DNA of 64,000 bases from a virus (IMGVR_UViG_3300045988_130413), one strand, 5' to 3'; counted from the stretch's first letter, positions 1 through 64,000 are shown. Notes: generated by a model not told the origin, from the sequence alone. Translations and numbers: made by a program.

Positions 1-2611
1 AATCCCAATAAATAGGATTCCAATTTGTTGCAATATATAATGTTTGAACACCAATGAAACTATAAGCCAAAGCATGAATAACACTAAATGAATAACCCAT
101 CTGTGGACCAACTCCACATTTCCATACATACTGGCCAAGTTTCTCACTTGCCGCCTGTGCCAATACTTTTTCATGTAAAGCTGGAATTTTATTCATCTGC
201 TTTTTACCAACAATCTTACGAGCCGCATTTGCTTCTCCAAGACTGAAGTGACAAATCTTATCATCCATCAACATTCTCATTAACTGTTCCTGTGAAGGTG
301 GAACTCCATAAGAACTCTTAAAGTAAGGTTCAAGAGTTTTTTGCTCTTCTTTGGTAAGACCAAATCTTGTCATTTCATCATACCATAATTGAATGTTTTG
401 TTTAAAACGATAATATTTATCCATCGGGCGTTCTTCTCCATCTTCGCCCATAAGTCTCATTAAACCATTCGCATCCGCCATTTCCAATACATTCTGAGGT
501 TTTAATTTCTTTGCAACCTGCGCACCAACCTGAGAATCAAACTGGAAAGTATTAATAACAGATACTTTACCCAATGCATCCCAAATCTTCTGATCATTTA
601 AAGGTAAAACATTAGGATGAAAATATTTATCATAGACTTCCCGCAAACTTAATTCTGGCTCAATTTCATTATCCTCTTGGAGTAATTGAATAGTTTGAAC
701 TAACTTATCCTGAACCTCAGTTACAAGAAAATCATATTTTGTTAATCCCATATACTCTGCATCATGTAAGTCAAACTGAGTAGTAATCTCACCTTTTGGA
801 GTTTTCATAAAAGCACTATGCTCAAATGGGTCATCTCCAAATAAAATTACACCAGATGCATGAGAACCTCTATGGTTTACAAGACCTTCAATAGCTACAA
901 TAATATCCAATAAACCTGGATATTTATTTACTTCATTTACAAATGTCTTAACTGGCTTACGGCCTTTTTCTGGATTTCCATAAACAACTTCTTTAATTGT
1001 CCATAAAAATCCTCTTTCCTCTGGAATTAATGAACTCATATACTGAGCTTCATCAACGTCAATTCCTTCTGGATAATCCTCACTTCTATAACCTCTACAA
1101 GCTGTCTGAATTGCAGATTTAGTTCCTTCTGTACCGAATGTTGCTACAAGAGTACATCCAAGATTTTTCTTTGCCCATTCCATGATATTATCATAGAACA
1201 TCTTTCCACGCTCTTCTTTAATCTTACGAAGAATCTCCGGACGTTTAGATGGGCATATGTCGATATCAATATCGCCAAGTTCAATTCTCTCTTCGTTGAG
1301 GTAACGGAAGAAAGGTAAATCCCACTCGATTGGGTCCAACTGAGTAATTCCCATAAGGTAATGATTAAGTGCGGCACAACTGGAACCACGACCAGCACCT
1401 ACCATTGAACCGCAATCCCAAATCATATCAATATAATGTTGAAGTGTATTTGGATAACGGAACATATTTGTTTCAAGTTTTTCACTAATGATACTTTTAA
1501 CTCGTGCTTCTTCTTCAAGTTCATCAAGATAACGTCTATCATTAATTTTTTCAAGTTTTTCAAGCTGATTTAAACACTCATTTACCCAATAACGATTCTG
1601 AATATCATCATCCATTAACATTGCAGATAAATGTGGATATTGTTTAAATCCTCTTACTTTTGGATAATCTTTAACTTCTACAGATGGAATATCCTGCTTA
1701 TGAAAAAGACTATAATATTCAATTTTATTTTGTAAATCTAAAGTGTTTTCAAAAATTACATCTACATATCCATCTGGAAAACATGGAGATAATAACTCTT
1801 CTACTTCATCGCTATCCATAAGTCTGGCAAATTCATAAAAGTCATCAACTTCACGCTCTCCACCTTTTGAATTAAGATATGCTTTATGAATCATTCTATC
1901 TTCTTTTGTTAAATAATGAGAGTCAGTTCCAACAACCATTTTAACATTATATGCAGTTGCAATTTTAAATAACTGAGAATTTACAGTCATTTGGTCTTCT
2001 TTATTAGATGGAGCGCATTCAATATAAAAATCATCTTCAAATAAGTCCAGAACAAAATCCATAAAATCTTGAATCTTTTTCTGAAACTCCATTGCCATCT
2101 TTTGGTCATTTACTTTTAATGCTTCTGCATATAATAAAGACCATGAAGATAATTCTCCACCAATACATGCACTTGTTGCAATTAAATGACCTTTATAATG
2201 TTTTACAATCTCAGTTAATTCATCTTTTAAAGTCGGAACTCTTTCCATACCTCTATCCATATATGAATAATACCAAGTTGTAGAACTTAACTCTCTTAAT
2301 GCTTTATGACCGATTGCATCTTTAGCAATTAAAATAAAGTGATAATATTTCTGACCATGATTTCTTGTATCAGTTAAATAAATCTCATTTCCTAATCCAA
2401 TCACAAAATCAGGATTTGTCTCTCTTAATTCCGTTGCAATTTTATTTATTTCAACGTGCGCACAAAGGGCCTCATGGTCAGTTATACAGATACCACTAAG
2501 TCCTAATTCGATTGCTTTATTGATTAAATCTTTTGGGTGATTGGTTGAATCCAAAAGACGTAAGTTTGAATACTCTGTATGGTTATGACAATTAAACCAC
2601 TTTTTGCTCAT
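1..2611 (-). CDS. dnaE: DNA polymerase III alpha subunit (DnaE-like), N-terminal PHP domain; 5' part only, C-terminus lies beyond window start
   Basis: Manual translation from ATG at 2611 gives MSKKWFNCHNHTEYSNLRLLDST...ITDHEALCAH (PHP domain) and an open frame to position 1 with no stop; SD AAGGAG upstream; not in ORF track because it runs off the window. Confidence 0.85.
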   Translation of the reverse strand, partial: MSKKWFNCHNHTEYSNLRLLDSTNHPKDLINKAIELGLSGICITDHEALCAHVEINKIATELRETNPDFVIGLGNEIYLTDTRNHGQKYYHFILIAKDAIGHKALRELSSTTWYYSYMDRGMERVPTLKDELTEIVKHYKGHLIATSACIGGELSSWSLLYAEALKVNDQKMAMEFQKKIQDFMDFVLDLFEDDFYIECAPSNKEDQMTVNSQLFKIATAYNVKMVVGTDSHYLTKEDRMIHKAYLNSKGGEREVDDFYEFARLMDSDEVEELLSPCFPDGYVDVIFENTLDLQNKIEYYSLFHKQDIPSVEVKDYPKVRGFKQYPHLSAMLMDDDIQNRYWVNECLNQLEKLEKINDRRYLDELEEEARVKSIISEKLETNMFRYPNTLQHYIDMIWDCGSMVGAGRGSSCAALNHYLMGITQLDPIEWDLPFFRYLNEERIELGDIDIDICPSKRPEILRKIKEERGKMFYDNIMEWAKKNLGCTLVATFGTEGTKSAIQTACRGYRSEDYPEGIDVDEAQYMSSLIPEERGFLWTIKEVVYGNPEKGRKPVKTFVNEVNKYPGLLDIIVAIEGLVNHRGSHASGVILFGDDPFEHSAFMKTPKGEITTQFDLHDAEYMGLTKYDFLVTEVQDKLVQTIQLLQEDNEIEPELSLREVYDKYFHPNVLPLNDQKIWDALGKVSVINTFQFDSQVGAQVAKKLKPQNVLEMADANGLMRLMGEDGEERPMDKYYRFKQNIQLWYDEMTRFGLTKEEQKTLEPYFKSSYGVPPSQEQLMRMLMDDKICHFSLGEANAARKIVGKKQMNKIPALHEKVLAQAASEKLGQYVWKCGVGPQMGYSFSVIHALAYSFIGVQTLYIATNWNPIYWD

Positions 2612-2659
2612 TTATTATTTTCCTCTATCTATACTATTCTCAATTATATAAATATTATA

Positions 2660-3301
2660 TCATATTTTTTCAATACTGTCAAAAGGATATTCTTTTCCTG
2701 TGATTTCACTACAGATAGTATTCCATGAATAAAATAATGGTTGATAAACTGGTGGAATCCATTCAAAAGAAGAACAAATAATTAAAACATCTGGAGCATA
2801 TTTGTCATCTTCTAAATTAAAGTCTTTTAAGACATAATCTTCTGTAACATATCTTGCGGCCTCGCTTGGATAAGGGTCAGAATTTTCATTGTGAATCCAA
2901 TAAAAAGTATCAACCATTTTCTTATCTCTTGCATATTTGACCCAATTACTTAAATCATATTTAAACATTGGGCGCATCCAGTCCGCAGACTCCATATCAT
3001 ATCCTAAGTCATGATGATGGTCAATATTATATAAATCAATCTGCTCATCATGAGGAATCGTTTTAAGAATATCAATCACTTTATCATGGCTATTTACAAA
3101 ATAAATTTCTTGATTTTGCTTTGCCGCACGTACAATATAACGAGTTAGATAATCATAAATATATAAATTGGCGGGGATATTTGTAAGAAATGAAAATTTA
3201 TCTACATAATCTTTCATTGGGTCTTCAATATCCACCATATTATTATAAAAACTAATACTTGGTTCCATAATAATATCAAAATCTATTGTAACTACATTCA
3301 T
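2660..3301 (-). CDS. hypothetical protein
   Basis: 213-aa ORF, compact spacing with neighbours, no recognisable motif. Confidence 0.4.
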   Translation of the reverse strand: MNVVTIDFDIIMEPSISFYNNMVDIEDPMKDYVDKFSFLTNIPANLYIYDYLTRYIVRAAKQNQEIYFVNSHDKVIDILKTIPHDEQIDLYNIDHHHDLGYDMESADWMRPMFKYDLSNWVKYARDKKMVDTFYWIHNENSDPYPSEAARYVTEDYVLKDFNLEDDKYAPDVLIICSSFEWIPPVYQPLFYSWNTICSEITGKEYPFDSIEKI

Positions 3302-3302
3302 A

Positions 3303-4491
3303 TTATTTTCTCCTTACAATCACTTTTTCAGATGCTCTGGTTATTGCAGTATAAAGCCATCTTGCATGTTCTAACCTTACTCTTGGAAATGGCTCTTCAA
3401 GAACTAAAACATTATCCCATTCAGAACCTTGAGCCTTATGTCCCGTAATTCCATATCCATAAGTAAAAAATTTTGGAACTAAATCTCCAACTCTTTCACG
3501 ATACTTACCAATTTTATAAATATCTCTATTATCAAGACATCTTGCTCCATGAGTAAGCATAGTTTTATCCAGATATAAATCTTTATAAATATCTCCTTCA
3601 TCAGTCTCCATATCGCATTGAATGGCTTGTACTGATGGGACAGAAGCTCCAATCCAATATGGGAAATAAATAAATCTATTTTTAGGGTTTTTTAAATAGC
3701 CAATGGTACCATTAACTAAGGCATTATGGTCATCACTAATATCTTCCCAATAATTTTGTCTACAAAGAATTTTATCTCCATCTTCTGGAAGCGGGCCTCT
3801 TCCCAACAGATTTCTTGCATAAACATTAATCTCTTCAACTGCGGCATTGGTTCCACAAATAATCTGATCAGCCCAAAGCACCATACCAGCTTCATAATCT
3901 TTTTGGTCAATTACTTGAACATTTTTTCCTTTAAATAGCTCTAAAGGTTTCATTTCTCGAATGTCAATGCTAAGTCTAATAATTTCAGAATCTGCGGCCT
4001 GCCGCATAATTTCATCTAAGAAAATATGAGGGTTATCAAGTAAGTGATTATCTTGGTCTTTCTCTATTGGAGGAATCTGAAATGGATCGCCTAAACAAAT
4101 AACATACACCTTATGTTTAAAAAGCTGTTGCATCATACCTACTGGCACCATTGAAATCTCATCCACTACAATAATACTATATTCAATAGTAGATTTTGGC
4201 TTTCTAAAAAAACCTCCACCTGGTCTTGGGATATGCTCATAAAGTAATTTATGTAAAGTGCAAGCATTCTTATTTCCCTTTTTACGAAGAACTTCTGCTG
4301 CCTTACCGGTAAAAGTGGCATATGCCACTTTACTCGGATCGACATCAAGGGCCTCGATGATGAACTTCACGAGTGTGGACTTACCAGTACCTACCTTAGG
4401 CGTAGCCAGCAATCACAGTATATTTTTCATTACTGTGAAATCTGGCTACGGCAATTTTCAAACCTTCGAGTTGTTTTTTAGTTAACTCCAT
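3303..4491 (-). CDS. Dda/RecD-like SF1B DNA helicase; requires +1 frameshift near 4405-4412
   Basis: Walker A VGTGKST, Walker B VVDEISMV, C-terminal GHKAQGSEW; the ORF track starts at a TTG with no RBS, but 31 upstream codons (MELTKKQLEGLKIAVARFHSNEKYTVIAGYA) with a strong AAGGAGG RBS at ATG 4491 lie in the +1 frame and end at TAA 4405. Confidence 0.7.
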
Positions 4492-5020
4492 AAGATTCTA
4501 CTTCCTCCTTTTCTTCTAAATTTAACTCATCTAAAGACCAAAGTCCTGCATGGAATTCTTTATGACAATTAGAGCATAATAGAATACATTTTTTACTTTC
4601 TTCAACAGCCTCTTTTAATTTAAAATGGTCATTGCTAATAGTAAAATCCTTCTGAGATGGGTCTAAATGATGAAATTCAAGTGCTTTAAGACATTTATTA
4701 TACCCACATCTTATGCATTTTCCACCTCTGGCCTCTTTTATTTTTGCTAAAAAAGCTCCTCTTGTTAGTTGAACACCTTCTGGCATACAATCATAACAAC
4801 ACATTCTTTGATTAGCTGCAGCACTTTTAGGAATAAATTTTTTACCACATATCGGACATTCTTTTTCTTGCAATCCTTTATTATGAGGATCTAATCCAGC
4901 TGCTTTAGCTTCAGCATATTTTTTTCGTCTTGCAGCATTCATACATTCATTACTGCAATATTTTTTAGTTGATTTCTGTGCTTCAAATTCTTTTCCGCAC
5001 ACTGTACAAATTACTTTCAT
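4478..5020 (-). CDS. HNH endonuclease with CxxC zinc fingers
   Basis: Multiple CxxC pairs; HNH-like region LEFHHLDPSQKD...LLCSNCHKEFH. Confidence 0.65.
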   Translation of the reverse strand: MKVICTVCGKEFEAQKSTKKYCSNECMNAARRKKYAEAKAAGLDPHNKGLQEKECPICGKKFIPKSAAANQRMCCYDCMPEGVQLTRGAFLAKIKEARGGKCIRCGYNKCLKALEFHHLDPSQKDFTISNDHFKLKEAVEESKKCILLCSNCHKEFHAGLWSLDELNLEEKEEVESYGVN

Positions 5021-5128
5021 TTCATAAATTCTCCTTTTTAATAATATATTTTATTTCTTATATATTATTAAAATTTTTAAATAATACTTTCGTTAGTTTT
5101 GTCCTAACTTTTTTCTCTTTCCGCGTAT

Positions 5129-5386
5129 CTAACCATTTATTTCATTACTCTCTTTCATATACATTAATCTGATCATTTGCTGTTTAAATGGCGTTGGAAT
5201 CCTATGATAACGCCAATATAAACATACTCGCTCTTTTTTAAATCCCATTATCTTAAAATTTCCATTCCATAAATATGAACTTTTCATATATGTTTTCATG
5301 GAAATTGAGAATATATCGCTTTTAGTTAATTTAAAAGCTCTAATTGAGTCATTATTTGTTTGATCGAAGTGGGTGGTCTTCTGCAT
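5129..5386 (-). CDS. hypothetical small protein
   Basis: 85-aa ORF, overlaps neighbour by 35 nt. Confidence 0.25.
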   Translation of the reverse strand: MQKTTHFDQTNNDSIRAFKLTKSDIFSISMKTYMKSSYLWNGNFKIMGFKKERVCLYWRYHRIPTPFKQQMIRLMYMKESNEING

Positions 5387-5657
5387 GGGCTTCTAATATC
5401 TCCTCTAATACGTTATAAAAATGCATACACTGACCATCTTCCCAAGCTTTACGGGAAAAATGTCTACCTTCTTTTAATGCTTCTCTTTCTTTATATTCAC
5501 CAAGCTCTTTGATAGCCATAGCATATCGAAAATATAAACTATCAAAAGCAAAATTAATTCTTTCAAGTAAAATTTTATTTAACTGGTCTCTATTGATTAC
5601 TGTTACATCTAATTTATTTTTTAATTCTTCAGCTTCTCTTATCATAATACATACCAT
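5352..5657 (-). CDS. hypothetical protein
   Basis: ORF preceded by TTGATT-17-TGGTATAAT promoter and AAAGGGATGG RBS. Confidence 0.4.
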   Translation of the reverse strand: MVCIMIREAEELKNKLDVTVINRDQLNKILLERINFAFDSLYFRYAMAIKELGEYKEREALKEGRHFSRKAWEDGQCMHFYNVLEEILEAHAEDHPLRSNK

Positions 5658-5817
5658 CCCTTTTGATTATATAAATATTATACCATTTTTTAAGTAAAAA
5701 ATCAATATAAGGCATTTTTGGTGAAAAATTTCTAAGACCACTTTTTATTTTGGATTACGGTTGTTAGGACCCATCACCGCCGGAAGACCTGCTATTCTCG
5801 CATATGGGTACAAAAAT

Positions 5818-5840
5818 ATGGCGTACATTATATACGCCAT
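5818..5840 (-). terminator. rho-independent terminator hairpin downstream of recJ-like gene
   Basis: ATGGCGTA-loop-TACGCCAT followed by U-run on minus strand. Confidence 0.5.
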
Positions 5841-5846
5841 ATAATT

Positions 5847-7679
5847 TTAAAAATAATATTTAGTCTCTCCAGTAATTTCATAATCGCTAACTTTAATCTG
5901 AGGAGTTATACGACCATTCCACTCATTAATTGCACAAGTTCCTATAACTGTAACATTTTTACTACCAGTAGCATTAGTAGGAAGTAATGAATCAAATTCT
6001 TCATCAGTAATTCTAAATTTAATTAAGCTTGTTCCATTGGGTAAAGTGATTTTAAATGAAGGACATCTGCCGCCTTTTCCCATATAAGATAAATTATCTT
6101 TAGTTACTTTGATATTCTTAATTACAACAATTGGTTCCGCAAGCTCTTGTCCCCAAATAGTATTTAATTCAGCTAAATCAATAATATCATTTGCTTTAAA
6201 GTCATTTGCATCCCAGATAAAATCAACTTTTTGACATGGTGTAAATGAACATTCTTTTAAAGCTTCATTTGAATACTGAATAAAATCACTAAACTTCTCT
6301 TCTGGAATAGCTGCACCAAATGCATTAGGATGGCCTTCTGCAAGACTGGCATAACCGCTATCTCGAATAAATGTTCTTAAATCATTAAAATTAGAAGTTT
6401 CATAGCTTCTGCCAGAACCTTCTAAACTAATACTACCATCCTCTTGTGGATGTTCCATAAGAATAAGAAATGGATGATTATATTTAGCCATTAATTGGTT
6501 TGCAATAAGTCCAGTTAAGTTTTTATTTATTGCTCCAGCAGCAAGCTTAACTGCAATAATTTTATTTTCTTCAAGAGATTTATCTTTTATAATTCTTTCA
6601 ATCGTTTGAAGACTTGCATCAATAGCTTTAGACTGATTACGTTTAATATTTGTGCAATTGCGGCAAGCCTGCTCTACACGAGTTTCAAACTGACCTTTAC
6701 ACCCTCTTTTAGTAGAAGGAATTTGGTCATAAGCCTTAAAATCTAACATAGATTCAAAAAGCATAAGTTTCTCATTCGCAGAACCCATACGAATAGTTCC
6801 ATTTATTTGCGGCGCAATATAAAAACTAACTGCAAATGGACATAAGCCTCCTGCTCGGCTAATGGAATAATCTTGTACCTTTACCATCTCTTTAAAGAAT
6901 GGGTTTTCAACAGATGCTAAGCCAAGATTAATAATTTCTCTTGTTTCAAAATCTCTAATATCCATCATATCTGCAATGATTCCAAGTGCTGCCAAATCAA
7001 GATAATAACTTGCCCAATCTGTTCCCATGATTGAATCAAAATAAGAACAAAATTTATAAACCATACCTACACCAGATAAGGACTTAGTTGGATAATCACA
7101 TAATTGATTATTTATTACACATGCATCTTCTGAAACCTTTTCAGCTTCATGATGGTCAATAACCAATACATCAATACCAAGTTCTTTAAGCTTTTTATGT
7201 ACTTCATAATTATTACTTGACGAATCTGGTGCAATAATTAGCTTATAATCTTCATTTATAAAATCTGGAATAAACTCTTCATAAAGTCCGTGCTGTTTAC
7301 CAGAATGTAATCCATATGAAATTTTTGTCTGAGTATATCCTGGAAATAATCGGTTTAAATAGTTAATAAGGAATGCCGCAGATGTGAAACCATCACAGTC
7401 ACTATCTACTTGAATATAAATCTTATCCTGTTGGCTAATATGTTTTGCCAACATTCTTACTCCTTCATCTATATTCATAATTAAACCGGGGTCTAAAATA
7501 TCTTCTTTAGTTGTATTAAGATAATGAGGAATGTCTTTTGGGTCTACTCCTCGTATTGCAAATACCCGCTCTACCACTGTATATTCATTTTTAATTGGGA
7601 GCAATGGCGTTTTAAGTTGATAATCCATATTTGATTTCAACCTCCTTTCATTTTGTCCATCACACTCCCTTATCATCAA
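5847..7679 (-). CDS. recJ: RecJ-like single-stranded DNA exonuclease (DHH family)
   Basis: DHH motifs VDSDCDGFTSAA and LVIDHHE, 610 aa. Confidence 0.75.
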   Translation of the reverse strand: MMIRECDGQNERRLKSNMDYQLKTPLLPIKNEYTVVERVFAIRGVDPKDIPHYLNTTKEDILDPGLIMNIDEGVRMLAKHISQQDKIYIQVDSDCDGFTSAAFLINYLNRLFPGYTQTKISYGLHSGKQHGLYEEFIPDFINEDYKLIIAPDSSSNNYEVHKKLKELGIDVLVIDHHEAEKVSEDACVINNQLCDYPTKSLSGVGMVYKFCSYFDSIMGTDWASYYLDLAALGIIADMMDIRDFETREIINLGLASVENPFFKEMVKVQDYSISRAGGLCPFAVSFYIAPQINGTIRMGSANEKLMLFESMLDFKAYDQIPSTKRGCKGQFETRVEQACRNCTNIKRNQSKAIDASLQTIERIIKDKSLEENKIIAVKLAAGAINKNLTGLIANQLMAKYNHPFLILMEHPQEDGSISLEGSGRSYETSNFNDLRTFIRDSGYASLAEGHPNAFGAAIPEEKFSDFIQYSNEALKECSFTPCQKVDFIWDANDFKANDIIDLAELNTIWGQELAEPIVVIKNIKVTKDNLSYMGKGGRCPSFKITLPNGTSLIKFRITDEEFDSLLPTNATGSKNVTVIGTCAINEWNGRITPQIKVSDYEITGETKYYF

Positions 7680-7962
7680 AATTAATTTTATTCACTGAAC
7701 TAACTTCTTTTCCATATCTAGCTTTTTCTTCAAGGGATTTTTTCATTTCATTTAACATACCTACAAATTCATTAAATTCCCAATAATCTTGAAAAGTAAA
7801 ACTAATCATATTTGCATCAATAATATCTAATACTTCCCTATGCGCCCGAGAAAACTTACATTTGGCACCATATCTATCTCCATGAATAGGCACTTCTATA
7901 CTAAAGCCGGCATAATCTCTTAATGGATATTTATTAGGGTTAAAAGGTTCATCTACTATCAT
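7660..7962 (-). CDS. hypothetical protein
   Basis: 100-aa ORF overlapping neighbours by a few nt (operon-style). Confidence 0.4.
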   Translation of the reverse strand: MIVDEPFNPNKYPLRDYAGFSIEVPIHGDRYGAKCKFSRAHREVLDIIDANMISFTFQDYWEFNEFVGMLNEMKKSLEEKARYGKEVSSVNKINFDDKGV

Positions 7963-9065
7963 AATAAAATCCTTTCTTTAAATAATATAAGAAATTTTTC
8001 AGATCCTTCATCTATTGGACTTGCTTTATATCCAGTAATCATATTCTTATCAAATATAAAGCTAATATTTACATCATTCTTATATTTATCATTAATTCTT
8101 GTAAGATTTCTTGTTAAGTGTTTAAATTCTTTATCTCCAATTTCTTGAAACTGTCTATCAAAAGCAATAATAATTTCTTTTGCCCCAGCATCTTTTAATA
8201 ATTGAATTTGTCTTGCGGACAAGCTTGAACCGCAACAAGCAACTGAAATATTATTATCCCAACCAAAATAACTTGCATACATCAACACAGATTTTTCAGA
8301 TTCAAAAACAATAGCTTTTCCCATTGTTTTAATATTATTTTTGCTCCAATTTAAACCATATAAATTCATTCCAAGAGGATGATTATATAATAGTTTATTA
8401 ACTCGCATGGGTCTATATTTACCATATATTTCAGCCTCATCCGCAATTAAAGTTCTACCTCTTAAACCAATGAATCTACCATTAACATCGAAATGCGGAA
8501 TTGTAATTTGGTCTGCTCCTGGATAATAACCTATCTGAGCAAGTTTCATAACTTCATTAGTTATTCCCTCTTTTATCCAAGGCATAATAAGAACATTATA
8601 ATTAAATCGTGTTAAAATATCTGTATTAAATTCTTTTAATTCTATCTTATTTTCTCTTAACTCTATTTCTTTTATTTTTTCATAATTCGCTAAAAGTTTC
8701 CAATCTTCAATTTTATCATCAGATTCAGAACCATCTTCATTTTTTCCTGCGATACCGAATCTTCTTGCAACCCAACGTACCGCATCATTTAAGTCATATT
8801 CTTCTGACCATTGAATCTTAGCAACTTTTCTGGTTAATTCAAAAATATCAAAATAACTATCACAACCAGTATAACATCTAAATAAACCTGAATTATTATA
8901 GTAATACAGTTTACGACTTCCTTCTCCTGGTTCATTATGACATATAGTAGAAGAGAGGATTCCAAAGCCAGTATACTCTGGGTCTCCTCCCCACTCTTGC
9001 AATAACTCAAATATATTTTCTAATTCTAAGACTTCTCTAATTTCACTCTTATCATAATTAATCAT
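7959..9065 (-). CDS. dnaG: DnaG-like DNA primase (zinc-binding + TOPRIM)
   Basis: Zn-binding segment CHNEPGEGSRKLYYY...FRCYTGCDSYFDIFEL resembles DnaG CPFHxE...FYHCFGCG; TOPRIM-like IVFESEKS / IIAFDRQ. Confidence 0.6.
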   Translation of the reverse strand: MINYDKSEIREVLELENIFELLQEWGGDPEYTGFGILSSTICHNEPGEGSRKLYYYNNSGLFRCYTGCDSYFDIFELTRKVAKIQWSEEYDLNDAVRWVARRFGIAGKNEDGSESDDKIEDWKLLANYEKIKEIELRENKIELKEFNTDILTRFNYNVLIMPWIKEGITNEVMKLAQIGYYPGADQITIPHFDVNGRFIGLRGRTLIADEAEIYGKYRPMRVNKLLYNHPLGMNLYGLNWSKNNIKTMGKAIVFESEKSVLMYASYFGWDNNISVACCGSSLSARQIQLLKDAGAKEIIIAFDRQFQEIGDKEFKHLTRNLTRINDKYKNDVNISFIFDKNMITGYKASPIDEGSEKFLILFKERILL

Positions 9066-9254
9066 TTACTTTTCACTTTCTGGCCAAAAGAATGTTAAAT
9101 CTGTTATTGCAGTTAAATCTATTCCAGTTTGTTCTTCAAACTCTTTCATTGGACCAGTTATTTTATATTCGTCTGCTGACAGAGTTAATTTTCTGCCAGC
9201 AACGAATTTATCCTGTCCCATAAGTCGAAGAATTGTTATTTCTTGCTTATCCAT
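9066..9254 (-). CDS. hypothetical protein
   Basis: 62-aa ORF abutting primase. Confidence 0.3.
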   Translation of the reverse strand: MDKQEITILRLMGQDKFVAGRKLTLSADEYKITGPMKEFEEQTGIDLTAITDLTFFWPESEK

Positions 9255-9258
9255 AATA

Positions 9259-9561
9259 TTAACCTGGAATAACTCTTACGCAAGTTCCAAGCAATCCGAA
9301 CTGCTCATTTACCCAATTGCAAAGATATACCTGAGTCTCGCCGCCATCTTTCTTACACTCTTTAAGAATGTCCTCATACATAGGAATAGGCATTTTATAT
9401 TCAAACTGCATACCAGCTCTGATTTCTTTTGGAGCTACATACTGACGAGCAACTTTTGCTACTCTACTTTCTTTCTTCTTAGTTTTCTTCTTTGTAAAAT
9501 TGTTTATCTTATAATTTTTCTTACTGTAATTTTTTTCACTCTTCATCATCGTCCCAAGCAC
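9259..9561 (-). CDS. hypothetical lysine-rich protein
   Basis: 100-aa ORF. Confidence 0.35.
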   Translation of the reverse strand: MLGTMMKSEKNYSKKNYKINNFTKKKTKKKESRVAKVARQYVAPKEIRAGMQFEYKMPIPMYEDILKECKKDGGETQVYLCNWVNEQFGLLGTCVRVIPG

Positions 9562-11095
9562 CTTTCTCTACAATAATTTTTATATCATCCATGTTAATAA
9601 GTTCATAATCATATGTAGTGCAGAACATAGGCTGGATTCTACAAGTACCTAAATCTGCTTTACACCACATAATAATTCCTTTATATCTACCACGTCTATT
9701 TTTATAAACAGACATTTTAATAGTAGGCTTTTCAAAAATATTTGAAGAAAGAATTGAATCAAGAGCATCAATATCTTCTTCTTTAACACTTAATAAAATT
9801 GAACCATAATCAATCTTATCAGCAATAGATTTTGCACCACGAAGTAAATTCTGGTCAGGAGTTTTAGCTTCTTGATAATCTCCATTTAACTGCGTTGCAG
9901 ACATAATAAAGACTCCATACTGATTACAAATATCTTTTAATTTATTTGATAACATAAATAAGATATTATCTTCACGAAGTTTAACTCCACCACTTCTTTT
10001 TGTGATTTCTTCCAAAATTTTCAAACTGGTATGAATATAATCGTGAAAAATATACTTAACATCATGGTCACGAATATTTTTCTTAATTACATTCTCAACA
10101 TCTTTCAATGAAAAATCTGGTAATTCTTCTACATATAATGGACTGCTTTCAAGAATCTCTCCAGCTTTAATGACTCGCTCTTCTTCATCGCCCTCATACT
10201 CACCATTAATGATATGCTCTTCATTTACATTAGAAAGGAAAGCTAACATCATTGTTTGGATTTCTTCAAGTTCCTGCTCTGTTGTAATAAATAAAGTTGG
10301 TTCAGATGTACCATTCTTAATCCATCCAAAAGACTCATCATATATCTTATTACAAGCTATATTACAAGCGTCTGCAATCATTGAACGAGTCTTTCCTATA
10401 CCAGTTGCCGCAGAACGTAAATAAAACTTCTTTAATCTTGCTCCACGAGTAACTGTATTTACTAATCTTCCATAAAGAGGTACTCCTACTTCTGGATGGT
10501 CTTTAAATTTCTGGATTAATTGTAAAACACCTTTTCCAGCTTGAATAGCTTCTCCAGTAGTATCATCAACATATTTTAAACGAATATCACTTATCTTGCG
10601 GTCAACCTTATCCGCAATTTCTTCTAAAGAAGAATTATCTAATAAGTCTTCTTGAAGTTGTTTCTTTTTTATATCTAAGATATTATCTGGGTCATAAATA
10701 TCAGAAACATCTACTCCATAATTATCATACGCTCTTAATAATGTCATCTTCTTTAATCTATTATAATAGAAATCAAAAGATAACTGAGATGCAACATCAG
10801 CTACTTTTAATAGCCATTTATCACCATCATTTTTTTTATATATTGCCGCAGATTTTGGTCTTGAACTTAAAAAATCCGCTAAGTTTTCTAACGTAATAGT
10901 TTTTGCTCCAAGTTCATAAACCTTATAAATAGCACCAAATACAGTTCTATGAAATTCATCTGGAAAATCTTCATCTGTAATAGTATATTTATCTTCAAAC
11001 TCCAAAATCTGAGGATTATTATAAACACATCCAATTACCTGCATTATTGCAGTCACATCGACATACTTACTCGCCACTCTCAGCTTCCTCCTCAT
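9536..11095 (-). CDS. dnaB: DnaB-family replicative DNA helicase
   Basis: Walker A region YLRSAATGIGKTRSMIADACNIA matches the DnaB ARPSMGKT..ALN pattern; N-terminal domain; 519 aa. Confidence 0.7.
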   Translation of the reverse strand: MRRKLRVASKYVDVTAIMQVIGCVYNNPQILEFEDKYTITDEDFPDEFHRTVFGAIYKVYELGAKTITLENLADFLSSRPKSAAIYKKNDGDKWLLKVADVASQLSFDFYYNRLKKMTLLRAYDNYGVDVSDIYDPDNILDIKKKQLQEDLLDNSSLEEIADKVDRKISDIRLKYVDDTTGEAIQAGKGVLQLIQKFKDHPEVGVPLYGRLVNTVTRGARLKKFYLRSAATGIGKTRSMIADACNIACNKIYDESFGWIKNGTSEPTLFITTEQELEEIQTMMLAFLSNVNEEHIINGEYEGDEEERVIKAGEILESSPLYVEELPDFSLKDVENVIKKNIRDHDVKYIFHDYIHTSLKILEEITKRSGGVKLREDNILFMLSNKLKDICNQYGVFIMSATQLNGDYQEAKTPDQNLLRGAKSIADKIDYGSILLSVKEEDIDALDSILSSNIFEKPTIKMSVYKNRRGRYKGIIMWCKADLGTCRIQPMFCTTYDYELINMDDIKIIVEKGAWDDDEE

Positions 11096-11594
11096 CTAAA
11101 AATGCAAATAATCTCCGCTTTCTCAAATTCCTTTTTGGGGGTTCGATTTTTATAACTTTTTCTTTTGAAACAAATTCTTGAACATCTTTATTCTGATTTT
11201 TTTGATTCGCTTCCCAAATGGAATAATAATAATTAAAAGCATCTTTATAAACATAAGGAACGATACCTATGCCGCCATTTGCCTTTTCTGTAGAATTACC
11301 TTTTATCTCATAAAAATAAACTAAAGCTTTTCTAATTCCTGAATAAGTATATTGGTATTGTTCAATGTATGTATTTATTTGTTTTCTAACTCTTGGAGTT
11401 ATAAAGTCATCGCCCAACAATTTAATGATATATTCTTCTAAAGCTATTTTATCAGCTTCTTCTTGTTTTAATCGACTTTGCTCTTTACTTGCACATTCAG
11501 TATGAGCGTATCTTCTTGGTGAGACTTGAACAAAAGAATATTTATCTCTATCAAACGTTTGATGACAATATATACATTTTACTTTATGTGCCAA
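11067..11594 (-). CDS. hypothetical protein with N-terminal zinc ribbon
   Basis: CIYCHQ...HTEC. Confidence 0.4.
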   Translation of the reverse strand: MAHKVKCIYCHQTFDRDKYSFVQVSPRRYAHTECASKEQSRLKQEEADKIALEEYIIKLLGDDFITPRVRKQINTYIEQYQYTYSGIRKALVYFYEIKGNSTEKANGGIGIVPYVYKDAFNYYYSIWEANQKNQNKDVQEFVSKEKVIKIEPPKRNLRKRRLFAFLDEEEAESGE

Positions 11595-11697
11595 ATATTC
11601 TTACTCCTTTCTCCCAATCTATAATAATATTATATCATTTTTCAATAAAAAAGTCAATCCAAGGATATAACTTGGATTGACTTTAAGATTATATATC

Positions 11698-12675
11698 TTA
11701 GCTATGCATTAATTCATCTTCAATCTCAGTTACAATTAAGTTAATCATCTCAACTTGCTCTGGAGTTGCATCCGCAATTTTACGACCTTTACCAAGATAT
11801 TTTTCAATAATCTTTGTAATCTTAGGTCCATTAGCCTCAGAAGTTTGCATTAAATTGCCAACTAACTCCTGGAACTTATTCATTAATGCATCATAATTTA
11901 ATTCCTCTTTTTCAACAGGTTTTTCACGTTCATCTGTAACATACTGATTACCATGCTCAAGAGCTTCTTTATCAATAGCTTTATGAATCTCTTCTACAAG
12001 ATTATCATAACTCATTGGAAACTCACTTGCGATATATTTAAAACGACCACCGCAACTAATAGAATCATCTGGACAACGAAGTGTTAATACAGACATTTCA
12101 TTCTTATTAGACTGATGAGCATATCCATAAATATCAGCCATACCTTCAATAACCTGTCTTGTTGAGTTACTAAGTGCAGGACGAATTACAATTCTTTCTG
12201 TTCCATCATCATTTGTAATTGTCTGCTCTTTGTGGTGACCGATGAAAAATACTGCGTATCCTAACTGAGTTAAACCTCTAAATACATCATTAAATTCATC
12301 TTTAAAAGCAGTCCAACCTTTTCCATATCCAAGGTCTCCAAGAGCCTCAATACCTTTTTGCTGACAGATATATTTCTGACAAAAATCAGAAGCAATATCA
12401 ATAGTGTCAACAACTACGGCATCAAAATTAGCCTTAACTTCTGGCTTTTTAAGCTCTCTCATAACCTGTTTCATATCTCCCCAAGAAGTAACATCCTGAG
12501 CAATTACACCAGGTAATGCGTTATATCCACGTTCAAAAGCAAGTAAAAGTGTTTTTGGCATCTGAACTGCTAAAGTTGTTTTTCCTGTTTTAGGAGCCCC
12601 ATAGATATAAGTGATATATCCACTTAAATCTTTACTAACCTTATGTGGCTCAATATTTAATAAATTAATTCCCAT
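11698..12675 (-). CDS. Sak4-like RecA-fold ATPase (AAA_24 family, recombination)
   Basis: IYGAPKTGKTTLA P-loop; likely start MGINLL at 12675 with AAGGAG RBS (ORF track extends to 12717). Confidence 0.6.
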   Translation of the reverse strand: MGINLLNIEPHKVSKDLSGYITYIYGAPKTGKTTLAVQMPKTLLLAFERGYNALPGVIAQDVTSWGDMKQVMRELKKPEVKANFDAVVVDTIDIASDFCQKYICQQKGIEALGDLGYGKGWTAFKDEFNDVFRGLTQLGYAVFFIGHHKEQTITNDDGTERIVIRPALSNSTRQVIEGMADIYGYAHQSNKNEMSVLTLRCPDDSISCGGRFKYIASEFPMSYDNLVEEIHKAIDKEALEHGNQYVTDEREKPVEKEELNYDALMNKFQELVGNLMQTSEANGPKITKIIEKYLGKGRKIADATPEQVEMINLIVTEIEDELMHS

Positions 12676-12726
12676 TCTTTTCTCCTTCTTGCGGCATTGG
12701 CATCCGACCACCCGCAATTTTTATTT

Positions 12727-12900
12727 TAATCAATTCTTACAACATCTTTTAAAATTTCACAATTAGGATTTGCACTGTCACCATTATAAAATTCATTTTG
12801 TATATAAATATCTTCTTTTGATACAATTCCCATATCATTTACTACAATCGCATCTTTTGGATACGACTGTAGTAAAATAATTAATTCAGAAACTGTCATT
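12727..12900 (-). CDS. hypothetical 57-aa protein (translationally coupled, TAATG overlap)
   Basis: Manual translation MTVSELIILLQSYPKDAIVVNDMGIVSKEDIYIQNEFYNGDSANPNCEILKDVVRID; below ORF-track size cutoff. Confidence 0.3.
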
Positions 12901-13846
12901 AGAAGTTAAATGCGCCGCCGCCCTTTGCAGGAGTTGCAGAAGTTGGAGCGGCTGCCTGTCCTTTAGAAGCCTTATACTCGTCCTGACGTTTCTTCACATC
13001 AGCAAGATAAACTTCTCTATTTGCAAGAGCCTCAGTCAGCTCTGCCGCAGTAATTGTGCTTACATCATCCCATACATATGGATCTGGAAGAGCCCAAGTG
13101 ATAACCCAATCTTTTCTATTAGACTGAACTGTTCTTACATAAGGCTCACCAAATGCAGACTCTTCAGTAATTGTACGAGTAATTACTTCAGATACCTGAC
13201 GACCTTTTACTTTTGTAAATACAGGTTCTTTTGCAGATGCGCCAAGTCCCTCAAAATAAGAGATAGCTCCTGGATTAATTGCTGAAAATTCAACAGGAAG
13301 AACTGCACCTCTGAAATCGAAAATCGCACCTTTGATAATAGCTTTCTCAGGAGTATTCTGCTCTTCATTTGCATCAATAGTTCTTACATTTGTAATAAGA
13401 ATATCAGCTTCAAAAGTATTTCTCATTTTCTCGTCTTCGTTCAAATCAACGCAAGTATGAACAAATCCGCCCTCATTTCTCTTTACAGAAATAAGTTTCT
13501 CTTCACCATTTTTATCAGAGTAAAACTCATTTAAACCAACCGCAGAATCAACACGAACTTTTGCGGCATTCTCTTTGCCATGTTCCATTACAGAACCAAG
13601 TTCTCCATTGATAATCTGATTAAGAATACCAAATGTTGCATTTGTATTTCCTTTTGCAGTTGTTGCTGTTACATATGTAAAATGAACAGGTACAATATTT
13701 GTCATATCATTATCAGTGGCAATACTAAGATTACCCATAATAAATTTAGTTCCTGGATGTTTTGAATTTGCGCCAGACTCTCTTAACTGTAAGTCATGCT
13801 CATAAATAAACCCTTCCACATGTGTACGATTCACCATACTCTTCAT
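12899..13846 (-). CDS. hypothetical protein, possible ssDNA-binding protein
   Basis: Sits next to Sak4-like ATPase; OB-like N-terminal region; weak call. Confidence 0.3.
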   Translation of the reverse strand: MKSMVNRTHVEGFIYEHDLQLRESGANSKHPGTKFIMGNLSIATDNDMTNIVPVHFTYVTATTAKGNTNATFGILNQIINGELGSVMEHGKENAAKVRVDSAVGLNEFYSDKNGEEKLISVKRNEGGFVHTCVDLNEDEKMRNTFEADILITNVRTIDANEEQNTPEKAIIKGAIFDFRGAVLPVEFSAINPGAISYFEGLGASAKEPVFTKVKGRQVSEVITRTITEESAFGEPYVRTVQSNRKDWVITWALPDPYVWDDVSTITAAELTEALANREVYLADVKKRQDEYKASKGQAAAPTSATPAKGGGAFNF

Positions 13847-13888
13847 ATTATTCTATTCTCCTTAATTATATTTATTCTTTTTATTTGA

Positions 13889-14272
13889 TTAGTCATTAAT
13901 ATTAACTGTTTTTCCATTATCTGTTAAAGCATAGACAACTGGGTCTGACCCAATCTTCTCAACATAGCCATCTTTAACAAGTTTCTGAATTGCTCCAGAT
14001 ACAGTTCTTGAAGAAACAAACATTCCTTCTGCAATATCTTTTGCTTTACCCATTGGCATATCAGAAACATGCTCCTGCATATATTTTAAAATCATTTTTC
14101 CATTATCAGTAAATAATGGTTTATCAGAAGTACCTTTTCCTTTAAAAGCCTCCCAATAAGCAATTACATCTGGGTCAACATCTGCCATATCTAAATCTGC
14201 AAATAATGAATCTATACATTCAATAAATTTTTCTTTTTTACTCATTCTTTTTAACTCGCTTTCATCTTTCAT
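13889..14272 (-). CDS. winged-helix (MarR/GntR-like) DNA-binding protein
   Basis: KDIAEGMFVSSRTVSGAIQKLVKDGYV HTH. Confidence 0.5.
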   Translation of the reverse strand: MKDESELKRMSKKEKFIECIDSLFADLDMADVDPDVIAYWEAFKGKGTSDKPLFTDNGKMILKYMQEHVSDMPMGKAKDIAEGMFVSSRTVSGAIQKLVKDGYVEKIGSDPVVYALTDNGKTVNIND

Positions 14273-14320
14273 CTTATAAGTATATTATAACATTTTTTTT
14301 AAATAAAAATCAATATTGTT

Positions 14321-15217
14321 TTACTTACTTTCTGTTGTATTGTTGTCTGTAAAGATAAAATCGTCAGAATAAGGTAAAGAATGAGCAAATTTAATGAAAC
14401 TCTCATTGATAAATTCTTCGCCATCTCCAGACCATTCTGTAAGTTTATGATGGCCCCTCTGATGAACCATAGCCAGAACGTTTTCATAATTCATTGTGAC
14501 AGTTCTTGTCTGAAGCCAAGATTCTGGTAACCAACGAACGAGTTCTTTCCAATAACGTTTATCTTTAGTTTGTAAATAAGCAAGTCTAAGCTCTTCTAAT
14601 CTATCAATAAGGTCATCAACAAACATATCCATATGCCAGTGGTCAGTAAAACCATTTTCTCCAGCAAGAGATTGGTCTGTAAAATCGACAGATAAATCTT
14701 GGTCATAATCATCAATTTCAAAACAATCTTTTGTGATTGGCTTACTTGTAAGTTTATGCATTGTAGAAGTAGAATTAGCTGTAGTACCTACTTTATAAGT
14801 ATCAAATTCCTTCCACCAGAAAAGTGGGGCTGTAATGTCAACTGTTACCATAATTTGTCTTAAAAATTTTCTATGCTCGGAACCGCCATTAATAAGAGCC
14901 TTAGCAAGCTTCATATCATTCGGACCAATAAAAGCGACATTAGCTAACTGATGGTCAAAATTAATTTCAAGAATACCATTATTTAAAAGCCATCTATCAT
15001 ATTCTTCTTGAGCCATAAGAGCCTCATTATCTGCATCAGATGGATAATTAGGGAATTTTTTCTGAACCCACTCTTCAGCAACTTCATAATCATGCTCATC
15101 ATCATCTATATTGATAAGCCCAAAATAACTATCGCTTAAATTCCAAGAATTTTTTGGATTTCTCATTCCTCTTAAAGCATTTTCAAAATTATAAACTTTT
15201 ATATTTTCAAATTTCAT
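14321..15217 (-). CDS. ThyX-fold (flavin-dependent thymidylate synthase-like) protein with divergent active-site motif
   Basis: GSEHRKFLRQIMVTVDITAPLFWWKEF matches ThyX pattern HETPFEH..F..H.KAPIFVARQW but RHR...S motif is replaced (DTYKVGTTANSTS). Confidence 0.45.
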   Translation of the reverse strand: MKFENIKVYNFENALRGMRNPKNSWNLSDSYFGLINIDDDEHDYEVAEEWVQKKFPNYPSDADNEALMAQEEYDRWLLNNGILEINFDHQLANVAFIGPNDMKLAKALINGGSEHRKFLRQIMVTVDITAPLFWWKEFDTYKVGTTANSTSTMHKLTSKPITKDCFEIDDYDQDLSVDFTDQSLAGENGFTDHWHMDMFVDDLIDRLEELRLAYLQTKDKRYWKELVRWLPESWLQTRTVTMNYENVLAMVHQRGHHKLTEWSGDGEEFINESFIKFAHSLPYSDDFIFTDNNTTESK

Positions 15218-15220
15218 TCT

Positions 15221-15544
15221 TTATTTACCTCTGGTTTTTGTATCATAACTAATTGAATATGGTTTCATATCTTCTGCTTTAATTGATAAACTTCCAGTAG
15301 TAGTTGTTACTGTTGGTGTACTAATTTTAGCATTATTAGTAACATCTGGATTATTTAATAAAGTTACATTACCGTTTGTTGCAGTAGTCCAATAGTAAGG
15401 ATTTGGACGATTAGGATAAGTTGGTATAGGTCTATTTCCCTCATTATAACCTTCCCAATAAGCTTCATTTAAAAGGTCTTGAAGTTCTTTCTGCGTTAAA
15501 GTAATATAACCTTTTTGGTCAGTTGTAAATACTTTAATCTTCAT
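15221..15544 (-). CDS. hypothetical protein
   Basis: 107-aa ORF. Confidence 0.35.
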   Translation of the reverse strand: MKIKVFTTDQKGYITLTQKELQDLLNEAYWEGYNEGNRPIPTYPNRPNPYYWTTATNGNVTLLNNPDVTNNAKISTPTVTTTTGSLSIKAEDMKPYSISYDTKTRGK

Positions 15545-15827
15545 TTGATACTGTAAATCCTTTCAACTTAAAATGATTTTTCATTAATATATAATAAGAA
15601 AATTGTTCAATATTATCAACAAAGACCTCTTTAGCAGTGTCAGATATGTCTCCTGCGGTAAGGGCTTCTTGATAACTAATAAAATCAATGCCAGTTATTC
15701 CATAAGAATAAGCTCTTTCTCTCATATCTTGCGGACACTGACAAATAATCGGAACACCGGCTTCTTTTGCAAGTAAGAATAATCGAGAAGTTTTTCCTGT
15801 CCCTCGTCCATCAATAATTCTATACAT
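15534..15827 (-). CDS. small P-loop protein
   Basis: GRGTGKTS Walker A. Confidence 0.35.
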   Translation of the reverse strand: MYRIIDGRGTGKTSRLFLLAKEAGVPIICQCPQDMRERAYSYGITGIDFISYQEALTAGDISDTAKEVFVDNIEQFSYYILMKNHFKLKGFTVSNED

Positions 15828-15842
15828 AACAATTTTCTCCTT

Positions 15843-16835
15843 TTATTTTATACTATAACCAAATTCTTTTGCTTTAAAAAAATCTTGCCAATAATCTTCT
15901 CTATCATTTAATTGAGATTTTGTACACTCTTCAATGATTTCAAATGAAAAATTTTCAACTCCAACAGTCTGCATAATAGGATAAAGTTTATTGCGGGTCG
16001 GAGTATCTGCGCCCAATCCACGCTTAATATGCTGTTTCCAACGTTCAGCAATATTCGTACTCTGTCCGACATAACACATATTATTTTGTAAATTTGTGAT
16101 TTTATAAATACCGCAATGAACGCCAGAACCAATTACTCTACCAATTAAATCAGTATAAGGTTTTTCATAATATGTTTTCCATATAACCTTATTAACAGGT
16201 TCAGGATTTCTAAAATGAGAAATAATTTTCCTTAATTCACAAATTTCATCTAAATCATCTTGAGTTAAATTTAATTTATAAAAATCAGTTTTATTCTTAT
16301 TCTCTTCATTGCGTTTATCATATGCAACTGCGGCCTCTACCTTATGCCGCAAATCTTCTAACTGAGATTCTTCAAATTGAATTTTTTCATTTAATTTCTT
16401 TATCTTTTGGACACTTTCTTGCTCTTTGTCCAAATAATCCTGTACTAAATCTTTAGCCAATTCTTCATAACTATCTTCTAAACTGTGCTTGGTATCCATG
16501 AAAATAGCATGAATTTCTTCTGTATCAGTGTGAAATTTCTGTTTATAAAAATCAAGCATTTGTTGATAATATTTCTTCGCACTTTCTTCTGAAGTCTTAT
16601 ACTCTTTATCAACATCTTGTTTTAATTGTTTATATTCTTGCAATTTTTGTTCATATTGTTCTTTTAAGTAATCCGTTCTTTGCTCCATTGCTTGTAACTC
16701 AAATTGAACGGCTTTATTCTTTTCGAGAATTTCTTTATCTTCCTCTTGAGTAACTTTGACTTTTGGTTGCATAAACAGATATACTAACCCAGCCCCCAAT
16801 ATAAGACAAAAAATTGCTATAATTACAGTAATCAT
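15843..16835 (-). CDS. membrane-anchored coiled-coil protein with C-terminal GIY-YIG nuclease domain
   Basis: N-terminal TM helix MITVIIAIFCLILGAGLVYLF, ~200 aa K/E/Q-rich coiled coil, then GIYKITNLQNNMCYVGQSTNIAERWKQH...FSFEIIEE. Confidence 0.6.
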   Translation of the reverse strand: MITVIIAIFCLILGAGLVYLFMQPKVKVTQEEDKEILEKNKAVQFELQAMEQRTDYLKEQYEQKLQEYKQLKQDVDKEYKTSEESAKKYYQQMLDFYKQKFHTDTEEIHAIFMDTKHSLEDSYEELAKDLVQDYLDKEQESVQKIKKLNEKIQFEESQLEDLRHKVEAAVAYDKRNEENKNKTDFYKLNLTQDDLDEICELRKIISHFRNPEPVNKVIWKTYYEKPYTDLIGRVIGSGVHCGIYKITNLQNNMCYVGQSTNIAERWKQHIKRGLGADTPTRNKLYPIMQTVGVENFSFEIIEECTKSQLNDREDYWQDFFKAKEFGYSIK

Positions 16836-16850
16836 ATTTTGTTAAAAAAA

Positions 16851-16872
16851 GAGATAAGTGTTACCTTATCTC
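16851..16872. terminator. bidirectional hairpin terminator
   Basis: GAGATAAG-TGTTAC-CTTATCTC flanked by A-run and T-run. Confidence 0.5.
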
Positions 16873-16901
16873 TTTTAATTTATATTACAAAAATAATTTA
16901 A

Positions 16902-17177
16902 TTACTCAGCTTCATCTTCAGCGTCTGGGTCGAAGCTCATGCCAGCTGGTGTAAGAGACAAGAACTTAACTGCCTTATGACTTCCGTCCTCAAGCTCAAC
17001 TTCTGCAGGAGTACGAACTCCAAGACCTTTTCTCTGAATAGCGGAAGTAAAGATTCCATCTACACGTTTCTTCTCAATTCCGAGTGCCTCTGCTACATCT
17101 GCTGCTGTAACCTTCGCATCTCCGATAGTCTTTAAATACTCAAATACTTTACGTGAATTTTCTTTCATTTTTGCCAT
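16902..17177 (-). CDS. hypothetical acidic-tailed DNA-binding-like protein
   Basis: 91-aa ORF, HTH-like AADVAEALGIEKKRV. Confidence 0.35.
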   Translation of the reverse strand: MAKMKENSRKVFEYLKTIGDAKVTAADVAEALGIEKKRVDGIFTSAIQRKGLGVRTPAEVELEDGSHKAVKFLSLTPAGMSFDPDAEDEAE

Positions 17178-17276
17178 AATAACAAATCTCCTTTAATTAA
17201 ATAATTTTATTGTTTGTGTAATTTTTCTAAGCTCTCTTAGCTTATGTAATTATTATATCAAAAAAATATTTTTAAG

Positions 17277-17471
17277 TCAAGAATTATTTTTTAAAATTTT
17301 TTGAACCATCTCATCGACACGTTCTATTTCCTCTAATGAGGAGAGCTTACTGGATAAAGCAATTATTGTATCCATCGCATATTTTCTTTCCTTTTGATCA
17401 GTGGAATTCTGAATAGTTGATTCAGCCTTTGCGATTTGTTTAGCTAAATTCTTGATTTCTTTCTTATTCAT
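17277..17471 (-). CDS. hypothetical coiled-coil protein
   Basis: 64-aa ORF. Confidence 0.3.
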   Translation of the reverse strand: MNKKEIKNLAKQIAKAESTIQNSTDQKERKYAMDTIIALSSKLSSLEEIERVDEMVQKILKNNS

Positions 17472-17524
17472 ATTTTTTTCTATCCTTATCTTTATTACAA
17501 TTTAATTATAACATTTTTTTTAAA

Positions 17525-19465
17525 TTAAGTCAAAAACTTTTGTACGAAATTCTGTTCCGAAAGAATAGGAATCTCAAGCTTTTTGGCTGCTAAGTTTTTA
17601 GAAGATGTTGAATTTACATCATTGTTAATAAGATACTTTACATTCTTACTAATAGAACCTACTACTTTACCACCAGCAGATTCAATAGCAGACTGCAATG
17701 CCGCACGATTTTTAAACATGGTTAATTTACCTGTAATAACTACAGTAACGCCATCAAGAGTCTGCGCCGCAGATTCTTCAACTTCTTCTACTTCTGGAAT
17801 AGAAATATAATTATTATAAATTCTATCTGCTTCAGAATAATCGAACTTCCAAATAGCTAAAGTTTTACTATCTGCAAAGCCTTCAAATTGAGCAAAATCA
17901 AATCTATTATTAACTTTATCTCTAAAATCAGAATATGACTTAATATATTTTGTGAGTTCTTTTGCTACACTATTTCCAATTAACGGGATGCCAAGAGCCA
18001 CAATAAATTTATCCAAAGATACTTCTTTAGATTTTTCTATTGCATTTAGAATATTATCAACAGATTTTACACCAAAACCTGGTTTCTTAATCCATTCTTC
18101 TCTGTATTGTTTTAATTCAAAAATATCTCCAATAGAACTAATCCAGCCCCAATCAATTAATTTTTCAATAGTAGCTTTTGAAACCCCCTTTATATCTAAA
18201 CCTTTTTTGCCTGCAAAATGGTCTAATCGAGTAGACAATTTTCCTTCGCAATTTGGATTTGGACAATATACATTCTCTACACCAGAATCAGATTCTTTAA
18301 CAGTCAATGGTTCATCACAACATGAGCATCTTAATGGCATACGAATACGATATTTAGCTTCAATATGCTCAGGATGTTCTGCCCATGTAACTTGCGGGAT
18401 AATCATATTCATTTTTGCTACTTTAATTTTTTGTCCTCTAAAAGGAGTCTTTAAAACTTCTTTTAAGACACTTAAATTATGTAAACTTGCTCTTGAAATA
18501 ACAGAACCGTCCGCGTCAACTGACTCAAAAATAGCTACAGGAGTATATACACCTGTTCTACCCATACTCCATTCAATACCTTCAAGAGTAGTTTCATATT
18601 CCTCATCATAAAATTTAAAAGCATATGCCGCACGAACATGATGAATAGTTTCTCCTAAACTTTGACCATATGTGATATTATCAAATCTTCCAACTAATCC
18701 GTCTATTGGATAACCAAGAGTCTTAGCCAATTCAATAAGATATTCTCTTGCATCCCAATCAAAACTTGGGGTAAATGGAACAATAATGAAGCCTAAACTT
18801 CTTGCAGATTCAAGTTTTTTCATAAAAGAATTTTCTTCATCAAATCCTTTTATAACATTCCAAGCTACAAAAGTTAAGTTACGCTTTTTACATTCATTTG
18901 CATCCAAAAGACGAATACTTCCAGATGCGAAGTTACGAGGATTTTTATATTCATCTTCAAAGGGTTTGAAATCCTTATATGTACAAATTACTTCACCATC
19001 AATTATAAATTCATCTTTATAATCAATAGTTTGCGGGATAGACCTTAATGTGTGGGCATTATGAAGAATGTCCTCGCCAATGATTCCGTCTCCACGGGTT
19101 TCCGCAGATACAAGTTTACCATCAACATATCTTAAACTACAAGTTAATCCGTCCATTTTAAGCATTTCGCAAACATCTTCAAATGGATTAAGCTTGGCAA
19201 AATAGCCAATAAATTCATCCCAATCTTTAGTTTTATCCAAAGACAGCATTTTATGATTATGCTTAACCTTCTGTAACTCAGATATTACTTCATATGAAAT
19301 ACTATTTGTAGGAGAATTAGGAAGAACAATACCCGTTTCTTTTTCCATTTCTTTTAATTTAAAATATAATTCATCCCACTCTTTGTCTGATACTTCTGGA
19401 TGTCCCTCATCATATGCTTTTGTCCAATTATTTAAGGTTTGAACAATATTATTCATTTCATTCAT
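17525..19465 (-). CDS. ligA: NAD-dependent DNA ligase
   Basis: KMDGLT (KxDG), Zn finger CPNPNCEGK, C-terminal BRCT-like; 646 aa. Confidence 0.8.
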   Translation of the reverse strand: MNEMNNIVQTLNNWTKAYDEGHPEVSDKEWDELYFKLKEMEKETGIVLPNSPTNSISYEVISELQKVKHNHKMLSLDKTKDWDEFIGYFAKLNPFEDVCEMLKMDGLTCSLRYVDGKLVSAETRGDGIIGEDILHNAHTLRSIPQTIDYKDEFIIDGEVICTYKDFKPFEDEYKNPRNFASGSIRLLDANECKKRNLTFVAWNVIKGFDEENSFMKKLESARSLGFIIVPFTPSFDWDAREYLIELAKTLGYPIDGLVGRFDNITYGQSLGETIHHVRAAYAFKFYDEEYETTLEGIEWSMGRTGVYTPVAIFESVDADGSVISRASLHNLSVLKEVLKTPFRGQKIKVAKMNMIIPQVTWAEHPEHIEAKYRIRMPLRCSCCDEPLTVKESDSGVENVYCPNPNCEGKLSTRLDHFAGKKGLDIKGVSKATIEKLIDWGWISSIGDIFELKQYREEWIKKPGFGVKSVDNILNAIEKSKEVSLDKFIVALGIPLIGNSVAKELTKYIKSYSDFRDKVNNRFDFAQFEGFADSKTLAIWKFDYSEADRIYNNYISIPEVEEVEESAAQTLDGVTVVITGKLTMFKNRAALQSAIESAGGKVVGSISKNVKYLINNDVNSTSSKNLAAKKLEIPILSEQNFVQKFLT

Positions 19466-19491
19466 TTATATATTCTCCTTTTGGAAAAGAT

Positions 19492-19513
19492 AAGTGGGAA
19501 ATAAATCCCACTT
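19492..19513 (-). terminator. hairpin terminator after gyrA-like gene
   Basis: AAGTGGGA-AATAAA-TCCCACTT. Confidence 0.5.
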
Positions 19514-21890
19514 AAATTTTTGTCACAGAAGTAATTTCACCATTCTTAATTAACTGATTACCTGTTGCAATTCTGCTTGCAAGAGGAATATCTTTTGCGG
19601 AGATACAGATTGAATTTAATTTGCCAACAACAAGAATATTATCTTCGTCCGCAACTAAAGCACCAGAAATAACTGTTCCTGTTTCTTCTGTTGGCTTATA
19701 AATAATTAAGCCTTTTCCCGCACGTTTCTGAAGAACTAATTCATCCATTTCAATCTTCTTTCCAAGACCTTTAGATGAAAAGATTGCAATGTAATCTGTC
19801 TTATTACGAACTGGTAATGCTGCAACTACAAAATCATCTTTCTTTAAAGTAATTCCTTTAACACCTGCTGTTGCTCTACCAGAAGCTGAAATCTCTCCAG
19901 AATTAATCTTAATTCCCATACCATTAGAGGTTAAAAGAACTAAATCTTCATCTTTAACAAGATTTACAGATACTAATGTATCATCCTCTTTAAGATTAAT
20001 AGCAATAATTCCAGTCTTTTTCTTTGTATTTGTATATTCCTCTAATGAAGTTTTCTTTGTAATTCCGTTCTTTGTTACAAATAATAAATACTTTGCATCA
20101 GTATCTCTATAAATAGAATAAATTAAATTAGGTTCTTCATCAGTATCCATCGCAATTAAAGACTTAATTGACTGACCTTTAGATACATTTGTACCTACTG
20201 GAATATCATTTACAAGGATACGATACATTTTTCCTTTTGTTGTAAATACCATCAGAGAATCAATAGTATTTGTGCGGATAGTAGTTTTAACAACATCACC
20301 CTGTGTTTTAACACCTTTTCCGTTTCTTCTCTGGGTTCTGAAACTTGTAGAAGGAATACGTTTAATCAAACCGTCTTCTGTCATTACAACAACGCATTTT
20401 TCTGGTTCTACATATTCAATCTCTTTTTCTTCTTTTGTGATATTTACCTGTGTGATTGTAGTTCTACGAACATCTCCATATGAGGTTTTAATCTCTGTAA
20501 AGTTCTTTTTCATTTCTGGAACTGGATTTAAAAGAATCTGATTTAATTCGCCTTCTTTAATTAATAAAGAATCTTTTTCATTCCTTATTTCAACAGACTC
20601 TAATTTTGCTAAACGAGATAATTTCATATCCAAGATTGCTTTAGACTGTGCCTCGCTAAGATTATATTTATTCATAAGAACAACTTTAGCTTCAGCCGCA
20701 CTTGCAGACTTTTTAATGAGTGAAATGATATTATCAATATCCTCTAAAGCAATAAGTAATCCTTCAAGAATATGAATTTTAGCCTGAACTTTTTCAATAT
20801 CAAATTTAGTTTTTCTTAAAAGAACATCTTTTTGATGCTCAATATAGTTTTCTAATAATTGTTTGATATTAAGAAGTCTTGGCTTTTTGTCAACCAGTGC
20901 AACTTGGTTGAATGAATACGTACTTTCAAGTCTTGTGGATTTAAAAAGTTTTGCAATAATTGGAGCTGTTGACACTCCTTTTCCCAATTCAATAACAAAC
21001 CTGACACCTTTTTGGTTTGATTCATCGCGAATCGTTGTAATGCCATTAATCTCACCTTGTTCACAAAGGTTGTCAATTTCAACAATTAAATCCTCCTTTG
21101 AAACCTTATAAGGCATTGAAGTGAAAACAATACTATCTCCGCTTTTGGAAGATTCGATTGTATATTCACCTCTTAATCTTGCACGACCTTTTCCTGTAAG
21201 ATAAGCTGTTTCAAGTTCATCTTTATTAATAAGTAATCCACCTGTTGGAAAATCTGGACCTTTAATATAGTTTAAAAGCTCTCTAATGTCGCATTCTGGA
21301 TTTTCCAAAAGATGAATAGCTGCATCCATAACTTCTGATAAATTGTGAGGTGCAAATGAACAAGCCATTGCCCATGCAATTCCAGAAGTACCATTCACGA
21401 TAAGATTTGGAACGCGGCCAGGTAAATAAACTGGTTCCTGCTCTTCATCTGTATAAGCATTCATCCAATCTACTGTATTCTTTTTAATATCAGCAAGCAT
21501 TTCTTCTCCGAGCTTAGAAAGCTTACATTCTGTATATCTGTATGCAGCCGGTTCATCACCATCTCGGCTTCCATTATTACCATGCCAAGAAATGAGTGGA
21601 TATCTCATATTCCATTCCTGTGACATCCATACTAATGCACCATAAATAGAACTATCACCATGCGGATGAAATCTACCCATTGTATCTCCGACCGGCTGAG
21701 CGCACTTTACAAATTTCTTATTATTCATAAAACCTTTATCAAACATATCATATAAGATACGTCTATTAACAGGTTTTAATCCATCTTCTGCTGAAGGTAA
21801 AGCTCGATCTGAAATGATACTCATTCCATAATCAAGTAAACTCTGTTCAATTTCATCTTTAATATTTACTTGAATAATATTCTCACTCAT
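19512..21890 (-). CDS. gyrA: type II topoisomerase subunit A (GyrA/ParC-like)
   Basis: HPHGD motif, active-site AAYRYTE, 792 aa. Confidence 0.85.
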   Translation of the reverse strand: MSENIIQVNIKDEIEQSLLDYGMSIISDRALPSAEDGLKPVNRRILYDMFDKGFMNNKKFVKCAQPVGDTMGRFHPHGDSSIYGALVWMSQEWNMRYPLISWHGNNGSRDGDEPAAYRYTECKLSKLGEEMLADIKKNTVDWMNAYTDEEQEPVYLPGRVPNLIVNGTSGIAWAMACSFAPHNLSEVMDAAIHLLENPECDIRELLNYIKGPDFPTGGLLINKDELETAYLTGKGRARLRGEYTIESSKSGDSIVFTSMPYKVSKEDLIVEIDNLCEQGEINGITTIRDESNQKGVRFVIELGKGVSTAPIIAKLFKSTRLESTYSFNQVALVDKKPRLLNIKQLLENYIEHQKDVLLRKTKFDIEKVQAKIHILEGLLIALEDIDNIISLIKKSASAAEAKVVLMNKYNLSEAQSKAILDMKLSRLAKLESVEIRNEKDSLLIKEGELNQILLNPVPEMKKNFTEIKTSYGDVRRTTITQVNITKEEKEIEYVEPEKCVVVMTEDGLIKRIPSTSFRTQRRNGKGVKTQGDVVKTTIRTNTIDSLMVFTTKGKMYRILVNDIPVGTNVSKGQSIKSLIAMDTDEEPNLIYSIYRDTDAKYLLFVTKNGITKKTSLEEYTNTKKKTGIIAINLKEDDTLVSVNLVKDEDLVLLTSNGMGIKINSGEISASGRATAGVKGITLKKDDFVVAALPVRNKTDYIAIFSSKGLGKKIEMDELVLQKRAGKGLIIYKPTEETGTVISGALVADEDNILVVGKLNSICISAKDIPLASRIATGNQLIKNGEITSVTKI

Positions 21891-22168
21891 TAAGACTCTC
21901 CCTTATCAAATAATTCTTTATAATATTGCATTTTTACATCCATCAAACTTTCATCTATAACTCTTTCTATAAAATTATAAATTGAATCAGCACTAACAAC
22001 AACATCTTCTGATGGAACATATAAATAACCAGAACCAGTATTTAAAAGAGGATTTTGTTTATGATATTCTTTCATATATTTATCATATTCTTCTTTTGTC
22101 ATAGGTTCTTCAACTGATTTAACAAATTGTAATAATTGTTTTTTTAACTGTTCTTTATTCTTATCCAT
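21890..22168 (-). CDS. hypothetical protein
   Basis: 92-aa ORF. Confidence 0.35.
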   Translation of the reverse strand: MDKNKEQLKKQLLQFVKSVEEPMTKEEYDKYMKEYHKQNPLLNTGSGYLYVPSEDVVVSADSIYNFIERVIDESLMDVKMQYYKELFDKGES

Positions 22169-22192
22169 ATATAATATATTACCATAAAAAAA

Positions 22193-22639
22193 TTAAATTG
22201 TCAAATAGTTACCAGGTTTAACCTTACCAGTTGCCAGATTATCTGCCAGCTCATTGAATGGATTTTTAGAATGTCCTTTTACTTTTACAAAAGTAACTTC
22301 AATCATTTTAGATACTTCAAAAAAAGCCTGCACAACTTCTAAATTTTCAGGCACTCTTCCATCTCCTTTAATCCATCCATTTCTTTCCCAATTATACATC
22401 CAATTTGAAAAAGTATTAATTGCATATGCAGAATCAGAGTAAATTAATACATCTTCTTTAGCTAATACTCCTTGACAGGCCGCATAAAGAATAGCTTTCA
22501 TTTCTTGCTCATTGTTAGTTGTATTATCCTGTCTACTGGAATAGGTGCTTAAAATAGTACCTTCTGTATCGACTTGAACGACCCCAAAGCCACCTGGGCC
22601 TGGATTTGGACTCGCAGAACCGTCTGTATAAAATATCAT
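22193..22639 (-). CDS. rnhA: ribonuclease HI
   Basis: MIFYTDGSASPNPGPGGFGVV, full RNase H fold length. Confidence 0.8.
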   Translation of the reverse strand: MIFYTDGSASPNPGPGGFGVVQVDTEGTILSTYSSRQDNTTNNEQEMKAILYAACQGVLAKEDVLIYSDSAYAINTFSNWMYNWERNGWIKGDGRVPENLEVVQAFFEVSKMIEVTFVKVKGHSKNPFNELADNLATGKVKPGNYLTI

Positions 22640-22641
22640 AT

Positions 22642-22881
22642 TTACTCCTTTACTTCAATGTCTGTATTACACAAATCTCCAATTACATCATTATGCGGAA
22701 AACATTGCTGCCATAGTTTAAATTGTTCAGCAACAGTATCTATATCTAAATCATATTTCATTACATCAAAATGTAAGATTACTTTGTCCCCATCTTTTAT
22801 AGGAGTTATTTTAGTAATTGCGGCCATATCTGGCTTCTGAGAAAAATCTCCAGCTAATTCAATTATCTTTTTTTCTTCCAT
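22642..22881 (-). CDS. hypothetical protein
   Basis: 79-aa ORF. Confidence 0.35.
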   Translation of the reverse strand: MEEKKIIELAGDFSQKPDMAAITKITPIKDGDKVILHFDVMKYDLDIDTVAEQFKLWQQCFPHNDVIGDLCNTDIEVKE

Positions 22882-23222
22882 TCTGTTACCTCTTTTAAAA
22901 CTGTATGTTTTTCAACTTCAGTAATATCGTCATCAAAGTCATAATAATCTTCTTGCATTTCTGTTAAACCTCTGTCATAGCAAACAGAAAAATAGCGTCC
23001 ATTAATACAAATAATTCCTTCTACAATTTGATTCCATCTGCGAGGTTCATCATATGACTCATCTGATAATCCATATTCCCATATAAGAAATTGAGTTATT
23101 GTGCCATAATCATAAGCTTCATTAAAATTATTTTTAGGCTTGCCCGCATCATACCACTTTAAAAATTGGGATTCAAAGTGTTCTGACTCTTCTGGTACAA
23201 ATTCAAATATTTTTGCTTCCAT
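22863..23222 (-). CDS. hypothetical protein
   Basis: 119-aa ORF with AAGAGG RBS. Confidence 0.4.
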   Translation of the reverse strand: MEAKIFEFVPEESEHFESQFLKWYDAGKPKNNFNEAYDYGTITQFLIWEYGLSDESYDEPRRWNQIVEGIICINGRYFSVCYDRGLTEMQEDYYDFDDDITEVEKHTVLKEVTEWKKKR

Positions 23223-23386
23223 TTAATAACCTCTTTAGCTTTTAAATATTCTTTCCACACTTTTGGAGTTACATGTATCCAGCCGTCTTCAACTCCAACG
23301 GCCAGATACATTGCATCATTATACGTCAATATTTGCTCTCCACGCATTCTCTTCGATAAATTTCTTTCTATAAACAACTGACTCAC
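23159..23386 (-). CDS. hypothetical protein (overlaps gyrB exon 2 in another frame)
   Basis: 75-aa ORF; may be spurious given overlap with exon 2. Confidence 0.25.
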   Translation of the reverse strand: MSQLFIERNLSKRMRGEQILTYNDAMYLAVGVEDGWIHVTPKVWKEYLKAKEVIKWKQKYLNLYQKSQNTLNPNF

Positions 23387-23507
23387 CCATCAATCCCATG
23401 AAAGTTTTAGCAGCTTCTTCTGCATCTTCCATACATATCTGTTTAAGAGTTCTGGTTTCTGGATTCATAACTGTTTCAGCCATTTCGGACGGGTCCATCT
23501 CACCTAC
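23320..23507 (-). CDS. gyrB: type II topoisomerase ATPase subunit (GyrB/ParE-like), exon 2 (C-terminal 61 codons)
   Basis: Translation (L)GEMDPSEMAETVMNPETRTLKQICMEDAEEAAKTFMGLMGESVVYRKKFIEENAWRANIDV aligns with GyrB C-terminus [22 protein letters not shown]...[25 protein letters not shown]. Confidence 0.7.
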
Positions 23508-24539
23508 GTATTACTCCAATGTCACCATTGGTACTGACTATTTCTTCACTCCGGCTAACGTATTAACTGCCTTCATCATGTCCACCTTTTTGAAATACGT
23601 ATCAATAGTATTTCTACTTCCCGACAAAGGGAATAGTCGATACAGGCTTAAACTATAATTTTTTTCCAGTTTCTATAAGACCAAACATTTTCAAAAGATT
23701 TATAAGTTAATTTGTCAGAATAATCATTGTAAACGGAAGATAACTGCTCTCCATTTTTCTTTCTTAAGCGAATATTTTTAACATCTTCTTCTGTTAATTT
23801 AGACCTTCCGTTTTTAGAACCTACATTTGAAGTATTATGAGCATGAAAATCTTTATTTTCTTTTGTATAAACTTCTGGCATTATTGTTTTCCATGTTGAA
23901 CCATTCCAAATTTTATGAAAGCCAGATTCCCCAATTAAATGAGCATATAATAAATAAACGTCTTTTTTTCTTTCGTGATTTTTATATCTCGTTCTAATAT
24001 CAATCACATCCTTTTCAGTTAATTTATGACTTGGATGACATTCACCTGCATTAAATTGTCCTCCTGGAGTCATATTATATTGATTAGGATATGTACTATA
24101 ATATCCAATCCAATATTGTTCTTTATCATTTAATTCTTCTTTTTTGCATTCTTCTAAAACGGAAAAATCAAAATTTTGTAATCCAAATTGAATAAATGCT
24201 TTATAAAGACTTTTATTAGATTCTCTTGCCCAATTTGTAGGATTTTTATGTTCTATAAATCTTTCTTCTATTTGAGTGCTTTGTCCAATATAAGCATCTC
24301 CATTAATTTTGTTTGTTATCTTATAAATTCCTATCATATTGAATACCTCACATAATAAAATGTAAGATAATCTCTTATAGTTTTTTCCCACGAGATTATC
24401 TCCAAGAATATTTAAGTTTTATCCATTTCAGGATTTCCTGAAATACCCAAAATATTTTGAAGACTGCCTCGTTAGCTATTATCTAAGATAATAACCCCTC
24501 TGATTAGAGGAAAAGTGGATAAGGGCCAGACTATCTCTT
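23508..24539 (-). mobile_element. group I intron (1032 nt) in gyrB-like gene, carrying a GIY-YIG homing endonuclease ORF
   Basis: 5' exon ends in U; intron IGS GCCCUU 12 nt downstream pairs with exon AAGGGU (G-U at splice site); intron ends in G before TAGGTGAG; structured GC-richer flanks; splicing restores RMKG-L-GEMD (RYKGLGEMN motif). Confidence 0.65.
23648..24391 (-). CDS. GIY-YIG homing endonuclease (I-TevI-like, NUMOD repeats), intron-encoded
   Basis: IGIYKITNKINGDAYIGQSTQIEERFIEH..., repeated HKLTEKDVIDIR / SKLTEEDVKNIR. Confidence 0.75.
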   Translation of the reverse strand: MGKNYKRLSYILLCEVFNMIGIYKITNKINGDAYIGQSTQIEERFIEHKNPTNWARESNKSLYKAFIQFGLQNFDFSVLEECKKEELNDKEQYWIGYYSTYPNQYNMTPGGQFNAGECHPSHKLTEKDVIDIRTRYKNHERKKDVYLLYAHLIGESGFHKIWNGSTWKTIMPEVYTKENKDFHAHNTSNVGSKNGRSKLTEEDVKNIRLRKKNGEQLSSVYNDYSDKLTYKSFENVWSYRNWKKIIV

Positions 24540-26250
24540 ACCCTTTCATACGACCCAGCTCAAAAGATTTTTTAGTTGTCTTTCTGAACTCCTCAAGAGC
24601 CGCATCATCTTTCAGATAAGTAATCTTAGTTCCTTGTGTAACTTTATACAGTGGAGGAACTGCCGCAAAAATATATCCATCTTCAATTAACTGCGGAGCA
24701 AATTTCCAAATGAAAGTCAAAAATAATGCTCTAATGTGGCTACCATCAACATCCGCATCGGCTGTAATAACAATTTTACCATAACGCAGTTTATCTTTAT
24801 TTACAATTACTTTTCCGTCCTTAATTTCAAGTCCAAAAGCAGTAATCATACCATCAATTTCTGCGTTCTTTAACGCCTTCGCAAGGTCTGCCTTCAATAC
24901 GTTAAGAATCTTTCCTCTTACGGGGAACACAGCCTGGGTAGCTCTATCCCTGGCTTCTTTTGTTGAACCGGCCGCAGATTTTCCCTCTACAATAAACACT
25001 TCACAAGAAGCTCTATTTCGAGAACTCGCATCTGCTAATGTACCAGGCATTACTGCTCTTTTCTTCACATCTGCTTTACGAACTGTTTCTTTAGCTTTTT
25101 TAGCTTTCTCTCGTGCGGCACGTGCTAATAAAGCCTTATTAATAATTGCTTTTGCATCATTAGGATGACTGTCAAGCCAAATTGCAATCTCTTTTGATAC
25201 CAGCTTCTGGACCATTGTACGTCCTTCACTTGAATCAAGTTTCTCTTTTGTCTGACCTGAAAAGACTGGGTCTGGCATCACAAAAGAAAGAACTAATACA
25301 AGACCTTCTTTTAACTCATCTCCTACAATATTAGAATCCTTCTCTTTAAGAAGTTTATTCTCTCTTGCATAATTATTAATTGCAGAAGTTAATGCAGTTC
25401 TAAATCCAGTAAGATGAGTTCCAGCTGTATTTGGAATTGAGTTTGTATATAATTTATAAGTATCAGTATAACTATCGTTATACAGCATTGCTAATTTTAC
25501 ACCAATTCTATCTTCGGAAGCTTCGGCATAAAAAACAGATGTAATAGTATTTTTCTTTTTATTCAAATCTTGAATATAATCCAGAATACCATTCTGAGAA
25601 ACAATTACATCTTCAGCTTTGTCTTTATATTTTAATGTAAAAGTTAATCCAGGAGAAAGATATGCTAATTCCTGAATCTGTCTTTTTAATTCTTCATAAT
25701 CAAGTGAAATTTCTTCTTTAAAAATCTCAATATCTGGATGAAAAATAATTGTTGTTCCAGTATCTTTTCCCGCATACTTTTCAACCTTAAAATCTTTTCT
25801 TTCACCTTTTTCAAATGTCATTGTTGCAATTTTACCATCTCTTTTGGAAGTGACAATAAATTTATCAGACAATGCATTTGTCGCTTTTGCACCAACACCA
25901 TTCATACCACCAGATGTATTATATCCAGTTTTACCAGAACTATCAAATTTAGCTCCTGTATGAAGTTTTGTAAAAATATTTTCAAGAGTTTCTGAACCGT
26001 CTGCCGCCTTTCCAAAAGGAACACCACGTCCATCATCAGAAACTTTTACCATGTCATCTTCTGTTACTTCAATATTACACTTTGTACAATATCCGTTTAA
26101 ATACTCATCAATTACGTTAGAAATAATTTCAAGAGTAATATGTCTAACTCCATCTGGTCCGATTGAGCCTATATACATACCAGGTCTAAGCCTGATGGCT
26201 TCGATACCTTCCAAAGTTTTTATGTCTTTTACACCATAATTCTCAGACAT
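24540..26250 (-). CDS. gyrB: type II topoisomerase ATPase subunit (GyrB/ParE-like), exon 1
   Basis: GHKL ATPase and TOPRIM domains; ends ...PPLYKVTQGTKITYLKDDAALEEF...GRMKG at the 5' splice site. Confidence 0.85.
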
Positions 26251-26300
26251 ATAAATCTCCTTTCAGTTTTAAAATCATCATTTTTTCTTATCATACATAT

Positions 26301-26329
26301 ATTATAGCATAAAAAAATAATAAAATCAA
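26301..26329 (-). promoter_or_regulatory. consensus phage promoter (TTGATT-17-TATAAT) upstream of gyrB
   Basis: Member of a >20-copy conserved motif. Confidence 0.55.
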
Positions 26330-26361
26330 TTCTTAAAATTTTAGTTACGGTCAAAAAAAAA

Positions 26362-26394
26362 TACCCTAAAAGAGAAAAATCTTCTCTTTTAGGG
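26362..26394 (-). terminator. hairpin terminator after holin-like gene
   Basis: ACCCTAAAAGAGA-loop-TCTCTTTTAGGGT. Confidence 0.5.
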
Positions 26395-26405
26395 TTAAAA
26401 ATCAA

Positions 26406-26807
26406 TTATCCTTTAGCTTTATCTTCATCAATTTGACGCATTGCTGCTTCATATATAATACCGCCTGCGGTATTCTCTTTTGCGGACTTCAATGCATAGA
26501 CCGCATATCCTACGACCTCACTCACGACCGCACCTATTAATGCTACTAATGGAGTAAAGTCTGGATTCGCCATGGTAAGAGTTGTTAAATCAAGGCTCTT
26601 TAAAGTTACAAAGCCTGTGAAAAGTTCTATAATTGTGCAATTTATAAACAAGAAAAGAATAAGGAGTTTTGAAGTAGATATTTTAGGAAGGAATTGTTTT
26701 TTAAATTCTCTTTTTTCTTGTTTTAATTTATACTTTCTTTCAAGAACTTCTTTTTCTCTTTGCCAGCGATGTTCTTTAATAGTTATATCACGTTCTTCTT
26801 TAGTCAT
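26406..26807 (-). CDS. putative holin / small membrane protein
   Basis: Two predicted TM helices, immediately downstream of endolysin. Confidence 0.4.
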   Translation of the reverse strand: MTKEERDITIKEHRWQREKEVLERKYKLKQEKREFKKQFLPKISTSKLLILFLFINCTIIELFTGFVTLKSLDLTTLTMANPDFTPLVALIGAVVSEVVGYAVYALKSAKENTAGGIIYEAAMRQIDEDKAKG

Positions 26808-26809
26808 AA

Positions 26810-28540
26810 TTATTTACGTAAATATGTACTTGAAGCAAATCCTGTATAAGTTACGTTCTTATATGTGAATTGGACATACAGCCATTTACAACCATTGCTA
26901 ACTGAGTAATATCCATAATTAGCTACTTTTGTTCCTTTTGGAATTGTAACCATAAGAGCTTTAGATGTACCTGCTCCATGGCGGATATTTAAATCAGCTG
27001 TTGTACGATATGTACCTGCAAGAGATTTATTGAATCCAGTTGCACCTTCTTTTGCAGTCATACTTTTTTTACTACTGGATGGTTTTGGTTTAGTGGCTGT
27101 AGGAGCCTTCTTTTTAGCTACATATGAATAATAGGTTTTAGTAGAATTAGAAGTATAAGCATAGCCGCATGAAGCACCTGGCCATACAATTTTATACCAA
27201 CCATTAGATAAAATTTCTAATACTTCTACTTTAGTTCCTTTGGAAATAGTTCCATAAGAAGAGCTATTTGTATTGGAATTACTTCTAATATTCATCTCGG
27301 TTTTTGCTGTTGCAGTACCAATTCCCTTTCCAACATAAGTCATATTAGTTTTTGCTGGAGCTGGGCTTGATTGTGGTGAGTTAGAATTAGCTGCTAAACG
27401 TCCTCTTGTAACATTTGTCGCTGTATGATGAGCATCATTAAGTAAAACATCTCCAGGAAGTAAATAATCATATCCAGAAAGATATTTATCTGCGGTTAAG
27501 ACTGTGAATCCAGCAGCCTTAAAACCGGCTCTCATATCGCCTGTATAGCTTGCACTAATATTTTGTAAAGCTGGAATACCAAGTAAATATCCTACTGCTC
27601 TAATATTAGCAATTACACCTGCAGAACAATCTGCTTCACATGCGATAGTAATTTGAGCAGGGTCATAGTTAGATGCTTTTAAATGAGCCCAATAAGTATC
27701 TCTCTCATATTGGTCATAACCAACTAAATTATTAAGAGCTGCGGCACAGCTTAATTCAGCCATTTTTTGACCTACTCTTGGGTCTTTTTCATATCTTAAT
27801 ACGCAGTTCCATGGTCTATTATACCAAGAACGTAAGTACCATTCTCTACCAGTCTGGTCACCAGCTCTTCCACTATGATATACACCATTTTCATCTGAAC
27901 CTGAATTAGAAATATAGTGAGTGCCAGTAGAATTAATATAGTTATTATAATTTGCCACTATTGAGTTTCCTCCTTTATTAGATGCATATGCATCATAATA
28001 CCTCTGACCATATTTAGCTCTTGTTGCTTTAACAGTTTCACCTGTATTAGCAGGACATTCAAAACGAGTTAAGACCATATCAGAAGCTTGTCTTACGCTT
28101 GTTGCATTTTTTAAAGTTGATAAAACTGTAGAATAATTATTTTTTAATTCAGTTATAAGCCATTGCAATTGAATTAATTCATTGCCAATAGAAGCTTGTT
28201 TCATTTTTGCTAAATCGTATAATCCTGCTTTACGACCTGGACTTGTCCATTGGCAAAGCCCATATCCGTATTGCTTATTAGGGAGTGGATGCAGAAAAGT
28301 TTCTCTTGAAATTTTTCCATTATCAACTGCCGCAGTATAAGTAGAATCGTTCCATACTTGACCATGTTCTTTTAATCTATTTAAGCATAAAACTTCTACT
28401 CTATTTGGAATCATACCAGATTCAGCATAGATGTTACCCATTAATCCGGCAACACCATATGGGTTATTAATTTCTTTAATTAGATAATTCCAAATATTTT
28501 TTTCAATTGAAGCCATATTTATATAAACCTCCTCTTCCAA
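26810..28540 (-). CDS. endolysin / peptidoglycan hydrolase with C-terminal SH3b-like cell-wall binding repeats
   Basis: N-terminal lysozyme-like motif GLMGNIYAESG; two C-terminal SH3b-like repeats (NGWYKIV..., GCKWLYVQF...). Confidence 0.6.
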   Translation of the reverse strand: MEEEVYINMASIEKNIWNYLIKEINNPYGVAGLMGNIYAESGMIPNRVEVLCLNRLKEHGQVWNDSTYTAAVDNGKISRETFLHPLPNKQYGYGLCQWTSPGRKAGLYDLAKMKQASIGNELIQLQWLITELKNNYSTVLSTLKNATSVRQASDMVLTRFECPANTGETVKATRAKYGQRYYDAYASNKGGNSIVANYNNYINSTGTHYISNSGSDENGVYHSGRAGDQTGREWYLRSWYNRPWNCVLRYEKDPRVGQKMAELSCAAALNNLVGYDQYERDTYWAHLKASNYDPAQITIACEADCSAGVIANIRAVGYLLGIPALQNISASYTGDMRAGFKAAGFTVLTADKYLSGYDYLLPGDVLLNDAHHTATNVTRGRLAANSNSPQSSPAPAKTNMTYVGKGIGTATAKTEMNIRSNSNTNSSSYGTISKGTKVEVLEILSNGWYKIVWPGASCGYAYTSNSTKTYYSYVAKKKAPTATKPKPSSSKKSMTAKEGATGFNKSLAGTYRTTADLNIRHGAGTSKALMVTIPKGTKVANYGYYSVSNGCKWLYVQFTYKNVTYTGFASSTYLRK

Positions 28541-28585
28541 AATATCTTCTTCAAAGGTTTTAACATGTTTCCATTATAAATAAAA

Positions 28586-28617
28586 AAACCAGAAGAGATA
28601 TTAATCTCTTCTGGTTT
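28586..28617 (-). terminator. hairpin terminator
   Basis: AAACCAGAAGAGAT-loop-ATCTCTTCTGGTTT. Confidence 0.5.
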
Positions 28618-28620
28618 ATA

Positions 28621-29868
28621 TTACATTCTTTCTGCAATTTTAGCAATTTTAGAACGATGAATCATTTTTAATTCAATTTCGCCATATATATCTTCGCCTC
28701 GATAGACCTTTGATACTCGTCTCATACCATTATTATTTCCGGCAAATGCAATGTCATCAACTTGCGTTTTTTCATCTCCATCTATAATACATACGCTATC
28801 TTCACCAATTCTTTGTAAAGCAAGTTTCATAAGTGTAATATCAAGATTTTGAGCTTCTGAAATATATATCCCAGCATTCATTCCAGTAGTGTCATAACCT
28901 CTAATATCAGAGAATGGAAGTAAAACAATTTGTTCTTCATCCATTAATCTTTCTAATTCAATTCGACTTCCTATTTTACTTGCAAGGACATTTCCAATTT
29001 GTGAATCTAAAAGTTTTTCATCTTTAGTACCTGGTAAATATCCTAATTTAGCAGAATTTTTTGTAGCAACTGTATTACAGAAAATAATAATTTTATCAAT
29101 CTTACCACGCTCTAATTGACTCATTAAGTATCCAAGAGATAGGTATGTTTTACCTGAGCCCGCAGGTCCTTTTACCAGAGTTATTTTGTTATTTGTAAAA
29201 CTATCTGCGACAAGTGTCTGATAAATATCTCCTTTAAGCGGTTTAACTTCACCGAACCATTTAGAATTAAAGCTTCTAAATTGAGTATGGCGATATTCAG
29301 AGCCTGTCCATACAGCAGAATCAACTGGTTTTCCATCTTTGTCTTTTACAATGATATATTCATTTACTTTTAAATTATAAATATTTTCAGTAGGATTAGA
29401 ATAAAAATTAGACATCATTTCATCATCCATTATAATCTCTTTATATCCACTGTAATCATCTTTTGGAGGATATATAGACATAATACATTGCACTGGTAAA
29501 AATGCGGTAGCAGTAACTTTTAAAGTCAAATCATTCGTTACAAAGAAAAAATCTTCTCTCTCGCTTATTTTTAAATTATTAAAATAAGAATATGCAGTCG
29601 CTAAAATTTTAATATCATTATTTACTTCAAATCCTTTTTCAGTAAAAGGATAAATAAAAAATGTTTTATATAATACAACTTCATATTTTGCGGGATTCGC
29701 ATTTAAAAAAGATAGGATTTTTCTTGCAATATATTTAACTTCAGAATCTTTAGAAGTTGATGTTTTAATCTTCTCAAGTTCCGCTAATGTAATAGAAGAT
29801 ATGATGAACTTCTCTTCTGGCATAGTTTCAAAGTTATCTAATAATGCACATGTGTCATAAAATTTCAT
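28621..29868 (-). CDS. phoH: PhoH-like ATPase with N-terminal PIN domain
   Basis: GPAGSGKTYLS, IYISEAQNLD...CIIDGD PhoH motifs. Confidence 0.7.
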   Translation of the reverse strand: MKFYDTCALLDNFETMPEEKFIISSITLAELEKIKTSTSKDSEVKYIARKILSFLNANPAKYEVVLYKTFFIYPFTEKGFEVNNDIKILATAYSYFNNLKISEREDFFFVTNDLTLKVTATAFLPVQCIMSIYPPKDDYSGYKEIIMDDEMMSNFYSNPTENIYNLKVNEYIIVKDKDGKPVDSAVWTGSEYRHTQFRSFNSKWFGEVKPLKGDIYQTLVADSFTNNKITLVKGPAGSGKTYLSLGYLMSQLERGKIDKIIIFCNTVATKNSAKLGYLPGTKDEKLLDSQIGNVLASKIGSRIELERLMDEEQIVLLPFSDIRGYDTTGMNAGIYISEAQNLDITLMKLALQRIGEDSVCIIDGDEKTQVDDIAFAGNNNGMRRVSKVYRGEDIYGEIELKMIHRSKIAKIAERM

Positions 29869-30113
29869 TCGTCTTCCTCTTCTTCCTCTGGTTCATTATT
29901 TTGTACTACAAATCCAATGGCGTGTGTATTTTCTGGCTCAAGTTCTTCTGCCATCTTTTGGATTTGTATATTATATTTAGAAATTGTCATGTTTAGTTTA
30001 CCTTTGGCAACCTCTAAAGCAGTGACAATTACTATTGTTAGAGCCTCTATTACAGGAATTATTAATTCAATAAAAATTATTCCTAAAATAAAAAATATTA
30101 AGTTTTGAATCAT
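29865..30113 (-). CDS. small membrane protein with acidic tail
   Basis: TM segment, C-terminal EEEEDE. Confidence 0.35.
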   Translation of the reverse strand: MIQNLIFFILGIIFIELIIPVIEALTIVIVTALEVAKGKLNMTISKYNIQIQKMAEELEPENTHAIGFVVQNNEPEEEEEDE

Positions 30114-30159
30114 TCGTTCCTCCTTTTTAACTCCTTATATATATTTGAAAATAGAGAGA

Positions 30160-30618
30160 TTAAATTGAAGGTTTTTGTCCTACATCGTCCTTCTTTGTTC
30201 TATTGGCTCTAATTTTTTGATAGAATTTTTCTTTTTCAGAAATATACTGTTTAAGTTTTTGCTTAGTATGAGTTAGCAAATCACGAACTGTATCTAAGTC
30301 AGATTCTACTTGATAGAAGTTTCTCTGCAAAGACCTATTTTCGTAAGATTTTGGATTAAACTTTTTGCTATACTTCATTTCATCCATCACTTTTTTTAAT
30401 GCTTTAAAAGCTGGCTTTAACTCATTATCACGAATATGAGTATAATATTTAATCTCTGCTCTCCATAAAGCAATTTGATATCCAGTCTTTTCGTTAGCCA
30501 TATCCATATCATCTGGATGTACGCTGGCAATGCCTGTAAATATATTATTTCCATCTACTAAAATGCAAGTTGCAGTTTTAGTAGTATCATCCCAGTAGAA
30601 CTTAGGTTCTTGTTTCAT
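30160..30618 (-). CDS. hypothetical protein
   Basis: 152-aa ORF. Confidence 0.35.
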   Translation of the reverse strand: MKQEPKFYWDDTTKTATCILVDGNNIFTGIASVHPDDMDMANEKTGYQIALWRAEIKYYTHIRDNELKPAFKALKKVMDEMKYSKKFNPKSYENRSLQRNFYQVESDLDTVRDLLTHTKQKLKQYISEKEKFYQKIRANRTKKDDVGQKPSI

Positions 30619-30775
30619 ATCAAGTCCTCCTTATATTATATAAAAATATTATATCACAAAAATAAGGGAAAATCAAAAAGGGGACATTTTGCTAAAAAAA
30701 ATTGGTGGGTGCGATTTTTAAGCGGCAACGACCGCTGAGGGCGCCTGCGAGCCCGAATTTTCTGGCACAAAAAAA

Positions 30776-30797
30776 ATAGAGTCTTTTAAGACTCTAT
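30776..30797. terminator. bidirectional hairpin terminator
   Basis: ATAGAGTCTT-TTAA-AAGACTCTAT flanked by A8 and T-run. Confidence 0.5.
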
Positions 30798-31172
30798 TTT
30801 ATCTTCTCGTTTAGGTTCCCAGTGTTCAAATTCATCCCAGCCCGCAAACCAGTATCCTAAATTTTCTTCAGTATAAGGTTTAAAAGGACAATCAAATCTT
30901 CCAAATACTTCATTATTCTCATTTGGTTCTCTAATAAATTTAGAATTTAAAATACAAGGACAGTTTTTCTCAACCCATTCTTTTGGAGCTGTAACGCAAT
31001 AATTTAATGACATATCAATTATTGTTTCAACTACAATAATTTTATTTTCAATTAGCCATTGTTCATTTCTAAAAGTTAAATTATCAATATCTAACCAAGT
31101 ATTAAATGGTTCACAATCTGGAAAATCTCTTCCTGCGCTCCAATCATTAACTTCAAAATAAATAATTTCCAT
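30786..31172 (-). CDS. hypothetical protein
   Basis: 128-aa ORF. Confidence 0.35.
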   Translation of the reverse strand: MEIIYFEVNDWSAGRDFPDCEPFNTWLDIDNLTFRNEQWLIENKIIVVETIIDMSLNYCVTAPKEWVEKNCPCILNSKFIREPNENNEVFGRFDCPFKPYTEENLGYWFAGWDEFEHWEPKREDKIES

Positions 31173-31223
31173 ACTTAATCCTTTCTTAAAAAAAAGAGGG
31201 GCTTAAAAGCCCCTCCCAGTTAA

Positions 31224-32756
31224 TTACTCTTCAGTAGGAGCAACAACTGTATCAGCGTTAATAGTTACGCCTTTATTTGCGGCTAAGTTACCACCCATGA
31301 AACCAGCCAGAAGAGTCTTCAGGTCGATTCCAAGAGATTCGCTCAGTCCTTCAGATACCTGAGTTACATTGGTCATGATGTCGCCCGCAAGCTTAGAGGT
31401 GTCTCCACCAAACATCATAATCTTATCAACATTTGTGTATCCTTTACCAACAGCTTCAGCAATTGCCGGTAACTGCTCGAAGTAAACTTTAAGTGCCTGT
31501 AACTGCATGTCCTGCTTAGCAGCTTCACCATACTGCTTCATAGCCTCTGCCTTCTTCTGAAGACCTTCAGCCTCAGCTTCAAGTTTAGCTCTAATAGCAG
31601 CAGCTTCTGCTTCACCTTTTGCCTGGGCTGCAGCTGCATCAGCTTCACCCTGTGCTTTTACGGCTTCTGCAAGAGCTTTCTTAGCATCTGCATCTCTCTG
31701 TGCTTCTGCAAGAGCAGCTTCTGCCTGCTTTGTTCTCTCGAACAACTCAGCCTCAGATTTCTTCTGAGTCTCATACAGTTTAGCATCTGCTCTCTGCTGT
31801 ACTGCATACTTCTCAGCTTCAGCAGTTTTCTTAACTTCAGCTTCCAGAGCACGCTCTTTAATAGCAACTTCTCTTTCTTTCAACTCAATCTGCTTTTCCT
31901 GACGAGCAATATCTGCTTCAGTAGCAGCAACGTCTTTTAACTGACGCTGTTTCTCTTCCTCAATTGCCTGTGCCGCATTAGCCTGAGCCTTTGCAGTATC
32001 AGCAGTCTTTTTGAGGTCTGCCTGCTTCATCTCGAACTCGTTGTTACGAACTGCAATTTCCTCAGCTGCCTGAACTTTAGCATCATTAGATTTCTTTGCG
32101 TTAGCTGCCTCAGCAACAGCGATTTCTCTCTGTGCATCAGATTTAGCGATTGCCGCATTCTTTCTAATCTGCTCAACGTTATCAATACCTAAGTTGTCAA
32201 TAACGCCGCCCTCATCAGAAAAGTTCTGAACATTAAAGGAAACAAGCTCAAGTCCGAATCTGGCAAGATCAGGAACTACATTCTGCTGAACTTTTTCGCT
32301 AAACGCTTTTCTATCAGATACCATCTCAGTCAGTTTCATCTGACCAACGATTTCACGAATATTTCCTTCCAGGAGGTCATTAACTCTTTCTGCAATTACT
32401 TCACGTTTAACGTTCAAGAAGTTCTGAGCCGCAAGTGCAATCATTTCATCAGTTCTTCCAACCTGTACAGAAACAGTAGAATCAACTTTTACGTTGATGT
32501 ATTCTGCTGTTGGAACAGCGGTACGAGTTTTTACATCAATCTGAATCGCACCAAGAGACAACTTATCAAGTTTCTCAAAGAAAGGAATCTTAATACCAGA
32601 TTTACCAATCAAGATTCGAGGTTTCTTGTGCGGACCAGAGATGATATAAGCTACATCAGGTGAGGACTTCACATATCCTGTCGCAAGAATTGCAATCAAT
32701 ACTACTGCAATAATAATTACAGGGATAAATGGAAGAATTGAACTTAAAATATTCAT
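31224..32756 (-). CDS. flotillin-like SPFH/band-7 membrane protein
   Basis: N-terminal TM, SPFH domain, long Ala/Glu/Lys-rich coiled coil typical of FloT/YqiK. Confidence 0.65.
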   Translation of the reverse strand: MNILSSILPFIPVIIIAVVLIAILATGYVKSSPDVAYIISGPHKKPRILIGKSGIKIPFFEKLDKLSLGAIQIDVKTRTAVPTAEYINVKVDSTVSVQVGRTDEMIALAAQNFLNVKREVIAERVNDLLEGNIREIVGQMKLTEMVSDRKAFSEKVQQNVVPDLARFGLELVSFNVQNFSDEGGVIDNLGIDNVEQIRKNAAIAKSDAQREIAVAEAANAKKSNDAKVQAAEEIAVRNNEFEMKQADLKKTADTAKAQANAAQAIEEEKQRQLKDVAATEADIARQEKQIELKEREVAIKERALEAEVKKTAEAEKYAVQQRADAKLYETQKKSEAELFERTKQAEAALAEAQRDADAKKALAEAVKAQGEADAAAAQAKGEAEAAAIRAKLEAEAEGLQKKAEAMKQYGEAAKQDMQLQALKVYFEQLPAIAEAVGKGYTNVDKIMMFGGDTSKLAGDIMTNVTQVSEGLSESLGIDLKTLLAGFMGGNLAANKGVTINADTVVAPTEE

Positions 32757-32804
32757 GTACTTAACTCCTTTTTCTCATATAATAATTTATTTAATTTTCA
32801 AGGT

Positions 32805-33074
32805 TCAACAATGATATTCATATTTTACTAACCAGTATTCTTTGCCATCTTCTTTATAGAGAACAGCATGGTCATCATATGGCGTTGTTACCAAACTTTT
32901 AAGTTTTTGAACAGCTTCAGTTTTATTTCTATAAACTGCATTTTTATGAAAAGTTAAATTTCCATGATACCCACTTGATTCTTGCGGGTCATAAGCAAAA
33001 CTGTTTAAATCTCGTAAAATTTGGGATTCTTTTGTAGAGCTGTCATAACTCTTATACCCAATTAAATGGCTCAT
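32805..33074 (-). CDS. hypothetical protein
   Basis: 89-aa ORF. Confidence 0.35.
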   Translation of the reverse strand: MSHLIGYKSYDSSTKESQILRDLNSFAYDPQESSGYHGNLTFHKNAVYRNKTEAVQKLKSLVTTPYDDHAVLYKEDGKEYWLVKYEYHC

Positions 33075-33622
33075 AGCATATCTTTACACTCCTCATATTT
33101 ATTTTTTATATCTTCAATAACTGTATCAAGTGAAACTGGATAACAGTTATGAGAATCAACTCCTACATGATACATGAAAAAATTATCTTCATAAAAATTA
33201 ACATTCTGATGTGTATGACCAAATAAATTTAAAGTCATATGATGTAATCCTGAATCATCAACATTACCAGTTAATGTTGGATAATGACTCATATAAAAAT
33301 TATATTTTCTATATTTTAAAACTGTCGAATATCCAAGGCATTCAAGACCATTTTCTTTATAAAGATTAACTCTTGTATTTGTATCATGATTTCCAATGAT
33401 AAAATACTTTTTACCATTTAGCCGTTTTAAACATTCGAGTCCGTGTTCATTATCTTTCAGCATCAAATCGCCTAAGATATACACTTCATCTTCTGGCTGC
33501 ACCAACTCATTCCATCTTTTAATAATTTCTTCATCATGGTCAACAATATTCGGAAAACCTCTCGGTTCGTAGATAAAAAACTTATCATGACCAAAATGAA
33601 GGTCTGAAGTCACATAAATCAT
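33071..33622 (-). CDS. calcineurin-like binuclear metallophosphoesterase (Pnkp phosphatase-like)
   Basis: DLHFGH, GDL, GNHD motifs; 4-nt overlap with upstream kinase gene. Confidence 0.6.
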   Translation of the reverse strand: MIYVTSDLHFGHDKFFIYEPRGFPNIVDHDEEIIKRWNELVQPEDEVYILGDLMLKDNEHGLECLKRLNGKKYFIIGNHDTNTRVNLYKENGLECLGYSTVLKYRKYNFYMSHYPTLTGNVDDSGLHHMTLNLFGHTHQNVNFYEDNFFMYHVGVDSHNCYPVSLDTVIEDIKNKYEECKDML

Positions 33623-34203
33623 TCTACATACTCCTTATCGGCATCTCCTACAATCAAAATATGTTTGTAGGTATATTTTTCATTGTAAGTTGGCTTATCA
33701 AAAGTATAAAACATTCTTCTGATTGTTCCTCTTGGAACATAAGCACGTCCCATTCCTTTTCGATTTTCATTCTGAGCAAGAATCTGAGCAAGTGGTAAAT
33801 TAAATACAACTGGAATAATATCTACTCCATCTAAATCAAGTCTATCAAGGACTCGATTTCTTGCTTTTTCACTCAGATGAGTTGCATCTGCGAAAACTGC
33901 AATATCATCAGTTGCTTCATTTAAAGCATTTTTAATTCTATTACAGAACTCATCAAAGACATCATCTTCATACTTAAAAATATTTTTATCATCTTCGTTT
34001 AAGAACTCAGCTCTTACTTCATCTCTTGACACATGTACACACTTGTAAGTCGTTGCCTGTGCCATTTCCTTCTTGACGTAAGTCGTCTTGCCTGATCCTG
34101 CAGGTCCGCACATAAGAAAGAGAATCTTGTGCTTCATCTTTATACACCCCATTTTCAAAATTTTCTTTAAACTCAAGAACATCCTCATATGATTTACATT
34201 CAA
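33619..34203 (-). CDS. P-loop polynucleotide kinase-like protein
   Basis: MCGPAGSGKTTYV Walker A; probable real start MKHKILF (~34137). Confidence 0.55.
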   Translation of the reverse strand: MNVNHMRMFLSLKKILKMGCIKMKHKILFLMCGPAGSGKTTYVKKEMAQATTYKCVHVSRDEVRAEFLNEDDKNIFKYEDDVFDEFCNRIKNALNEATDDIAVFADATHLSEKARNRVLDRLDLDGVDIIPVVFNLPLAQILAQNENRKGMGRAYVPRGTIRRMFYTFDKPTYNEKYTYKHILIVGDADKEYVE

Positions 34204-34369
34204 TATGATTTACTTCTTGTTTGCAGAATACACAGTACATTTTCTTTCTATGAAATCTACCATGTTGATGACTATTACGACGTGGTAAACTCATATTTTT
34301 ATGACCGCAATTCATACAATAGAAATCATTGATTATCATTTTTCCATTTCTTCGTCCCATTAGTATCAA
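34019..34369 (-). CDS. small zinc-ribbon protein (3' part overlaps kinase gene in another frame)
   Basis: CMNCGH...CVFCKQ; overlap suggests the true end is uncertain. Confidence 0.3.
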   Translation of the reverse strand: MILMGRRNGKMIINDFYCMNCGHKNMSLPRRNSHQHGRFHRKKMYCVFCKQEVNHIECKSYEDVLEFKENFENGVYKDEAQDSLSYVRTCRIRQDDLRQEGNGTGNDLQVCTCVKR

Positions 34370-34396
34370 TTCCTTTTAATTATTTATTACATATAT

Positions 34397-34425
34397 ATTA
34401 TATAATATTTTTTATAAAATATCAA
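34397..34425 (-). promoter_or_regulatory. consensus phage promoter, copy 1 of tandem pair
   Basis: TTGATA-17-TATAAT. Confidence 0.5.
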
Positions 34426-34447
34426 TTAAGATATTTTATTTAGTGTC

Positions 34448-34472
34448 GGAAAGGATTTTTAAAATCCTTTCC
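34448..34472 (-). terminator. perfect hairpin terminator between tandem promoters
   Basis: GGAAAGGATTTT-TAAAATCCTTTCC. Confidence 0.55.
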
Positions 34473-34488
34473 TTAACTTTCTATATAT

Positions 34489-34517
34489 ATTATATAATAT
34501 TTTTTATAAAATATCAA
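34489..34517 (-). promoter_or_regulatory. consensus phage promoter, copy 2
   Basis: TTGATA-17-TATAAT plus conserved downstream ATATATAGAAAGTTAAGG. Confidence 0.5.
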
Positions 34518-34742
34518 TTAAATATCAATTTCTGCATCTAACATAAAATTTTCAGCCTTAATTTTTTCCCAAGCTTCTTCTCTCTTCTTTTTTCGATGGA
34601 AGATAGATTTAACTTTCATAACTTCTGATATTGCCTCTGCACTGACCATAGCAGTAAGCATTGACCATTGCCCATCACAAGCTCGTCTATTAGCCCAGTC
34701 AGAGAACTCGTCAAATGTAACATCTTTCATTTTTTTCTTCAT
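34518..34742 (-). CDS. hypothetical protein
   Basis: 74-aa ORF. Confidence 0.35.
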   Translation of the reverse strand: MKKKMKDVTFDEFSDWANRRACDGQWSMLTAMVSAEAISEVMKVKSIFHRKKKREEAWEKIKAENFMLDAEIDI

Positions 34743-34745
34743 TTT

Positions 34746-35924
34746 TTATCTCCTCTGCATAATTCCAAAAGGATTGTCGCTATAATAGTCTCCTTCAATT
34801 TGAGGAGCATATTCATTACAATGAGTAATGATAATTTTTTTAGAAAATCTTGTATCAAGTTTGACTTTTTCAAAATCATTGTCAATTCGAGTAATTACAT
34901 CACTTTTTTTCATTACACCATATCTTAATCCGCCCTGGAAATCATTGTGTACATTTGTTTTATCAAACATCTCTGTATTGATTTCTTTTTTCTGAGCCTC
35001 CTGCTCAATAGGACCAACCCCATGTCTGGTTACATATGAACGTGTTACATAGCAAGCATCAACTGAAATGTCTTTTTTATCTGCTAAAATCTCAAAAGGA
35101 TATGTTACTCCTGTACGAGAAGTGGTATGCCAAATATCATCATAATAAAAATCAAGTCCTAATCCTTGACCATTTTCAAAGATAAAACTATCAAACTTAT
35201 TATAAAGATTATCAAAAGTAATAATTTCATTTCTCTCAAGGAAAAATAATATATCACTTCTAAAATTACAAATTAAAGACTGTCTACCAACAGAATGTTT
35301 ATCAAAATACTCTCTGTAAGTAGTAATTTTATCAAGCTGCACTCCACGTTTAAAAAGAATTACAAGACAATCTCTCCAAATTTCTTCCATATGAAAAAGA
35401 TATTCTTCGTCTGTCCAGCTTGCAAAATCAGCAACCGTAAAATGAGTCTTCATTGTAGGGTCGCCATATCTGTCCTCAATAGCACACCAAGAGCCAAAAC
35501 CGCAAGAACCATATTCTCTTTCACCATTCTGCTCGGCAATCCAATTTTCTGTAATATGGTCAATCATCATATCAAAAGGAGTAATTACTTTTGCTTCTGG
35601 ATCAACATATCCCTTTAAATTCAAAGGAAATAAATGCTGTTCTAATAATTCATAATACTCCTTTGTATAAGTCATAGGATGAATAAAAAAGGTTTTCGCA
35701 AAAAAAGTTGGAACTCCTTCTGCGGTTCCACTCCCAAAATGATGATATACATGCCGTAACTTGGTTGTATAATCAACTGTATGACCACGCTGAGCTGTTC
35801 CATTGTGAAAGATTACTACTGGCTTTAAGCCTCGATTAAGAGCATCTTCACAAAAATGATTTGTTACAAGACCTTTTCCTTCATCTCCAAAGTTTGCTCC
35901 AATAACAATTTTACTTTCTTTCAT
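34746..35924 (-). CDS. adenylosuccinate synthetase-family protein (PurA/PurZ-like)
   Basis: N-terminal GANFGDEGKGLV P-loop and NGTAQRGHTV match PurA GDEGKGK / GGHNAGHT; divergent elsewhere. Confidence 0.6.
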   Translation of the reverse strand: MKESKIVIGANFGDEGKGLVTNHFCEDALNRGLKPVVIFHNGTAQRGHTVDYTTKLRHVYHHFGSGTAEGVPTFFAKTFFIHPMTYTKEYYELLEQHLFPLNLKGYVDPEAKVITPFDMMIDHITENWIAEQNGEREYGSCGFGSWCAIEDRYGDPTMKTHFTVADFASWTDEEYLFHMEEIWRDCLVILFKRGVQLDKITTYREYFDKHSVGRQSLICNFRSDILFFLERNEIITFDNLYNKFDSFIFENGQGLGLDFYYDDIWHTTSRTGVTYPFEILADKKDISVDACYVTRSYVTRHGVGPIEQEAQKKEINTEMFDKTNVHNDFQGGLRYGVMKKSDVITRIDNDFEKVKLDTRFSKKIIITHCNEYAPQIEGDYYSDNPFGIMQRR

Positions 35925-35925
35925 C

Positions 35926-36237
35926 TTAATCTAACCTTTCATCACAGTATTTATCTACAAAAGTTTCAAAGCCCATTCTCGCACAAATTACATCAAGCTC
36001 ATCGGCTGTCTCTTTAACAGAATCTTTAATAGAATAAATAATCCAATTATATTCCTGCTCAACAGTTTCATCTTCATCATTTAATCCAAAAGATTCAGCA
36101 ACATTATAAGCCATTTCATAACCATAATCATTGGCTTCTTCAATGTCATTTACATCTACAACTTGACAATTATAGATTCCATGCAGTCCTTGATAAATAC
36201 CTTCAGTTGCATAAATATAAACTCTCATAAAAAACAC
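35926..36237 (-). CDS. hypothetical acidic protein
   Basis: 103-aa ORF. Confidence 0.35.
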   Translation of the reverse strand: MFFMRVYIYATEGIYQGLHGIYNCQVVDVNDIEEANDYGYEMAYNVAESFGLNDEDETVEQEYNWIIYSIKDSVKETADELDVICARMGFETFVDKYCDERLD

Positions 36238-36258
36238 CTTCCTTAACTTTCTATATAT

Positions 36259-36287
36259 ATTATATTATATTTTTAATAAAAAATCAA
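36259..36287 (-). promoter_or_regulatory. consensus phage promoter
   Basis: TTGATT-17-TATAAT. Confidence 0.5.
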
Positions 36288-36308
36288 AGGAGGACTATTG
36301 TCCTCCTT
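36287..36308 (-). terminator. hairpin terminator
   Basis: AAGGAGGAC-TATT-GTCCTCCTT followed by U-run. Confidence 0.5.
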
Positions 36309-36315
36309 TTATATT

Positions 36316-37236
36316 TTAAATATCCCAGCTCACTTCAGAAGAAGCTGTATCATTATCATTAATGTCAATTTTAACTGGACCAGTTTCAAAAGCTGTTCCT
36401 GTTTCACTTCCATGACTAATTACAATATCTGTAATAATCTTTGCAAGACCATTTAAGCCAGATACGAAGTAATGGTCATTTCCTACAAGTTCTTTCCAAG
36501 ACTCATCTAAGTCTGGATGTCTGCTGCACAGCCACTGATAAGAGCTTTCTTTATCATCAATGGAGATATGGTAAACATCAAATTTGTCAAAAACTTCTTT
36601 CTTTAAATCTCCTGTTTCAACATCACCTTGAAGAGAATCTCCTGTGCAATCAGCTAATCCCCATTTTGGTAAATAAGGATTCGGCTTTTCATCTCCCATT
36701 GTAATGATAATGCCTTTCTGACCTCTATCCCAGCAATCAAGTTTGCAATGGTTTAATCCCATGTACCAAGCGGCTGTATAAGACTCAAAACTATTACCAC
36801 CACCGCCGCCTTCAAAATACATCTTATCAAGCTGCTCCGCAATTCTAATATCAGATTCAAACTGAGACATCTGAATTGGTGCTCTGTCATAAGCGAGGTC
36901 TCCGATTCCCATTACGCAAAACTCAACGTCCTTAATAGAGTTATCTGCATAAATATCAGTCATAATCTCATTCAGTTTCTTAGCAACCTGGACTGCGGCG
37001 CCGCCCATAGAACCAGTTACATCAAGTGCCAAAATAACTGGAACTGTATGCGGATGTTCGTCAGAATCACAACATTCACGCATTACTCCTTTTGGATTTA
37101 AAGCTGCGTCAAGTTTACGAGATGTATAAAACTCCTGTGCTGAAAAAGCCATTGTATCAAACTCGTCAAGGGAAACTCCCCTTGAACGAGATGTATAATC
37201 ACTAAATGCCTTAGTTGTCCAACTTCCTCCACCCAT
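36316..37236 (-). CDS. von Willebrand factor A (VWA) domain protein
   Basis: MIDAS motif LALDVTGSMGG. Confidence 0.6.
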   Translation of the reverse strand: MGGGSWTTKAFSDYTSRSRGVSLDEFDTMAFSAQEFYTSRKLDAALNPKGVMRECCDSDEHPHTVPVILALDVTGSMGGAAVQVAKKLNEIMTDIYADNSIKDVEFCVMGIGDLAYDRAPIQMSQFESDIRIAEQLDKMYFEGGGGGNSFESYTAAWYMGLNHCKLDCWDRGQKGIIITMGDEKPNPYLPKWGLADCTGDSLQGDVETGDLKKEVFDKFDVYHISIDDKESSYQWLCSRHPDLDESWKELVGNDHYFVSGLNGLAKIITDIVISHGSETGTAFETGPVKIDINDNDTASSEVSWDI

Positions 37237-37997
37237 TAGTCTTCGTCCTCCTCATCATCATCTGTGTTAACTACCGGAGCATCACCAAAATCAAAAGCTC
37301 CATCAAACATATTCTCAAACATGTTTCCGCTATTTCCCATCATCATAAACATCATAGGATTCATGCCACCCATGTTCATAGAACCGCCTGTGTTATTTCC
37401 ATTAAACATCTGGCTCATCATCATCATGCTCATCATAGAAGACATAGAACCATTGTCCTTAGTCATATTCATAAATGGACTGAAAATCTTACCATAGCAG
37501 TATGTTTTTCCCATGAAGACATGATGCTCTGGAATAGTCTCCTGAATGGTAGAATCTTTATAACTGAAAGTCTTAATGGAATTTTTTCCTACCTCAATAA
37601 CTGCTCTTGGTTCGTTATTAACCAGAATAATGTCACCAACGGCAACTTTAAATGTAGGAACTACCCAAAATGCTCCATCCATATCAAAAGCGAAATTATC
37701 GCAGTTTGTAAGTTTCATTGTTTTAACATTGAATGTTTTGTAGCCATTCTGCACTTTAATGGCAATCTTACCATTAGCACCCATCTTGCAATAACCTTTT
37801 GCTACCGGCTTAAACATTCCATTAAACATATTTCCAAAATCAAACATATTCTCTTCTTTCCTTTCCTTCTGCTCTTTTTCTGTATCTCTGACAATAGCCC
37901 AATGATCCATTATATCGCCTATATTTCTTAGAGTTTTATCTAAGATTTCTGAAAAGTTTGGATCATCAATACCGAAAGCATATCCATTTTTTATCAT
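37236..37997 (-). CDS. hypothetical protein with Met/Gly/Asn-rich low-complexity tail
   Basis: 253-aa ORF, C-terminal MMSMMMMSQMFNGNNTGGSMNMGGMNPMMFMMMG. Confidence 0.4.
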   Translation of the reverse strand: MIKNGYAFGIDDPNFSEILDKTLRNIGDIMDHWAIVRDTEKEQKERKEENMFDFGNMFNGMFKPVAKGYCKMGANGKIAIKVQNGYKTFNVKTMKLTNCDNFAFDMDGAFWVVPTFKVAVGDIILVNNEPRAVIEVGKNSIKTFSYKDSTIQETIPEHHVFMGKTYCYGKIFSPFMNMTKDNGSMSSMMSMMMMSQMFNGNNTGGSMNMGGMNPMMFMMMGNSGNMFENMFDGAFDFGDAPVVNTDDDEEDED

Positions 37998-38022
37998 TTC
38001 TTTTCTTTAACTTTCTATATAT

Positions 38023-38051
38023 ATTATATTATATTTTTTTTATTTTATCAA
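38023..38051 (-). promoter_or_regulatory. consensus phage promoter
   Basis: TTGATA-17-TATAAT. Confidence 0.5.
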
Positions 38052-38059
38052 TTTACATA

Positions 38060-38428
38060 TTACTTATCCTCATCATCATAACAGTAAAAATGCTCATCAG
38101 GATCTTTTCTTACAGAATCCATACATCCATTAGGAACTTCAAGAGCTTGAACTGGAGTTAAATCTCCATATAACTTTTGATACCAGCTTGGATGATGGCA
38201 TTTAATATAAGCAGGGTCGCCTACACAATCCGTATATCCTCTCGGACATACTGGATTATATCTCCGAAACTGAGAATACTGAGGTACTTCTGCATATATA
38301 GGATTTTCTCTGCATTTAATGCAAAGACTTTTTGGTGCTACACATTTATCACATCTTGTCATTTTATTAATCCTCAAAACCGCTATTTGCGTCAAACAGT
38401 ACATTTTGTTCCCAAGTATCCAAATCAA
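38060..38428 (-). CDS. hypothetical Cys-rich protein
   Basis: Many CxxC pairs. Confidence 0.3.
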   Translation of the reverse strand: MIWILGNKMYCLTQIAVLRINKMTRCDKCVAPKSLCIKCRENPIYAEVPQYSQFRRYNPVCPRGYTDCVGDPAYIKCHHPSWYQKLYGDLTPVQALEVPNGCMDSVRKDPDEHFYCYDDEDK

Positions 38429-39107
38429 TTAATGGCAAACTTCCTGTGAAGAAACATCCACCATCAATATCAATTTTATGAGCTTTGCCCGCAGAATCTT
38501 TGCAGTAGAAATATGCTCCAGGAGAAGCTTTCTTTCCGCTCATCTCACACATATACTCATAACAATAATGACTTAAAAGAGGAACAGGAGTATGTCCATG
38601 AATCATAACTACATTATCCATTCCGCCTTCTTCATCCCATTCATCATCAAAATGCTCTCGGTTCCAGATGAAATCATCTTCAAATTCCGGAAATCCTAAG
38701 TGCGGACCAGGCGTAAAACCTGAATGAGATAAGATTACAACTTCTCCATTTTTATTATCATAACGATACCATTTAGGAAGATTGTCGATAATATTAATGT
38801 ATTTTTCATCACTTCCATCTTCTTCCCATTCTGCAACAGTAGATTGACCGCCATTAGCACAATGAAGTCTTGTGCAATGCTTTGTCCGCATAGAATCTGC
38901 GAACATCTGTTCGTGATTGCCGCAGATTAAGAAGAAATGTTCAGAATCTTCAAGAACTTCTTTTAAAATCTTAAATCCTGCTGGACCTCTATCTACACAA
39001 TCACCTAAAATATAGCAAAAACTATTGTCTGCATATACAATATTTTTCACCATTTCCCATAAATCGTACTGACCATGAAGATCAGAACAACAATATACAT
39101 GACTCAT
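38367..39107 (-). CDS. lambda-phosphatase-like Ser/Thr protein phosphatase (metallophosphoesterase)
   Basis: SDLHGQ, GDCVDRGP, GNHE motifs. Confidence 0.7.
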   Translation of the reverse strand: MSHVYCCSDLHGQYDLWEMVKNIVYADNSFCYILGDCVDRGPAGFKILKEVLEDSEHFFLICGNHEQMFADSMRTKHCTRLHCANGGQSTVAEWEEDGSDEKYINIIDNLPKWYRYDNKNGEVVILSHSGFTPGPHLGFPEFEDDFIWNREHFDDEWDEEGGMDNVVMIHGHTPVPLLSHYCYEYMCEMSGKKASPGAYFYCKDSAGKAHKIDIDGGCFFTGSLPLIDLDTWEQNVLFDANSGFED

Positions 39108-39135
39108 ATTTTACGCCTCATATTCTTTATAATAA

Positions 39136-39336
39136 TTATTTGTTGTTTACTTGAAAAGATGTTACTAAAAGTCCTTCATTTTTTAATAAAGCGACAATTT
39201 CATCTTCTGGAATTTCATACCAACCAGGATTCTGATACTGAAGAACCTGATAAGCTAAAGACTCTAAAGCATCTTCCAGTTCACATCTGTCACAGCCACC
39301 AAATTCAATCATTTTTATTTTTCCTTTCTTTTTCAT
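39136..39336 (-). CDS. hypothetical protein
   Basis: 66-aa ORF. Confidence 0.3.
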   Translation of the reverse strand: MKKKGKIKMIEFGGCDRCELEDALESLAYQVLQYQNPGWYEIPEDEIVALLKNEGLLVTSFQVNNK

Positions 39337-39347
39337 TTGATATATAT

Positions 39348-39376
39348 ATTATATAATATTTTTTATAAAAAATCAA
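39348..39376 (-). promoter_or_regulatory. consensus phage promoter
   Basis: TTGATT-17-TATAAT. Confidence 0.5.
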
Positions 39377-39552
39377 TGCCCTATCTTTTTGATAGGGCAT
39401 TACGTTAATAATGTATTATATTTAAAATAATTTGTGCGAGCCCGCCAAAAATGAAACCTGTTATATAGATATGACTTGGCTCATTAAATTTAGTGCTTAA
39501 AATAGCACCTGCTACACAAACCACTATAAATATAATAAAAAAGACAATATCC

Positions 39553-40092
39553 TTAATCCAATGTTTGAAAGTCAAAAGTGCCACCTCTTTCTTTCATTTC
39601 AGCCTGATATATATTTCGATCATAAGAGCCATGTGCACAGGCTGCGGTCATTGCTCTTTGATGACAAATATCGCATCTACAACATCCAAAAGTACCAATA
39701 CCTGTTGGATAAAACATATACGTGTATCCGCCACCTGAACAGCCGTGATATCCATGCGGATTTCCATGAACTTCAGTATCATGTTTCTTTTTCCAATCTC
39801 TGATAGCTACGCTTTCCTTCTCAGTAATTGGGAAACCTCTCCACATATCAGCCAATGCCGCATCTCTCTGTTTCTTCATATCCTGCATTTCTTTAGTTGC
39901 GTATGCTTCTTTTTCAAAATTATCTATCTTCTCTCTCAAAGACTCAATAGCTTTCTGCTTATCAAGAAGATTGACTTTAATATTGTCAAGGTATTCATCA
40001 ATAGTTTCTTCCCTGTTTAAAATAGGGATAGAATGACTTATAGACTTACCATTTTTATATTTATACATTGTTCCATCAGGACTATTAAACAT
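39553..40092 (-). CDS. hypothetical Cys/Gly-rich protein
   Basis: 179-aa ORF. Confidence 0.35.
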   Translation of the reverse strand: MFNSPDGTMYKYKNGKSISHSIPILNREETIDEYLDNIKVNLLDKQKAIESLREKIDNFEKEAYATKEMQDMKKQRDAALADMWRGFPITEKESVAIRDWKKKHDTEVHGNPHGYHGCSGGGYTYMFYPTGIGTFGCCRCDICHQRAMTAACAHGSYDRNIYQAEMKERGGTFDFQTLD

Positions 40093-40102
40093 ATATAACC
40101 TC

Positions 40103-40564
40103 CTACTGGTTCAAAAGTTCAGTCAGAACTTTATTGATAAGTTTTCCATCTGCCTTACCTTTAAGTTTAGGCATAATGTTTTTCATAACCATGCCTTTCA
40201 TTTTTGGTCCGATTGGCTCTGTAACAACCTGAGTAAGCTCAATTAACTCTTCATTAATAAAAGCTCGAATTTCATCCTCTGTCATAAGAGTTGGCGCAAA
40301 TTCTTTAATTACTTCAAGTCTATACTTATAAGATTCCAAAAGGTCTGTTCTTGTGGCAGGGCAAGTATCAATCATTTCCTGTACAGTTTTCTGTTCTTTT
40401 AAAATAACTGCATCAACCATGTCTTCTGGAATATTATTTCGACAATTTTTATCAATAGCCGCCTTTTTAATAGCATCAACAAGACTGGAAATAACATCTT
40501 TTCGAGCCTTGTCTTTAGCCTTCATTGCAGTAACCATCTCTTTCATAACTGTATCAAGTGTCAT
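40103..40564 (-). CDS. GatB/YqeY-domain protein
   Basis: KDKARKDVISSLVDAIKKAAIDK... typical of YqeY. Confidence 0.55.
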   Translation of the reverse strand: MTLDTVMKEMVTAMKAKDKARKDVISSLVDAIKKAAIDKNCRNNIPEDMVDAVILKEQKTVQEMIDTCPATRTDLLESYKYRLEVIKEFAPTLMTEDEIRAFINEELIELTQVVTEPIGPKMKGMVMKNIMPKLKGKADGKLINKVLTELLNQ

Positions 40565-40565
40565 T

Positions 40566-40862
40566 TTAATTCTCTCCTTTGTAATATTCTTTTACAAAAT
40601 CTTCTACTGGCGCAAAAGCTTTATAAGTTGACGATAATGCAACTAATTCTTTTACTCCTACAATTCCTGGAATATTTAAAAGCTCTTTAATTGCTAATGT
40701 TTCATTTGGAAACTGCTGTCTCTCAATATGACATTCTAAATCATCTTCATTTAAACATGGAATGAAAACGTATCTCCATGTATTAAACATTTCATCTTTT
40801 GAAATACAAAGTCTCCGATATGAATTTTTATTATCTTTTGAAATATGTAATTCAAGAAACAT
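40566..40862 (-). CDS. hypothetical protein
   Basis: 98-aa ORF. Confidence 0.35.
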   Translation of the reverse strand: MFLELHISKDNKNSYRRLCISKDEMFNTWRYVFIPCLNEDDLECHIERQQFPNETLAIKELLNIPGIVGVKELVALSSTYKAFAPVEDFVKEYYKGEN

Positions 40863-41116
40863 TATTTCCCCAGCCTCTCTTCAAAAGTAGTAATAAAATC
40901 TTCAACGCTTCTTTTTGGAGAAGCTGTTAAAAGAATTTCTATAATGTTTGGATATTTTCGTAAATCTCTAATAGCATCTATTTCTGACGCAAAAGTGCAT
41001 TTACAAATATGATGTTTAGTGAGATTTACATAACGATATTTCTGGAGATTCTTATCAAAAAGAATCTCCACTTCCTGCGGATCTTTATCTGAATAAAAGA
41101 TTTTAAAATGGAACAT
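40862..41116 (-). CDS. hypothetical protein
   Basis: 84-aa ORF. Confidence 0.35.
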   Translation of the reverse strand: MFHFKIFYSDKDPQEVEILFDKNLQKYRYVNLTKHHICKCTFASEIDAIRDLRKYPNIIEILLTASPKRSVEDFITTFEERLGK

Positions 41117-41307
41117 TAATATTTCTCCTTTCTTAAAATCCTATCCATTTTTTGTCTGCGGTTATCCGTTCTGGCGGGCTTACCACCTGGCTTCTTTTTA
41201 TACGTTGGGCAAGTCTGGCAATGACCGTAGAAGTCAGCCTCTTTGCCCAAATCACATTTTCCGTTACATACATAATGAATACAAGCGATTTCTCGCGTCT
41301 TTGCCAT
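41116..41307 (-). CDS. small zinc-finger protein
   Basis: CIHYVCNGKC...HCQTC. Confidence 0.35.
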   Translation of the reverse strand: MAKTREIACIHYVCNGKCDLGKEADFYGHCQTCPTYKKKPGGKPARTDNRRQKMDRILRKEKY

Positions 41308-41325
41308 TTTCTTTACTCCTTTTTA

Positions 41326-41505
41326 TTTATTTCCTAAAGTCATCTATAGTCATTATTAGATTCAAAACAAAACAAATTCCCCAACAAATAGCACAAAAGA
41401 TTGAAGTTCCAATCCTAAAATCTGTTGTAGCGAATGAAGCCTGCACACAAAAAAGAAGACAAACCACTAAATCTAAAAGTGCCGTTATAAGATACAAAAA
41501 TCCCA
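41326..41505 (-). CDS. 59-aa hydrophobic membrane peptide
   Basis: Manual translation MGFLYLITALLDLVVCLLFCVQASFATTDFRIGTSIFCAICWGICFVLNLIMTIDDFRK with AAGGGAG RBS; below ORF-track cutoff. Confidence 0.3.
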
Positions 41506-41525
41506 TAATATTTACTCCCTTCTTA

Positions 41526-41555
41526 GAAGTTCCATTCCTTAAGAATGGAACTTCA
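41526..41555 (-). terminator. perfect 12-bp hairpin overlapping RNA ligase stop codon
   Basis: GAAGTTCCATTC-CTTAAG-GAATGGAACTTC. Confidence 0.5.
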
Positions 41556-42729
41556 GTAGAAATTCATTGGAAACCGCTTTAAAGGACTGAACACCATCCT
41601 GAGAACGGAATACAAGACCTTCACGCATCTTTCCATCTACTACAGAATCACCGGTCGCAATAGCAAGAAGTTCATCAACTGTATCTGGAAGGATAAAGTT
41701 TTCATCCACAATCGGCACCCACGGAATACCATACTCCATCATTAATTTGCTTGCCCGCTTAGAATCCCAACGACCTTCCGCAGAAGTGATGAAGTTAAAT
41801 CCCATAAAGTTATGCTCTTTCAGAGAGTATTCTCTCTTCTGGATACCCTGACCATAAGTTTCACCTTGAAGTGTTACCCATTCAAGGTCTGGACGATTTC
41901 TGAGAATCTCCTGGAGAGTTGCTTCAACATTGTATTTTTCAGCCATTTCAACGTAAACGTTGGTATCATAAAAACAAGACTTATCTGGCTTATCAAATAC
42001 TACGTTACGAGAGCAGATATAAAACTCAAATTTTTCTTTCTTCAAGAAACGAGTTTTAGTTCTTTTCATTGTAAAGGTAGTAGAAGTACCATCAATTTTT
42101 TCAGTTGCAACCCATGGATTTTTATTCTCAAGAATCCAAGGCATGTTCTGTACACGCTCTTCATCTGTTTTAGAAACCCATGCCGGCCATCCGGTCTTCT
42201 TATCAGAAGTTTTACCAAAGAACAAGAATAAGATTTTCTTACCCCAAGTTCTACGCATTAACCATCTAAAAGGCTGATGAGAAAACAATTTTCCATGTCT
42301 CTGAGCCATCTTTTTGTACTTATCTACAGAAGATGCTTTACGAGCATTATCTTCTTCAACTGCATAAGTTACTTTTAATTTCTGAGTTAAAAAGTCACCA
42401 AGTTTATAAGCATCTTTCTCCCAACCGAAGTCCTCAAAGCCCATCAACAGACCCTGAGAAATTACAGTACCTTTAAAATATTTCTGAGTCTTAATTTTAA
42501 AATGCTTCGGCTCAAGAAACATAAATGGCTCTTCTGCTGGAACTTTAGAATCAATCTCAAAGTAAACAGCTAAATCACCTGGCTTAAACTGGTCTTTACG
42601 AACCATAATATGCCAACCATTTACGATAGCTACTTCTACTCTGTCAGCTCCTTCAATAGGACGAATCTCGTCAACTTTGACAACATAAGCAAGCTCTCTT
42701 TCTTTCTTTTCATTCAGCATACCTATCAA
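41539..42729 (-). CDS. ATP-dependent RNA ligase (Rnl-family nucleotidyltransferase with N-terminal OB-like domain)
   Basis: Motif I VATEKIDGTS (KxDG), motif IV/V EGLVFR; consensus promoter upstream. Confidence 0.65.
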   Translation of the reverse strand: MIGMLNEKKERELAYVVKVDEIRPIEGADRVEVAIVNGWHIMVRKDQFKPGDLAVYFEIDSKVPAEEPFMFLEPKHFKIKTQKYFKGTVISQGLLMGFEDFGWEKDAYKLGDFLTQKLKVTYAVEEDNARKASSVDKYKKMAQRHGKLFSHQPFRWLMRRTWGKKILFLFFGKTSDKKTGWPAWVSKTDEERVQNMPWILENKNPWVATEKIDGTSTTFTMKRTKTRFLKKEKFEFYICSRNVVFDKPDKSCFYDTNVYVEMAEKYNVEATLQEILRNRPDLEWVTLQGETYGQGIQKREYSLKEHNFMGFNFITSAEGRWDSKRASKLMMEYGIPWVPIVDENFILPDTVDELLAIATGDSVVDGKMREGLVFRSQDGVQSFKAVSNEFLLKFHS

Positions 42730-42752
42730 TCTCCTTTATTTATTGTAAATAT

Positions 42753-42781
42753 ATTATATAAAATTTTTAAAAGTAAATCAA
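42753..42781 (-). promoter_or_regulatory. consensus phage promoter upstream of RNA ligase
   Basis: TTGATT-17-TATAAT. Confidence 0.5.
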
Positions 42782-43353
42782 TTAAGGTCTGTTTCTTTCA
42801 AACAATCGTGGTAAATTTTAATAAGGGTTTTTTTATTTAGAAATGCCTTATTTCCAATGCCATTTTGCTCTCTCCACGCTAAACGATATAATACTTTATC
42901 TATAAACATTTTAGTCGCAGGGTGCATTGCAATAGGATTTTTAGTTTTATTCTGCCACCATTTATATTCTCCTTGATATGTAAAAGTATTTCCCATATAA
43001 GCATGTCCCGCACCTAAATAATCACAAAGTAATTCCAAAAGATATTTGTCTGGCATTGGGAGTGCAGTGCCACCTTTATCGAAATTATCCTGCCAGTACT
43101 CGTAGTGGTGTCGATTCCGACCTTTATGATGCTGCCAAGCTAAAGACATTCCATTTTCTTCTTTACAAGCATCTATTGGAGAGCGAGTCCCCTGCCAATA
43201 TTTGACACCTTCCCAAAATTCAACAGGAGAAAATTTAGATAAATCGTGTGTAATTCCCTGCTTATAAAGACCAATTTTAAAGCAGTATTTTCCTACCCAA
43301 TATTTATGTTTACATACAGTTTTTAAATGTCCAAAAAAGTTTTTAATTTTCAT
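42778..43353 (-). CDS. hypothetical protein
   Basis: 191-aa ORF. Confidence 0.4.
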   Translation of the reverse strand: MKIKNFFGHLKTVCKHKYWVGKYCFKIGLYKQGITHDLSKFSPVEFWEGVKYWQGTRSPIDACKEENGMSLAWQHHKGRNRHHYEYWQDNFDKGGTALPMPDKYLLELLCDYLGAGHAYMGNTFTYQGEYKWWQNKTKNPIAMHPATKMFIDKVLYRLAWREQNGIGNKAFLNKKTLIKIYHDCLKETDLN

Positions 43354-43372
43354 ATTTTATTCCTCTAAATAT

Positions 43373-43762
43373 TCATACTCTATTTAAATATTCATACTCT
43401 ATTTTATGCAAAGAATCATCTTTTTTATAATAAACATAAGTACATTTTACCTGTATCTCATCTCCTTCTTTAATGGTATTAAAGATAGAAGAAGAAACGT
43501 CTACTTTTTCATTATTTACGCCATATAAATAATATGAATGAGTTGTAACAGGAATAAGAACCTTCCCGCTCATTACAACAGAATGATGTACATCATCCTC
43601 TTTATTTATAACTTCAACTGTTCTTACTTCAGTTTTTAAATAAAATTGGTCATAATACTTCTTTATCCCAGCTATAATTCCAATACAAGCTGCGACAATA
43701 AGCACCACAACTACAATGTGCTTCATAATTTCTTTTAATCTTTGTTTTTTCCAATAGTTCAT
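43373..43762 (-). CDS. membrane protein
   Basis: N-terminal TM HIVVVVLIVAACIGIIAGI. Confidence 0.35.
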   Translation of the reverse strand: MNYWKKQRLKEIMKHIVVVVLIVAACIGIIAGIKKYYDQFYLKTEVRTVEVINKEDDVHHSVVMSGKVLIPVTTHSYYLYGVNNEKVDVSSSIFNTIKEGDEIQVKCTYVYYKKDDSLHKIEYEYLNRV

Positions 43763-44091
43763 TATTCAACTCTCCAACCGGCTTCCTTACAAACTCTTTT
43801 CATATTCTGAACTCCAACAGGATTCATACTATGAAATTTAAAAGTCGCATAAATATGCCAGCCCCGCAGTCTTTGGCAACATTCAAGCCAGTCAAGAATT
43901 TTAATATAGTCTCCGCCTTTCTCATAATATTCACCGGCATCATGATCTAAATTAATTTCATTAACTTCAAGAATGTCTCCTTCTGGTCTGACAAGAGTAA
44001 TAAGACACATTTCTGCGTCCCAAACACTCTTAATCCAAATATAAGATTCATCTGGTGCGGGCCGCATATCATCAATCCAAAGTTTAATCAT
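43762..44091 (-). CDS. hypothetical protein
   Basis: 109-aa ORF. Confidence 0.35.
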   Translation of the reverse strand: MIKLWIDDMRPAPDESYIWIKSVWDAEMCLITLVRPEGDILEVNEINLDHDAGEYYEKGGDYIKILDWLECCQRLRGWHIYATFKFHSMNPVGVQNMKRVCKEAGWRVE

Positions 44092-44092
44092 A

Positions 44093-44911
44093 TTATTTCA
44101 CCTCAAATTTCCAATAATAGAAGTTATACTGTTTCTTTGTATTGTAGGATTTTTTAATCCTTTTGGCTACATTGTTTACATTTACAGTTGGATTGTTTCT
44201 CATACTCTTATCATATGATTTAACATATTCAACTGCTTCTTTAAGATTCTCAAATTTCTTAGTTCTTTCTTCTTCAAAATTTTTAGTAGGGCAACAGAAA
44301 ACATCAAAACGAGTATCTTCATATTCGATTTGGTCAGTTGTAATTTCCTTATACTCCATAAAGACATTTGCATCTACTTCAGAAGCTTTCTCATTTTTAC
44401 AGCCTTCATAAACCTCTTTTAACATCTTCGCATCATCAAGAGAATTATGGGTCTGAACAATCTCTTCTCCTCTAAAATATTCGCAAACTTTAGCAAGATT
44501 AATCAGCTTAATTAAGCCAAAATGAACTTTGACGGCAGGAGCAAAATCCTTCATATCTGTATTCATATAGCCAAGAATTGCTTTTGCCTTAAAGCTATTT
44601 GTTTTGCGGAAGGTCGCTTTGATAAAATCTGTATCACAATTCCCATAACAATAAAACTCAGGAATATCATCGCCGCAATCTTCAAAGCAAAAATCAAAAA
44701 ACTTATTGAATACTTCTTCTGGAGAAGGAGCTGCCTCAACCATTTCTGTAGTAATACCTGTTAAATCAGTGATAAACTTAGAAACATTCTTCTTTGTATT
44801 CTCTGGAGTATGTACAAGAGAATAAAATTCTTTTCCATCTTCTCGAACACATCCAATAGAAATAATGTAATTGGAAAACTGCATTGCTTCAAAGTCAATA
44901 AAATATTTCAT
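44093..44911 (-). CDS. DEDDh 3'-5' exonuclease (DnaQ/RNase T-like)
   Basis: Exo I FIDFEA, Exo III HNSLDDAKML. Confidence 0.6.
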   Translation of the reverse strand: MKYFIDFEAMQFSNYIISIGCVREDGKEFYSLVHTPENTKKNVSKFITDLTGITTEMVEAAPSPEEVFNKFFDFCFEDCGDDIPEFYCYGNCDTDFIKATFRKTNSFKAKAILGYMNTDMKDFAPAVKVHFGLIKLINLAKVCEYFRGEEIVQTHNSLDDAKMLKEVYEGCKNEKASEVDANVFMEYKEITTDQIEYEDTRFDVFCCPTKNFEEERTKKFENLKEAVEYVKSYDKSMRNNPTVNVNNVAKRIKKSYNTKKQYNFYYWKFEVK

Positions 44912-44929
44912 AATGTATCAATCCTCTCT

Positions 44930-45112
44930 TTAGTCAAGTCTTACTTTTTTAGTATAAAGTTTCTTTTCAACGATGCTTCCGCATTCTGGACATCTAAAAT
45001 AAGAAAAAATAGAATTTCGACATTCATCTTGTGACGCAATAAATACACAATGACATTTTGAACATTTTAACCGATAACCATATTTTTCGCCAGATTTAAA
45101 AATTTTAATCAT
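44930..45112 (-). CDS. zinc-ribbon protein
   Basis: CSKCHC...CPECG. Confidence 0.35.
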   Translation of the reverse strand: MIKIFKSGEKYGYRLKCSKCHCVFIASQDECRNSIFSYFRCPECGSIVEKKLYTKKVRLD

Positions 45113-45145
45113 TTCTTTTTATCCTTTCCTTAACTTTCTATATAT

Positions 45146-45174
45146 ATTATATTATAATTTTAATAAAAAATCAA
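45146..45174 (-). promoter_or_regulatory. consensus phage promoter
   Basis: TTGATT-17-TATAAT. Confidence 0.5.
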
Positions 45175-45186
45175 TAAAGGAAAAAC

Positions 45187-45975
45187 TTATTCAGTTTTTC
45201 CTTTATCAAAATTAGGAGATTTTCTAAAATAAGCAGGAAGTAAATAATTTGGGTCGTTCCATCTTTTCCATATCTCGTCTAAGTCTTCGATTACTTTAAA
45301 ATATTGTTCAACGTGCGGGCGCTCTATTCTGTCTGCATGAAAGTGACCAAAAAGCCAAACATTCCAATTAATCTTATCTTTAAAAGAATCAAACCAAACT
45401 TCCATAGAATCATCTACAGTGGACTGGTCAATCATAGATAAAAACAAATCAGTTGGTTCCCAACTTAATGGACAAGTATGAGTAAAGACAAAATCAAAAT
45501 TTTGTCCTGCATACATCGCTTCAATAGTCTGCATTTCTGCTTCTGTTAACTGCTCATTTGGATACCAAGTATAATGATTTTCAAGTCTATACCACTTATC
45601 CACAGAATAAGCTCCACCTATTACAAGCGTATTATGACCAAGAAAATCATAATTAGAGCCATCCATGAGATAATGGATATGAGGATAACCGGGTTCAATG
45701 AAAACATAATTCGCAACATCATCATCCCAAACCTCTTCAATACCTTTAACATCTTCTGGACGAGCTTCATGATTCCCCCTTACTAAATAAAATGTGCATC
45801 CATATTGTTCAAGTTGCATCTTAATATCATGTCGCCTTGCCGCACTCTTGTAAAAATTAACCCCTGCATCTCCTAAGATAATAATACCAGTCTCTTTTGG
45901 ATTTTGTATTTCAAGCCATTCAAAACGATCCATACAGCCATGAGTATCTCCTGTTACAAAAAACTGTTTAATCAT
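45187..45975 (-). CDS. calcineurin-like metallophosphoesterase
   Basis: GDTHG, GDAG, GNHE, GHFH motifs. Confidence 0.65.
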   Translation of the reverse strand: MIKQFFVTGDTHGCMDRFEWLEIQNPKETGIIILGDAGVNFYKSAARRHDIKMQLEQYGCTFYLVRGNHEARPEDVKGIEEVWDDDVANYVFIEPGYPHIHYLMDGSNYDFLGHNTLVIGGAYSVDKWYRLENHYTWYPNEQLTEAEMQTIEAMYAGQNFDFVFTHTCPLSWEPTDLFLSMIDQSTVDDSMEVWFDSFKDKINWNVWLFGHFHADRIERPHVEQYFKVIEDLDEIWKRWNDPNYLLPAYFRKSPNFDKGKTE

Positions 45976-46793
45976 TCCCTTTCCTCCAACTCAAAAGCAA
46001 TACTTTTCTTCATAATTTCTGCTTGAACTTCTTGAAGAAGATTTTCAGCTTCTTCATCAGTATAGTTAAATTCAGAATCTTTTGTATATGGGGCACAAAT
46101 TTTATCAATATGAGCCATATGTTCATCTGCAACTTTAATAGCTTTTTCTTTTGGATAAAGACCAGTTTTAATGTCTTTTAAATATTGCGGGTTAGCTGGA
46201 CATAAACATTCTTTATATGGTGCTCCAGCGATATATTTATCGAGGTATTCATCAATTCTTACAAGCTGATAAAGCTGTTTTGGGTCATAGTTAAACTTTT
46301 CAAAAGCTTCTTTATGTGCTTCAGTCTCTTTAATAAGAGCATATCTTTTTCCAAGAGCAATACCAGACATAGCCTTTACTGCGAAATAAGGATTATAATG
46401 TGCAATAACTTCATTTTCCGCAATTAATTTATTCCATTCTTTTTCATACATTGGATTGATGATTTTATAATTAGTGAAAAGAATCTCAATAAAATTTAGA
46501 TTCTGTTTGCGGAAAGTATCAAACATAAGTCTAATATCTTTAAAGTCAATATGCTCTCCATTAGCCCTAAAATGAGTTGTAGACATAGGCTTACGATTAT
46601 AAATAAAATCATTTAATGTTGGAGTGGTAATAAGTTTTGTATCAATATCAGAATCTTCAGTCTCAAGACCGTAATTCTGACTACCTTGCAGAAAAATACC
46701 TACAATATTATTTTTAGCAAAGTATTGTTTAGATTCAAGATAATGCTCTTGAATACCACTCGCAGTTTTAATTATTGTATTAAGGTCTGCCAT
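45972..46793 (-). CDS. Pol-beta superfamily nucleotidyltransferase
   Basis: GIFLQGSQNYGLETEDSDIDT (GS...DxD). Confidence 0.55.
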   Translation of the reverse strand: MADLNTIIKTASGIQEHYLESKQYFAKNNIVGIFLQGSQNYGLETEDSDIDTKLITTPTLNDFIYNRKPMSTTHFRANGEHIDFKDIRLMFDTFRKQNLNFIEILFTNYKIINPMYEKEWNKLIAENEVIAHYNPYFAVKAMSGIALGKRYALIKETEAHKEAFEKFNYDPKQLYQLVRIDEYLDKYIAGAPYKECLCPANPQYLKDIKTGLYPKEKAIKVADEHMAHIDKICAPYTKDSEFNYTDEEAENLLQEVQAEIMKKSIAFELEERE

Positions 46794-46825
46794 ACTTTCT
46801 CACCTTCCTTTAACTTTCTATATAT

Positions 46826-46854
46826 ATTATAATAAATTTTTAATAAAAAATCAA
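46826..46854 (-). promoter_or_regulatory. consensus phage promoter
   Basis: TTGATT-17-TATAAT. Confidence 0.5.
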
Positions 46855-46883
46855 AAAGGGAGAAAATATTTAAACTTTCTCCC

Positions 46884-47240
46884 TTAATCATCGGTTGCCC
46901 ATTGTCCCTTTTTAATCAATCTTACAAGTTCATAATCATGCTGGGTTGGTTCAACATAAAATTTATATTTCGCAGAAGCATACTCAGGAATGTCAAAATG
47001 ATGATTTGCGTTCCATACATAATCTAAACAATCAATAACAGCTTGTTGTTTATCTTTATCAGTTCCATTTGTGTTTGCAGAAATATAAGCTAAGATTTCT
47101 TCTTCTTCGCTTCCCCAATCATAAGATGGAAAAATTTGCATCTTTTCCGCAGGTTTATGTCGAAAAGACATACCTAAAGATGTAAATAATACACATAAAA
47201 GAATAATTAAAAACATTTTTTCTTTCCAGTTAAAATTCAT
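46884..47240 (-). CDS. secreted/lipoprotein-like hypothetical protein
   Basis: Signal-peptide-like MFLIILLCVLFTSLG. Confidence 0.35.
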   Translation of the reverse strand: MNFNWKEKMFLIILLCVLFTSLGMSFRHKPAEKMQIFPSYDWGSEEEEILAYISANTNGTDKDKQQAVIDCLDYVWNANHHFDIPEYASAKYKFYVEPTQHDYELVRLIKKGQWATDD

Positions 47241-47254
47241 ACATGAATCCTTTC

Positions 47255-47683
47255 TTATAAGAAATAATGTAATACAGGAATATATTTATCCCGCAATTTT
47301 TCAGTAAGCGTATCAGTTAAAGTCATATGGTCTTTCATATCTGCCTGTTTAACGATAAAAGCATAATCATCTTTTGCGTCAATAATTTTATGAATATAAT
47401 CTTCATATTTTTCTTGAGGGTCTTTTGTTAAAAGAACTAATGAATTATAACTCTCTATTCCCAGAATAGACATTAAATCTTCTTTTGGACATTCAGTGTC
47501 TTCTAACAAATCGTGCGCCAAAGCAATCATATAAGCTTTTGTTATATCCATTTTTAAAAGGTCAGCTTTTGCGGTCGCATATTCAGCAACCCGCAAAGCA
47601 TGAGCTAATTTTTTCTTAGGATAATATTGAGCTGCTAAAGTGAATAATTTATTCATTTTTGTAATATCATAATTATAACCCAT
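47255..47683 (-). CDS. HD-domain phosphohydrolase (YfbR-like 5'-deoxynucleotidase family, DatZ-like)
   Basis: HALRVA...ALAHDLLEDT (H..HD..D). Confidence 0.6.
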   Translation of the reverse strand: MGYNYDITKMNKLFTLAAQYYPKKKLAHALRVAEYATAKADLLKMDITKAYMIALAHDLLEDTECPKEDLMSILGIESYNSLVLLTKDPQEKYEDYIHKIIDAKDDYAFIVKQADMKDHMTLTDTLTEKLRDKYIPVLHYFL

Positions 47684-47991
47684 TAATGTCCCTCCTCACA
47701 AATACCTAAAGAAATTTCTCCTGTATATCCGCAATAATACATGGAAAGTTTCTTAGAGCCTTTTTTAGAAAAATAATACCAGGTATCCTGTTCCCAGCCA
47801 TTAGTATCCCAGTCATCATCTCTATCATAACCAAGTTTATCAAAAACATCCATAAACTGACATGGACCAAGGTTTAAAAGGCTAAGTTCAATATTTGTAG
47901 CATTACCAACTTCAAGCTCATGAATTACACCTCTTATAAAAGGCATTACTTTATCAATATCTTCCTCAGAAATGCTATATCCTCTTATCAT
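47683..47991 (-). CDS. hypothetical protein
   Basis: 102-aa ORF. Confidence 0.35.
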   Translation of the reverse strand: MIRGYSISEEDIDKVMPFIRGVIHELEVGNATNIELSLLNLGPCQFMDVFDKLGYDRDDDWDTNGWEQDTWYYFSKKGSKKLSMYYCGYTGEISLGICEEGH

Positions 47992-48856
47992 TTATTCTTC
48001 TCCTATATAAATTAAATCATCAACGTATTTGCGGTCTTCGCCTTTTAAAATAGGCATATTTTTATCAATAGCCCAGATAGGTCTTTCTTCAATAATTGTA
48101 GTTGTAACTCTATCTTCTCCAAAAGGCTGAGGTTCTCTTTTTATATTTTCAGTTACTTTTGTTGCAACTTTAATACATGCAGTTCCTCGTTTACATGGTA
48201 TTGTAAAGTCATTCCAGTTAATGCCATATTTGGTCATTAACATATCTTGAATCATATTACAAGTTTTATCTTGAAGTTCATCATGTGAAAAATGAGCTTG
48301 TCCAACCATTTGAATACTATTTCTTGTTGCATCAAGTTGCCGCCAATAAATGAGGTTAGTTACCTCTTCTTTTGGAATGTTAAAACATCTGGCATCAAAC
48401 ATTGCCCCTTTTTCTACTGCACTTATATAATTGTCAAGTAAGCCTTCTCTTCTCTTTACAAGGGGGTCATGAGTTAAATTATATTCAACTACATTTTCAG
48501 AAAAATATTTGTTAAAAGCCATTGTTGCCATAGAAGCTGATACAGAGGTTAATTTTTGAACCTCATAATCAAACCAAGCATCTGAAGTGAATTTTTGATA
48601 ATCTACTAAAATCAGAGTAATTTCATCTGATTGTGTATATCCAAAAACGCAACCTTGAATATTTTCACATAGATATTTCATTGTTTGTTGCATTGTATCC
48701 ATTAGCACAAAGTCAAATGGTTTTTGAAAACCTCTTGTAAAAGTATGAAACGCCTTGCCGTCAAAGACGTATCGCTACTGGTGTTCTTCTCATAAGAACA
48801 GTTTTACTAACTTTTTCATAATTTTTCATTCTGTTAGCTAAATCACTTCTATCCAT
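47992..48856 (-). CDS. Thg1-like 3'-5' nucleotidyltransferase (tRNA-His guanylyltransferase family); needs +1 frameshift at CUU UGA C (~48763-48769)
   Basis: N-terminal frame MDRSDLANRMKNYEKVSKTVLMRRTPVAIRL then stop; +1 frame continues DGKAFHTF...FVLMDTMQQTMKYL...VFGYTQSDEITLIL...YWRQLDATRN, matching Thg1 VVVRLDGRNFHRF...IAYGQSDEYSFVF...SWRQ. Confidence 0.65.
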
Positions 48857-49151
48857 GCGATGTATACCATTCTTTTAAAGTTTTTATACACTTATCATAA
48901 TAATCATATTCGCTTTTTCTTATTTTTCCCTTATGCCATAAAATTTGATATGGCTTTAAATGTCCATAAGCCCAAAAATCATAAGTATATTCGCCATCAT
49001 GCCACATTAAATGTGGACAAAATACTTCATTTAATCTTGCGGGAATGTATTTTATCTTTACTTTTATAGGATGCTTAATCTTAGCTTTAATAGCTTCGAT
49101 TAAGCAATTACTATAAAAATATTCAGAGATATATGTCATAATTTTGGACAC
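48849..49151 (-). CDS. hypothetical protein
   Basis: 100-aa ORF, stop overlaps Thg1-like start (ATGGATAG). Confidence 0.35.
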   Translation of the reverse strand: MSKIMTYISEYFYSNCLIEAIKAKIKHPIKVKIKYIPARLNEVFCPHLMWHDGEYTYDFWAYGHLKPYQILWHKGKIRKSEYDYYDKCIKTLKEWYTSHG

Positions 49152-49345
49152 CAGCCTGGAATATCAGTATATCTTCTTAAATGCCAATCATCACCTGCAA
49201 CCAATTTGTCATGTCCTTTTACATCTTTAACGAGTTTACAATAACATCCTTCCTCATGGTCCCAAGAATCTGGAGTATAAATAGGACGAACATCATGATC
49301 TGGACAATCAAGGCAATTTGTAATTGTAATAGTAAAAGAATTCAT
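49136..49345 (-). CDS. hypothetical Cys-rich protein
   Basis: 69-aa ORF. Confidence 0.3.
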   Translation of the reverse strand: MNSFTITITNCLDCPDHDVRPIYTPDSWDHEEGCYCKLVKDVKGHDKLVAGDDWHLRRYTDIPGWCPKL

Positions 49346-57817: not shown

Positions 57818-58906
57818 ATGATTTATTTAGATAATAATGCGACAACTAAGCCTTTTCCAGAAGTAATTAAAATATTTGAAGAATCTTCTTTTGCTAATCC
57901 ACATTCAACCCATTCTGCAGGTTTATTAGCAGATAAAGAGCTACAGTCCGCAAAAGAAAGTATTGCAAAAGATATTGATTGCGAACCAGACGAAATATAT
58001 TTTGTAGGAAGTCCAACAGAAGCCTGTAATTGGGCAATTCAAATTTTACGAGATAAAGAATGTAAAATAAATTATCATAAATATGAACATAGCGCAGTAT
58101 TAAAACCTATTTTAGCTTTTCCAGAAGTAGAGAATCCTAAACGAAATGGATATGTACAAATGCTTGTAAATAATATTTATGGAGAAATTTATAATATCCC
58201 CATAAGAGAACATGAAGATGATATTATTTTTTGTGATGGTACTGCGGCGATTGGGCATATTCCTTTTAGTTTTAAAGAATCTGGTATTGATATGCTTGCT
58301 TTTGGAGCACATAAATTCAATGGATTAAGAGGAATCGCTTGTTTAATAATTAAAAAAGATTTACTTCCAGTCCGTTCATTATTATGGGGTGGAGATATAA
58401 CTGGCGGCACTCCTTGCCAAGGTCTTGCATCTGCAATGGCATATGCTTTACATAAAAATATTGAGCATATGAGCGAAAATACAAAAAAGACTAAAGAAAT
58501 GCAAGATTATATTATTAATGAACTAACTACAATTCCATTTTCACGAATTAATGGACCGATAGGAAATAATAGAATTTCTAATAATGTAAATATTAGTTTT
58601 TCATATATATCTGGTTCAGATTTACAAAAGTATCTTAGTGATTATAATATTTGTGTTTCTACTGGAAGCGCTTGTGATTCAAGCAGTTTTGTTGAGTCCA
58701 GAGGTGGTATTTGTGTGCGGCCATTGAAAAAAGATAATCGAAGAGAACCTGAATTGGTTACAATATTTAAAGCCGGTGGAATGGATGAAGATGATGCAAA
58801 AAGTTCAATTAGAATTACCTTAGATGCAAATTATAATACTATGGAAGAAATTGAAGAGTTTATTAACACCCTTAAAAATATTATTAAATTAAATAGACCT
58901 ATATAA
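57818..58906 (+). CDS. NifS/IscS-like cysteine desulfurase (class V aminotransferase)
   Basis: LDNNATT, FANPHSTHSAG, PLP-lysine region AFGAHKFNGLRGIACLII; only plus-strand gene. Confidence 0.7.
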   Translation: MIYLDNNATTKPFPEVIKIFEESSFANPHSTHSAGLLADKELQSAKESIAKDIDCEPDEIYFVGSPTEACNWAIQILRDKECKINYHKYEHSAVLKPILAFPEVENPKRNGYVQMLVNNIYGEIYNIPIREHEDDIIFCDGTAAIGHIPFSFKESGIDMLAFGAHKFNGLRGIACLIIKKDLLPVRSLLWGGDITGGTPCQGLASAMAYALHKNIEHMSENTKKTKEMQDYIINELTTIPFSRINGPIGNNRISNNVNISFSYISGSDLQKYLSDYNICVSTGSACDSSSFVESRGGICVRPLKKDNRREPELVTIFKAGGMDEDDAKSSIRITLDANYNTMEEIEEFINTLKNIIKLNRPI

Positions 58907-58907
58907 C

Positions 58908-58945
58908 AAAAAATCCAGTCTTAATAATAAGACTGGATTTTTTGT
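58908..58945. terminator. bidirectional terminator
   Basis: A6-TCCAGTCTTA-ATAA-TAAGACTGGA-T6. Confidence 0.6.
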
Positions 58946-59283
58946 TTTTCTTTTTGTTCACGTCTATCTCTTTCAATTTTACGCATTTCTTTTAGTCGCT
59001 TACAATTATTGCATCCATGATGATCACAATTACAATCCCAACAGCCATCAGTATCTAACCAAAACCAATTTGGTGGTTGCGGTTTAGGTTTGCGAAAAAT
59101 CTTTTTCTTGCTCATCCATACTCTCCCATCTGCGACGGTCCATTCGACACCAGTTACGCTTGCCCGCACTATAATGTCCTTTTGGATTTGTTTTAAACTG
59201 ACCAGAGCAACATTCACATGAACAAAAATTCTTATTTTTACTATAGGCATGAAGATTTCTATACCATCCATCTTCCCATCCAT
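58921..59283 (-). CDS. hypothetical Cys-rich protein (frame-overlapping with 59084..59365)
   Basis: CWDCNCDHHGCNNC; 200-nt overlap with neighbour in another frame. Confidence 0.25.
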   Translation of the reverse strand: MDGKMDGIEIFMPIVKIRIFVHVNVALVSLKQIQKDIIVRASVTGVEWTVADGRVWMSKKKIFRKPKPQPPNWFWLDTDGCWDCNCDHHGCNNCKRLKEMRKIERDRREQKEKQKIQSYY

Positions 59284-59365
59284 ATACTACTTCAGCAATA
59301 TATCTTTTGTGTTTTGCTTTTCTGATAGATTGTTTTCTTCTAATTCCTCTGGCATTTCTTCGCAT
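59084..59365 (-). CDS. hypothetical basic Cys-rich protein
   Basis: AGGAGG RBS 6 nt before ATG; CSCECCSGQ. Confidence 0.4.
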   Translation of the reverse strand: MRRNARGIRRKQSIRKAKHKRYIAEVVYGWEDGWYRNLHAYSKNKNFCSCECCSGQFKTNPKGHYSAGKRNWCRMDRRRWESMDEQEKDFSQT

Positions 59366-59414
59366 ATGAAACCTCCTATATTAAAAATATAAAGGGGGCA
59401 TATGCCCCTTTATA

Positions 59415-59765
59415 TTAAAGTGTTTTTTCAATAGCCGCAACATTGGCTTTTGCTACATTGCAAGCCTCATTTGCGTCTAAAAGATATTCCTGCATTTTTA
59501 CAAGATGTGTCTGAGCTTCGATAACTTCCTGGAGCGCCTCAGAAACTTTACTTGCGGCTCTCTTAGCTCTTTTTTCTGCAATCTTTGCATTACAACGGGC
59601 AATAGCAAGCTCAGTACCTTTTTCTACATCAAAGGTGTCTCTTGGGTCTGCCTTTGCATAGCCTTTTACATTTTTACCTGCATAAGTGCTTACTGCAATT
59701 ACTTTCCGCTGATTCTGGTCTACAAATACCCGATATTTTTCTTTACCAAAAGTAGTTTTCATCAT
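59415..59765 (-). CDS. hypothetical protein
   Basis: 116-aa ORF behind consensus promoter. Confidence 0.4.
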   Translation of the reverse strand: MMKTTFGKEKYRVFVDQNQRKVIAVSTYAGKNVKGYAKADPRDTFDVEKGTELAIARCNAKIAEKRAKRAASKVSEALQEVIEAQTHLVKMQEYLLDANEACNVAKANVAAIEKTL

Positions 59766-59805
59766 TTTTTAAATCTCCTTTATCTCTTATCTTTAATATA
59801 AATAT

Positions 59806-59834
59806 ATTATATAATATTTTTTATATAAAATCAA
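59806..59834 (-). promoter_or_regulatory. consensus phage promoter
   Basis: TTGATT-17-TATAAT. Confidence 0.5.
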
Positions 59835-59859
59835 TATGGCAATCTTTTTGTCTAAAAAA

Positions 59860-60295
59860 TTCTAAAACGCTTTTTTGTTTTGGGTTTGCGGTTCTCTCGT
59901 TCGGGTCCGGCGCGAGCAGCTTATGCTTTTCATATGAGCTGGATTTATATAAAAAATAGCCAATAAAAACCTTTTCATGCGACCCCTTACTTTGCAAGCG
60001 TTCATTATTCATGCTCCTTGCACTAAACCCACCTATAAAAATCCATCAGGGGCCTGGTTCACTACTTTAGTTTTTATTGACTATCTTCCCATTAACAAAG
60101 TCTTTATTCAATATGGTCAACTTAAATAGGATTGTTTAAAAGACTGTATTAAGGATACCTTATAATTCGTGCCATATTCACTACACATAAATAAAATACC
60201 TATTATTTTTAAGAGCCTGCCTACCTCTTATGCAGCAGTTAGTCCCTGCTTGCCGAAGCCAGTTATTAAAGGGAACTGTTAGGTTGCACCCTGAT
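59860..60295 (-). ncRNA. ORF-free, GC-richer structured region downstream of interrupted tRNA 2 (candidate ncRNA)
   Basis: ~435 nt without convincing ORF (the 59821..60012 ORF is likely spurious), many local hairpins. Confidence 0.25.
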
Positions 60296-60339
60296 GGGGA
60301 GTGATGGAGTCGAACCACCCGAGACCGAAGCCACCAGTT
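60296..60339 (-). tRNA. 3' half of second interrupted tRNA gene (T-arm + acceptor 3' strand)
   Basis: AACTGGTGGCTTCGGTCTCGGGTGGTTCGACTCCATCACTCCCC; ACTCCCC pairs with GGGGAGT at 60812-60818. Confidence 0.4.
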
Positions 60340-60762
60340 TTATGCCTTATCCAAGATTTGAACTTGGTATTTATAAGTTTGAAATCCTTGATTATTTATT
60401 GTAGGAGCATTTCGTAAAGCTATTCTATTACGATTACCAGCTTTAAGAATATCTTTTACTGGAATACACCACATGTCTAAATTTTTATTTACACAAAATA
60501 AAAAATCAAGCTCAGAATGATTTATAATATTATCATAGACGGCTCCTTTTGTCCCTCCTGTATTTCTCAAACTAATTTCTCCACTTTCAGTTTGAGTAGC
60601 TTTACATTGTACAGTTTTTAAAACACCGTCTTTTTCAATTATCAAATCATACCACTGAGTGTCATTTAATGGAAGAGAAACTGTATATCCTTGACAAGTA
60701 AAATAATTTATTGCCATACTTAATCCAATTCTTCCAATTTGTTTTCTATTAATTTCATTCAC
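60340..60762 (-). CDS. Hjc-like PD-(D/E)xK nuclease encoded inside interrupted tRNA gene (paralogue 2)
   Basis: GTG start with AGGAG RBS; GYTVSLPLNDTQWYDLIIE...LKTVQCK aligns with 54605..55027 product. Confidence 0.5.
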   Translation of the reverse strand: MNEINRKQIGRIGLSMAINYFTCQGYTVSLPLNDTQWYDLIIEKDGVLKTVQCKATQTESGEISLRNTGGTKGAVYDNIINHSELDFLFCVNKNLDMWCIPVKDILKAGNRNRIALRNAPTINNQGFQTYKYQVQILDKA

Positions 60763-60780
60763 TATAAAATCTCCTATTAA

Positions 60781-60818
60781 GACCAGACTGGCCTGCTACC
60801 CCTACAGTATAACTCCCC
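60781..60818 (-). tRNA. 5' half of second interrupted tRNA gene
   Basis: GGGGAGT-TA-TACT-GTAGGGGT-AGCA-G-GCCAG-TCTGGTC. Confidence 0.4.
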
Positions 60819-60823
60819 GAGAT

Positions 60824-61174
60824 TTAAATGAAATCAACTTTATCAAACATTGGAGCATAACTCTTAACATGATTATGAGTTAAAATGCCCATCAAAGTTT
60901 CTTTATCATTTTCTTCTATAATATAAATATGAACTGTATCACTTGTAATAGCTTGTCTACCTTTTGGAGCAGTTAATAATTTAGCACATTTCTCAACTCT
61001 TTGCATATCAGTTGTGTTTAATTCCATGCGTCCTCGACTACTAACAACCGCAAATATTGGTTTGCCATTTTTAATTTTCGGCTTTGTATCAATAATCTTA
61101 CCGCACCAATTAATATTATATTCTTCATGTACATCTGTTACAATAAGATGAGTCTTTACTAAAACTTCTGCCAT
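60824..61174 (-). CDS. hypothetical protein
   Basis: 116-aa ORF. Confidence 0.35.
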   Translation of the reverse strand: MAEVLVKTHLIVTDVHEEYNINWCGKIIDTKPKIKNGKPIFAVVSSRGRMELNTTDMQRVEKCAKLLTAPKGRQAITSDTVHIYIIEENDKETLMGILTHNHVKSYAPMFDKVDFI

Positions 61175-61180
61175 TATTCT

Positions 61181-61372
61181 TTACTCCTTAAAAGAATTGA
61201 AGAAATTCATTATATCTTCATTCACCTGTCTTGTTTCAATATTCTCACTCCTTGGAGCAGATTTAGAAACATGAGATGGATGTTGCTCTTTCCAACAGGG
61301 AAGAAAATGTTTTGAAAGACTTTCTTCTTTTTCAAATTTTCTTTTACAAGTAGGACAAATATACATATTCAA
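61181..61372 (-). CDS. small zinc-finger protein
   Basis: CPTCKRKF...HFLPC. Confidence 0.35.
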   Translation of the reverse strand: MNMYICPTCKRKFEKEESLSKHFLPCWKEQHPSHVSKSAPRSENIETRQVNEDIMNFFNSFKE

Positions 61373-61380
61373 TCTCCTTT

Positions 61381-61800
61381 TATTTATAAGCTACTCTTGT
61401 AGAAATAGTGTGATTAAAAATAGCCAGATACTAAAATATTCTTTCTTAGCAGGAAAGCGCCCTATATGAGCAATATAATTGCTGTATGTATCTGTTTATT
61501 CACTTCATTAAAAGATGACGCTTTTAATGAAATTAGCTTTCGATACCATCTCTGTCAAGCCCTTAGCTTATAAGGACAGTGAAGTGTAAGCCCCTCACCA
61601 GAATCTCATGCTTCCCATTGATTTACAAGGCTATAGCACAAAGCAACCTTGGGAGACTCTCATAGGTCATCTATGGCTGAGCATCTTCCTTAACTCAGAC
61701 TTTAAAATATTAAACCGTGCTACTTATTCCTAAACTATTTCGTAGCTATCTCCATCAGCATCATTTCAGATACTATACACATAAGATTTTGTGATTTAAT
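61381..61800 (-). ncRNA. ORF-free structured region upstream of tRNA-Gln (candidate ncRNA/leader)
   Basis: ~420 nt, no ORF on either strand, moderate GC. Confidence 0.25.
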
Positions 61801-61806
61801 ATTAAA

Positions 61807-61878
61807 CTGGGGTAGCTGGATTCGAACCAGCGAATACGGCAGTCAAAGTGCCGGGCCTTACCGCTTGGCGATACCCCA
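61807..61878 (-). tRNA. tRNA-Gln (anticodon UUG)
   Basis: TGGGGTATCGCCAAGCGGTAAGGC...CGGCA-CTTTGAC-TGCCG...GCTGGTTCGAATCCAGC-TACCCCA; near-identical framework to E. coli tRNA-Gln. Confidence 0.85.
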
Positions 61879-61883
61879 TCATT

Positions 61884-61950
61884 TCAAGACACATTTTGAA
61901 TTATTGCCTAACCACTTGGCTATTTATGCACCCTGAGCATAAAACTGGAT
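61884..61950 (-). ncRNA. rearranged/possibly permuted tRNA-like element
   Basis: 17-nt exact copy of the tRNA-Gln T-arm (CTGGATTCGAACCAGCG), then TTTATGC, 7-nt spacer, complementary GCATAAA, then U8-A9 and D-arm GCC-AAGTGGTTA-GGC. Confidence 0.3.
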
Positions 61951-62302
61951 TCGAACCAGCGTTAATAATTTGCTATAAGCAAAATTTGCTGTGTGTGTCT
62001 TAAAAGATATTTCTTAAATTTTTAAAAGAGAGGTTTTTAATTAACAAGACTCGTAAAGTTCTAATAGTAATCCTATCAATAATCCCTATTTACTTCAACT
62101 CAAATTATTGGTCATCGGCTGGAGCCGGACTACCGGCGTTCTTGTTATCCTTTTAATTACATTAAAAGAAATTTGCTGATCCGAGTCTATTATATTTTTA
62201 ATAATCGGGTGGATTTGCACTCGCCTTACCTCTGTAACCTACAGAACCCTTGGAAGATAAACTTCCTTAGCACCTTGCAATTATTATTTACTTTATATAT
62301 TT

Positions 62303-62331
62303 ATTATATCATTTATTTTATAAAAAATCAA
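62303..62331 (-). promoter_or_regulatory. consensus phage promoter driving ~320-nt untranslated leader and tRNA array
   Basis: TTGATT-17-TATAAT. Confidence 0.45.
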
Positions 62332-62953
62332 ATGATATAATGCCTGGCGTTTCAGGTACTTTTTAACCCTAACTTGCGGAATGCCGCAAGGTCTGATATT
62401 CACGCGTGCTCCTTTAGTACCATGGGGCTTAGGTCTCGACCAAGTAGCGGTACTCATTTCATAGCCGGGGCTCTTGGAAGATGGTTTAGTTCGTTTTATA
62501 CCGCCTACTCCTTAGGGCGGGAGTCCTATGGAATGGATTCGAACCATTCTAATAGTTATATATTCTCGATTGTACTTATTAAAATACTCATAATGTTTTT
62601 CCTGACTATTATCATTATTTTCTTAAAACAGTTTACTCTCTACCTTCAAACCTTTTCTTAACGATACCCAAGTGTTTTTCTAAAATATTCCAGCCAGTTG
62701 AAATAAATAGAAATCAATCGTGCATAGGATAATATATACTTTTTAATACTTGGTGTGCTATTACGCCAAAAGAGAATTCATCCTTACCAGTTACGGGGTG
62801 ACTTCATACTTCTTTTCCAGATGTGTGCGGTTTTAGATAAATATTCTGGATTTTAACTTATCATCCTTCTTACTCCTACTTGAAGAAGCCTCACACATAA
62901 AAGCTCTACTCTTTAAAAGATGGCTGCCTCTAAGCCAACTTTCCAAGTATTAA

Positions 62954-63027
62954 TCGGAATGGCGGGATTCGAACCCACGACCTCTTCATCCCAAATGAAG
63001 CGTGCTACCAAGCTGCACCACATTCCG
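62954..63027 (-). tRNA. tRNA-Pro (anticodon UGG)
   Basis: Acceptor CGGAATG/CATTCCG, anticodon arm CTTCA-TTTGGGA-TGAAG, T-arm GTGGG-TTCGAAT-CCCGC. Confidence 0.85.
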
Positions 63028-63249
63028 TTTTAATTCTCAAGACGAAATCCTCCCGTGAGGACAAGATACAATCAGGAGTCGAACCTGAAGGTTTTTAGTA
63101 TATGCAGTATATTCTTTTGAATTAAATAATATTGCAGACTTCGTCTTTTAGTTAATAAAGTCTTTTCTTTCTTTACCGCCACCTCATTCTTTAGACGGAA
63201 GAAATTTCAAAACTGATTGGAAAGAGTACCTTTATTAACTTATATATTT

Positions 63250-63278
63250 ATTATATCATTTATTTTTATAAAAATCAA
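63250..63278 (-). promoter_or_regulatory. consensus phage promoter upstream of tRNA-Pro leader
   Basis: TTGATT-17-TATAAT. Confidence 0.45.
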
Positions 63279-63307
63279 TTTATTTTATTTTTTGATTTTT
63301 ATAAAGA

Positions 63308-63379
63308 TGGAAGTGGAAAGAATCGAACTTTCGTGACGGCGTTATCAGCACCGCATACTAACCGTTGTATGACACTTCC
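63308..63379 (-). tRNA. tRNA-Ile (anticodon GAU)
   Basis: Acceptor GGAAGTG/CACTTCC, D-arm ATAC-AACGGTTA-GTAT, anticodon arm CGGTG-CTGATAA-CGCCG, T-arm GAAAG-TTCGATT-CTTTC. Confidence 0.85.
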
Positions 63380-63403
63380 GAATCCAAAAGACCTTTGCAG
63401 GTC

Positions 63404-63646
63404 TTACATAACTTCTGGATTTTCGTTGAAGAATTTTAAGAACTTAGCTTCATCTTCTTTTGAAGAACAAAACAGTTCTAATTCATCTCCTCTTTCTCCA
63501 AGTAATGCTCCAATAGCAACATACTGTGTTAAGAGAGATTTCATATTGTATTTATCACCATACTGAGAAGTAAGTGTTACATCTCCTTTACAAGTGTTTA
63601 CTATTGCAAGAAAATCTTCTACCTGTGAAATCTTTGTCAATTTCAT
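63404..63646 (-). CDS. hypothetical protein
   Basis: 80-aa ORF. Confidence 0.35.
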   Translation of the reverse strand: MKLTKISQVEDFLAIVNTCKGDVTLTSQYGDKYNMKSLLTQYVAIGALLGERGDELELFCSSKEDEAKFLKFFNENPEVM

Positions 63647-63662
63647 AATATAAACTCCTTTC

Positions 63663-64000
63663 TTATGAAAGTGGATGATTTACAGTTTGTAAATTAGAAC
63701 GAACTTCTAATTTATATTCATCTTTTATCAAATAATCTACAAGAACTTCAATTAATTCTAAATCATTCATTTGCCGTCCTTCCAGTTTAAAATGATTAAA
63801 ACCTAAAGGTAAATAAATATTTTCAATATCTTGCGGGCTAATATAGTTTTTATATTTTCTTAACTCGTAATATCTTGAACCACGACTTGAACAAGTAAAA
63901 TTAATATCTGTCTTTCCATATAATTCAATCTCTGCGATTGCTTGATAATGCTTTTGCCGATTAGGACAATTAGGAATACAACAAGGGTCAGCAAGTATTT
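63663..64000 (-). CDS. hypothetical Cys-containing protein, 3' part only (5' end beyond window)
   Basis: Open minus-strand frame to the window end terminating ...NLQTVNHPLS-stop; contains CCIPNCPNRQ. Confidence 0.3.
   Translation of the reverse strand, partial: ILADPCCIPNCPNRQKHYQAIAEIELYGKTDINFTCSSRGSRYYELRKYKNYISPQDIENIYLPLGFNHFKLEGRQMNDLELIEVLVDYLIKDEYKLEVRSNLQTVNHPLS

What the first reader, a model, noticed from the sequence alone, without database searches (positions are those of the whole stretch)
61884..61950. Permuted or recombined tRNA-like element upstream of tRNA-Gln
There is an exact 17-nt copy of the tRNA-Gln T-arm, followed by the acceptor 3' strand UUUAUGC and a 7-nt spacer. 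Then comes the perfectly complementary acceptor 5' strand GCAUAAA, U8-A9, a D-arm GCC-AAGUGGUUA-GGC and a hairpin UUCAA-loop-UUGAA. A 3'-half-then-5'-half order is the signature of circularly permuted tRNA genes, otherwise known from algae and archaea. It could equally be an att-like duplication or recombination scar.
Basis: seen in the sequence. Interest (0 to 1): 0.5.

Follow-up and report, generated by a model that had tools for sequence, protein, structure and literature searches.

The report
Phage tRNA-mimic Y-like small RNA
The "back-to-front tRNA" is real, but it is not a scrambled tRNA gene: it belongs to a conserved, apparently uncatalogued family of small phage RNAs that copy the shape of a tRNA with its acceptor end sealed shut, and that travel with a phage relative of the Ro60 RNA-binding protein, much like bacterial Y RNAs.

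Summary
The sequence features are present, on the minus strand, but the element is larger than reported (about 62003..61883) and ends 4 nt before tRNA-Gln. The order T arm, acceptor 3' strand, 7-nt loop, acceptor 5' strand, U8-A9, D arm is conserved in at least 46 related phage loci. Covariation is strong: 96% of cells paired and 26 of 29 pairs with compensatory changes. The tRNA tertiary signatures are kept (U8, A14, GG, and a 15:48 pair that switches G:C to A:U). Its 3' half pairs instead with AAGACACA 110 nt upstream, forming a terminal helix followed by an invariant ACAGCAA motif. This is the architecture of YrlA, the tRNA-mimicking bacterial Y RNA. However, Rfam's YrlA model does not match, the YrlA GNCGAA motif is absent, and the associated protein is a DUF2828/vWA protein with a Ro60-like predicted fold, not a TROVE-family Ro60. 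The stem plus ACAGCAA module recurs in six other RNAs in this window. It also lies next to DUF2828 genes in phages of Mycobacterium, Staphylococcus, Listeria, Bacillus, Escherichia and Fusobacterium. Verdict: a new variant of a known kind. It is not a permuted tRNA gene and not an att scar.

The parts
61994..62001 (-). 5' strand of the terminal (closing) helix, AAGACACA. Weaker U-A and U-G pairs can extend it to 62005.
   Evidence: It pairs with 61893..61886 in the MFE fold. Across 39 distinct relatives, helix 1 is 94% paired and 7 of 9 pairs show compensatory changes.
61985..61992 (-). Invariant single-stranded motif ACAGCAAA. This is the proposed recognition site for the Ro60-like protein.
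   Evidence: It is conserved in nearly all 133 family hits. It is also conserved in phages of Actinobacteria, Firmicutes, Proteobacteria and Fusobacteria, while the flanking helix changes sequence.
61969..61983 (-). V hairpin, UUUGC-UUAUA-GCAAA
   Evidence: Helix 2 is 97.7% paired and 5 of 5 pairs show compensatory changes. It corresponds to the 'V' stem-loop of YrlA.
61964..61970 (-). 3' strand of an anticodon-stem-like helix, AAUUAUU. It is followed by the variable-loop analogue ending in C48 (61961).
   Evidence: It is complementary to 61905..61899. Family-wide, this position shows a mean of 3.7 contiguous pairs against 2.2 in shuffles (0 of 2000 shuffles as high). C48 can pair with G15, and the 15:48 pair covaries G:C (25) to A:U (33).
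61944..61960 (-). T arm, GCUGG-UUCGAAU-CCAGU
   Evidence: Helix 3 is 99% paired and 4 of 5 pairs are compensatory. G51 changes to A in close relatives and still pairs with U.
61923..61943 (-). Closed acceptor-like hairpin (AS): UUUAUGC, loop UCAGGGU, GCAUAAA
   Evidence: Helix 4 has 7 bp, is 95.6% paired, and 7 of 7 pairs are compensatory. The loop is 0-16 nt long in relatives.
61906..61922 (-). U8-A9 and the D arm GCC-AAGUGGUUA-GGC
   Evidence: U8 61/61, A14 61/61 and GG in the D loop 61/61. All 3 pairs of helix 5 are compensatory.
61899..61905 (-). 5' strand of the anticodon-stem-like helix, AAUAAUU
   Evidence: It is the counterpart of the 4-bp helix that encloses the T-AS-D junction in the Rfam YrlA consensus (alignment).
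61885..61893 (-). 3' strand of the terminal helix, UGUGUCUU, plus the conserved G
   Evidence: The ...GUCUUG ending is conserved. tRNA-Gln begins 6 nt after the G.
61807..61878 (-). tRNA-Gln(UUG). RNase P processing of its 5' end would define the 3' end of the element.
   Evidence: 60 bits. In at least 25 distinct relatives the next tRNA gene starts 2-9 nt after the end of the model match.
51841..53364 (-). Ro60-like protein gene (DUF2828 + DUF7788/vWA, 507 aa), the presumed protein partner
   Evidence: Pfam; phrog_850 'RNA-binding protein'; 36% identity over the full length to mycobacteriophage 'Ro-like RNA binding protein'. The top 9 Foldseek PDB hits of the AF2 model are all Ro60.
53418..53562 (-). 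Paralogous RNA with the same stem + ACAGCUAA module and degenerate T/AS/D arms, 54 nt upstream of the Ro60-like gene
   Evidence: R2 gives 35 bits; sequence. The same position is occupied in L001-L005, L013, L018, L026, L028-L033 and others.
55739..55842 (-). Paralogous RNA: the same module with a T arm only
   Evidence: R2 gives 36 bits; sequence.
62043..62191 (-). Paralogous RNA just upstream (AGACUCG...CGAGUCUUG with CAGCAAA) carrying different inner hairpins
   Evidence: R2 gives 28.9 bits; sequence. A promoter-like TTGATT-17-TATAAT with an extended -10 TG lies at 62331..62303 on the minus strand.

Best explanation
The element is a roughly 120-nt non-coding RNA that mimics tRNA and works like a YrlA-type Y RNA.

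Shown:
- It folds into T arm, D arm, a 7-bp acceptor-like stem sealed by a 7-nt loop, a short anticodon-stem-like helix and a V hairpin.
- All of these are enclosed by a terminal helix made from the two ends of the RNA, next to an invariant ACAGCAA motif.

Inferred:
- It is transcribed with the phage tRNA array on the minus strand.
- It is released by the tRNA-processing machinery. RNase P cutting at tRNA-Gln +1 would leave its 3' end a few nucleotides after the helix.
- The terminal helix plus ACAGCAA is the handle bound by the phage's Ro60-like DUF2828/vWA ring protein.
- The tRNA-shaped module is the effector end. It would present a non-chargeable tRNA look-alike to tRNA-binding enzymes.

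Speculative:
- Given the surrounding genes (Thg1-like, nucleotidyltransferase, phosphoesterase, RNase T, RNA ligase), the RNP most likely recruits or gates tRNA repair and quality-control enzymes, or decoys host tRNA-targeting defences, during infection.
For: Structure:
- MFE -33.4 kcal/mol, z = -3.4.
- 44 (later 133) covariance-model hits. 96% of cells are paired, 26 of 29 pairs have compensatory changes, and slid controls give 31-49%.
- U8, A14 and GG are invariant, and the Levitt pair switches G15:C48 to A15:U48. Chen et al. described the same hallmark for YrlA.
- The order V-T-AS-D matches YrlA.
- Once circularised and reopened at the AS loop, the frame is called a tRNA by ARAGORN.

Link to the protein:
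- 130 of 130 hits in the fetched loci are on the gene's strand.
- 59 of 80 DUF2828 loci have a hit, and most misses have little upstream sequence.
- Tandem stem + ACAGCAA RNAs sit directly beside the gene in Faith1, BE02, a Listeria phage, Tsamsa and a Fusobacterium phage, including phages with no tRNA array there.
- In a blind IMG/VR scan for the motif, 18 of 32 matches with the helix lie in a locus that encodes DUF2828, against 0 of 48 matches without it (Fisher p = 1.3e-9).

Nature of the protein:
- The top 9 Foldseek PDB hits are Ro60 structures, led by 2NVO at E = 6e-8.
- SEA-PHAGES annotates homologues as 'Ro-like'.
- Gp130 of the Felixounavirus Bas63, which sits directly upstream of that phage's tRNA stretch, was reported as Ro60-like and as a counter to the Ppl defence. 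The authors guessed that nearby 'tRNAs' might be Y RNAs.

Context:
- An RNA-repair gene island lies downstream.
- RtcB-like and other ligases sit next to the homologue in Listeria phage.
Against: - There are no expression, end-mapping or binding data.
- Rfam's YrlA model (RF02553) finds nothing here at E <= 10, although it does detect the canonical YrlA of phage McGee.
- The YrlA GNCGAA motif is absent.
- The protein is not a Pfam TROVE protein. Its AF2 model is only moderate (pLDDT 73, TM about 0.45 to Ro60).
- In this window the element lies 8.5 kb from the protein gene, beyond the 4-kb criterion of Chen et al., although a paralogue is adjacent.
- Co-location with tRNA arrays confounds the strand and position statistics.
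- The V hairpin and the anticodon-like stem partly compete in many members.
Confidence: 0.72

Rival explanations
1. A genuine permuted or split tRNA. RNase P cuts 5' of GCAUAAA in the AS loop, the upstream piece is trimmed and receives CCA, and the two pieces, held together by the terminal helix, act as an aminoacylatable tRNA or tRNA-like acceptor.
For: - The acceptor stem is 7 bp. Chen et al. name this as the determinant that lets M. smegmatis YrlA be cut by RNase P and receive CCA.
- 18 of 61 relatives encode N-CCA right after the acceptor 3' strand.
- Ten relatives have a covarying anticodon arm with canonical CU-NNN-AA loops.
- The re-permuted sequence is accepted as a tRNA frame by ARAGORN.
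Against: - The window element has no anticodon arm and no CCA (loop UCAGGGU).
- No circularising or splicing machinery of the archaeal or eukaryal type is known in bacteria or phages (established knowledge).
- The invariant ACAGCAA module would be pointless in a tRNA.
- The family includes members with a T arm only, or with no tRNA part at all.
Confidence: 0.06
2. Evolutionary debris: a decayed tandem tRNA duplicate, or an att-like or recombination scar next to tRNA-Gln.
For: - A 17-nt identity with the tRNA-Gln T arm, and a similar D arm.
- Location in a tRNA array interspersed with PD-(D/E)XK endonuclease ORFs.
Against: - The element is conserved with compensatory changes in every helix across loci whose marker protein is only 55-65% identical.
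- The two acceptor strands stay complementary in 7 of 7 pairs, which tandem tRNAs would not require.
- The 17-nt identity is not conserved even in relatives whose Ro60-like protein is 96-98% identical.
Confidence: 0.02
3. A tRNA-shaped RNA that acts independently of the Ro60-like protein. It could be a processing spacer or chaperone for the tRNA polycistron, or a free decoy that soaks up host tRNA-targeting nucleases or tRNA-modifying enzymes.
For: - It abuts tRNA genes on one or both sides in many loci, with 0-9 nt gaps.
- tRNA-rich phages are the main carriers.
- Some relatives display anticodon loops.
Against: - The stem + ACAGCAA module also occurs beside the DUF2828 gene where there is no tRNA array (Faith1 and BE02).
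- It is statistically tied to that gene.
- A pure spacer would not need invariant tertiary-interaction nucleotides.
Confidence: 0.15

Closest known systems
YrlA (Rfam RF02553), the tRNA-mimicking bacterial and phage Y RNAs bound by Ro60/Rsr (Chen et al. 2014, PMC4201824)
   Same: - Order V, T arm, closed acceptor-like stem-loop, D arm.
- RNA ends paired outside the tRNA-like core.
- Conserved U8, A14, GG and T loop, and G15:C48 to A15:U48 covariation.
- Encoded on the same strand as a Ro60-type ring + vWA protein, often in several copies (YrlA/YrlB).
- RNA-repair genes nearby.
   Different: - RF02553 does not match.
- My family model matches a canonical YrlA (McGee) only over the tRNA-like core, not the handle.
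- The protein-binding motif is ACAGCAA after a 9-12 bp helix, not GNCGAA(N)G.
- The partner protein is Pfam DUF2828 + DUF7788, not TROVE + vWA_Ro60.
- The RNAs are embedded in phage tRNA arrays and flanked by tRNA genes.
M. smegmatis YrlA (7-bp acceptor stem, cleaved by RNase P, CCA added)
   Same: A 7-bp acceptor-like stem. Many relatives even encode N-CCA in the loop.
   Different: Cleavage and CCA addition are untested here. The window copy has UCAG, not NCCA.
Circularly permuted tRNA genes (Cyanidioschyzon merolae, some green algae, Thermofilum; from my own knowledge)
   Same: The 3' half (T arm + acceptor 3' strand) precedes the 5' half (acceptor 5' strand + D arm), with a short intervening sequence between the acceptor strands.
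   Different: - No anticodon arm in this element.
- No bulge-helix-bulge at the paired termini.
- The host and virus are bacterial-type.
- The terminal helix and ACAGCAA motif are conserved as if they belong to the mature RNA, not to discarded leader or trailer.
Thermus phage phiLo phiRo60 with Yrl1/Yrl2 (PMC12135203)
   Same: A phage-encoded Ro60-type protein with two or more small RNAs encoded next to it, proposed to hijack host RNA enzymes.
   Different: The phiLo RNAs are stem-bulge-stem Y RNAs with a CGAA motif. phiRo60 (PDB 9KOP) shows no sequence match to the window protein, even at E <= 10.
Two-piece (permuted) tmRNA genes
   Same: Permuted order of the tRNA-like domain halves.
   Different: ARAGORN finds no tmRNA here. 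There is no G3:U70, no tag reading frame and no pseudoknots.

Membership tests
YrlA / bacterial Y RNA (RF02553) | tRNA-like core in the order V, T arm, closed acceptor-like stem-loop, D arm, with the RNA ends outside it | tested here: met
   architecture as described.
YrlA / bacterial Y RNA (RF02553) | tRNA tertiary-interaction nucleotides, including covarying 15:48 | tested here: met
   U8 61/61, A14 61/61, GG 61/61; 15:48 is A:U in 33, G:C in 25 and A:C in 3.
YrlA / bacterial Y RNA (RF02553) | Match to the curated covariance model | tested here: not met
   No RF02553 hit at E <= 10 in the window or at E <= 0.1 in Faith1, JH2 or Tsamsa. The model does detect McGee YrlA at 36 bits.
YrlA / bacterial Y RNA (RF02553) | GNCGAA(N0-1)G motif near the 5' end (presumed Ro60 contact) | tested here: not met
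   The 5' region reads AAGACACACACAGCAAA. The family consensus is AAAGACNCAUACAGCAAA.
YrlA / bacterial Y RNA (RF02553) | Encoded within 4 kb of, and on the same strand as, a TROVE-domain Ro60 | tested here: inconclusive
   The strand is the same, but the element lies 8.5 kb from the gene. A paralogue lies 54 nt from it. The protein is DUF2828, not Pfam TROVE, yet has a Ro60-like predicted fold.
YrlA / bacterial Y RNA (RF02553) | Bound by Ro60/Rsr in vivo; modified by TruB and DusA | not testable with these tools
   Needs RIP/EMSA and modification mapping.
Circularly permuted tRNA gene | 3' half upstream of 5' half with complementary acceptor strands | tested here: met
   7 of 7 acceptor pairs.
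Circularly permuted tRNA gene | A complete anticodon stem-loop is reconstituted when the termini are joined | tested here: not met
   A 5-7 bp stem exists, but it encloses a module of about 60 nt (terminal helix, ACAGCAAA, V hairpin), not a 7-nt loop. ARAGORN needs a 55-nt 'intron' to call it.
Circularly permuted tRNA gene | Bulge-helix-bulge motif at the paired leader and trailer, for the splicing endonuclease | tested here: not met
   The terminal helix is a continuous 8-12 bp duplex with no 3-nt bulges.
Circularly permuted tRNA gene | Circular intermediate and a mature, chargeable tRNA | not testable with these tools
   Needs circular RT-PCR and acid-gel Northern analysis.
Ro60 (TROVE + vWA) protein family, for the partner protein | HEAT-repeat ring plus C-terminal vWA/MIDAS domain | tested here: inconclusive
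   The top 9 Foldseek hits are Ro60, aligned over the full length (E = 6e-8 to 3e-4). However, TM is 0.31-0.45 and model pLDDT is 73. Pfam TROVE is not matched and phmmer against PDB is empty.

The most novel reading that the evidence does not exclude
The family may be more than a passive mimic. Members with a 7-bp acceptor stem would be cut by RNase P in the sealed loop and matured to a CCA end, which 18 of 61 already encode. This would give two-piece tRNA-like molecules held together by the terminal helix on a Ro60-like ring. The relatives that keep a full anticodon arm (GAU, UAA, UCU) would then be natural split or permuted tRNAs of phages that can be charged or can decode. Alternatively they would be bait built to trigger or absorb anticodon nucleases.
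Probability: 0.1. Interest if true: 0.85.

Novelty: new variant of a known kind. Interest (0 to 1): 0.62.

Why it matters
Homologues of the DUF2828 'Ro-like' protein occur in 704 records of the phage collection searched. Carriers include Felixounavirus, KVP40-like, Listeria P100-like, Enterococcus, Campylobacter, cluster L mycobacteriophages and Tsamsa-like Bacillus phages. I found no RNA partner described for them.

One homologue-like protein, Bas63 gp130, was reported to counter the Ppl defence system. Its authors only guessed that nearby 'tRNAs' might be Y RNAs.

The family defined here supplies concrete candidates:
- a conserved handle (helix + ACAGCAA);
- swappable inner modules (tRNA-like, T arm only, or none).

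This makes the mechanism directly testable. It extends the Y RNA/Ro60 paradigm to a second protein family. It also flags unannotated small-RNA genes hidden in phage tRNA arrays, where a scan for a T arm followed by a D arm could take them for two adjacent tRNA genes.

Tried and rejected
- **Rfam scans.** They returned only tRNAs plus sub-threshold noise (plastid UTR models lying antisense to tRNAs, a 15-bit tmRNA fragment). There was no YrlA, group I intron or tmRNA.
- **blastn against the phage collection.** Only the tRNAs matched, so there is no close cultured relative.
- **phmmer of the protein against PDB.** No meaningful hit. A fold search was needed.
- **Permuted-tmRNA idea.** Rejected because ARAGORN finds none and there is no G3:U70.
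- **Permuted group I intron-exon idea.** Rejected because only about 6 nt separate the element from tRNA-Gln, and no intron model matches.
- **Does the element's T arm track its neighbouring tRNA?.** My extraction of tRNA T arms was out of register for many tRNAs, so I draw no conclusion from it.
- **ARAGORN's 'tRNA-Ala(AGC) with a 55-nt intron' on the re-permuted sequence.** I treat this as a forced call. It shows only that the frame is tRNA-like.
- **Supplementary tables of Chen et al. and the two Wolin-lab reviews.** None of them is held in the library, so I could not check whether any DUF2828 phage was in their list of 22 phages.
- **Promoter scan.** The total number of sites is no higher than in shuffles, so the two good minus-strand sites are only suggestive.

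Full report

The features lie on the minus strand. Reading 62010 to 61879 gives the sequence below.

...UUUUAAGACACAC-ACAGCAAA-U-UUUGCUUAUAGCAAA-UUAUUAAC-GCUGGUUCGAAUCCAGU-UUUAUGC-UCAGGGU-GCAUAAA-UA-GCCAAGUGGUUAGGC-AAUAAUUCAAAA-UGUGUCUUG-AAAUGA

This is followed at once by tRNA-Gln(UUG) at 61878..61807 (ARAGORN; Rfam tRNA, 60 bits).

The following are all present:
- the 17-nt identity with the tRNA-Gln T arm (CGCUGGUUCGAAUCCAG);
- the acceptor 3' strand;
- the 7-nt spacer;
- the perfectly complementary 5' strand;
- U8-A9;
- the D arm.

The stated coordinates (61884-61950) cut the T arm and omit the 5' third of the element.

The 17-mer is weak evidence. Eleven of its bases are the GGUUCGAAUCC core, which four of the six window tRNAs share. 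In three relatives whose Ro60-like protein is 96-98% identical, the first T-stem base is A, not G, and still pairs with U.

**2. The fold**

The 132-nt stretch folds at -33.4 kcal/mol (z = -3.4; none of 200 dinucleotide shuffles is as stable). The fold has a T hairpin, a sealed acceptor hairpin, a D hairpin and a small upstream hairpin. All are enclosed by a 12-bp helix between UUUUAAGACACA and UGUGUCUUGAAA.

**3. Relatives and covariation**

The window is phage DNA with 30-39% GC. Nearly all genes are on the minus strand, and no close cultured relative was found.

ORF 53364..51841 (507 aa) is DUF2828 + DUF7788/vWA. It matches phrog_850 'RNA-binding protein'. It is 36% identical over its full length to proteins that SEA-PHAGES annotates as 'Ro-like RNA binding protein'.

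Using it as a marker, I fetched 80 IMG/VR loci. nhmmer with the element already found full-length matches upstream of the gene in more than 20 loci whose protein is only 55-65% identical.

A covariance model built from the window copy and five near-identical ones, with a hand-set structure (R1), found 44 hits at E < 5e-4. On their alignment:
- 96% of cells are standard pairs;
- 26 of 29 pairs show changes on both sides;
- controls with the partner slid by 1-3 columns give 31-49%.

Each of the five helices covaries: terminal helix, V, T, acceptor-like (7 of 7 pairs) and D. The alignment was fitted to the model, which favours the structure. However, the raw sequences show the same compensations by eye.

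A second model (R2) found 133 hits at E < 1e-3 in 1.65 Mb. All are on the strand of the DUF2828 gene.

**4. tRNA mimicry**

In 61 distinct members that have all arms:
- U8, A14 and a D-loop GG are invariant;
- the T loop is UUCRANU;
- the Levitt pair switches between G15:C48 (25 members, including the window) and A15:U48 (33 members).

Chen et al. used exactly this covariation to argue that YrlA RNAs fold like tRNA.

A further helix joins the nucleotides after the D arm to those 3-5 nt before the T stem. In the window this is AAUAAUU 61905..61899 with AAUUAUU 61970..61964. Its mean is 3.7 contiguous pairs against 2.2 after shuffling partners among members (0 of 2000 shuffles as high). It occupies the place of the anticodon stem. 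In many members it overlaps the 3' strand of the V hairpin, so the two may be alternatives. I leave this unresolved.

When the RNA is circularised in silico and reopened in the acceptor loop, ARAGORN accepts the frame as a tRNA, but only by invoking a 55-nt 'intron'. With an artificial 7-nt loop it is called a standard tRNA.

So the core is a tRNA frame lacking an anticodon loop and lacking a free acceptor end.

**5. What it is closest to**

The order V, T, closed acceptor stem-loop (AS), D, with the RNA ends paired outside, is the published architecture of YrlA. YrlA is the tRNA-like Y RNA bound by bacterial Ro60/Rsr, and it is also found in 22 phages (Chen et al. 2014, PMC4201824).

Rfam holds this family (RF02553). 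It detects the canonical YrlA about 190 nt upstream of the TROVE + vWA_Ro60 protein gp233 of mycobacteriophage McGee, at 36 bits, which is below the gathering score. It finds nothing in the window at E <= 10, and nothing in Faith1, JH2 or Tsamsa at E <= 0.1.

Conversely, R2 matches the McGee YrlA only over the tRNA-like core (model positions 21-94, 26.7 bits) and not over the handle.

The YrlA motif GNCGAA(N)G is absent. Instead, every member has AAAGACNCAU-ACAGCAAA at the 5' end and AUGNGUCUUG at the 3' end.

**6. The handle and the protein**

The helix + ACAGCAA module is shared by RNAs with different interiors. In the window alone I find six more copies on the minus strand:

| Coordinates | Interior |
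|---|---|
| 63149..63036 | T arm |
| 62191..62043 | other hairpins |
| 61496..61422 | (none noted) |
| 55842..55739 | T arm only |
| 54368..54270 | no T arm |
| 53562..53418 | degenerate T/AS/D; 54 nt upstream of the DUF2828 start codon |

In cultured phages the module sits in tandem directly beside the gene:
- Faith1: three copies after the stop codon, the middle one tRNA-like (60 bits), followed by a terminator.
- Staphylococcus phage BE02: three copies after the gene.
- A Listeria phage: three copies before the gene.
- Bacillus phage Tsamsa: two copies before the gene, plus a tRNA-like copy between tRNA-Glu and tRNA-Ile.
- A Fusobacterium phage: one copy between a promoter-like site and the gene.
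- E. coli phage JH2 (Felixounavirus): a tRNA-like copy (55 bits) in the tRNA stretch after the gene.

The helix sequence changes between phyla (GUGGACGC/GCGUCCAG, UUAGGAAUC/GAUUCCUG), while ACAGCAA stays.

As a test not biased by how loci were chosen, I scanned IMG/VR for AAGACNCNTACAGCAAA. Of 32 matches followed within 220 nt by the complementary strand, 18 lie in a locus with a DUF2828 homologue, although these loci are short. Of 48 matches without the helix, which are presumably chance matches, none does (Fisher p = 1.3e-9).

An AF2 model of the protein (pLDDT 73) has Ro60 structures as its top nine Foldseek PDB hits: D. radiodurans Rsr 2NVO (E = 6e-8), then Xenopus and human Ro60. All are aligned over the full length, though TM is only 0.31-0.45. 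Pfam sees DUF2828, not TROVE.

The protein is therefore a distinct family with a Ro60-like ring + vWA fold. The same conclusion was reached for Bas63 gp130, which was found to counter the Ppl defence. Its authors speculated that some neighbouring 'tRNAs' might be Y RNAs.

**7. How it most likely works**

Shown:
- the fold;
- the tRNA-like tertiary signature;
- the modular family;
- the genomic linkage to the Ro60-like gene.

Inferred:
- Transcription is with the tRNA array. A promoter-like TTGATT-17-TATAAT with TG at 62331..62303 precedes the 62191 paralogue, this element and tRNA-Gln. The scan as a whole is not enriched over shuffles.
- Release is by tRNA processing. In at least 25 distinct members the next tRNA starts 2-9 nt after the match, and several members abut the previous tRNA.
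- The Ro60-like protein binds the helix + ACAGCAA handle.
- The sealed tRNA look-alike is presented to tRNA-binding enzymes.

Speculative:
- The purpose. The genes downstream on the same strand encode a PARG/macro protein, a Thg1-like enzyme, an HD protein, a Pol-beta-type nucleotidyltransferase, a metallophosphoesterase, an RNase T-like exonuclease and an RNA ligase.
- The Listeria homologue is near RtcB-like and other ligases.
- Ro/TROVE proteins with a tRNA-like partner have been described as a platform for RNA repair.
- I therefore favour a role in tRNA repair or quality control, or in countering tRNA-directed host defences.

**8. Rivals**

A true permuted tRNA gene is unlikely for this element. 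It has no anticodon loop, no CCA, no bulge-helix-bulge, and a conserved handle that would serve no purpose in a tRNA.

A scar or decayed duplicate is refuted by covariation.

A Ro-independent spacer or decoy role remains possible. It does not explain the copies beside the gene in phages without local tRNA arrays, and it does not explain the association statistics.

**9.

- Ten relatives carry, after the D arm, a 5-bp/7-nt anticodon arm. In a plain MAFFT alignment it is 100% paired, with 4 of 5 pairs compensatory and loops CU-NNN-AA (GAU, UAA, UCU). These are complete cloverleaves, permuted so that the ends lie in the variable region.
- 18 of 61 members encode N-CCA immediately after the acceptor 3' strand, where about one would be expected by chance.
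- M. smegmatis YrlA, the one YrlA with a 7-bp acceptor stem, is cut by RNase P and receives CCA.

Processing into a two-piece, CCA-ended molecule is therefore plausible for part of the family, but it is untested.

**10. Novelty**

I found no description of this RNA family, or of an RNA partner for DUF2828 proteins, in the searchable literature or in Rfam 15.

I rate it a new variant of a known kind: a YrlA-like tRNA mimic with a different handle and a different, Ro60-like, protein family. It is widespread in tRNA-rich phages.

Noticed in passing
window 63149..63036, 62191..62043, 61496..61422, 55842..55739, 54368..54270, 53562..53418 (all minus strand): Six further small RNAs share the terminal helix + (A)CAGCAA + ...CUUG module but carry different interiors: T arm only, other hairpins, or degenerate T/AS/D. 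The last one lies in the 5' leader of the Ro60-like gene and could also serve autoregulation.
   Followed up: partly
L077:1716-1844, L076:6075-6206, L075:3689-3814, L018:2308-2435, L040:1662-1794, L030:1301-1433, L044:8561-8692, L008:1255-1389, L027:3775-3906, L034:1088-1218: Relatives of the element that also carry a complete, covarying anticodon arm (anticodons GAU, UAA, UCU). They form full cloverleaves with a sealed acceptor stem and ends in the variable region. ARAGORN does not call them as tRNAs.
   Followed up: partly
for example L032:3131-3246, L029:968-1086, L018:3324-3444, L024:918-1037, L023:6339-6480: 18 of 61 distinct family members encode N-CCA (GCCA, ACCA, CCCA, UCCA) directly after the 7-nt acceptor 3' strand, inside the sealed loop. 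This is an encoded tRNA 3' end.
   Followed up: partly
window 41539..50156 (minus strand): An RNA/tRNA-repair-type gene island lies downstream of the Ro60-like gene. It contains PARG/macro (49347-50156), Thg1-like (47992-48708), HD (47255-47683), Pol-beta nucleotidyltransferase (45972-46793), metallophosphoesterase (45187-45975), RNase T-like exonuclease (44093-44911) and RNA ligase with an OB fold (41539-42729).
   Followed up: partly
window 54605..55027 and 60340..60762 (minus strand): Two PD-(D/E)XK_5 endonuclease ORFs are interspersed among the tRNA and small-RNA genes. They may be homing-endonuclease-like insertions.
   Followed up: no
window 57818..58906 (plus strand) and 55895..57013 (minus strand): A class-V aminotransferase/cysteine-desulfurase-like gene is the only sizeable plus-strand gene in the region. 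Next to it is an AAA ATPase (phrog_2376), which together with the vWA protein recalls MoxR-vWA pairs.
   Followed up: no
L044:4904, L076:14133, L008:4567, L019:7200, L047:937, L061:3250, L075:7262 (anticodon CUA); L029:1109 (anticodon UUA): Many related phages carry suppressor tRNAs (amber CUA, which ARAGORN labels 'Pyl'; one ochre UUA). This suggests stop-codon recoding in this phage group. None was found in the 64-kb window.
   Followed up: no
L075:5570-5869: A tmRNA gene (tag ARYQYQMAA*) lies inside the tRNA array of a related phage.
   Followed up: no
family-wide; window 61983..61964 against 61905..61899: In many members the 3' strand of the V hairpin can pair instead with the segment after the D arm, forming the anticodon-stem-like helix. 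Both pairings show support. This could reflect a conformational switch or an alignment ambiguity.
   Followed up: partly
L092:240-317 (Mycobacterium phage McGee): The canonical YrlA of this cluster C1 phage overlaps two annotated small 'hypothetical protein' CDSs (gp231, gp232), which are probably mis-annotations.
   Followed up: no
L089:1616-1743 (Vibrio phage KVP40): The gap between tRNA-Gln and tRNA-Thr is filled by a divergent member (GAAGAGUGUUUUCAGCAAAC ... T arm ... AACACUCAG; R2 23 bits). It is unannotated in the record.
   Followed up: no
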